Position numbers and translations under genes: made by a program
Assembly (NCBI RefSeq): GCF_000025925.1
Contig: NC_014033.1
Location: 2,010,001-2,042,000, forward strand
Length of the DNA: 32,000 bases
Source of the DNA: Xylanibacter ruminicola 23
GTDB lineage: Bacteria > Bacteroidota > Bacteroidia > Bacteroidales > Bacteroidaceae
Reading direction: 5' to 3'
The notes under the pieces: generated by a model
The model's input: the letters and a program-made list of their open reading frames with translations, nothing else
Told to the model about the DNA's origin: nothing
Database searches by the model: none
In this document: piece by piece, positions 1 through 32,000 of the stretch
Layout: each line of letters starts with the position of its first letter
How positions within the stretch are numbered: the stretch's first letter is position 1

Positions 1-745
1 CCTCAATCAGCTGCACCACCTCGGGGTGGTAAACCATGCTCACATCCAGCATGCCGTTATAGGGCACTGCATTAGGTGTTTGACCGTAGCCAGGACCCGA
101 TCCTATGCACACCGTCATCACCTTGCGCTCTATCACCTCGCTGTTAATCTTCAGCTTCATCTTATACTCCATACGATGGAACAGCATCACAAACAAACTT
201 ACCAGGAACGATAAGGTTTGCGATCCGAACAAACGACGTGTCTGCCGACGCAGATTCATGATGTCGGCAGTAAGTCCGATGTTAATACAATTCAAGAAAT
301 AACGGTGACATTTGTCGCCTTTCTTGTTGGTATAGCGAATGCAGCCCAGGTCGATCTTGCGCACACGACGCTTAATCAGCCAATCGATGGTTTGCTCTAT
401 CTTATCATCGTCGAAATCCCAGAACTTGGCAAAGTCGTTCAGCACGCCATTGGGTATCACGCCCAAAGCAATCTCGTCGCGTACGGATTTCTCTTCCATC
501 ATCAGACAGTTCACGGCATCGTTCAGGGCCGAGTCGCCACCCACGATTACAATGGTTTTGTAGCCGTTCTGTATCATCATTTTCACTAATCGTTCCACGC
601 TGTCGGCTGTCTCGCTCTGTACAAAGTCGTACTGCACCTGACGCTCGTCCAGCACCTTCTGTATCTTCTCCCAACGCTTATGCGAGTTAAAGACACCTGT
701 TTTGGGGCAATAAAGTATAGCCCATCTTGTAGTTTCTACTGCCAT
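1..745 (-). CDS. Lipid kinase of the diacylglycerol-kinase catalytic-domain family (YegS/BmrU-like); N-terminal ~248 codons only, 3' end lies beyond the window
   Basis: Not in the ORF track because there is no in-window stop. My reverse-strand translation from ATG (745-743) gives MAVETTRWAILYCPKTGVFNSHKRWEKIQKVLDERQVQYDFVQSETADSVERLVKMMIQNGYKTIVIVGGDSALNDAVNCLMMEEKSV... and stays open to position 2. The IVIVGGD(S/G) motif and layout are typical of DAGK_cat kinases. Confidence 0.7.
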   Translation of the reverse strand, partial: MAVETTRWAILYCPKTGVFNSHKRWEKIQKVLDERQVQYDFVQSETADSVERLVKMMIQNGYKTIVIVGGDSALNDAVNCLMMEEKSVRDEIALGVIPNGVLNDFAKFWDFDDDKIEQTIDWLIKRRVRKIDLGCIRYTNKKGDKCHRYFLNCINIGLTADIMNLRRQTRRLFGSQTLSFLVSLFVMLFHRMEYKMKLKINSEVIERKVMTVCIGSGPGYGQTPNAVPYNGMLDVSMVYHPEVVQLIE

Positions 746-753
746 CGGAATAT

Positions 754-808
754 ATTAAACATTAAATATTAAACATTAAACATTAAACATTAAACATTAA
801 ACATTAAG
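754..808. repeat. Heptanucleotide tandem array (ATTAAAC)n, about 7.8 units (one ATTAAAT variant), in the miaA / lipid-kinase junction
   Basis: Read directly: units at 754-760, 761-767 (variant), 768-774, 775-781, 782-788, 789-795, 796-802, then partial attaag. The TTAA core puts TAA in all three frames on both strands, and the miaA stop (797-799) is one of these. Confidence 0.95.
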
Positions 809-1708
809 CTTTAGGATTTCTTCTATTTTCTGATCCATGGGGAGGGTGGCATCAATCCAGTGGATGGTAAAGCCACGACGCTCCATGCCGCGGAACCACG
901 TCATCTGTCGCTTGGCAAACTGATGAATGGCTATCTCGAGCTTGCTGAACATCTCATCGTATGTGAGCTGTCCTATAATATATTCTGTCAAGAATTTATA
1001 CTCCAATCCGTAGTAAATCAAATCCTCGGGTGCAATGCCTTCGTCGAGCAAACGGCGCACTTCGTCGACCATTCCATTTTCCAAACGGGCCTTCAATCGG
1101 CGGGTAATCTTTTCACGGCGCAACTCTCTGTCGATATCGATACCGATGATGAGCGAATCCACAGGTGGCAGCTCTCTACGGGGCACTGGGTTCTCGAGAT
1201 TATACGTCTCAATCTCGATGGCACGGATGGCACGCTGACACGAATCCACATCTGTCTTGTTATGCATGTTCGAGCCCGTTCTGGCCTTCAGCTCCTGCAG
1301 CATCTGTGTAAGCTCAGGCAGCGTTTTGCCCTCCAGACTGTCGCGCAGCGCCTGGTTCTGGGGCACAGGCGATAGTTTGTAGCCCTTCAGCACAGCCTCG
1401 ATATAAAGGCCCGTGCCACCACACAGCACGGGCGTTTTGCCCCTACCCTGTATGTCCTGGTAGGCATCGTAAAAGTCCTGTTGGTATTGAAACAAATTGT
1501 ATTTGGTACCTGGTTCGCATATATCGATGAGGTGGTAAGGCACCTCGCCGTAGTCGGCGAGGTCCTTACCAGTACCGATATCCATGCGACGATATACCTG
1601 GCGCGAATCGGCCGAGATAATCTCACCCCCGATCTTGGCTGCCAGGTGGGCCGCCACGGGTGTTTTACCCGAGGCGGTTGGTCCCAATATCGTTATCATT
1701 CTATTCAT
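797..1708 (-). CDS. miaA: tRNA dimethylallyltransferase (tRNA delta2-isopentenylpyrophosphate transferase)
   Basis: P-loop ILGPTASGKT and SADSRQVYRRMDIGTGK, with IPPT-family length and layout. The track ORF starts at a GTG (1714); the first ATGs are at 1708 and 1699. Confidence 0.9.
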   Translation of the reverse strand: MNRMITILGPTASGKTPVAAHLAAKIGGEIISADSRQVYRRMDIGTGKDLADYGEVPYHLIDICEPGTKYNLFQYQQDFYDAYQDIQGRGKTPVLCGGTGLYIEAVLKGYKLSPVPQNQALRDSLEGKTLPELTQMLQELKARTGSNMHNKTDVDSCQRAIRAIEIETYNLENPVPRRELPPVDSLIIGIDIDRELRREKITRRLKARLENGMVDEVRRLLDEGIAPEDLIYYGLEYKFLTEYIIGQLTYDEMFSKLEIAIHQFAKRQMTWFRGMERRGFTIHWIDATLPMDQKIEEILKLNV

Positions 1709-1718
1709 TAGCACATTA

Positions 1719-2738
1719 TTATATATTCGATTTAGAAGCGAAGCCGGCCTTCAGATCATCGGCTGTCAACTCCGTCAGCTGTTCCTTGTTCAGGTTGCTC
1801 ATACCGCCCAAACGGTTGGCCTGGGCCTGTATGCTCTTCTCAAACACGTTGCGAGCATAACGGGCATTACCAAAGTTGCGGTCCTTATGGGCCACAGCAT
1901 ACTCAAAGCGTTCCTTCAGATACTGCTCAGCATCGGCCGAGAGGGTGTACTGGTTCTTCTTCATGTACATCTTGAATATCTGAGCCAGCTCGCCACCCGT
2001 GTAGTCGGGGAAGTCGATGTAGCGATTAAAGCGCGACTGCAATCCAGGGTTCGAGTCGATAAAACGCTGCATCTCGTTCTTGTAACCAGCCACGATCACC
2101 ACCAATCTGTCGCGATAGTCCTCCATACGCTTCAGGATGGTAGATATAGCCTCCTGTCCGTAGTCGTTACCGTTGCCCTGTTCAGGTACCAGCGAGTAGG
2201 CCTCGTCGATAAACAGCACACCATCCAGCGCCTTCATAATCACGCTGTCGGTCTTGGGTCCTGTCTGTCCCACGTACTGGGCACACAGGCCTGCACGGTC
2301 GGTCTCAACGGTATGTCCACGCTTCAGCACACCCAGGTCCTTGTAGATACGACCCACGATACGTGCCACGGTGGTTTTACCCGTACCAGGCGATCCGTAG
2401 AACACCAGATGGTAGCTCACCTTAGCCGTTTTCAGTCCCTTTGCCTCGCGCTGCTTTTGCAGCTTCACAAAGTTGGCCAGCGATCGCACCTCGTCCTTCA
2501 CACTTCCCAAGCCTATCAGCTCGTCAAGCTCCTGATAGGGGTCGCCCTCCAGGGGTTCGTTCACGATCACGCTGTCACGTTTCTCTACCTGTTCCGTCTG
2601 GGCTGTCTGGTTCTCATCCTTGTTCTCCTCTTCCTCATCGGGCACGAAAATGCAGATGAGGGCTACCACTACGAAACAGATGATGCTAACACAGCCACAC
2701 CCTTTCAGGAACTTATTGGCAAACTCTTTAAAATCCAT
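1719..2738 (-). CDS. Membrane-anchored AAA+ ATPase of the CbxX/CfxQ-SpoVK type
   Basis: N-terminal hydrophobic helix (CGCVSIICFVVVALICIFV), an acidic linker (DEEEENKDENQ), Walker A GSPGTGKTT, Walker B VLFIDEAY, and a VVIVAGY...LQSRF sensor region. The ATG at 2738-2736 lies 3 nt after the stop of the upstream gene. Confidence 0.85.
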   Translation of the reverse strand: MDFKEFANKFLKGCGCVSIICFVVVALICIFVPDEEEENKDENQTAQTEQVEKRDSVIVNEPLEGDPYQELDELIGLGSVKDEVRSLANFVKLQKQREAKGLKTAKVSYHLVFYGSPGTGKTTVARIVGRIYKDLGVLKRGHTVETDRAGLCAQYVGQTGPKTDSVIMKALDGVLFIDEAYSLVPEQGNGNDYGQEAISTILKRMEDYRDRLVVIVAGYKNEMQRFIDSNPGLQSRFNRYIDFPDYTGGELAQIFKMYMKKNQYTLSADAEQYLKERFEYAVAHKDRNFGNARYARNVFEKSIQAQANRLGGMSNLNKEQLTELTADDLKAGFASKSNI

Positions 2739-2741
2739 ATA

Positions 2742-4121
2742 TTACTTGGTTGCAGCCTTAGCGGCCAATTCCTTTAACTTGTCCTTACCCTTAAAGGCGA
2801 ATACCCATACCAGGAAACCTGCGATAACCAGCAAGGTAATGCCCAACAGCGGACGGTAGAACAGCCATGCCAGGGCAATCACTATCAGGCTCCACACTAC
2901 ACCCAGGATGGTGCATACCAATCCAACACCCCAGCCGAAAATGCCAGCGATGAATGGTACCACCTTCAGGATAGTCTCCAGGAATCCGAAGATGCCCTTC
3001 AATCCGCCAATCACCATCAGGATACCCACAATGCGCAGGGCCCACTTAATAAAGTTGTTACCCTCTTGCTCGGCCTCAATAATCTCGTCGCCACTCTTCT
3101 TACCCATCACCAGCGTCTGGAATCGCTTGCCGTTCTTGGCCTTAAAGGGCTTAAAGGTGTCGCCATCTACCACGGCCATCACCGTTACCTTGGCAGGCAC
3201 CACTTTCTCGAAGGTTACACGCACATCACCCACCTCAGGACTTCCAGGCACACGTCCAAAGTACAGCACGTTGCCAGCCTGGTGTACATACGCCAGATCC
3301 TTCTTATTCTGAGCAGCCTCCATGGCTTTGTTAATCGAGTCGTTCACAGCCTGTATCGAGTCCAACTGAGCCTTTACCGAATCAGGCAGCAGGGCCTTGA
3401 TCGAATCGGGGATGGCAGCTGGTTGCTGGGCCTCAGGTGCAGGCTGATTGTTATTCTTTGGGGCACCGTAGAATCGCTCGTAAGCGGTCTGGGTGTTCTT
3501 ATCGAATTGCTTCAGCAGATCCTCGGCAATGGCCAGGTCGAGTGCCTCACGCGAAGAAATGGCGTGAATCAGACTCTCGTTCAGCTTATAGGCACCCCAC
3601 TCTACGTTCTCGGCATACTGCTGGTCATTCTCAACAGTTGTCAGCACCATGTTCTTTTTCTGGTAAGCGGAATCCTTAAACTCAGCACTCTCAACGGGGC
3701 GGCTCACCCACTCTTTGGTATAGGTATAGGTGGTAGTAGTTACCTCTTTGCCACCCAACTTGTCTTCGCTCTTTTCCTTAGCATGCTCTACCCACTGGTA
3801 GTACTCCACGGTGCGTCGCATGGCAATGGCTGTGGCACCTACGCCAAAATCCTTGTCAATCAGCGAATCCTGCGTGGTGGCCAGTGCCGTACCACAAATC
3901 AGTTCGCCCTCCAGCTGGGCATCCTTCTTGGCGGGGTTAGGCATCTCTACATAGGCGCTCCCTGCCTCTTCCAGCATCTTTTCGGTCTTCACTGCACGTC
4001 CTTCGTTCCACCAAAGTAATGCAGTACCCAAGCAGAACAGCACAATGCCGCTGCCTATAGCCTTAAACGAATTTCCTACGCGGGTTCCATATCCCGTTGT
4101 TCTTACTTCTTGATAAGCCAT
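2742..4121 (-). CDS. TMEM43 / DUF1625-family integral membrane protein
   Basis: N-terminal TM followed by the LWWNEGRAV signature, a ~330-aa soluble middle part with a Q/P/A-rich low-complexity stretch, and four C-terminal TM helices (ALRIVGILMVIGG..., VPFIAGIFGWGVGLV..., VVWSLIVIALAWLF..., ITLLVIAGFLVWVFAF). Confidence 0.75.
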   Translation of the reverse strand: MAYQEVRTTGYGTRVGNSFKAIGSGIVLFCLGTALLWWNEGRAVKTEKMLEEAGSAYVEMPNPAKKDAQLEGELICGTALATTQDSLIDKDFGVGATAIAMRRTVEYYQWVEHAKEKSEDKLGGKEVTTTTYTYTKEWVSRPVESAEFKDSAYQKKNMVLTTVENDQQYAENVEWGAYKLNESLIHAISSREALDLAIAEDLLKQFDKNTQTAYERFYGAPKNNNQPAPEAQQPAAIPDSIKALLPDSVKAQLDSIQAVNDSINKAMEAAQNKKDLAYVHQAGNVLYFGRVPGSPEVGDVRVTFEKVVPAKVTVMAVVDGDTFKPFKAKNGKRFQTLVMGKKSGDEIIEAEQEGNNFIKWALRIVGILMVIGGLKGIFGFLETILKVVPFIAGIFGWGVGLVCTILGVVWSLIVIALAWLFYRPLLGITLLVIAGFLVWVFAFKGKDKLKELAAKAATK

Positions 4122-4146
4122 AATAATAAATAATAGGTTATTGGTA

Positions 4147-4174
4147 TAATGTTTAATGTATAATGTTTAATGTC
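4147..4174. repeat. Heptanucleotide array (TAATGTT-type), 4 units, at the 5'-nucleotidase / TMEM43-like junction
   Basis: Units are taatgtt 4147-4153, taatgta 4154-4160, taatgtt 4161-4167, taatgtc 4168-4174. This is the same unit family as 754-808 but in the opposite orientation, and it overlaps the 5'-nucleotidase stop (4167-4169). Confidence 0.85.
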
Positions 4175-5594
4175 TAAAAATTCTCCTACTGCCCTGATAG
4201 CTCACGTGGCCCTGGTGCTCCAGATAGTCCATCACCAGCTGGGCTGTAATCTTACCGATACCCTTACCTGGGTCCTTACGGTTAGTAGTGCTGATGGCCA
4301 CCGTATAGCTGTTGGTAATCACCTTGTAGGTCTTTTTCAGGTTCAGCTTCTTACCGTCCTCACCATACAGCACCACCTTTGTCAGGGCCTTGGTAGCAGG
4401 GTCAACGGTGTAATCCACCTTCATGCCACCTACATAGGGGAATCCCTGGTTATCGTTGTCGTAGCACTTCTTCATCATGTCAATCAGCTCCTTACCTGTC
4501 AGCTGCAGTTCGATAGCCTCGTTCTGGAATGGGTCCAGTCTCAGGGCATCGGCCACGGTAAAGCCACCCACAGGCTTTGTCTCGTAGCGCACACCACCCG
4601 GATTCTGGAAACTCAGGTCGGCATGACCCTCCTGTACGTAGGCATCGCACATCATGTTACCCAACTCCTCGTAGCACTCAAATGGTGTGTCCACCTGTGC
4701 CAGCACACGATAGAAGGCAGGGTTCTGCGAGAAATAATCCACCAAGGCTCTTACCACCTTATTCTCGTTCTTACCACCGCGAATGGCGATGTTTTCGGCC
4801 TGGCGATCCACCACCTTACCATCCTCAAGTGTCAGTGTGGTATGGGTAACACAAGCCAGTCGGTTCTTGTTCTGGGTGATAAACAGGCCATTGTGCATCT
4901 CACCACCCTTCAGCTGGGTGTGACTGTGTCCACCTACGATGATATCCACCCAAGGCAGATCCTTCGACACCTTTACATCGCTCTCAAAGCCCAGGTGCGA
5001 GAGGAACAGCACCACATCGCACTCCTTGCGCAGAAACTGGTACTGCTGCAATGTCTCCAGAGGGTCGGTAAACTTGATATCAACCGTATTTTTAGGGTGA
5101 CTCTCGGGGATACCCATCGCACCCAGTGCCACAGCACCTACGATACCCACCTTAATACCGCCGCAATCAAACACCTGGTAAGGCTTTACGTGCATGTTCC
5201 ACTTGGCATCGGGCTGCACATTGGCACACAGCGTGGGGAAAGCCGACATGCTAACCAGCTTAGCCAAACCCTCCTGTCCGGAGTCGAACTCGTGGTTACC
5301 CAGTGTGGTAGCATTAAAACCAATGATATTCATCAGTGCCACCATCGGATAGGCTGGTATCTCGTACATATCGTTCAGGGGTTCGCCCGAACGGTTATCG
5401 CCGGCACTCAGCACCAGCAAGTTGGGATACAAGGCACGCAGCGAGTCGGCCACAAAACCCACTCGTGGCATGCACTCTATAGCCGCATGCATATCGTTAG
5501 CACTCAGTATGTGTAGCTCTTTCTTTCCGCCGGCCTGAACACACAGTCCTGCCAGCAGCATCATCGATGCCAATACATATTTCTTTTTAAACAT
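4167..5594 (-). CDS. Secreted bifunctional metallophosphatase / 5'-nucleotidase (UshA-like)
   Basis: Calcineurin-like phosphoesterase motifs NDMHA, AGDN, GNHEFD and GGHSHT, followed by a C-terminal 5'-nucleotidase substrate-binding-type domain. I place the start at MFKKKYVLASMMLLAGLCVQA (ATG 5594-5592), a good signal peptide. The 19-codon upstream extension in the track ORF runs through repeat/hairpin sequence. Confidence 0.85.
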   Translation of the reverse strand: MFKKKYVLASMMLLAGLCVQAGGKKELHILSANDMHAAIECMPRVGFVADSLRALYPNLLVLSAGDNRSGEPLNDMYEIPAYPMVALMNIIGFNATTLGNHEFDSGQEGLAKLVSMSAFPTLCANVQPDAKWNMHVKPYQVFDCGGIKVGIVGAVALGAMGIPESHPKNTVDIKFTDPLETLQQYQFLRKECDVVLFLSHLGFESDVKVSKDLPWVDIIVGGHSHTQLKGGEMHNGLFITQNKNRLACVTHTTLTLEDGKVVDRQAENIAIRGGKNENKVVRALVDYFSQNPAFYRVLAQVDTPFECYEELGNMMCDAYVQEGHADLSFQNPGGVRYETKPVGGFTVADALRLDPFQNEAIELQLTGKELIDMMKKCYDNDNQGFPYVGGMKVDYTVDPATKALTKVVLYGEDGKKLNLKKTYKVITNSYTVAISTTNRKDPGKGIGKITAQLVMDYLEHQGHVSYQGSRRIFRH

Positions 5595-5665
5595 AATGTT
5601 TAATCTTTTAATCGTTTCTTTAGTACGCTTGCCTAAGCAAGAATGTTTCATGTTTAATCTTTAAA
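5594..5665. repeat. Two short heptamer runs flanking a CTTGC-N4-GCAAG mini-hairpin in the small-ORF / 5'-nucleotidase junction
   Basis: First run is taatgtt taatctt ttaatcg (5594-5614). The hairpin cttgc ctaa gcaag is at 5628-5641. Second run is aatgttt catgttt aatcttt (5642-5662). Confidence 0.6.
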
Positions 5666-5857
5666 CTTCAGTCTGATTTGTGTAAATGCACTCGCGGGCG
5701 CATCAAGGTCAATCTCATGTCCCCACACGTCAGTTACTTCCAACTGTTCCAAAAACTTTAAGCTCATCCGCCGTCTGGTCAGATAAGAAATCAATGCGTG
5801 GCGTATCTCTGCGCCTTCAAACAACTCGATGGTTGTACGATTCACTTTCAGTTTCAT
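5654..5857 (-). CDS. Hypothetical 67-aa protein
   Basis: ATG-started ORF that exactly fills the gap between two co-directional genes and has non-repetitive, balanced composition (MKLKVNRTTIELFEGAEIRHALISYL...). I recognise no family with certainty. Its size and N-terminal pattern loosely recall ThiS/MoaD-like beta-grasp proteins, but there is no C-terminal GG. Confidence 0.45.
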   Translation of the reverse strand: MKLKVNRTTIELFEGAEIRHALISYLTRRRMSLKFLEQLEVTDVWGHEIDLDAPASAFTQIRLKFKD

Positions 5858-5872
5858 TTCGTTATACGTTCC

Positions 5873-5929
5873 TTAATGTTTTAATCTTTCAAGCTCAAAG
5901 CTTAATGTTTAATGCTTAATCTTTAATGT
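5873..5929. repeat. Heptanucleotide array (TTAATGT/TTAATCT units), about 8 units, interrupted by an AAGCT-CAA-AGCTT mini-palindrome; DUF2207 / small-ORF junction
   Basis: Units are ttaatgt 5873-79, (t) ttaatct 5881-87, ttcaagc, tcaaagc, ttaatgt 5902-08, ttaatgc 5909-15, ttaatct 5916-22, ttaatgt 5923-29. Positions 5897-5910 (aaagcttaatgttt) are the exact reverse complement of 799-812. Confidence 0.9.
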
Positions 5930-5930
5930 A

Positions 5931-7574
5931 TCATCGTACGCCGCCTCCTCCGCCGCCGCCCGAGAAGCCGCCTCCGCCGCCTCCCCACGACGAGTGTCCG
6001 CCACCACCGCTTGCACGGTGTTCGCGTGCTGCCTTGGCAGCCACGGCACTCGATGTACTACGCTGCAGGGTACTGTAAATCAGTGGCAGCGTCATGTTGT
6101 CGGCCATGGTACTGGCCACACGGTCCATATCAAAGTAGGCAGGGTTCACCTGCTTCATTTCCTTAATCACCTTATCGGCTATACCAAACAGCGTGGCATA
6201 TATCATATAATCCTTCCACAGCTTTACTTCCTTCAGTTCGCGCTCATCCAACAGTGTAAATTCTTTCAGGAATTTTCGCAATCCAAACACCTCATTCACA
6301 CCCTTATCGTATGGAGGATACTTCGACAGATCCTTCTTGGCGTGCAAGGTAGTGATAAACTGGTCGATAGCACTCTGATGGGTTCTGCTCTTCATATACG
6401 ATTTCAGCTCCCATGGCTCCAATATTCTGTCGCTGCCTGCCGCATCCTTAAACATCTTGTACAGCTGGCGCATCAGCACAGGCTGCTTGTCAATATCCTT
6501 GTAGTCGTGCATCACAAAGTTGGGTTCCATCTTACCCTTCGAGTTAGGTTTTGTCTCAATGGTGATAACGCCCATGCTGATCAATTTCAGGATACAAGCC
6601 GACATCAGATTATTATAATCGCTGTTAAAATATTTATAGGCATTTAGTATCTTGTTAGCCTCCTGCAGATTGCCGTTCACTGGCACATCACGATACCACA
6701 TCAGCCCTTTGTTCAGTTGGCGCTTGGCCCGCCATACACGGTACATCTGCCACACGGCGCCACCAATAACCAACAGGGCTGCTCCGCCGTAAAACAGGAT
6801 GAACAGCACCCACTCAAAGGGACTCATATCATCCTCGTCGTCCTCATCGTACACGTAGTCGCTGCCCTCAAAGGCCTCGTCCTTCTTGTTCTCAAAGGTG
6901 TCGTTCTCCCATACGGTAGGCTCAAACATGCTCTTGGGGAATTTCACCATCAGGTACAATCCAGCCTCGTCGCTCATGGGCTTGGTGGTCTCTGCCATCA
7001 CAAAGCCGTCCTGCATCCATATCTCACCCTCGAACCTAAAGCCCCACACGCCGCACGAATCCTCGTTAATCACCATCGTACTGTCGGCAGTAGTAATGGC
7101 CACGCGGGCATGCTCAGGTTTAGGCGACACAGCGGTATCCAGGAACACGTGGCGGATGGCACACGCATCGGGATAGCCGCGCACCAGTCCAGTCATCACA
7201 TAGGTGGTGGTGTACGTACGCTCGCCCTCGGCACCCAGGCCCCAGCACAACTCAAAGCCGCGCTTGGTGGTAACAATACCGCATTTGTACTGTTTCCAAC
7301 TGCGCGTCTGGTTCACGTCCCAATCCGTATATACATATCGGGCGCCCGTTTCGTCGGTCACTGTCAGGTTCTTTACAATGCTTGGCCCCATGTTAGCCAA
7401 GCCGATATAGCACTCTGTACCCTCGCTATCAATGGTCATCTGTCGTGTTTCAGTAATCAGGGCGTCGCCATTTTTATAAAGCACCACCCGTATGTCCAGG
7501 TCGTGTAACTGCGGACGGGCCAATACCTGTATTACCCCAAGCAGCAAAAGTACGATTGTCAATTTCGCTTTCAT
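5931..7574 (-). CDS. DUF2207-family membrane protein with poly-glycine C-terminal tail
   Basis: Signal peptide MKAKLTIVLLLLGVIQVLA, an N-terminal extracytoplasmic domain, central TM helices (WVLFILFYGGAALLVIGGAVW), a cytoplasmic domain, and a terminal SGGGGHSSWGGGGGGFSGGGGGGGVR tail that is typical of DUF2207 proteins. The track ORF begins at a TTG (7586); the ATG is at 7574-7572. Confidence 0.8.
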   Translation of the reverse strand: MKAKLTIVLLLLGVIQVLARPQLHDLDIRVVLYKNGDALITETRQMTIDSEGTECYIGLANMGPSIVKNLTVTDETGARYVYTDWDVNQTRSWKQYKCGIVTTKRGFELCWGLGAEGERTYTTTYVMTGLVRGYPDACAIRHVFLDTAVSPKPEHARVAITTADSTMVINEDSCGVWGFRFEGEIWMQDGFVMAETTKPMSDEAGLYLMVKFPKSMFEPTVWENDTFENKKDEAFEGSDYVYDEDDEDDMSPFEWVLFILFYGGAALLVIGGAVWQMYRVWRAKRQLNKGLMWYRDVPVNGNLQEANKILNAYKYFNSDYNNLMSACILKLISMGVITIETKPNSKGKMEPNFVMHDYKDIDKQPVLMRQLYKMFKDAAGSDRILEPWELKSYMKSRTHQSAIDQFITTLHAKKDLSKYPPYDKGVNEVFGLRKFLKEFTLLDERELKEVKLWKDYMIYATLFGIADKVIKEMKQVNPAYFDMDRVASTMADNMTLPLIYSTLQRSTSSAVAAKAAREHRASGGGGHSSWGGGGGGFSGGGGGGGVR

Positions 7575-7583
7575 TACAAGGTG

Positions 7584-7591
7584 CAAATTTA
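7584..7591 (-). promoter_or_regulatory. Candidate Bacteroidetes -7 box TAaaTTTG for the DUF2207 gene
   Basis: The reverse complement of caaattta (7584-7591) is TAAATTTG, matching the TAnnTTTG consensus. It ends only 9 nt before the ATG at 7574, which implies a near-leaderless mRNA if it is used. Confidence 0.35.
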
Positions 7592-7686
7592 AAAAATAGT
7601 GCCGAAAGTAGCACCTTTCGACACTAATATTTAACGTTTCTTCCTTTAAACTATGTTAATTGGCTTTAATAAAACATATTTTTATG

Positions 7687-7694
7687 TATCTTTG
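7687..7694 (+). promoter_or_regulatory. Candidate -7 box TAtcTTTG for the thioesterase / redoxin pair
   Basis: tatctttg lies at 7687-7694, 20 nt upstream of the ATG at 7715. Only a weak -33 (aTTG at 7659-7662) is present. Confidence 0.5.
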
Positions 7695-7714
7695 CAGGCA
7701 AAAATCATACAATC

Positions 7715-8119
7715 ATGGATATTAAAGAATTACTGAACCAGACCGACCATTTTGCAGCCAACACAGGTTGTAGGATAGTAGAGGTAGACGATCAGCATGC
7801 TGTAGCCGAGATGACCGTAAACTCCATGCACCTGAATGGCGGCCATGTTTGCCAGGGTGGTGCTTTGTTCACCTTAGCCGACCTTGCCATCGCCGCCTTG
7901 ATGAACCAGCACGGCGAGCTTACCTTCGGCATCTCCAACAACATCATGTTCGTGGCCAGTGCCTTGGAGGGCGACCATCTTAGGGCCGAAGCCACCTTCG
8001 TAGCCGATCACCATAAGATCCCCTCTGTTCAGGTTAGCGTCACCAATCAGGAGGGCAAACTCATCTGTCACGTCACCGGCATGGGCTACCGCAAATCCAA
8101 GCCGCTTCCCCCAAAATAA
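7715..8119 (+). CDS. PaaI-family hotdog-fold acyl-CoA thioesterase
   Basis: 134 aa. The motifs LNGGHVCQGGALFTLADLAIAA and a late ...LICHVTGMGYR pattern are typical of PaaI/YigI-type thioesterases. Confidence 0.8.
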   Translation: MDIKELLNQTDHFAANTGCRIVEVDDQHAVAEMTVNSMHLNGGHVCQGGALFTLADLAIAALMNQHGELTFGISNNIMFVASALEGDHLRAEATFVADHHKIPSVQVSVTNQEGKLICHVTGMGYRKSKPLPPK

Positions 8120-8141
8120 ATCATACATAAAACTAATAAAA

Positions 8142-8714
8142 ATGAAAGCAATCATTCTCCTAACAGCATTAACATTATCCATCACCACCTCGGCACAGGA
8201 TAAAGAGCGCGATGCCATCGTTCAGCACTACATGAGTCTTTCTGCCCAGCTGAAAGCAAGCACGCAGTCAACCATCAAGTCCGATGGTTCGTTCTACTAT
8301 CCCCATGCAGGCGATAAGTTCCCAACTTTCTCTGATAAAGACATCGATGGCAACACCTGGAACTCCGATAGCATCCGTGGTCGTGTAGCCGTATTTAATC
8401 TATGGTATTCCGGCTGTAGACCATGCCTTGCTGAGATGCCGATTCTTTCAGAATGGAAGCAGCAGCTACCCGAAGTGTTGTATTTTTCAGCAACATTCCA
8501 CGATGCTGCCACCACCAAACGAATCACCGACAACCGTCAGTTCAACTGGATCCATCTTGTTGAAGACAAGACCATGATGCCATGGATTGGTTCATTAGGA
8601 TTTCCACTCACCATCGTAGTCGACAAGCAGGGCATCGTACGTTACGCCGTTCACGGCACATCAGAGCAAAAGCGCGCCGAAATCCTCGACGCCATCAAGT
8701 CCGCACTCAAATGA
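8142..8714 (+). CDS. Secreted TlpA/ResA-like thiol-disulfide oxidoreductase (thioredoxin fold)
   Basis: Signal peptide MKAIILLTALTLSITTSAQ. The CxxC active site sits in the context VFNLWYSGCRPCLAEMP. Confidence 0.8.
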   Translation: MKAIILLTALTLSITTSAQDKERDAIVQHYMSLSAQLKASTQSTIKSDGSFYYPHAGDKFPTFSDKDIDGNTWNSDSIRGRVAVFNLWYSGCRPCLAEMPILSEWKQQLPEVLYFSATFHDAATTKRITDNRQFNWIHLVEDKTMMPWIGSLGFPLTIVVDKQGIVRYAVHGTSEQKRAEILDAIKSALK

Positions 8715-8724
8715 CACTCTCCAC

Positions 8725-8934
8725 AATGGTACATTAGTTCATTAGTTCATTTCCAATTCTAAGAGACAAAAGCAGGAGGGCGAGAGAGGGTAACGGGAGG
8801 TGGAGACTATATTTATTCTATATTATATATTAAATTTATATATATTATAATATATATAAATTATATAAAGCAATAAGAGCCCACGGATGCGCTACTAAAT
8901 TTTACAAAATGAACTAATGAACTAATGTACCATT
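8725..8934. repeat. Perfect 28-bp inverted repeat pair (8725-8752 / 8907-8934) enclosing a 154-bp segment
   Basis: I paired it base by base: aatggtacattagttcattagttcattt against aaatgaactaatgaactaatgtaccatt, 28/28, with mismatches immediately outside on both sides. The interior holds an 85% purine tract (8761-8807) and a nearly pure A/T block (8808-8869) that contains a perfect 30-bp palindrome (8833-8862). Confidence 0.95.
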
Positions 8935-9133
8935 CCAGCCCGCCAGCAGGGCATTTTATGTAGTACGGCAGAATCTGGTGGATAGTTTACGAGTTTTCTG
9001 TAAATCCTGCCGAACTTTCTCTTAGATAGTAAAGTGGTATTTTTAAGATAGTATATATAAGGCTCCTTACAATCAAGATTATTTCTTTACATTTTAACAC
9101 TTCAGAAAAACTCAAGGAATAACTTTAAAAAGT

Positions 9134-9165
9134 TTTGGTGCGCATCGATTTTATTTGTACCTTTG
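9134..9165 (+). promoter_or_regulatory. Bacteroidetes-type promoter (-33 TTTG, -7 TAccTTTG) upstream of the HU-like pseudogene
   Basis: TTTG at 9134-9137, a 20-nt spacer, then tacctttg at 9158-9165. Confidence 0.6.
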
Positions 9166-9282
9166 CAGTGCAATTAGGAAATAATGCAACGTCAAAAAGA
9201 AACAAAGTGCACACGTGGATTGAGACACACAAGAGATTAAGTAACATTAGTATTAACCATTAAAATTAAAAAGTATTAGAGT

Positions 9283-9597
9283 ATGGCAAAGATTTTTTAT
9301 GAGTTGCGACAGAAAAAGAACAACAAGTCGCAGTATTTTGGCAAGTGGTTCGCCCACAGTAAGAGTATTGAAACCCTGAACACCCGCAAGCTGGCAAAGC
9401 ACATCAGTGAGCACGGTAGTGTTTATACGCAGGATGTAGTATTTGGTGTGCTGTAGAAGTTCCGTAGCTGTCTGGTGGAGATGCTGCTGGAGAGCAAGCG
9501 AGTAAACATCTCGAGTCATGAGTTCCTGAAGAAGGCCGAGTTTGTGATTTCCTTAGGGTTTTCCCTATCCACAAAGGATTTTTACTATATTTTTTAA
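9283..9597 (+). pseudogene. Decayed Bacteroidales HU-like (histone-like) DNA-binding protein gene with an in-frame TAG and a divergent truncated 3' part
   Basis: ATG 9283 gives MAKIFYELRQKKNNKSQYFGKWFAHSKSIETLNTRKLAKHISEHGSVYTQDVVFGVL, then TAG (9454-9456). The same frame continues KFRSCLVEMLLESKRVNISSHEF... to TAA (9595-9597). The N-terminal pattern matches the Bacteroidales HU-like family, which is normally longer. It is absent from the track because the first segment is under 60 aa. Confidence 0.55.
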
Positions 9598-9660
9598 ATA
9601 GGCCGTTTTTTGTGATTCTAGTCAACAATATCAGCCTAATTCGGTATTTTCTGCAAAACT

Positions 9661-9693
9661 TTTGCTTGGTTTAAAGTTTTCGCCTTACCTTTG
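9661..9693 (+). promoter_or_regulatory. Bacteroidetes-type promoter (-33 TTTG, -7 TAccTTTG) for the small beta-barrel OMP gene
   Basis: TTTG at 9661-9664, a 21-nt spacer, then tacctttg at 9686-9693. The 15-nt core tacctttgcagtgca is identical to 9158-9172. Confidence 0.65.
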
Positions 9694-9768
9694 CAGTGCA
9701 TTTAGAATCAAAACAGGCGGTCCTTTGGGAGACCAAATGTATATGTTTAATATTAAAAAGAAAAGAAA

Positions 9769-10326
9769 ATGAAAAAGATTTTTATGACACTCGCAGCAGT
9801 GTGTGTAGCTGCAACAATGAATGCACAGGTTTACGTAGGTGGTGGTCTTGGTCTGGCTTCTACATCTCAGGATGGCGATACCAACACTAAGCTCAAGCTC
9901 ATGCCTGAGATTGGTTACAACATCAACGATAGCTGGGCTATTGGTGTAGCTTTCGGATATGCCGAGAACGAGCAGAAGGTAAAAGCTGGCAATCTCACTG
10001 TATCAGCCAAGGACAAGGTATTCCAGATTAATCCTTACGCCCGTTACACCTTTGCTAAGTTTGATAAGGTAAACCTGTTCCTGGATGGTGGTTTAGATTA
10101 TATCCACGAGGATCCCGCTGTAGGTAACAAGGTAAACACCTTCGGTCTGGGCATCAAGCCAGGTATTGCAGTTAACCTCAACGATAAGCTCAGCTTTGTA
10201 GCTCACGCTGGTTTCCTGGGCTGGCAGAGCGAGAAGGAGGATGTAGATGGCGCCAAGGCTGCTAACACCTTTGGTTTCGACCTCGATGGATCTAACCTAA
10301 GCTTCGGTGTTTACTACAACTTCTAA
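9769..10326 (+). CDS. Small outer-membrane beta-barrel protein (OmpA-like/porin-type 8-strand family)
   Basis: Signal peptide MKKIFMTLAAVCVAATMNAQ, alternating amphipathic strands rich in G/Y/A, and a C-terminal ...SFGVYYNF ending in Phe. Confidence 0.8.
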   Translation: MKKIFMTLAAVCVAATMNAQVYVGGGLGLASTSQDGDTNTKLKLMPEIGYNINDSWAIGVAFGYAENEQKVKAGNLTVSAKDKVFQINPYARYTFAKFDKVNLFLDGGLDYIHEDPAVGNKVNTFGLGIKPGIAVNLNDKLSFVAHAGFLGWQSEKEDVDGAKAANTFGFDLDGSNLSFGVYYNF

Positions 10327-10352
10327 TAGTAAAACCTTAGTTTATATAAATC

Positions 10353-10396
10353 AAAAAAAGATGGCTGCATCATTCCGGTGCAGCCATCATTGTTTG
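10353..10396. terminator. Bidirectional intrinsic terminator between convergent genes
   Basis: 10-bp perfect stem gatggctgca (10360-10369) / tgcagccatc (10379-10388) with a 9-nt loop. An A-run lies upstream and a T-rich tract downstream. Confidence 0.8.
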
Positions 10397-10401
10397 TGTA
10401 T

Positions 10402-11454
10402 TTAGAAGTTCTTGCGGACGCCTTGCCACTCGGGGAATTTGAGCTTGAGGTACTCATCGTCGAGGAAGAGGGCCGACTGTCCTACCTGGCCTTTGAGCTG
10501 CCAGTCGAGCCATTTTACAACGGCCTTGGCATAGTTGCCACCGTGAGCCTCGTAATAGGTACCACTGTGGCCATCCTTTGAGTTGAGCATCACTACAGGA
10601 ATATCGTCGGCAATACGCTCGTAATCCTTCTGGGCGTTGGCATAAGCGATATCGGCTGGACCACCAATCATATAGAACATAGGGGTGTGCAGATTCTTAA
10701 GGCACTCTTTGGTGGCGCCCATCATCTCCATATCGCCAATACCGGTGTTGAGCATCACGCAGGTGCGGATACGGGGATCGTAGGCGATGGCAAGCACCTG
10801 GGCACCACCACACGACTGACCCATGGCGGCTACACGCTGCAGATCCAAGCAGTGGTAATACTCGGAACCAGCGGCGGCATTCTGCTCGGTGAGCCAATCG
10901 AGCACCTCGAGCAGCATCTTAGGATAGGTACTGAACTGAGGAGCAGCGGGCTGCTTAGCGGTTTTCTTAGCCTTCTTGGTGGCCTGGGCCATCATCTTGG
11001 CCTGCTCTTCCTGCTGGGCCTTGATCTCCTCAGGTGTAAGGGGCTGAATCTTCTCGCCATTGGCCATCACAACCTCGGCCTTGGTGGCAGGATAGGCCGA
11101 CTTGAGCACACCACGCCACTGAGCCATGACATCGGCCTCGTCGTAAGGACCGATAGCAGCAGCTACGTAACCATACGAGGCTACCTCGCTGAGCAGCAGG
11201 CGCATCTCTACATTATTATTAAAGCAGGCGCCGTTGGCATAAACGATAACGGGCAGGGCGCCTTTCTGGGCCACCACCTGCTGCAGGTTCTGAGGGCGAT
11301 AAACGGTGAAGCCTGGGCAAGAGGCATCGCCTACCACCTCGGACTTAAAGGGGCCTGTACCACCCTCTTCTACAATCTGTTTCTGAACTGTCTGGGCATT
11401 AACCAGCCCGGTACTTGCTGCGAACAGCATAGCTGATAATAGTAACTTTTTCAT
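10402..11454 (-). CDS. Secreted alpha/beta-fold serine hydrolase
   Basis: Signal peptide MKKLLLSAMLFAASTGLVNAQ and nucleophile elbow GQSCGG (GxSxG). A K/A/Q-rich low-complexity insert (EEIKAQQEEQAKMMAQATKKAKKTAKQPAAPQ) is present. The track ORF starts at a GTG (11520) that lies upstream of the predicted promoter, so I use ATG 11454. Confidence 0.75.
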   Translation of the reverse strand: MKKLLLSAMLFAASTGLVNAQTVQKQIVEEGGTGPFKSEVVGDASCPGFTVYRPQNLQQVVAQKGALPVIVYANGACFNNNVEMRLLLSEVASYGYVAAAIGPYDEADVMAQWRGVLKSAYPATKAEVVMANGEKIQPLTPEEIKAQQEEQAKMMAQATKKAKKTAKQPAAPQFSTYPKMLLEVLDWLTEQNAAAGSEYYHCLDLQRVAAMGQSCGGAQVLAIAYDPRIRTCVMLNTGIGDMEMMGATKECLKNLHTPMFYMIGGPADIAYANAQKDYERIADDIPVVMLNSKDGHSGTYYEAHGGNYAKAVVKWLDWQLKGQVGQSALFLDDEYLKLKFPEWQGVRKNF

Positions 11455-11497
11455 TTTTACGTTAGGTTTACTGTAATAATACGTTATTTTACGATGG

Positions 11498-11528
11498 CAA
11501 AGGTACACAAAAAAAGCCACCCGACAAA
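11498..11528 (-). promoter_or_regulatory. Bacteroidetes-type promoter for the hydrolase gene (-33 TTTG, -7 TAccTTTG)
   Basis: The reverse complement of caaaggta (11498-11505) is TACCTTTG, and the reverse complement of caaa (11525-11528) is TTTG, with a 19-nt spacer. It overlaps the gap terminator. Confidence 0.65.
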
Positions 11529-11540
11529 ATCGAGTGGCTT
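11509..11540 (-). terminator. Intrinsic terminator of gap
   Basis: The reverse strand reads aagccactcg attttgt cgggtggc ttttttt. This is an 8-bp stem (one G.U), a 7-nt loop and a 7-U tract, 27 nt after the gap stop. Confidence 0.8.
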
Positions 11541-11566
11541 AAAATATGTCAAACTAAGATTTGATC

Positions 11567-12592
11567 TTATTTGAGCTCAGCGAGGTACTTAATAGTACGA
11601 ACCATCTGAGAAGTGTAAGAGTTCTCGTTGTCGTACCAAGAAACAACCTGTACGAGTGAGTTGCCGTCCTCCATCTTGCTTACCATTGTCTGGTTAGCGT
11701 CGAAGAGTGAACCGAACTTCATACCGATGATGTCGCTTGAAACGAGCTTCTCCTCAGTGTAACCGAAGCTCTCGTTAGCAGCAGCCTTCATGGCAGCGTT
11801 AATGCTCTCAACAGTTACATCACCCTTAACAACAGCGTGCAGGATAGTTGTAGAACCAGTTGGAGTTGGAACGCGCTGAGCAGCACCGATGAGCTTACCG
11901 TTGAGCTCAGGAATTACGAGACCGATAGCCTTAGCAGCACCAGTTGAGTTAGGAACGATGTTCTGAGCACCAGCACGAGCACGCTGAACATCACCCTTGC
12001 GCTGAGGACCGTCGAGAATCATCTGGTCACCTGTGTAAGCGTGAACAGTTGTCATGATACCGCTCTGGATTGGAGCGAGGTCGTTCAGAGCCTTTGTCAT
12101 AGGAGCCAGGCAGTTTGTTGTACAAGAAGCAGCGCTGATAACAGTGTCAGCAGGAGTCAGAGTCTTGTGGTTTACATTGTAAACGATAGTAGGCAGATCG
12201 TTACCAGCAGGAGCAGAGATAACAACCTTCTTAGCACCAGCAGTGAGGTGAGCAGAAGCCTTCTCCTTAGATGTGTAGAAACCTGTGCACTCCAGAACAA
12301 CGTCTACATCCAGCTTACCCCAAGGGAGCTCAGCAGCGTTAGGAATAGCATAGATAGTGATCTTCTGACCATCAACAACGATGTAATCCTCACCAGCCTC
12401 TACAGTGTGCTTGTTCTCACCAATCTTGCCACAGAAACCACCCTGAGCGGTATCGTACTTCAGCAGGTGAGCGAGCATCTTAGGACTTGTCAAGTCGTTG
12501 ATTGCTACTACTTCATAACCTTCAGCCTCGAACATCTGACGGAATGCGAGACGACCAATACGGCCAAAACCGTTAATTGCTACTTTTGTCAT
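11567..12592 (-). CDS. gap: Type I glyceraldehyde-3-phosphate dehydrogenase
   Basis: NGFGRIGR dinucleotide-binding motif, active site [15 protein letters not shown] near the C-terminus, 341 aa. Confidence 0.95.
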
Positions 12593-12694
12593 TTTCTTAA
12601 TTATTTAAATGGGTTATACCTATTATTACTAACTTTTTTAGCTCGAAAAACGAACTTTTTTTTATTTTCGGATGCAAAGTTACAAAATTATTCC

Positions 12695-12702
12695 TATATT
12701 TG
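12695..12702 (+). promoter_or_regulatory. Candidate -7 box TAtaTTTG for mscL; candidate gap -7 boxes lie on the opposite strand at 12675-12690
   Basis: tatatttg is at 12695-12702. On the reverse strand, taattttg/taactttg sit at 12675-12690. No clean -33 was seen for either. Confidence 0.35.
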
Positions 12703-12723
12703 CAGCATAAATCACTTAAAAAT

Positions 12724-12765
12724 AAAGTGAAAAGTGAAAACTGAAAAGTAAAAAGTATAAAAATC
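12724..12765. repeat. Heptanucleotide array (AAAGTGA-type), 6 units, in the mscL leader
   Basis: Units are aaagtga 12724-30, aaagtga 12731-37, aaactga 12738-44, aaagtaa 12745-51, aaagtat 12752-58, aaaaatc 12759-65. Confidence 0.85.
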
Positions 12766-12811
12766 GGCGGCAAAAAACCAATGATTGCAAAATACAGATT
12801 ACAATTCATAC

Positions 12812-12848
12812 ATTAATATATTAAACATTAAACATTAAACATTTAAAG
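12812..12848. repeat. Heptanucleotide array (ATTAAAC)n, 3 perfect plus 2 degenerate units, ending 3 nt before the mscL ATG
   Basis: attaaac occurs at 12820-26, 12827-33 and 12834-40, flanked by attaata and atttaaag. Positions 12815-12829 (aatatattaaacatt) are identical to 749-763. Confidence 0.9.
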
Positions 12849-12851
12849 CTT

Positions 12852-13250
12852 ATGGGATTTATTAAAGAATTCAAGGAGTTTGCCGTTAAGGGCAATGTGA
12901 TGGACATGGCAGTGGGTGTTATCATTGGCGGTGCCTTTGGTAAGATTGTAAGCTCGCTGGTTGACGATGTGCTGATGCCTGTTGTAGGTATGGTTACTGG
13001 CAATGTAGATTTTACCAGCCTGGCTTTCCAGATTGGCGAAGGCGAGGGTGCAGCTGTGCTGAAGTATGGTACGTTTATACAGAACGTGGTAGATTTTGTG
13101 ATCGTGGCATTCTGTATCTTCCTGATGCTGAAGGGCATTAACAAGCTGAACCGCAAGAAGGAAGAGCCTGCTCCAGAGCCCGAGGCTCCTAAGGGTCCCA
13201 CCCAGGAAGAGCTGCTGGCTGAGATCAGAGATCTGCTGAAAAATAAATAA
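12852..13250 (+). CDS. mscL: Large-conductance mechanosensitive channel
   Basis: [43 protein letters not shown]... is the canonical MscL N-terminus and TM1. 132 aa. Confidence 0.95.
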
Positions 13251-13260
13251 ACAATAAAAA

Positions 13261-13285
13261 AGCCCCGCCGATTGGCGGGGTTTTT
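13261..13285. terminator. Bidirectional intrinsic terminator between mscL and the SusD-like gene
   Basis: aaaaaag ccccgcc gatt ggcgggg ttttt: a 7-bp GC stem and a 4-nt loop, flanked by an A-run and a T-run. Confidence 0.85.
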
Positions 13286-13288
13286 ATT

Positions 13289-15058
13289 TTACTTAAACTT
13301 ATACGGCAGGTCGCCCTTGGCCCAGTTGGTGCCATCGCCCCAGCCGGGGTTCTGCTCGAGCACACCCTCCGACAGGGTTACCTGATCCTCAGGAATCTTG
13401 AAGAATCCACCACCCGTTTCGTTATAACGCTGCATAAAATCGTTGGTAAAGGCATACTCGCCAGGAATACCCTGGTTGGTAATCTTGTTGCCTACCTGAT
13501 TCTTAACCTTCTCGGCCACATCGCCCCAACGGCGCAGGTCGTTCCAGCGCAGAGCCTCGAAACACAACTCGTAGCGGCGCTCCTTTTTAAGGGCAGCCAG
13601 ACTGTAGGTGATATCGTTCAAGCCGGCACGCTGGCGAACGGCATTCAGTCCGCTCTTGCCATTGAGCACAGCCTTACCATCGGTAAGCTCGGAGTGCATG
13701 AGCAGCACATCGGCAAAGCGCAGCCATACCAGCGACTGAGTAAGACCCGACTGGCGGTTGTTCTCAGAGCCATAGTAGTAAGCATAGCTAAGGTAGCGGC
13801 TGCTGTGATCCTCACTATAGGCCTCGCAACCTATGTACTTCTTAGCCAGCAGGTTGGTGTTCTCTACCTCCTTGGCGGGATCGCCCTTGTACTTAGGAAT
13901 CTCGACGGCACGATCGCAGATAGAACCCACACGGCGATAGTCGCCCTGATAGTCGGGATCGGCAGCCCAATCGGTCCACAGTTTTTCGCACACAGGACCG
14001 TTAGAATAACCCTGAACTGAGAATGGGAAGGCATCAACAGTGGTCTTGCGCAGGCCGTAGAACTCAACAATACGGTTGTGGCGCAACTGCGAGTCGGCAC
14101 TCCAACCGGCCTTGTTACTCATCTTAACGGCAAACATGTTCTCCATATTCTCGTCGGTAACCCAATTCAAACCGTTGTCGAGGGCATAAGGATAATCCTT
14201 GGCGGTATAGGGGTTGGTGTAAGGCCACAGGTTGCGCTGATCGCTAACCAGGCCAAAGCCAGAGTTCTGGATACAATCCTCGAGCCACGAGGCTACCTGA
14301 GCCTTTGAGATGCTACCACCCTCGGCCAAAGGCAGCTCGCTCTTGTTATAGAAGCCTGTATAGAACAGCCATACACGGGCCATCAAACCCTCGGCAGCCC
14401 ATTTTGAGGCACGCCCCTCGCCAAAGGCGGGATACTTGGTTGAAGGACCATTCTCGATAGCAGCCTTGAGGTCGCTACCAATCTGGGCATACACCTCGTC
14501 GGCCGTGGCGCGTGGCAGGTTCTGCGGATCGGTGCTGAGAACCAGGGGCACACCATTAAACACCTGAGCGAGGTTGAAATAATAGAATGCACGCAGGAAG
14601 TAGATTTCGCACAGCAACTGCTTTTTCTTATCGGGCGAGCTCCACTCGGTAACGTTGTCGATGGTTTCGAGCGCGTTGTTGGCACGGTTGATACCTGCAT
14701 AGCGCTGCTTCCAAAGGGGTTTCATCCAATCCACATAGGCATTCATGAGGCGATCGACACCCTGAGCGCCAATGTTACTCTGACTACCACCACCCAAGCG
14801 GTCGTCGCCAGCGATATCGAATATAAAGAAGGGGTCTTCCTCGGGGTCGGCCAGGTTGCGGTTCATAACAGAGTAGATACCATTTACCATCTGCACGGCA
14901 TCGGTCTCGTTAACAGGGAAGTTCGAGGTATCCTTCATCGTAAGGTTCTCGGTATCCAGGAAATCGTCGCAGGAGCAAGCCAGCACGATGGCTGCTACTG
15001 CAATGCCAAAATTACATAATTTAAGCATCAAAGATCTATAGTGTTTCATAATTACCAT
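13289..15058 (-). CDS. SusD/RagB-family nutrient-binding outer-membrane lipoprotein
   Basis: Lipoprotein-type signal (...AAIVLACSCDDF) and SusD-like length and TPR-like helical composition. It lies immediately (4 nt) downstream of a SusC-like gene. Alternative ATGs are at 15049 and 15028. Confidence 0.85.
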   Translation of the reverse strand: MVIMKHYRSLMLKLCNFGIAVAAIVLACSCDDFLDTENLTMKDTSNFPVNETDAVQMVNGIYSVMNRNLADPEEDPFFIFDIAGDDRLGGGSQSNIGAQGVDRLMNAYVDWMKPLWKQRYAGINRANNALETIDNVTEWSSPDKKKQLLCEIYFLRAFYYFNLAQVFNGVPLVLSTDPQNLPRATADEVYAQIGSDLKAAIENGPSTKYPAFGEGRASKWAAEGLMARVWLFYTGFYNKSELPLAEGGSISKAQVASWLEDCIQNSGFGLVSDQRNLWPYTNPYTAKDYPYALDNGLNWVTDENMENMFAVKMSNKAGWSADSQLRHNRIVEFYGLRKTTVDAFPFSVQGYSNGPVCEKLWTDWAADPDYQGDYRRVGSICDRAVEIPKYKGDPAKEVENTNLLAKKYIGCEAYSEDHSSRYLSYAYYYGSENNRQSGLTQSLVWLRFADVLLMHSELTDGKAVLNGKSGLNAVRQRAGLNDITYSLAALKKERRYELCFEALRWNDLRRWGDVAEKVKNQVGNKITNQGIPGEYAFTNDFMQRYNETGGGFFKIPEDQVTLSEGVLEQNPGWGDGTNWAKGDLPYKFK

Positions 15059-15062
15059 GTGT

Positions 15063-18000
15063 TTAGAAGTTTATATTCAGTCCTACCTGCCATGAGCGAG
15101 CCGATGGATAGTAACCACAGTCGATACCCGAAGCCCAGCTGGTGCCATTGCCGAAACCTACCTCAGGATCCATACCCGAGTAGCCGGTAAAGCAGAAGTA
15201 ATTGCTGAGGGCCACGTAGAGGCGGCACTTCTGCACGGGCAGCTTGTTGTAGAGCTTCTTAAAGTCGTAGCCAAAGGCAATGCGAGAGATCTTGAAGAAG
15301 TCGGCATCCTCTACCCAAACCTTCGAGATTTCGCTCATGTTCACGTTCTTACCATCGGAGAAGCGTGGATACTTGTTGGTGCTACCCTCGCCTGTCCAGT
15401 ACTTGGTGTAAACATCGGTACAATAGTTATCATCGGGGTGATCGGAGAACTGACGATAGCTCTTGGCCACCTGCTGACCGAACGAGCCGTAGCCATTCAG
15501 AGCCAGGTCGAAGCCCTTATAAGCCAGGTTGATGTTAAGACCTACGGTAAAGTCGGGGTTAGGATCACCAATCATGGTCTTGTCGGCATCGCCGGTATCA
15601 ATCTTACCATTGCCGTTCACATCCACGAACTTCACGTCGCCAGGCTGCAGCGATTCGCCCTGCAGCGAGTTCTTCTTATCGCCACTACAGTTACGGTTGA
15701 TGTAATCCTGCAGGTCGGCCTCGTTCTGGATGATACCTTCCATGGCATAGCCCCAGAAGTAGCCGATAGGATAACCTACCTGCAAGCGATACAGCTCGGC
15801 CGTGTTCTGGGCGATGGCATTAGAACCACCATGGATGATACCCTCGGAGTTAGCCAATCGGGTAACCTCGTTCTTGTTATGCGAGAAGTTGAAGGTTACG
15901 CCATATACAAAGTCCTTACCCACCTTATCGTTCCAGGTGAGCTGCACCTCGTAACCCTTGTTCTGGATATCGCCACCGTTCACATAAGGCGCACCTGTAC
16001 CGTACGACAGCAGCATGGGCGCACGTACCAGCCAGTCCTTGGTGGTTTTGTTATACCAGTCGAAGGCCACGCCCAGACGATTGTTCAGGAATCGGGCATC
16101 GAAACCAAGGTCTAACTGCTCAGAGGTTTCCCACTTTACATCCTTGTTAGGCAGGATGTTAGGATAAGCACCGATGCCTGGATTATCCTTGCTCTCGAAA
16201 TAGTAAGGATCGTCGAACGCGATGGTACCTACATACTGGAAGTTAGAGATGTTACAGTTACCATTCTGACCCCAGCTGGCACGAATCTTCAGGAAGTCAA
16301 GCCACGACTTGGTCTTCTCCATAAACGCCTCGTTGCTGATAACCCAACCAGCGCTGACTGATGGGAAATAACCCCAGCGCTTGCCACGGGCAAAGTTGGA
16401 TGAACCATCGGCACGCAGCACGAGCGAGAGCAGATAGGTCTCGTCGTAGTTATAGTTGATACGACCGAAGAACGACGACAGGGCACCCTGATCCTCGGGG
16501 CTACCACCTATCGAGGTGTAGGCAGGGTCAACCACATTGGCGTTGATGATATAGGCATGATCGAACGAGCCTGGGAACAGCGAGTTACTGTTAGTAACGT
16601 TGACACTGCTGCCATAGCCCCACTTCTCGATACTCTGACCCAGCAGGGCGTCGATATTATGCAGGCCGAACGACTTAACGTAGTTGATAGTGTTCTCTAA
16701 CGACCAGCGGATGCTGTACGACTGGTTCTGACTCACGTCGTCGTTAGGATTCGACTTCTTGGTGCTGAGCTCGTAAACAGGCTTGTAGCTGCGGCCCTCG
16801 CGATGGCGATACAGCCAACCGGCACTGGCGCGATAGGTAAGATCCTTGATGGGCGAGAACTCGAGGAAGAAGTTGCTCTGCAGGCGCCAGCCCTTGGTAT
16901 AGCCGTAGCCCTCGTCGTACTTCATCTGAGCCAACGGGTTGGCCATCTCGGCACTGAAATCCCAGCCATCGGCCACAATATCCTTGTACTCGTAGAAGCT
17001 GCCATCCTCGTTGTAAGCAGGCAGCAGCGGACTCATGGCCAGCAGGTTACGGATGCTGTTACCATAGATACCACCAATGCTTACACCTTTCTTATTAGTA
17101 GCCGAGAAGGTGATATTCTCGCCGAACTTGAGCACGTCGCGACCCTTTTTGCGGATGAGCGAGTAATCGGAGTTAAGGCGAACGGTATAGCGATCGTACT
17201 TAGGATCGGCAGGATAGCCGATGGTACCCGTCTGGTGATACTTACTGAAACCTAACGAGAAGCGCGACACATCGCTACCACCAATGATATTTACTGAGGC
17301 ATTGTGCATGGGCGCATCGTGGATGGTTGTCTCCTCCAGCCAGTTGGTGCCATTCCAAGTGCCATTCATAATCTGTGCGTACTGCTTGGGAATCAGCTTG
17401 GCCCAGTCGTAGGTGCTCACACCCTGTATCTGATAGGCCTTATCGTTAATCTCCATATACTGCTTGGCATTCAGCGGGGTAACATCATTGGTATTAGGAT
17501 TCTGCCATCCCATATAACCATCGAAGGTTACCTGCACCTTGCCACTCTTACCCTTCTTGGTGGTTACCAGAATAACACCGTTTGAGGCACGGGCACCATA
17601 GATGGCACTCGAAGCAGCATCCTTGAGCACGTCGATACTCTCGATATCGTTTGGCGACAGGTCGGTGATAGATCCACCAGGCACGCCATCGATGACATAC
17701 AGCGGGGTGTTACTACCGGCTGTACCCATACCACGGATAACCACCTTGTAGCTCTCGCCTGGCTGACCAGAGTTCATCACGATGTTCATACCGGCAGCCT
17801 GACTCTGCAGGGCACCAAAGGCATCAACGGCATTGATGGCTGCGATATTGTCAGAGGTTACATGTACGGTTGAACCTGTAACCAGCTTTTTGCGCTGGGT
17901 ACCATAACCCACTACCACCACATCGTTGAGCACCTCGGAATCCTCTTCCAAAGTAACATTCACGCTCTTGCCGGCGGTAGGTTTAACAGTTACATTCTTG

Positions 18001-18281
18001 TAACCCACAAAAGAGATACGGATACTTGCACCCCTGGCAACAGTAATGCTGAAGGAACCATCGGCTCCTGTAAGCGTTCCATTACTCTGTGTGCCTAACT
18101 CAATGACACTGGCGCCTATGACAGGTTCGCCACTGGTGTCGAGAACCACACCCTTTACCTGCACAGTAGGCTTAGCCTGAGTAACAACCTGACTAGCTCG
18201 CGCCTGAGCCACGGGCATGGTTGAACCCATAACCAACATTCCTGCACAAACAGCAGAAAGGATCTTTGAATAGTTGTACAT
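15063..18281 (-). CDS. SusC/RagA-family TonB-dependent outer-membrane transporter
   Basis: Signal peptide, a carboxypeptidase-regulatory-like domain (VKGVVLDTSGEPVIGASVIE...TGADGSFSI), a plug (IESIDVLKDAASSAIYGARASNGVILVTTKKG), and a long beta-barrel ending ...VGLNINF. No STN/anti-sigma signalling domain was seen. Confidence 0.9.
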   Translation of the reverse strand: MYNYSKILSAVCAGMLVMGSTMPVAQARASQVVTQAKPTVQVKGVVLDTSGEPVIGASVIELGTQSNGTLTGADGSFSITVARGASIRISFVGYKNVTVKPTAGKSVNVTLEEDSEVLNDVVVVGYGTQRKKLVTGSTVHVTSDNIAAINAVDAFGALQSQAAGMNIVMNSGQPGESYKVVIRGMGTAGSNTPLYVIDGVPGGSITDLSPNDIESIDVLKDAASSAIYGARASNGVILVTTKKGKSGKVQVTFDGYMGWQNPNTNDVTPLNAKQYMEINDKAYQIQGVSTYDWAKLIPKQYAQIMNGTWNGTNWLEETTIHDAPMHNASVNIIGGSDVSRFSLGFSKYHQTGTIGYPADPKYDRYTVRLNSDYSLIRKKGRDVLKFGENITFSATNKKGVSIGGIYGNSIRNLLAMSPLLPAYNEDGSFYEYKDIVADGWDFSAEMANPLAQMKYDEGYGYTKGWRLQSNFFLEFSPIKDLTYRASAGWLYRHREGRSYKPVYELSTKKSNPNDDVSQNQSYSIRWSLENTINYVKSFGLHNIDALLGQSIEKWGYGSSVNVTNSNSLFPGSFDHAYIINANVVDPAYTSIGGSPEDQGALSSFFGRINYNYDETYLLSLVLRADGSSNFARGKRWGYFPSVSAGWVISNEAFMEKTKSWLDFLKIRASWGQNGNCNISNFQYVGTIAFDDPYYFESKDNPGIGAYPNILPNKDVKWETSEQLDLGFDARFLNNRLGVAFDWYNKTTKDWLVRAPMLLSYGTGAPYVNGGDIQNKGYEVQLTWNDKVGKDFVYGVTFNFSHNKNEVTRLANSEGIIHGGSNAIAQNTAELYRLQVGYPIGYFWGYAMEGIIQNEADLQDYINRNCSGDKKNSLQGESLQPGDVKFVDVNGNGKIDTGDADKTMIGDPNPDFTVGLNINLAYKGFDLALNGYGSFGQQVAKSYRQFSDHPDDNYCTDVYTKYWTGEGSTNKYPRFSDGKNVNMSEISKVWVEDADFFKISRIAFGYDFKKLYNKLPVQKCRLYVALSNYFCFTGYSGMDPEVGFGNGTSWASGIDCGYYPSARSWQVGLNINF

Positions 18282-18396
18282 AATGATAATAATTAATTAG
18301 TAATATAACCGGTAATTGGTTTCTAGTTCCATGTTATATCAACCCTATGTTTATGGCTAGGATTGATTAATTCAGCATGTTTGATTTTTAACGTCG

Positions 18397-18428
18397 CAAA
18401 TATACGATATATATCTGATAGTTGCAAG
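18397..18428 (-). promoter_or_regulatory. Candidate promoter of the SusC/SusD pair (-7 TAtaTTTG, weak -33 cTTG)
   Basis: The reverse complement of caaatata (18397-18404) is TATATTTG. The reverse complement of caag (18425-18428) is CTTG, 20 nt upstream. Confidence 0.45.
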
Positions 18429-18446
18429 TAATTTAAGGATTTTAAC

Positions 18447-18476
18447 AAAAAAGCCCTGCCTTGCGGCAGAGCTTTT
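18447..18476 (-). terminator. Intrinsic terminator of guaA (bidirectional shape)
   Basis: aaaaaa gccctgcc ttgc ggcagagc tttt: an 8-bp stem with one mismatch and a 4-nt loop, 14 nt after the guaA stop. Confidence 0.7.
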
Positions 18477-18489
18477 AATGTGATGATGT

Positions 18490-20094
18490 TTACTCCCACT
18501 CGATGGTTGCGGGTGGTTTCGACGAGATATCGTAGCAAACGCGGTTTACGCCACGTACCTTATTAATAATCTCGTTACTTACCTTAGCCATGAAGTCGTA
18601 AGGCAGATGTGCCCAGTCGGCTGTCATTGCATCGGTACTGGTTACAGCACGCAGGGCTACGGGATGCTCGTAGGTACGCTCATCGCCCATCACACCTACA
18701 CTGCGAACAGTAGAAAGCAGGATGGCACCTGCCTGCCAGATCTGATCGTAGAGCGAAACCTCGATCTCGCCATCCTTCATATCGGCAGGGATACCGGCAG
18801 CCAGCACCTTGCGGGCCTCTTCGCCACTCAGCTTTACCTTGTAATCGCGCAGACCGCGGATATAGATATCGTCGGCATCCTGCAGGATACGTACCTTCTC
18901 AGGAGTGATATCGCCCAGGATACGAACAGCCAAGCCAGGACCAGGGAAGGGGTGACGGGTAATCAAGTGTTCGGGCATGCCCAACTGGCGACCTACACGA
19001 CGAACCTCGTCCTTGAACAACCACTGCAGGGGCTCGCAAAGCTGCAAGTGCATTTCCTTAGGCAGACCGCCTACGTTGTGGTGGCTCTTAATCACCTTAC
19101 CTGTAATATTCAAGCTCTCGATACGGTCGGGGTAGATAGTACCCTGAGCCAGCCACTTGGCATCGGTAATCTTCTTAGCCTCGGCATTGAACACCTCGAC
19201 AAAGTCGCGACCGATAATCTTACGCTTCTGCTCAGGATCGGTAACACCAGCCAGATCGGCAAAGAACTTAGCGCTGGCATCAACACCAATCACGTTCAGG
19301 CCCAGCACCTTGTAGTCGTCCATTACCTGGTTGAACTCGTTCTTACGCAGCATACCATGATCTACAAAGATACAGGTAAGGCGATTGCCGATAGCCTTGT
19401 TGAGCAGTACAGCAGCAACAGATGAATCGACACCACCTGAGAGGCCGAGAATCACACGGTCGTCGCCCAGCTGAGCCTTGAGCTCAGCTACTGTAGAATC
19501 GACGAACGAAGCGGCACTCCACTCCTGCTTACTGCCACAGATATCAACTACGAAGTTCTTCAGGAGCTGTGTGCCCTGCAGGGTGTGGAACACCTCGGGG
19601 TGGAACTGTACAGCCCATACGCCATCGCGCCAGAATGCAGCGTTCTTAACGTCCTTAGTAGAACCAATAACCTCGAAACCCTCGGGGATTGAGGTGATGG
19701 TGTCGCCATGGCTCATCCATACCTGTGAGTGCTGCTCGAAACCTTTGAACAGGGGATTCGTGGTGTCGACAGTCTCAAGGTTGGCACGTCCATACTCGCG
19801 AGAGTCGGCCTTTTCGACCTTACCACCCAGGGTGTGACTGATGAACTGAGCACCATAGCAGATACCCAGCACTGGCACACGACCTACAAACTGCAACAGG
19901 TCGACCTTGAAAGCCTCAGGATCGTGTACCGAGTAGGGCGAACCACTCAGAATTACACCAATCACCGAGGGATCGTCCTTCGGAAATTTGTTGTAGGGCA
20001 TAATCTCGCAGAAGGTGTCCAGCTCGCGCACACGGCGGCCGATAAGCTGCGTGGTTTGCGAACCGAAATCGAGAATAATAATCTTCTGTGTCAT
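18490..20094 (-). CDS. guaA: GMP synthase (glutamine-hydrolysing)
   Basis: GATase domain with GICYGAQ, ATP-pyrophosphatase P-loop SGGVDSSV, and C-terminal ...KPPATIEWE. Confidence 0.95.
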
Positions 20095-20100
20095 AGATAT

Positions 20101-20129
20101 AATTTACAATTTGACAATTTACAATTTAC
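20101..20129. repeat. Short 7/8-bp array (AATTTAC)n, 4 units, at the nucleotidyltransferase / guaA junction
   Basis: Units are aatttac 20101-07, aatttgac 20108-15, aatttac 20116-22, aatttac 20123-29. The array contains the upstream gene's stop (20119-21). Confidence 0.8.
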
Positions 20130-20883
20130 TATTGATAAACGCTTCGGCTTGATCGAGGGTGTCGAGTTTGCCTACGTCCATCAACCTCAGATCCTTGGCC
20201 TCGTAACCACGAATCAGATGGGTGCCACAGGCCTTGAGATAAAAGTCCATAATGGGGAAGCGATCGGGCCACTCATCCAACAATGGCACGAGTGATGGGT
20301 GGAACACGTGAATGCCCGAAAAAGCGAGCTTTCGCAATTGACCATTCTTGCCTTGCAAGCCAGCAGAGCTGGAGCGGACCATTGACCATTGACCATTAGA
20401 GATGGGGCCTTTGAGAGCGCCGGTTTCGATGTTGGTCCAGCCATGCAGGCGCATCTCGTCATCGAACATCAGATAACGCTTGGTCTGGCGCTCGCTGACT
20501 ACCAGCAAGGGGGCACCCATGGGCAGCGCCTCGAGGTCGAGATTGCTCAGGATATCCACATTATGAATCAGGATGGGCTCATTGGCATCAAACAAAGGCA
20601 GCGCCTTCTTGATGCCACCACCTGTTTCGAGCAGCGCACTGGTTTCGTCGCTGATACGGATATCCAAACCAAAGTTATGATTTTCCTCAAGATAGGTTAC
20701 AATCTGATCGGCAAAGTGGTGAACATTTACCACAATGCGCTCATAACCAGAGGATTTAAGTTTTTGTATTACATGCCAAATGAGCGGCTGCCCCCCTACC
20801 CTCACCAGTGCCTTAGGCATGGTGTCGGTTAGTGGCTTGAGACGAGTGCCAAGCCCTGCGGCAAATATCATCGCTTGCTTCAT
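20119..20883 (-). CDS. Sugar-phosphate nucleotidyltransferase, MurU-like (N-acetylmuramate-1-phosphate uridylyltransferase family)
   Basis: N-terminal AAGLGTRLKPLTDTMPKALV nucleotide-binding signature, ETGGG, and FSGIHVFHP. The track ORF starts at a GTG (20892); the ATG (MKQAMIF) is at 20883. Confidence 0.75.
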   Translation of the reverse strand: MKQAMIFAAGLGTRLKPLTDTMPKALVRVGGQPLIWHVIQKLKSSGYERIVVNVHHFADQIVTYLEENHNFGLDIRISDETSALLETGGGIKKALPLFDANEPILIHNVDILSNLDLEALPMGAPLLVVSERQTKRYLMFDDEMRLHGWTNIETGALKGPISNGQWSMVRSSSAGLQGKNGQLRKLAFSGIHVFHPSLVPLLDEWPDRFPIMDFYLKACGTHLIRGYEAKDLRLMDVGKLDTLDQAEAFINSKL

Positions 20884-20910
20884 TCGGCGCACTATGCTTT
20901 ATTTGGGGTG

Positions 20911-20918
20911 CAAAGGTA
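20911..20918 (-). promoter_or_regulatory. Candidate -7 box TAccTTTG for the nucleotidyltransferase-guaA unit
   Basis: The reverse complement of caaaggta (20911-20918) is TACCTTTG, 27 nt upstream of ATG 20883. Confidence 0.5.
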
Positions 20919-20986
20919 GCACTTTTTTGGGAGATAAAAAAGAAATTGCCCCAAAAAATTTTGGAGCAATTCTGTTAATAAGTTAG

Positions 20987-23947
20987 TTAGAACATACGTG
21001 GGCCTCCGAAGCCGCCGCCACCACGACGACCGCCGCCGAAGCCACCACCACCTGGGCGACCACCGCCAGGACCACCAAAGCCACCACGACCAGGACCACC
21101 AGGGCCACCAAAGCCACCCTGACGACCAGCCTTACCACCAAACAGGTTCAAACGATAGATGACGTGAACCATGCCATAGCTGGTAACGGCATTGTACTGG
21201 GTATCGTTACGCATCATAGCTGTGACTGTGCTCGACAATGTGCTCTGCTGGTGCAGGATGTCGTACAGCTGCAGCGAGATGGTAAGGGGCTTACCCTTGA
21301 GGAAGCTCTGCGAGAGCTGGGCATTCCAGATAAGCTCGTTGGTGTTCATCGAGGCATCGTAGTAACCACGACGGCTCTGCATGTTCAGGTTGGTAGTAAG
21401 CGATGTGCCCCAAGGAGCTGTTACGCCCACCATACCTCCGTAGGTAAACTGCCAGGTATCAAGGTTATTACTGGTTTGCAACTCGCTACGGTTGCGGTTG
21501 TAGTTGAGCGATCCGTTGAGCTCGATCTCCAACCAATCGTTACGATAGCTGAAAGCCAGGCGCTCCATGATGGTCTGCGACTTAGTAACAGCCTTGGCAT
21601 CGCTCACACCATCATTAACAAAACCTACGTTGTGGTTGTATCCAAAGTTAGTAAATGTATTCACGTTAAAGTAACCAGCCGAGTCGATGGCTGTGTTGAA
21701 CATAAAGCCAACGTTGGCATTCCAGTTACCATTGATATTCTCAGGACGAGTCATACGTGCACCACCATCCAACAGGGTAACCTTGTTGGCGATAGAGTTA
21801 GCGGTGGTAGAGAAGTTTACGAATGTCATCACAGCACGCTGGTGCTTCTGGAAGTAATCGTTGTAGAACAGCTGGAAGTTCTGACGGAACGAAGGCTTCA
21901 AGCCAGGGTTACCTCGTGTAATGTTCAAGGGGTCGCTGTTATCTACGATATCCAGCAGATCGCTCATAGAGGGCTGCGAGGTGTTGGCACGATAGGTGAA
22001 GCGCAACTGACCAGTCTGCGACTTCTTCCAACGGAAGTCCATGGTAGGTGCAAAGTTGGTAACAGTGCGGGTGGTATCGGCATGGATACCCTTGTAGTCC
22101 TGAATAAAGTGCGACTTCTGAGGCACCATCTGCACACCAATATTAAAGGTATATGAGTTGCGAACGATACGCAGCATCAACTCAGCGGTGTGGATGTAGT
22201 TCTGATACTCAGAGTAGCGGCTCTGGCTATCATCGCGATAAGGATCGAGCGAAGTGATACGACCAAACTGGCCCAGATACTCATCCCATGAGCGATAACC
22301 ACCATTCCATGCAGCAACGGGATCAACCTTACTGAAATCATAGGTACCACGATCGCTCTTCTGGAAACGGTACTGGTACTGATAGCTGAACTGCAAGTAA
22401 GTGCGAGGCAGAATAGGCTCGCTATAAGTAATGCGTGCGCTATAGTTCCAGTTCTTGGTTGGGGTGATAGAATAACGATTGGTAATGGTGGTTGAATCGA
22501 CAATTCCTAAGGTGTAATAGTTAATCAGGCTGTTTGAAGCCGATTTGCTGGTGCCGTCGCTCCAACCTGCATTCAGCTGTACAGTGATGTTACGACCTGT
22601 ATTGCTGAGACGACGGTTGAACTGCAACATACCACTTACATTCTTTGAATCGCTATACGATACGCTGTTCTGCGTACGGTTGTTCTTCAGGAAATCCTTC
22701 AGCTCATCCAACTGGTCGAGCGGACTAGTGATACGCTTATTGTCGAAAGGATTGGCAGTAAAGGTAGCCTCGGCACCCTCGTTATCGCCATCCTGAGAGT
22801 TATAACGGAAGTTTGGGCGGAACATGATGTTGGTCATCGAGTCGGGGGTCCACTCCAAACGCATCTGGGCATTCCAGTTGTTAGAACGGGTATAGTTCTG
22901 TGTAAGACTGTTACCATACTGCGAGTTGGTAGCACCATACATAGTCATGCTGGTAACCTTTGAGAGGGCATCGCCATCGCTGTGGTTCCAACGTACACTA
23001 CCATCCAGAACCAGCTTACCTGTATTCTCGTAGTTCAGGTTGATACCAGTCATCTTATTAGCTGTAAGACCCTGGCGACCACCGCCAAAACGGCCACCAC
23101 CGCCACCACCGGGGAATCCCATATCGTTGGTGTTGTTGGCATTGGTCATCAGGAACACCTTCATATCGCTATTCATGATACCACCGAAGATACGGCCTGC
23201 ATAACGGTTCTTAGTACCTGCGGCAAGGTCGGCATTCATCATAAAGCCCTTGTTCATACCCTGCTTGATACCAAAGTCGAGCACAGTCTCCTCTTCGCCA
23301 TCCTCGATACCTGATACACGGGCCAGGTCGCTCTGCTTATCGTAAGCCTTAATGCGGTCGATGATATTGGTAGGCAGATTCTTCATGGCAGTCTTGGTAT
23401 CGCCAGTCATAAACTCCTTACCATCTACCAGAATCTTCTTCACCTCCTTACCATTAATCTTAATAGTACCATCGTCGCTCACCTCGGCACCAGGCAGACG
23501 CTTAACCAGCTCCTCAACTACCGAGCCCTCGGGGGTACGGAAGGCAGCAGCATTATATACAAAGGTGTCGGCCTTCAGTGTCACCTTCGAGGCGCGTGCT
23601 GTAACAGTGGCACCCTTCAGCATGATAGCATCGGGACTGAGCGAGATGGTGCCGGCATTGTAACCCTTACCATCCTTTAAAGTAAACTTCTTGGTGTAAG
23701 TCTTAAAGCCCACGTAGGTAATCTTCAAGGTGTAAGTACCATCGCTGGGGGCTGTAACACGGAATGCACCATCGGTGTTGGTAACACCATTGGCCACAAC
23801 CTTCTCGCCTGAGAGAATAGAAGCGGTGGCCTGAATAACTGCATCCTGCGTATCCTGCTCAATCACTTTACCTGTAACCACGCGCTGTGCGTGTACCGAC
23901 AATACCGTAAACATTACGGCCATCATGAATAGTAATAATCTTCTCAT
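20987..23947 (-). CDS. Large outer-membrane beta-barrel protein (TonB-dependent-receptor-like, carboxypeptidase-regulatory-like N-domain) with Gly/Arg-rich C-terminal tail
   Basis: Signal peptide MRRLLLFMMAVMFTVLSVHAQ, a CarboxypepD_reg-like domain (VTGKVIEQDTQDAV...NTDGAFRV...YTLKITYVGF), and a long barrel with alternating strands. An internal FPGGGGGGRFGGGRQG stretch and a terminal GGFGGPGGPGRGGFGGPGGGRPGGGGFGGGRRGGGGFGGPRMF tail are present. Confidence 0.8.
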   Translation of the reverse strand: MRRLLLFMMAVMFTVLSVHAQRVVTGKVIEQDTQDAVIQATASILSGEKVVANGVTNTDGAFRVTAPSDGTYTLKITYVGFKTYTKKFTLKDGKGYNAGTISLSPDAIMLKGATVTARASKVTLKADTFVYNAAAFRTPEGSVVEELVKRLPGAEVSDDGTIKINGKEVKKILVDGKEFMTGDTKTAMKNLPTNIIDRIKAYDKQSDLARVSGIEDGEEETVLDFGIKQGMNKGFMMNADLAAGTKNRYAGRIFGGIMNSDMKVFLMTNANNTNDMGFPGGGGGGRFGGGRQGLTANKMTGINLNYENTGKLVLDGSVRWNHSDGDALSKVTSMTMYGATNSQYGNSLTQNYTRSNNWNAQMRLEWTPDSMTNIMFRPNFRYNSQDGDNEGAEATFTANPFDNKRITSPLDQLDELKDFLKNNRTQNSVSYSDSKNVSGMLQFNRRLSNTGRNITVQLNAGWSDGTSKSASNSLINYYTLGIVDSTTITNRYSITPTKNWNYSARITYSEPILPRTYLQFSYQYQYRFQKSDRGTYDFSKVDPVAAWNGGYRSWDEYLGQFGRITSLDPYRDDSQSRYSEYQNYIHTAELMLRIVRNSYTFNIGVQMVPQKSHFIQDYKGIHADTTRTVTNFAPTMDFRWKKSQTGQLRFTYRANTSQPSMSDLLDIVDNSDPLNITRGNPGLKPSFRQNFQLFYNDYFQKHQRAVMTFVNFSTTANSIANKVTLLDGGARMTRPENINGNWNANVGFMFNTAIDSAGYFNVNTFTNFGYNHNVGFVNDGVSDAKAVTKSQTIMERLAFSYRNDWLEIELNGSLNYNRNRSELQTSNNLDTWQFTYGGMVGVTAPWGTSLTTNLNMQSRRGYYDASMNTNELIWNAQLSQSFLKGKPLTISLQLYDILHQQSTLSSTVTAMMRNDTQYNAVTSYGMVHVIYRLNLFGGKAGRQGGFGGPGGPGRGGFGGPGGGRPGGGGFGGGRRGGGGFGGPRMF

Positions 23948-24029
23948 TGCTACTTTTTTCTACGTTTTTTTGAAAGTTTGACGCCTTTTCAAAAAAAAAG
24001 TTTAACCTATAGGCTATTTTTTTGTTTAA

Positions 24030-24063
24030 TTTGTTACGTTTTAAAAAAATAATGTTATCTTTG
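24030..24063 (+). promoter_or_regulatory. Candidate promoter of aroB (-33 TTTG, -7 TAtcTTTG)
   Basis: tttg at 24030-24033, a 22-nt spacer, then tatctttg at 24056-24063, 40 nt upstream of the ATG at 24104. Confidence 0.55.
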
Positions 24064-24103
24064 CACTCTATAAAAATTAAAAAGTCAACTACGGCACCAA
24101 ACA

Positions 24104-25153
24104 ATGAGCCCACAGAAAGTTGTCATATCAGACCAGCTAGATCGTACACTCGCTGAAGCTATAGCAGAGTGTGAACACGATAAGGTTTTCGTCCTGGCCG
24201 ACGAGACCACAGTTGAGTGCTGTCTGCCAGTTATCGAGCAGTTCGAATGCATGGCAGGCGCTAAGCGCATCACGATCGAAGCTACTGATACGCATAAGAA
24301 CCTGGCTTCGCTGAGCCATGTATGGCACGACTTGAGCGAGGGCGGTGCTACACGTCACACCTTATTAATAAATATAGGCGGTGGCATGGTAACCGACTTA
24401 GGTGGTTTTGCCGCTTCAACCTTTAAGCGCGGCATTAACTACATTAACATCCCCACTACCCTGCTCTCGATGGTAGATGCATCGGTAGGTGGCAAGACAG
24501 GCATCAACTTTTTAGGCCTGAAAAACGAGATTGGCGTGTTTAACAATGCCAAGAGCGTGATACTGGATACTGAATTTCTGAAAACCCTGGATACAGAGAA
24601 CATGCTGTCGGGTTATGCCGAGATGCTGAAACACGGACTGATTAATGATGCGAAGATGCTGGGCGAGTTACTCTCGTTTGATATCGAGCACCCCGATCTG
24701 GAACAGTTAAAGCGTATGGTGGCCGAATCGGTAGCTGTAAAGCAGCGCATCGTAACCGAAGACCCCACCGAGAAGGGCATCCGCAAGGCATTGAACTTAG
24801 GTCATACCGCTGGACACGCGTTCGAATCGTTCGCTCTGAAGCACAATCCCGTACTGCACGGCTACGCTGTGGCATGGGGCCTGATAGTAGAGCTGTACCT
24901 GAGCGCCATCAAGACGGGATTCCCCACTGATAAGATGCGCCAGACGGTAAGATTCATATTGGATCACTACGGAAAGATGAACATTACGTGCGATGATTAC
25001 CCCACCCTGTTGGAGCTGATGACGCACGACAAGAAAAATATAGCTGGCATCATAAACTTCACACTGCTGGGAGGTGTAGGCGACATCCTTATCGACCAGA
25101 CGGCTACGAAGGAAGAAATCTATGAGGCATTCGACTTTTATAGAGAAAGCTGA
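24104..25153 (+). CDS. aroB: 3-dehydroquinate synthase
   Basis: GGGMVTDLGGFAASTFKRGINYINIPTTLLSMVDASVGGKTGIN and LNLGHTAGHAFE are hallmark DHQS motifs. 349 aa. Confidence 0.9.
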   Translation: MSPQKVVISDQLDRTLAEAIAECEHDKVFVLADETTVECCLPVIEQFECMAGAKRITIEATDTHKNLASLSHVWHDLSEGGATRHTLLINIGGGMVTDLGGFAASTFKRGINYINIPTTLLSMVDASVGGKTGINFLGLKNEIGVFNNAKSVILDTEFLKTLDTENMLSGYAEMLKHGLINDAKMLGELLSFDIEHPDLEQLKRMVAESVAVKQRIVTEDPTEKGIRKALNLGHTAGHAFESFALKHNPVLHGYAVAWGLIVELYLSAIKTGFPTDKMRQTVRFILDHYGKMNITCDDYPTLLELMTHDKKNIAGIINFTLLGGVGDILIDQTATKEEIYEAFDFYRES

Positions 25154-25218
25154 TGCTGGTGTCTTAACACAAACCAATTCAACTTAATAGACCTAATCAT
25201 ATTACTAACTAATCAGAG

Positions 25219-25254
25219 TAGGACTGCTCGCGAGAGTAGTCCTATTCACTTTTT
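25219..25254. terminator. Intrinsic terminator between convergent aroB and menE
   Basis: taggactgctc gcga gagtagtccta: an 11-bp stem (one G.T/G.U pair) with a GCGA tetraloop at 25219-25244, followed by ttcacttttt. Confidence 0.7.
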
Positions 25255-26241
25255 AGCCAGTTCTTCGGCCCTTTTTCGGGCTGGTTTGCCTGTTTCGGTA
25301 AGCGGTATTTGGTTTACGTGCAAGTAAACTTTAGGTTGATGGTACTTGGGCAGCACCTGCTCGCAGATGGTTTGCGCCTCGGCGGTATCACCCTCGGTCA
25401 ACAGCACCACTATCTCACCAAACTTCTCGTCCTTACGTTTACTTATAATATAAGGTACGCGCATGTACTTTTTTAGAATTTGCTCAACCTCCTCGATCTG
25501 AATCTTGATACCACCCGAACAAATCACATTGTCCTTACGACCACGGATGCGGAATCTTCCATCGGACTTCAACTCTACAATATCGTTGGTAGTCAATGTC
25601 TGGGCGCAAACCTCAGGAGCATCAATCACCAGACAACCCTCGTCGGTAGTACTCAACTTAACGGTGGGGAAAGGCATGTACCACTCAGAGGCCTCAGGGC
25701 CACTGATGCGACGCAGGGCGATATGCGAGAGTGTCTCCGTCATACCATATGTGCTCCAAACAGCATGGGGGAAGGTACGCAGCTCGGCCTCCATCGCCTC
25801 GTCGATAGCACCACCACCAATAATCAGATGTCGGATAGCCATCAGTCGCTCCTTCTCCTCAGGCACCTGCAATGAGTTATACACCTGCATAGGCACCATG
25901 GCGGCAAAATCAAATTGAAAATTGAAAATTGAAAATTGAGAATGTTTAATGTTTAATGTTAAATGTTTAATGTCAAGTGGATGCCCACAGGGGGGCACCT
26001 CAATTAATTTAAGGCCACGCTCAATAGAGCGTACCACCATCATCTTACCAGCAATATAATCGGTACTCATACACAGCAGCGCCGTATCGCCAGGCTTCAA
26101 TCCCAAAAAGTCGCAGGTTATGCGTGCAGAATTAAGCATCCTGCGCTTCTCTACCAGCATACGTTTGGGCTCACCAGTACTACCACTGGTTTTCACCTCA
26201 ACATACGCCGAATCATTATTCCACTCGTCTATAAACGCCAT
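25246..26241 (-). CDS. menE: O-succinylbenzoate-CoA ligase (short Bacteroidetes form) carrying an in-frame repeat-derived segment
   Basis: AMP-binding signature TSGSTGEPK, then YGMTET and a late GRxD...SGG region. It is the last gene of the men cluster and overlaps the menC stop by 13 nt. Residues DIKHLTLNIKHSQFSIFNFQF are encoded by heptamer arrays. Confidence 0.85.
   Translation of the reverse strand: MAFIDEWNNDSAYVEVKTSGSTGEPKRMLVEKRRMLNSARITCDFLGLKPGDTALLCMSTDYIAGKMMVVRSIERGLKLIEVPPCGHPLDIKHLTLNIKHSQFSIFNFQFDFAAMVPMQVYNSLQVPEEKERLMAIRHLIIGGGAIDEAMEAELRTFPHAVWSTYGMTETLSHIALRRISGPEASEWYMPFPTVKLSTTDEGCLVIDAPEVCAQTLTTNDIVELKSDGRFRIRGRKDNVICSGGIKIQIEEVEQILKKYMRVPYIISKRKDEKFGEIVVLLTEGDTAEAQTICEQVLPKYHQPKVYLHVNQIPLTETGKPARKRAEELAKK
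25910..25979. repeat. Composite heptanucleotide array inside menE: (GAAAATT)3-4 followed by (TTTAATG)4 with one TTAAATG variant
   Basis: Units are tcaaatt 25910-16, gaaaatt at 25917-23, 25924-30 and 25931-37, gagaatg 25938-44, tttaatg 25945-51 and 25952-58, ttaaatg 25959-65, tttaatg 25966-72, tcaagtg 25973-79. There are 14 G/C in 70 nt. Confidence 0.95.
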
Positions 26242-27257
26242 AGTTGATCGCCTTGAATGGTGAGGGGCATTTCGATGTTATCAGTAAACAGCTGACCAGT
26301 GCCTAAGCCCTGTGGCATGCTGATATCGTCGCCATACACACTCGAAGCAAACTGGGCGATGGCATTCAAACCGATATTACTCTCAAGGGCCGAGGTAATC
26401 CACGAGCCGATATGCAGACTGCGAGCGATATCAATCCACTCCTTACTACCCATCATACCACCATGCAACGAAGGCTTGAGGATGATATAGCGGGGCTTGA
26501 TAATCTCGAGCATATGACGCTTCATCTCCGCATCATTCACACCTATCAGCTCCTCATCAAGGGCGATAGGCAGGGGCGACTCCCTGCAGAGTTCGGCCAT
26601 ATAAGCCCACTGACCTTGCTTGATGGGCTGCTCGATAGAATGGATATTGTACTGCGACAAGAGTTCAAGTTTATACAGCGCCTCATCGTAGGTAAAACCA
26701 CCATTGGCATCCAAGCGCAACTCCACCTCGTGATGCGAGAAGCGCTCGCGGATACGCTTTACCAAATCAAACTCCTTTTCAAAGTCGATGGCACCAATCT
26801 TCAGTTTCACACAGCGGAAACCCAACTTCAGTTTCTCCTCCATGCGCTGCAGCATCTCCTCGTAATTGCCCATCCACACCAGTCCGTTGATGGGGATGCC
26901 CACCTCGCCACGCGAAAAAGCAGTATCGAAGAGTTTTTCGCCCTTTTGCAGATTCAGCCAGGCTGTTTCCAATCCAAACAGCATCGAGGGATAATCGCGC
27001 AGAGCATCATAATCCATCTCGCCCTTGGCACAGAATGCCTCGCAAAACTCCTTCAGTTTAGCTTCATACTGCTCGTCGGGCATCGCATCGCAACTCAGAT
27101 CGGGCAACGGTGCACACTCGCCCACACCCTGCTTATCACCATCACTCAGATGAATCAGCCACATCGTGCGGGTTAAATAAACCCCGCGAGAAGTCCCCGC
27201 GGGTTGTTTAAAATGCAATATTTTTTTTTCTATTTCAAATCGCATAATTATCTTCAT
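26229..27257 (-). CDS. menC: O-succinylbenzoate synthase (enolase superfamily)
   Basis: Motifs FKQPAGTSRG, VKLKIG, LRLDANGGF, IEQPI and LDEEL. The track ORF starts at a TTG (27332) and runs through a palindromic intergenic element. The likely starts are ATG 27257 (MKIIMRF...) or 27245 (MRFEIEKK...). Confidence 0.85.
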   Translation of the reverse strand: MKIIMRFEIEKKILHFKQPAGTSRGVYLTRTMWLIHLSDGDKQGVGECAPLPDLSCDAMPDEQYEAKLKEFCEAFCAKGEMDYDALRDYPSMLFGLETAWLNLQKGEKLFDTAFSRGEVGIPINGLVWMGNYEEMLQRMEEKLKLGFRCVKLKIGAIDFEKEFDLVKRIRERFSHHEVELRLDANGGFTYDEALYKLELLSQYNIHSIEQPIKQGQWAYMAELCRESPLPIALDEELIGVNDAEMKRHMLEIIKPRYIILKPSLHGGMMGSKEWIDIARSLHIGSWITSALESNIGLNAIAQFASSVYGDDISMPQGLGTGQLFTDNIEMPLTIQGDQLWRL

Positions 27258-27350
27258 TAATAAAGGCCGTGTTCGCTCGGCTTTCTTGCCTTGCAAGCGA
27301 CCATAGGTCGAGCGGCCGCTTGGCTCGTCCAAGAATCCGTGCCTAATAAA

Positions 27351-28202
27351 TCAAGGCAACTTTGGGTATTTCTTGAAATCAGGCTTACGTTTTTCAAGGA
27401 AAGCCTTGCCACCCTCCTGGGCCTCATCCAGGAAGTAATACAGCATAGTGCAATCGCCAGCTAACTCCTGGATACCAGCCTGACCATCCAACTCGGCATT
27501 CAAGCCAGCTTTGATCATACGCAGGGCCAATGGCGAACGTTCCATCATAATCTCAGCCCACTCTACGCACTCGTCCTCCAGGCGCTCGATAGGCACAACC
27601 TTGTTTACCATGCCCATCTCCTCGGCCTCCTTGGCAGTGTACTGACGACACAAGAACCATATCTCACGCGCCTTCTTCTGACCCACGATACGAGCCAGGT
27701 ACGACGAACCAAAACCAGCATCGAATGAACCTACCTTAGGACCAGTCTGACCAAAGATAGCATTCTCTGAGGCAATCGTCAGGTCGCACACCAGGTGCAG
27801 CACGTGTCCACCACCAATGGCATAACCATTCACCATTGCAATAACAGGCTTGGGCAAGCGACGAATCTGCATCTGCACATCAAGCACGCTCAAACGGGGC
27901 ACACCCTCTTCATCTACATAGCCACCACGACCCTTTACGTGCATATCGCCACCAGAGCAGAAAGCATGCTTTACATCGGCCAGGGTCTTACCCTCGGGCA
28001 CCTCGCTCATAGCACCAGTCAACAATACCACACTGATATCCTGCATCTCGCGACACATAGCAAAAGCCTGACTCAACTCCCAAGTGGTCTTGGGGGTAAA
28101 GGCATTGCGATAGCGCGGACGATTAATGGTAATCTTGGCGATACCGTTATACTCCTCAAACAAAATCTCCTTAAACTCTCTTATCGTTTGCCAGTTTCTC
28201 AT
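27351..28202 (-). CDS. menB: 1,4-dihydroxy-2-naphthoyl-CoA synthase
   Basis: Crotonase fold with FCSGGD and [21 protein letters not shown]. 283 aa, in men cluster context. Confidence 0.95.
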
Positions 28203-29862
28203 TTTTCAAAATTTGATAATATGTTTTTGCTACACGCTCGTCCTCATCAGCATCGGTAAATATCTCGAGCAATACAGGACGAGTAGATTTCTTATTTAAT
28301 AAGTTGTCGACACACTGCTGCATCTCCTCCATATTGGTGGCCTTCATATAGCGGATGTTGTTCTGCTTACAGATGCCCTGGGCTGTGGTGTGATGCGCAC
28401 CAGAAATGAAGCTATCACGAACAGGACTCTGTTCCAGACCCTTCAGCATGTTAAAGATACCACCCTTGCCATTATTCAGCACAATGATATGCAGGTTGCC
28501 ATTCAGGTTCTGATTCCACAGGGCATTCTGATCGTAGAAGAAACTCAGATCGCCCAGCACGCACAGCACCTTCTCGTCGCCAGTAACAATCGAGCAGCCT
28601 GCAGCTGTAGATAGTGAGCCCTCGATACCATTCACACCACGGTTACAGAACACATAGTGCTTGGCATAGAGATTGGCAAAACGGATAGGACTACTATTAC
28701 CATAATGGATATAGCGATAGATGGCCTTGCCCAGTTTATCCTCCAGATACTTGACAGCAGCCATCTGCGAATACTCGGGTTCGAACTTCATGGCACGATA
28801 GGCTGCCAGTCGGGTGGCCTGATCCCATCGGGCCTTAAAGGTAGCAGTAGAACTGATGGCCTTGAACTTGATGGCGTTCACCAGATCCTCGATCACATCG
28901 GCAGGACTACCCTCGATCACACCATACAACTGCATAGAGGTATCGTGAATGCTACCATCCTCGGTAACAGCCCAGATATGACAATCCTTCAGGCCACGCA
29001 ACCACTTTTTAAAGCGCTTGCTAACTAGTGTATCGCCTAAGTAAAGCACAAAGTCGGGCTGGTAAGCGGGGTTGTCGCCCAACACATGTATCACCTCATC
29101 GAAATTGGTACCACCCTTACCTACACTCAGTGCCTCGTGTACCACCACAGCACACTGTGAGAGCATGAACAGCTCCTGAGGAATCAAGTCTTCGGTAGAC
29201 ATCTGACCAATAACCACCATAGGTTTCTTGGCCTCGGCAAACTGGCCTGCGCACTCCAACGATATCAAAGCCGCATTGCTACGTGGTGTAAGTAGCTGAA
29301 TAACACGCTCCTGAGGAAGTTCTTCGACATTATACTCGAACAGGGGCTCTGAGATGGGCACATTGATATGTACAGGACCACAACCATGGTGGCGGGTCTC
29401 GTTCATGGCCTCGTTAACCAGGCGGTTACAGTACCAATGCAACTCATCGTTATACTCCTCGGGCAGGTTCACAGCCTTTTTCACAAAGCGCCCCAAGGCA
29501 TCGGGCTGAGGTAGCGTCTGACCATCCAACTGATCGATCCACTGTGCAGGACGATCGGCTGAAATCACCACCAATGGCATGTGCTGATAATAAGCCTCGG
29601 CCACAGCTGGGGCCACATTCAGCAAAGCCGTACCACTGGTTACGCATACGGCTACGGGGCGATGAACCACCTGTGCGATACCTAAGGCATAGAATCCTGC
29701 ACTACGTTCATCAGTTACAGGATAGCACTCGATATCAGGGCACTCGTTCAGGTTATGAACAATAGCCGAGTTACGACTACCAGGACAAACTACTGCGTAT
29801 CTAACTCCATGCGCTACCAACAAACTTGTCAGTATGTTTACGTTCTGCTTACTGCTGTACAT
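28171..29862 (-). CDS. menD: 2-succinyl-5-enolpyruvyl-6-hydroxy-3-cyclohexene-1-carboxylate (SEPHCHC) synthase
   Basis: ThDP enzyme with N-terminal VCPGSRN, the ThDP-binding motif GDLSFFYD...NNGKGGIF, 563 aa. It overlaps menB by 32 nt and menF by 14 nt. Confidence 0.9.
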
Positions 29863-30889
29863 ATAATAGCTTTTTCATTGTTTCCATTTTCGCTTCAGTT
29901 TCCAACCACTCCTGCTCTTCGACGCTGTCTTTCAACAGTCCGCCGCCAGCGTAGAGATGACACACATCGCCATCGATGTTCATACATCTTAGCGACACAT
30001 AGAGATGGGTATCCTCCAGTGCAACAGGTCCCATAAACCCACTGTAATATCGACGTGGGGTATGCTCGTTCTTTACTATAAACTTAAAGGCCTCGCGCTT
30101 AGGCAGTCCACACACGGCAGGTGTAGGATGCAAGGCCTGTAACAAATCGCCAATTTTATTGTTGTCGGCCAACTTAAAGGTAAAGTCGCTACGCAGGTGT
30201 ACCAGGTTAGCGGCTCGTACAGTGCGAGGACCCTCCTCACGGAAATCACCCGTAAACAGCTCCAGGCACTCGGTGATATAGGTGGCCACAATGCGCTGCT
30301 CCTGAATATTCTTGGTACTCCAGGTAAGTGTTTCGCCTTCGCCATCCAGCTGGTCGCCCTCCAGTTTCATGGTTCCTGCCAAGGCGATGGTTCGCCAATC
30401 GGCACCATGCCCATCCAGCAGGATCTCTGGGGTAGCAGTTAACCAGCACCCACTCTTCTCAGTATCCACCAGTGCGATGAACAGACGGGGGTAAAGCTGG
30501 CAGGCACGATAGAACAGGTCGATAGGTTTTACACCATTGGGCATCTGCTCATCGGCACAGCGTGCCAACACTATCTTGCGGAACTTATCTGCCTCTAACT
30601 GCGAGTGATAGTTAGCAAAGTCAACCTTATAATAATTCGACATATCGCTTGGCAACCTGTTTTTTCCATCATCAGCAGTTAGTTGCTCGTTGCTCAAAGC
30701 AATCATCTCTGTTTTTCCTTGTATCAAAACCACGGGCTGGTCGGCCTTCACCTCGAAGGGGGCCACTACAAAACCCTGTTTACCATTCAACTCTGTCAGC
30801 GAATGCAATTCCATGGGCTCACCCACCGATTGGGTAATCAGTGTGGCGTGGTCTTCATGGGGTAATCTGTAAATAGCGTATGCTGACAT
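29849..30889 (-). CDS. menF: Isochorismate synthase (short form)
   Basis: Chorismate-binding C-terminal signature ...YAGGGLLKDSVEEQEWLETEAK, together with GTMKLE and HPTPAVCGLP motifs. Confidence 0.85.
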   Translation of the reverse strand: MSAYAIYRLPHEDHATLITQSVGEPMELHSLTELNGKQGFVVAPFEVKADQPVVLIQGKTEMIALSNEQLTADDGKNRLPSDMSNYYKVDFANYHSQLEADKFRKIVLARCADEQMPNGVKPIDLFYRACQLYPRLFIALVDTEKSGCWLTATPEILLDGHGADWRTIALAGTMKLEGDQLDGEGETLTWSTKNIQEQRIVATYITECLELFTGDFREEGPRTVRAANLVHLRSDFTFKLADNNKIGDLLQALHPTPAVCGLPKREAFKFIVKNEHTPRRYYSGFMGPVALEDTHLYVSLRCMNIDGDVCHLYAGGGLLKDSVEEQEWLETEAKMETMKKLLYVQQ

Positions 30890-31302
30890 TATTTCTTCTG
30901 CTTAATAACATAGTTAGTAACTCGCACATTTGATATCAGATCGCCTGCCGTGTCCTTGATATCCACATTCCACACATGCAGCGTCTTTCCCTTGTGCAAC
31001 ATCTTTGCGAAGGCAGTTACCGTGTCGCCTTCAACCACAGCTTTCACATGACTCCCAGTAACCTCGATGCCCACACAGGCGCATCCAGGACAGAGAGCCG
31101 ACGATGCCACCCCGGCCACATTCTCGGCCAGAGCCAACGAAGCGCCACCACTCAAAAAGCCGAATGGCTGGCGATTTCGCTCATCAACTTTCATTTTCGC
31201 CAAACAAGTATCAACCTCGGGAGTAGAAATAAATTCCATCCCGAGGGCTGTACTTAAATTCGGCTTTGCGTTAATAATCTCTACTATCTTCTCTACGTTC
31301 AC
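30889..31302 (-). CDS. Hotdog-fold thioesterase, probable 1,4-dihydroxy-2-naphthoyl-CoA hydrolase
   Basis: PaaI/YdiI-like pattern (LGMEF...GFLSGGASLALAENVAG...) and position as first gene of the men cluster, with its stop overlapping the menF ATG (TAATG). The start codon is GTG at 31302-31300, and no upstream ATG preserves the conserved N-terminus. Confidence 0.75.
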   Translation of the reverse strand: MNVEKIVEIINAKPNLSTALGMEFISTPEVDTCLAKMKVDERNRQPFGFLSGGASLALAENVAGVASSALCPGCACVGIEVTGSHVKAVVEGDTVTAFAKMLHKGKTLHVWNVDIKDTAGDLISNVRVTNYVIKQKK

Positions 31303-31305
31303 TCT

Positions 31306-31347
31306 GAATTTTTTAATTCTTAAATTTTTGAATTTTTACATTTTATT
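31306..31347. repeat. Loose 7-9-bp periodic AT-rich tract (GAATTTTT-type) at the ROK kinase / thioesterase junction
   Basis: The tract reads gaatttttt aattctt aaattttt gaattttt acatttt attt. It is degenerate, with no more than 2 identical units. Confidence 0.5.
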
Positions 31348-32000
31348 TAAACAGCGAGTACTCTGGTACACTCCAGGCCAGGGCACTGGCACCAAGCACA
31401 TCGCGTTCTCTATCTTCAAGTTTCGAAACAAGCATCTTAACCTTGCCTCGCAAATTGCCAAACACATGCTCCTCGAACGACTTGCACGTTGGGTCTAACA
31501 ACCACTTGCCAGCATGCGAGATACCACCTGTAAGGATGATAGCCTCAGGATCCACAAGCGATGCGTAGTTGGCTAATCCCAGACCTAACATCTCACCTGT
31601 ACGACGGTACACCTCGATAGCCATCTCGTCGCCCTGGTCGCAGCACTCCTTGATGGTACGTGGTGATAGCTTCTCAAGATTACGCATGATTGTAGGCGCC
31701 TCACTCTCAGCCATCAGTTCCTTGGCGGTATTGATAATACCAGCAGCACCGACATACGACTCCAAGCAGCCAGTATGACCACAACCACAAGCACGACCGT
31801 TCTTCACGACACAGGTGTGACCAAACTCACCGGCATAGCCATTATGTCCGATATGGTCGTCGCCTGCCGTGAAGAAACAGCTGCCTATACCCACACCCAG
31901 ACTGAGAATAATGAAATTCTTCATACCATGGGCACAACCAAAGGTATACTCGCCAAGAGCCGATACGTGGGCATCGTTCGACAAACCTACAGCCAATCCA
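31343..32000 (-). CDS. ROK-family sugar kinase (glucokinase-like), C-terminal ~218 codons; 5' end beyond the window
   Basis: The ROK zinc motif CGCGHTGCLESY and GYAGEFGH are present. The frame stays open to the window edge, so the track's ATG at 31996 is not the real start. Confidence 0.8.
   Translation of the reverse strand, partial: GLAVGLSNDAHVSALGEYTFGCAHGMKNFIILSLGVGIGSCFFTAGDDHIGHNGYAGEFGHTCVVKNGRACGCGHTGCLESYVGAAGIINTAKELMAESEAPTIMRNLEKLSPRTIKECCDQGDEMAIEVYRRTGEMLGLGLANYASLVDPEAIILTGGISHAGKWLLDPTCKSFEEHVFGNLRGKVKMLVSKLEDRERDVLGASALAWSVPEYSLFK

What the first reader, a model, noticed from the sequence alone, without database searches (positions are those of the whole stretch)
25910..25979. 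Intergenic-type heptamer arrays are translated in frame inside menE and kept open by one variant unit
On the + strand, 25910-25979 reads tcaaatt (gaaaatt)x3 gagaatg (tttaatg)x2 ttaaatg tttaatg tcaagtg. That is ten 7-bp units at 20% G+C inside otherwise ordinary coding sequence. It encodes the low-complexity stretch DIKHLTLNIKHSQFSIFNFQF between ...PPCGHPL and DFAAMVPMQVYN of the O-succinylbenzoate-CoA ligase ORF. The TTTAATG units belong to the same TTAA-core repeat that fills gene junctions elsewhere in the window (754-808, 5873-5929, 12812-12848), where successive units put TAA into every frame. Here the reverse-strand TAAs fall at 25946-48, 25953-55, 25959-61 and 25967-69, and none is in the menE frame. 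A canonical third unit (tttaatg instead of ttaaatg) would put TAA at 25960-62, exactly in frame. So a 1-nt register shift in one unit is what keeps the gene open, which looks like selection after an insertion or expansion. Gain or loss of any single 7-bp unit would frameshift menE, giving a possible slipped-strand on/off switch for menaquinone synthesis.
Basis: partly seen in the sequence, partly recalled or inferred. Interest (0 to 1): 0.7.

Follow-up and report, generated by a model that had tools for sequence, protein, structure and literature searches.

The report
Translated heptamer repeats in MenE loop
A 63-base run of 7-base repeats sits in frame in a dispensable surface loop of a vitamin-K2 synthesis enzyme of the rumen bacterium Xylanibacter (Prevotella) ruminicola. 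It looks like tolerated "junk" DNA kept readable by selection, not a genetic on/off switch.

Summary
Window 25909-25971 (minus strand) holds nine in-phase 7-nt units (21 codons) inside the menE ORF, and the variant unit ATTTAAC does remove the only in-frame TAA.

Most orthologues have a 7-8-residue linker at this position, so about 14 residues are extra. The AlphaFold model has its lowest confidence there, and the closest solved structure aligns with a gap.

DNA-based sampling of rumen metagenomes shows that this codon position is an insertion hot spot. I found 49 distinct linker alleles of 21-117 nt. They carry other heptamer arrays, long palindromes, REP-like hairpins and a dispersed 30-nt double-hairpin element. 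Every allele has a length divisible by three and no stop codon. Heptamer copy number changes in steps of three units.

Within X. ruminicola the array length is constant (96 of 120 closest protein clusters), and no frameshifted allele was seen. The slipped-strand switch is therefore not supported.

A second gene in the window, a nucleotidyltransferase, shows the series 1 unit, then 4 units, then 4 units plus the 30-nt element.

The closest known parallels are bacterial heptanucleotide repeats and Rickettsia palindromic elements or intragenic REPs. I found no description for Prevotella.

The parts
25246..26241 (-). menE ORF (331 aa), O-succinylbenzoate-CoA ligase, short Bacteroidota-type ANL enzyme
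   Evidence: ORF. Source names and Pfam PF00501. Neighbours are MenC (PF21508, PF13378) and MenB-type (PF00378) genes in orthologous loci. The model matches 4gs5 and the MenE structures 5bur and 6nj0.
25909..25971 (-). Nine in-phase heptamer units (63 nt = 21 codons, residues 91-111), the translated insert
   Evidence: Sequence. TRF. About 14 residues longer than the family linker. Mean pLDDT about 76 for residues 91-110 against 94 overall. No predicted single-strand structure.
25944..25971 (-). Sub-array A: ATTAAAC ATTTAAC ATTAAAC ATTAAAC, the commonest unit of this lineage's intergenic arrays
   Evidence: The canonical unit AAACATT is the most frequent period-7 unit in 1.25 Mb of related loci.
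25958..25964 (-). Variant unit ATTTAAC, which removes the only in-frame TAA of sub-array A
   Evidence: Coordinate arithmetic. Allele L006 has ATGAAAC at the same unit, an independent fix.
25909..25943 (-). Sub-array B: ATTCTCA (ATTTTCA)x3 ATTTGAT. It has no stop in any frame in this orientation. It looks like an expansion of the ancestral ..TCAATTnGAT end of the linker.
   Evidence: Related alleles carry TATCAAT, TGTCAAT or GGTCAAT arrays ending in the same TCAATTAGAT. P0099 has the CAATTGT version at the same length.
20335..20397 (-). Second in-frame composite in the window: (AATGGTC)x3 + 30-nt element + AATGGTC AATTG inside the nucleotidyltransferase ORF 20119..20892. It encodes SNGQWSMVRSSSAGLQGKNGQL.
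   Evidence: The DNA series runs 1 unit (L184), 4 units (L183), 4 units + 30 nt (window). Protein series.
20347..20376 (-). 30-nt double-hairpin element CGCTCCAGCTCTGCTGGCTTGCAAGGCAAG
   Evidence: Folds as two 5-bp hairpins. Stem covariation. At least 120 matches in genome contigs, nearly all titled Prevotella, Prevotellaceae or Xylanibacter.
27274..27333 (+). Outer 30-nt element in the menB-menC spacer (canonical orientation on +), carrying a nested inner copy
   Evidence: The same nested composite occurs inside menE allele L028.
27285..27314 (-). Inner 30-nt element CGCTCGACCTATGGTCGCTTGCAAGGCAAG, nested in the loop CGGC^AAAGCCG of the outer copy
754..807 (.). Intergenic-type ATTAAAC array (7.7 units). 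By coordinates it contains the stop (797-799) of ORF 797..1714 (-).
4144..4177 (.). TAATGTT array at a gene junction. It contains the stop (4167-4169) of ORF 4167..5651 (-).
5900..5929 (.). TTAATGT-type array just downstream of the stop of ORF 5931..7586 (-). In L083 a similar array next to a similar G+C-rich (gccgcctcctccgccgcc) stretch carries a 30-nt element.
12810..12843 (.). ACATTAA array upstream of ORF 12852..13250 (+)
20101..20133 (.). AATTTAC array between the nucleotidyltransferase and guaA. It supplies the last codons and the stop (..SKL*) of the nucleotidyltransferase.
   Evidence: The orthologous spacer in L183 holds a different (AATGNTC) array.

Best explanation
The segment is a translated, lineage-specific insertion made of heptanucleotide simple-sequence repeats. 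It lies in a permissive linker between two beta strands of the N-terminal domain of MenE.

Rumen Prevotellaceae genomes produce period-7 tandem arrays in large numbers, most likely by replication slippage (inferred). They also carry small hairpin repeats. Such sequences persist where they do no harm: in gene junctions, and in a few protein loops.

Inside a gene, selection passes only changes that add a multiple of three bases and contain no stop. The filter shows in three ways:
- heptamers are gained three at a time (21 nt, 7 residues);
- the TAA-bearing ATTAAAC array is capped at four units and carries a repaired unit;
- the 30-nt hairpin element, which is mostly open in all six frames, adds exactly 10 residues.

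The window's allele is one stable outcome of this process. It combines an ATTAAAC array with an expansion of the ancestral ..TCAATTnGAT end of the linker. It is read through by the ribosome and has no demonstrated function of its own.

What is shown: the anatomy, the extra length, frame conservation, the three-unit steps, exact filled/empty pairs for the 30-nt element, and length stability within the species. What is inferred: slippage as the generator, neutrality of the peptide, and surface exposure.
For: - **Extra length.** The insert adds about 14 residues to a 7-8-residue family linker. PDB 4gs5 aligns with a gap there.
- **Structure.** The model has mean pLDDT 94 overall but about 76 for residues 91-110, which lie between strands 78-81 and 112-115.
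- **Frame conservation.** A gene-call-independent DNA scan returned 53 metagenome loci. Together with the earlier loci they give 49 distinct linker alleles of 21-117 nt. All have length mod 3 = 0 and none has a stop.
- **Three-unit steps.** menE: L048 (1 TATCAAT unit) against L035 (4 units); L042 against L021 (+7 residues). Nucleotidyltransferase: 1 unit, then 4 units, shown on DNA, and further +7-residue pairs.
- **Independent repairs.** Two different substitutions remove the in-frame TAA in the same unit: ATTTAAC in the window and ATGAAAC in L006.
- **Exact 30-nt presence/absence pairs.** Window against L004, L035 against L026, L001 against L018, L017 against L050, and P0273/L183 against the window's nucleotidyltransferase.
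- **Abundance of period 7.** 120 arrays in 1.25 Mb of related loci, against 27 of period 8 and 3 of period 6. 57 of 144 period-7 arrays lie in long stop-free spans.
- **Stability within the species.** 96 of 120 closest clusters share the linker length. Residue variability inside the insert is no higher than outside: 5 of 21 against 54 of 310 variable sites.
- **Literature.** Papers I read describe heptanucleotide repeats as the most abundant long SSR class in many bacteria, attributing this and a polymerase-slippage explanation to Mrazek et al. 2007 (PMC4679880, PMC4692102).
Against: - No read-level, proteomic or enzymatic data were available. Translation of the insert and its neutrality rest on frame conservation only.
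- The unit ATTAAAC is not obviously derived from the local ancestral sequence and is the commonest unit elsewhere in these genomes. The same AATGGTC-array-plus-element composite occurs in three unrelated genes: menE alleles L001/L002, the window's nucleotidyltransferase, and a glycosidase in L049. Arrival of ready-made arrays by recombination, or together with the 30-nt element, is therefore not excluded.
- The protein search is blind to frameshifted alleles, and only about 50 loci were sampled by DNA. Rare off-variants inside populations could have been missed.
- Surface exposure is inferred from confidence values and alignment gaps, not from coordinates.
Confidence: 0.72

Rival explanations
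1. Contingency locus: gain or loss of single 7-nt units by slipped-strand mispairing switches menE, and so menaquinone synthesis, on and off.
For: The unit length is not a multiple of three, so any single-unit change would frameshift. Heptamer arrays are clearly dynamic over evolutionary time in this lineage.
Against: - No out-of-frame allele among 49 distinct alleles.
- Linker length is constant in 96 of 120 closest clusters.
- The tracts are short and interrupted.
- Differences between alleles are 21 or 30 nt.
- menE is a housekeeping gene in an operon, not a surface or restriction gene of the kind that usually phase-varies (my own knowledge).
Confidence: 0.04
2. The arrays did not grow in place. 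Ready-made intergenic arrays, or array-plus-30-nt-element composites, were copied into the loop by recombination, gene conversion or transduction of flanks during element movement.
For: - ATTAAAC is the commonest unit genome-wide.
- An almost identical composite, (AATGKTC)3 + element + AATGGTC AATT, sits in menE (L001), in the nucleotidyltransferase (window) and in a glycosidase (L049).
- The CCAGC-stem subfamily is found almost only in AATNNTC arrays.
- P0099 looks like a recombinant between two allele types.
Against: - Several series start from a single unit that is part of the ancestral coding sequence and grow by three units with identical flanks: L048 to L035 and L184 to L183.
- Filled/empty pairs show the 30-nt element entering arrays that already existed, without bringing flanks.
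Confidence: 0.15
3. The insert is adaptive. The extra loop, or the AT-rich unstructured stretch in the mRNA, has a function such as partner binding, regulation of MenE, or a translational pause or internal signal.
For: The insert is retained unchanged in most sampled X. ruminicola and is not more variable than the rest of the protein. The array is predicted to be free of secondary structure.
Against: - Sister lineages carry completely unrelated sequences of 7 to 39 residues at the same place, or none.
- The same repeat types decorate unrelated proteins.
- The peptide is simply the three-frame reading of a 7-nt unit.
Confidence: 0.07
4. The insert is not translated: it is bypassed or spliced out, or menE is a pseudogene or a split gene.
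For: Two contigs (L049, L182) join the C-terminal part of menE to other genes exactly at the repeat.
Against: - If the segment were removed or the gene were dead, there would be no reason for 49 of 49 alleles to keep the frame and avoid stops, or for two independent repairs of the in-frame TAA.
- The flanks are under strong conservation.
- L049 joins at a repeat shared by both genes, as expected of a chimeric assembly.
Confidence: 0.02

Closest known systems
Heptanucleotide long simple-sequence repeats of bacteria (Mrazek et al. 2007 as summarised in PMC4679880 and PMC4692102; the TAACTGA repeats of Beggiatoaceae, Cyanobacteria and some Bacteroidetes)
   Same: Head-to-tail 7-nt units. Period 7 far outnumbers other periods. 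Mostly at gene junctions next to start or stop codons. Occasionally inside ORFs, where one orientation is translatable. Unit sequence varies between related strains.
   Different: Many different units occur here rather than one. A sizeable share of arrays sits in frame inside housekeeping genes and changes in three-unit steps. The arrays also hold about a third of the copies of a 30-nt hairpin element. I found no description for Prevotella or Xylanibacter.
Rickettsia palindromic elements (RPE) and intragenic REPs (PMC10969869; PMC3733652)
   Same: Dispersed short repeats inserted in frame into unrelated, functional genes, adding 10-30 residues while the ORF stays open. Hairpin-forming. Sometimes clustered or nested.
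   Different: The menE insert in the window is not palindromic and not a copy of a dispersed element. It is a tandem repeat. The associated element is only 30 nt (RPEs are about 100-150 bp), has two adjacent 5-bp hairpins after a CGCT head (not GTAG or CGTC), always lies 5' of AA, and has no target duplication. No sequence relationship to RPEs was tested.
Slipped-strand contingency loci (for example the tetranucleotide tracts of Haemophilus influenzae, PMC2651432)
   Same: A tandem repeat whose unit is not a multiple of three, inside an ORF.
   Different: Contingency tracts are long, perfect and polymorphic in length between and within strains, including out-of-frame states. Here the tracts are short and interrupted, length is fixed within the species, and only in-frame states are seen.
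IS200/IS605-derived miniature elements and REP/RAYT systems (PMC6006769; PMC3116915)
   Same: For the 30-nt element only: hairpins at the ends, no target-site duplication, insertion next to a short fixed sequence, and preference for hairpin loops and repeats, which would suit a single-strand mechanism.
   Different: No transposase was found. The target is only a dinucleotide plus a weak -1 C. Length is fixed at 30 nt. More than half of the copies lie in long stop-free spans rather than between genes.

Membership tests
MenE / ANL adenylate-forming enzymes | AMP-binding domain with the P-loop TSGSTGxPK, an ANL fold, and a men operon context | tested here: met
   TSGSTGEPK at residues 18-26. PF00501 and source names. 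Foldseek hits 4gs5, 5bur and 6nj0. MenC- and MenB-type neighbours.
Heptanucleotide simple-sequence repeats (LSSR) | Head-to-tail 7-nt units, at least 3 copies, beyond chance | tested here: met
   TRF scores 57 and 59. 9 arrays in the window against 0 in 100 shuffles.
Heptanucleotide simple-sequence repeats (LSSR) | Period 7 over-represented in the genome or lineage | tested here: met
   120 arrays of period 7 against 27 of period 8 and 3 of period 6 in 1.25 Mb of related loci. The loci were selected around menE and the 30-nt element, so the density is biased upward. The window alone has 7 of period 7 against 1 of period 8.
Slipped-strand contingency locus | Long uninterrupted tract | tested here: not met
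   At most two identical ATTAAAC units in a row and three identical ATTTTCA units.
Slipped-strand contingency locus | Tract-length polymorphism among close relatives, including out-of-frame alleles | tested here: not met
   Same length in 96 of 120 closest clusters. All 49 distinct alleles are in frame.
Slipped-strand contingency locus | Within-culture length heterogeneity and switching of expression | not testable with these tools
   Needs raw reads and expression data.
RPE-like / intragenic REP in-frame selfish repeats | Member of a dispersed multi-copy repeat family | tested here: inconclusive
   Met for the 30-nt element (at least 120 genome hits; 131 copies in held loci). The menE insert of the window is a tandem array, not a copy of a dispersed element, although its unit is shared with many arrays.
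RPE-like / intragenic REP in-frame selfish repeats | Palindromic or hairpin-forming | tested here: not met
   The 75-nt menE segment folds no better than shuffles (-0.9 kcal/mol, z = +1.9). The 30-nt element does form two hairpins, with compensatory changes in 4 of 10 pairs.
RPE-like / intragenic REP in-frame selfish repeats | Inserted in frame in unrelated functional genes with the ORF preserved | tested here: met
   menE and the nucleotidyltransferase in the window. The 30-nt element lies inside aspartokinase-homoserine dehydrogenase, a P-type ATPase and a Mur ligase-alanine racemase, with Pfam domains spanning the insert. 69 of 111 unique copies lie in stop-free spans of at least 600 nt.
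REP/RAYT (REPIN) system | GTAG or CGTC head next to the palindrome, and an associated RAYT gene | tested here: not met
   The head is CGCT. tblastn with IS200, IS608 and RAYT sequences written from memory found nothing in 1.25 Mb. That is a weak test, because a single-copy gene would rarely fall in the sampled flanks.
IS200/IS605-type single-strand transposition (30-nt element) | No target duplication, fixed short target at one end, terminal hairpins, Y1 HUH transposase | tested here: inconclusive
   No duplication at the 72 non-array sites. The 3' flank is always AA and -1 is C in about 70%. Hairpins confirmed. No transposase found.

The most novel reading that the evidence does not exclude
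One machinery may lie behind both the heptamer arrays and the 30-nt element. For example, a nuclease or transposase acting on single-stranded DNA at ..C^AA.. could insert the element and also provoke 7-nt duplications. Rumen Prevotellaceae would then carry an ongoing, sequence-targeted process that lengthens and remodels surface loops of ordinary enzymes in frame. That would be a natural loop-insertion mutagenesis system, not just tolerated junk.
Probability: 0.1. Interest if true: 0.8.

Novelty: new member of a known kind. Interest (0 to 1): 0.5.

Why it matters
**Annotation.** Low-complexity stretches such as IKHLTLNIKHSQFSIFNFQF or RSAEGRLQGK in Prevotella proteins are repeat-derived inserts. 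They are not sequencing errors, domain features or switches.

**Assembly.** These repeats break or mis-join metagenome assemblies exactly inside genes (L049, L182, and the short contigs L180 and L181).

**Protein evolution.** The data give a clean natural experiment on what a protein loop tolerates: 49 alleles of 7 to 39 residues at one codon position of an otherwise 90-100% conserved enzyme. They also show how the reading frame filters microsatellite dynamics, through three-unit steps and repaired stop codons.

**A possible new element.** The 30-nt element is exactly 30 nt in 130 of 131 copies, is mostly open in six frames, and is spread through rumen Prevotellaceae. If it proves to be mobile, it would be among the smallest mobile-looking bacterial repeats I know of.

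Tried and rejected
- **Rfam.** A scan of the whole window at gathering thresholds gave no match.
- **tRNA hypothesis.** In four genomes the 30-nt element abuts a tRNA-like 3' half, so I asked whether it interrupts a tRNA. ARAGORN finds no tRNA there with or without the element. Left unexplained.
- **Target-site duplication.** Flanks match 6-7 of 7 bases only where the element sits in an array. The 72 non-array copies show no duplication. The idea that heptamer arrays are excision footprints of this element is therefore not supported.
- **Transposase search.** tblastn with remembered IS200, IS608 and RAYT sequences gave no hits. This is a weak test.
- **Proteins starting at Met115.** I checked P0237, P0165 and P0130 as possible frameshifted alleles. 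Two are contig-end truncations. One is a junction with another gene at a long palindrome.
- **Hypervariability by point mutation within the species.** Not found.
- **Literature.** Searches for Prevotella heptanucleotide or palindromic in-frame repeats returned nothing specific.
Full report
**1. What is in the window**

It lies in ORF 25246..26241 on the minus strand, 331 aa. The product is 100% identical to a protein that several sources name O-succinylbenzoic acid--CoA ligase of Xylanibacter (Prevotella) ruminicola. That protein occurs on 57 contigs, the longest 3,619,559 bp.

Orthologous loci show the gene after MenB-type and MenC genes. The predicted structure matches the short ANL protein 4gs5 and MenE structures from Bacillus subtilis and E. 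coli.

On the coding strand the repeat is best described as nine units in a single phase, from 25971 down to 25909: ATTAAAC ATTTAAC ATTAAAC ATTAAAC ATTCTCA ATTTTCA ATTTTCA ATTTTCA ATTTGAT. This is 63 nt, or 21 codons, covering residues 91-111. The window holds nine period-7 arrays of at least three copies, against none in 100 dinucleotide-preserving shuffles.

A perfect ATTAAAC array puts TAA into each frame every three units. The second unit (25958-25964) is ATTTAAC, which moves the only in-frame TAA out of frame. The array stops after four units, just before the next in-frame TAA would fall.

**2. The segment is extra**

I aligned 94 representatives of the family, clustered at 50% identity. 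In most of them the linker between the conserved GHPL and FAAMVP motifs is 7-8 residues. X. ruminicola has 22. A few other lineages also carry unrelated inserts at this place.

The closest solved structure, 4gs5, aligns with a 13-residue gap exactly here. The AlphaFold model has mean pLDDT 94, but the two ten-residue blocks covering 91-110 average 76, the lowest in the protein. They lie between strands 78-81 and 112-115. This fits a surface excursion, although I could not inspect coordinates.

**3. The site is an insertion hot spot**

Among near-identical orthologues (91-100% identity) the flanks are invariant while the linker differs completely in sequence and length.

To avoid the bias of protein searches, I scanned metagenome contigs with the conserved downstream DNA, ATGGTGCCNATGCAGGTGTAYAACTC. 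This returned 53 loci. Together with the loci fetched earlier they give 49 distinct linker alleles of 21-117 nt. Every allele has a length divisible by three and none contains a stop. The single exception, L049, joins menE to a glycosidase gene at a repeat that both genes share. It is most simply a chimeric assembly.

The alleles contain:
- other heptamer arrays (TATCAAT/TGTCAAT, GTTCAAT/GGTCCAT, TCTCCAC);
- long perfect palindromes (33-nt arms in L029 and L036);
- REP-like CCCCTCC..GGAGGGG hairpins;
- a 30-nt element described in section 6.

**4. How the frame filter shows**

Heptamer numbers differ by three units.
- In menE, L048 has one TATCAAT unit and L035 has four, with the same flanks. 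L042 and L021 differ by seven residues.
- In the nucleotidyltransferase of the window (ORF 20119..20892) the DNA series is one AATGGTC unit (L184), four units (L183), and four units plus the 30-nt element (window). Further +7-residue pairs appear among 120 orthologues.

The in-frame TAA of the ATTAAAC array has been removed twice in different ways: ATTTAAC in the window and ATGAAAC in L006.

These patterns are what purifying selection on a translated segment produces. They argue against bypassing, splicing or a dead gene.

**5. No sign of a switch**

Of the 120 closest protein clusters, 96 have the window's 22-residue linker length. Of these, 88 are identical and 8 differ by one residue. Within that set the insert is not more variable than the rest of the protein: 5 of 21 against 54 of 310 variable sites.

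No allele differs by one or two units. Proteins that start at Met115, which a frameshift would create, turned out to be contig-end truncations or a junction at a palindrome. The tracts are short and interrupted.

A low-frequency switch inside populations cannot be excluded without reads, but nothing supports it.

**6. The 30-nt element**

Its form is CGCT + 5-bp stem, 3-nt loop, stem + CTTGC, 3-nt loop, GCAAG. A variant has 4-bp and 6-bp stems.

*Filled and empty pairs.* Exact 30-nt pairs exist for:
- the window allele against L004 (opposite orientation);
- L035 against L026;
- L001 against L018 (a second copy in the next unit);
- L017 against L050 (in a hairpin loop);
- P0273/L183 against the window's nucleotidyltransferase.

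*Copies in the window.* There are three: 20347-20376 in the nucleotidyltransferase, and a nested pair at 27274-27333 between menB and menC.

Nearly all are titled Prevotella, Prevotellaceae or Xylanibacter, many from rumen or other ruminant gut samples. They include X. ruminicola D31d and Ga6B6 and X. brevis ATCC 19188.

*Properties.*
- 130 of 131 copies in the held loci are exactly 30 nt.
- The 3' flank is always AA, including the seven copies that the scan pattern did not force. The base before the element is C in about 70%.
- There is no target duplication at 72 non-array sites.
- 20 of 28 sequence variants are open in all six frames.
- The stems show compensatory changes, and the DNA folds into the two hairpins.

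*Location.*
- About a third of unique copies sit exactly at a unit boundary of a heptamer array.
- 69 of 111 unique copies lie in stop-free spans of at least 600 nt, most often in the frame reading RS..G.LQGK.
- Pfam domains span the insert in an aspartokinase-homoserine dehydrogenase, a P-type ATPase and a Mur ligase-alanine racemase fusion.

I could not separate true targeting of arrays from better survival there. I found no transposase (a weak test).

**7. Origin of the window's allele (inference)**

Sub-array B, (TTTCAAT)n TTGAT, has the same register and end as the TATCAAT, TGTCAAT and GGTCAAT arrays of sister alleles. These alleles share an ancestral-looking ..TCAATTAGAT end, so sub-array B probably grew in place.

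Sub-array A (ATTAAAC) is shared with alleles L004, L006 and L028, whose right ends differ. P0099 combines sub-array A with a CAATTGT version of sub-array B. The window allele may therefore be a recombinant of two expanded alleles.

ATTAAAC is also the commonest unit elsewhere in these genomes. Import of a ready-made array is not excluded.

**8. Comparison with what is known**

Papers I read state that heptanucleotide units are the most abundant class of long simple-sequence repeats in many bacteria. They attribute this, and a polymerase-slippage explanation, to Mrazek et al. 2007 (PMC4679880, PMC4692102). TAACTGA heptamer arrays next to start codons have been described in Beggiatoaceae, Cyanobacteria and a few Bacteroidetes, including the point that one orientation can be translated (PMC4679880).

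In-frame insertion of short palindromic repeats into functional genes is known from Rickettsia RPEs and from intragenic REPs (PMC10969869, PMC3733652).

The present case belongs to these kinds. My searches found no description for Prevotella or Xylanibacter, nor of the three-unit quantisation, this hot spot, or the 30-nt element.

**9. Verdict**

- The reading that the array is an inserted or expanded repeat kept open by selection is supported.
- The on/off switch is not supported.
- The thing itself is a new example of a known kind of tolerated repeat DNA inside a gene. Its wider context, a loop hot spot and a 30-nt in-frame element spread through rumen Prevotellaceae, is more interesting than the array alone.

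Noticed in passing
window 20335-20397 (ORF 20119..20892, minus strand): A second housekeeping gene (nucleotidyltransferase, PF00483) carries an in-frame heptamer array plus a 30-nt hairpin element. Its orthologues form a length series at this one loop: base length, +7, +14, +10, and nested +20 to +33 residues.
   Followed up: yes
window 27274-27333; also L020, L028, L068, L084, L096, L109, L122: A 30-nt element nested in the loop of another copy of opposite orientation recurs as a 60-nt composite, both between genes and inside a menE allele.
   Followed up: partly
L069, L085, L102 (X. brevis ATCC 19188, about 3198-3229), L130: The 30-nt element lies directly upstream of a tRNA-like 3' half (..GTGGGTTCGAGTCCCACCGGGCAAACCA), conserved in four genomes. 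ARAGORN calls no tRNA with or without the element.
   Followed up: partly
L029, L036 (menE linker); L182 121-215: Long near-perfect palindromes (arms of about 33 nt) are translated in frame inside menE. L031 looks like the collapsed form, which suggests inverted duplication by template switching.
   Followed up: no
L012, L015, L017, L041 (menE linker); L066, L076, L087, L104, L138 and others: A second dispersed REP-like family, TTCAGACC(A/C)CACCCCT..CCCCTCC-loop-GGAGGGG, occurs both in the menE linker and elsewhere. It often has a 30-nt element inserted at ..CCCCT^AAC...
   Followed up: no
window 754-807, 4144-4177, 20101-20133: By coordinates, the stop codons (and for the nucleotidyltransferase the last three codons, SKL) of three minus-strand ORFs lie inside heptamer arrays. 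The arrays appear to have replaced the original gene ends.
   Followed up: partly
L183 1030-1060 against window 20095-20135: The orthologous spacer between the nucleotidyltransferase and guaA holds arrays with different units in two strains about 94% identical in the gene (AATGNTC against GTAAATT).
   Followed up: no
window 21002-21118 and 5939-5984: Two minus-strand ORFs (20987..23947, a 986-aa outer-membrane-type protein, and 5931..7586) have G+C-rich repeats at their 3' ends. In the first ORF these encode a glycine-rich tail (GGFGGPGGPGRGGFGG...). The tail of the second was not translated.
   Followed up: no
window 8808-8867: A TA-rich low-complexity stretch (period 2/16/18 by TRF) lies in an apparently non-coding region, flanked by two 8-nt repeats (8732-8751 and 8908-8927).
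   Followed up: no
L049 1-540; L182 1-230: Contigs join the C-terminal two thirds of menE to other genes exactly at the repeat. These are either chimeric assemblies at dispersed repeats or real recombination.
   Followed up: partly
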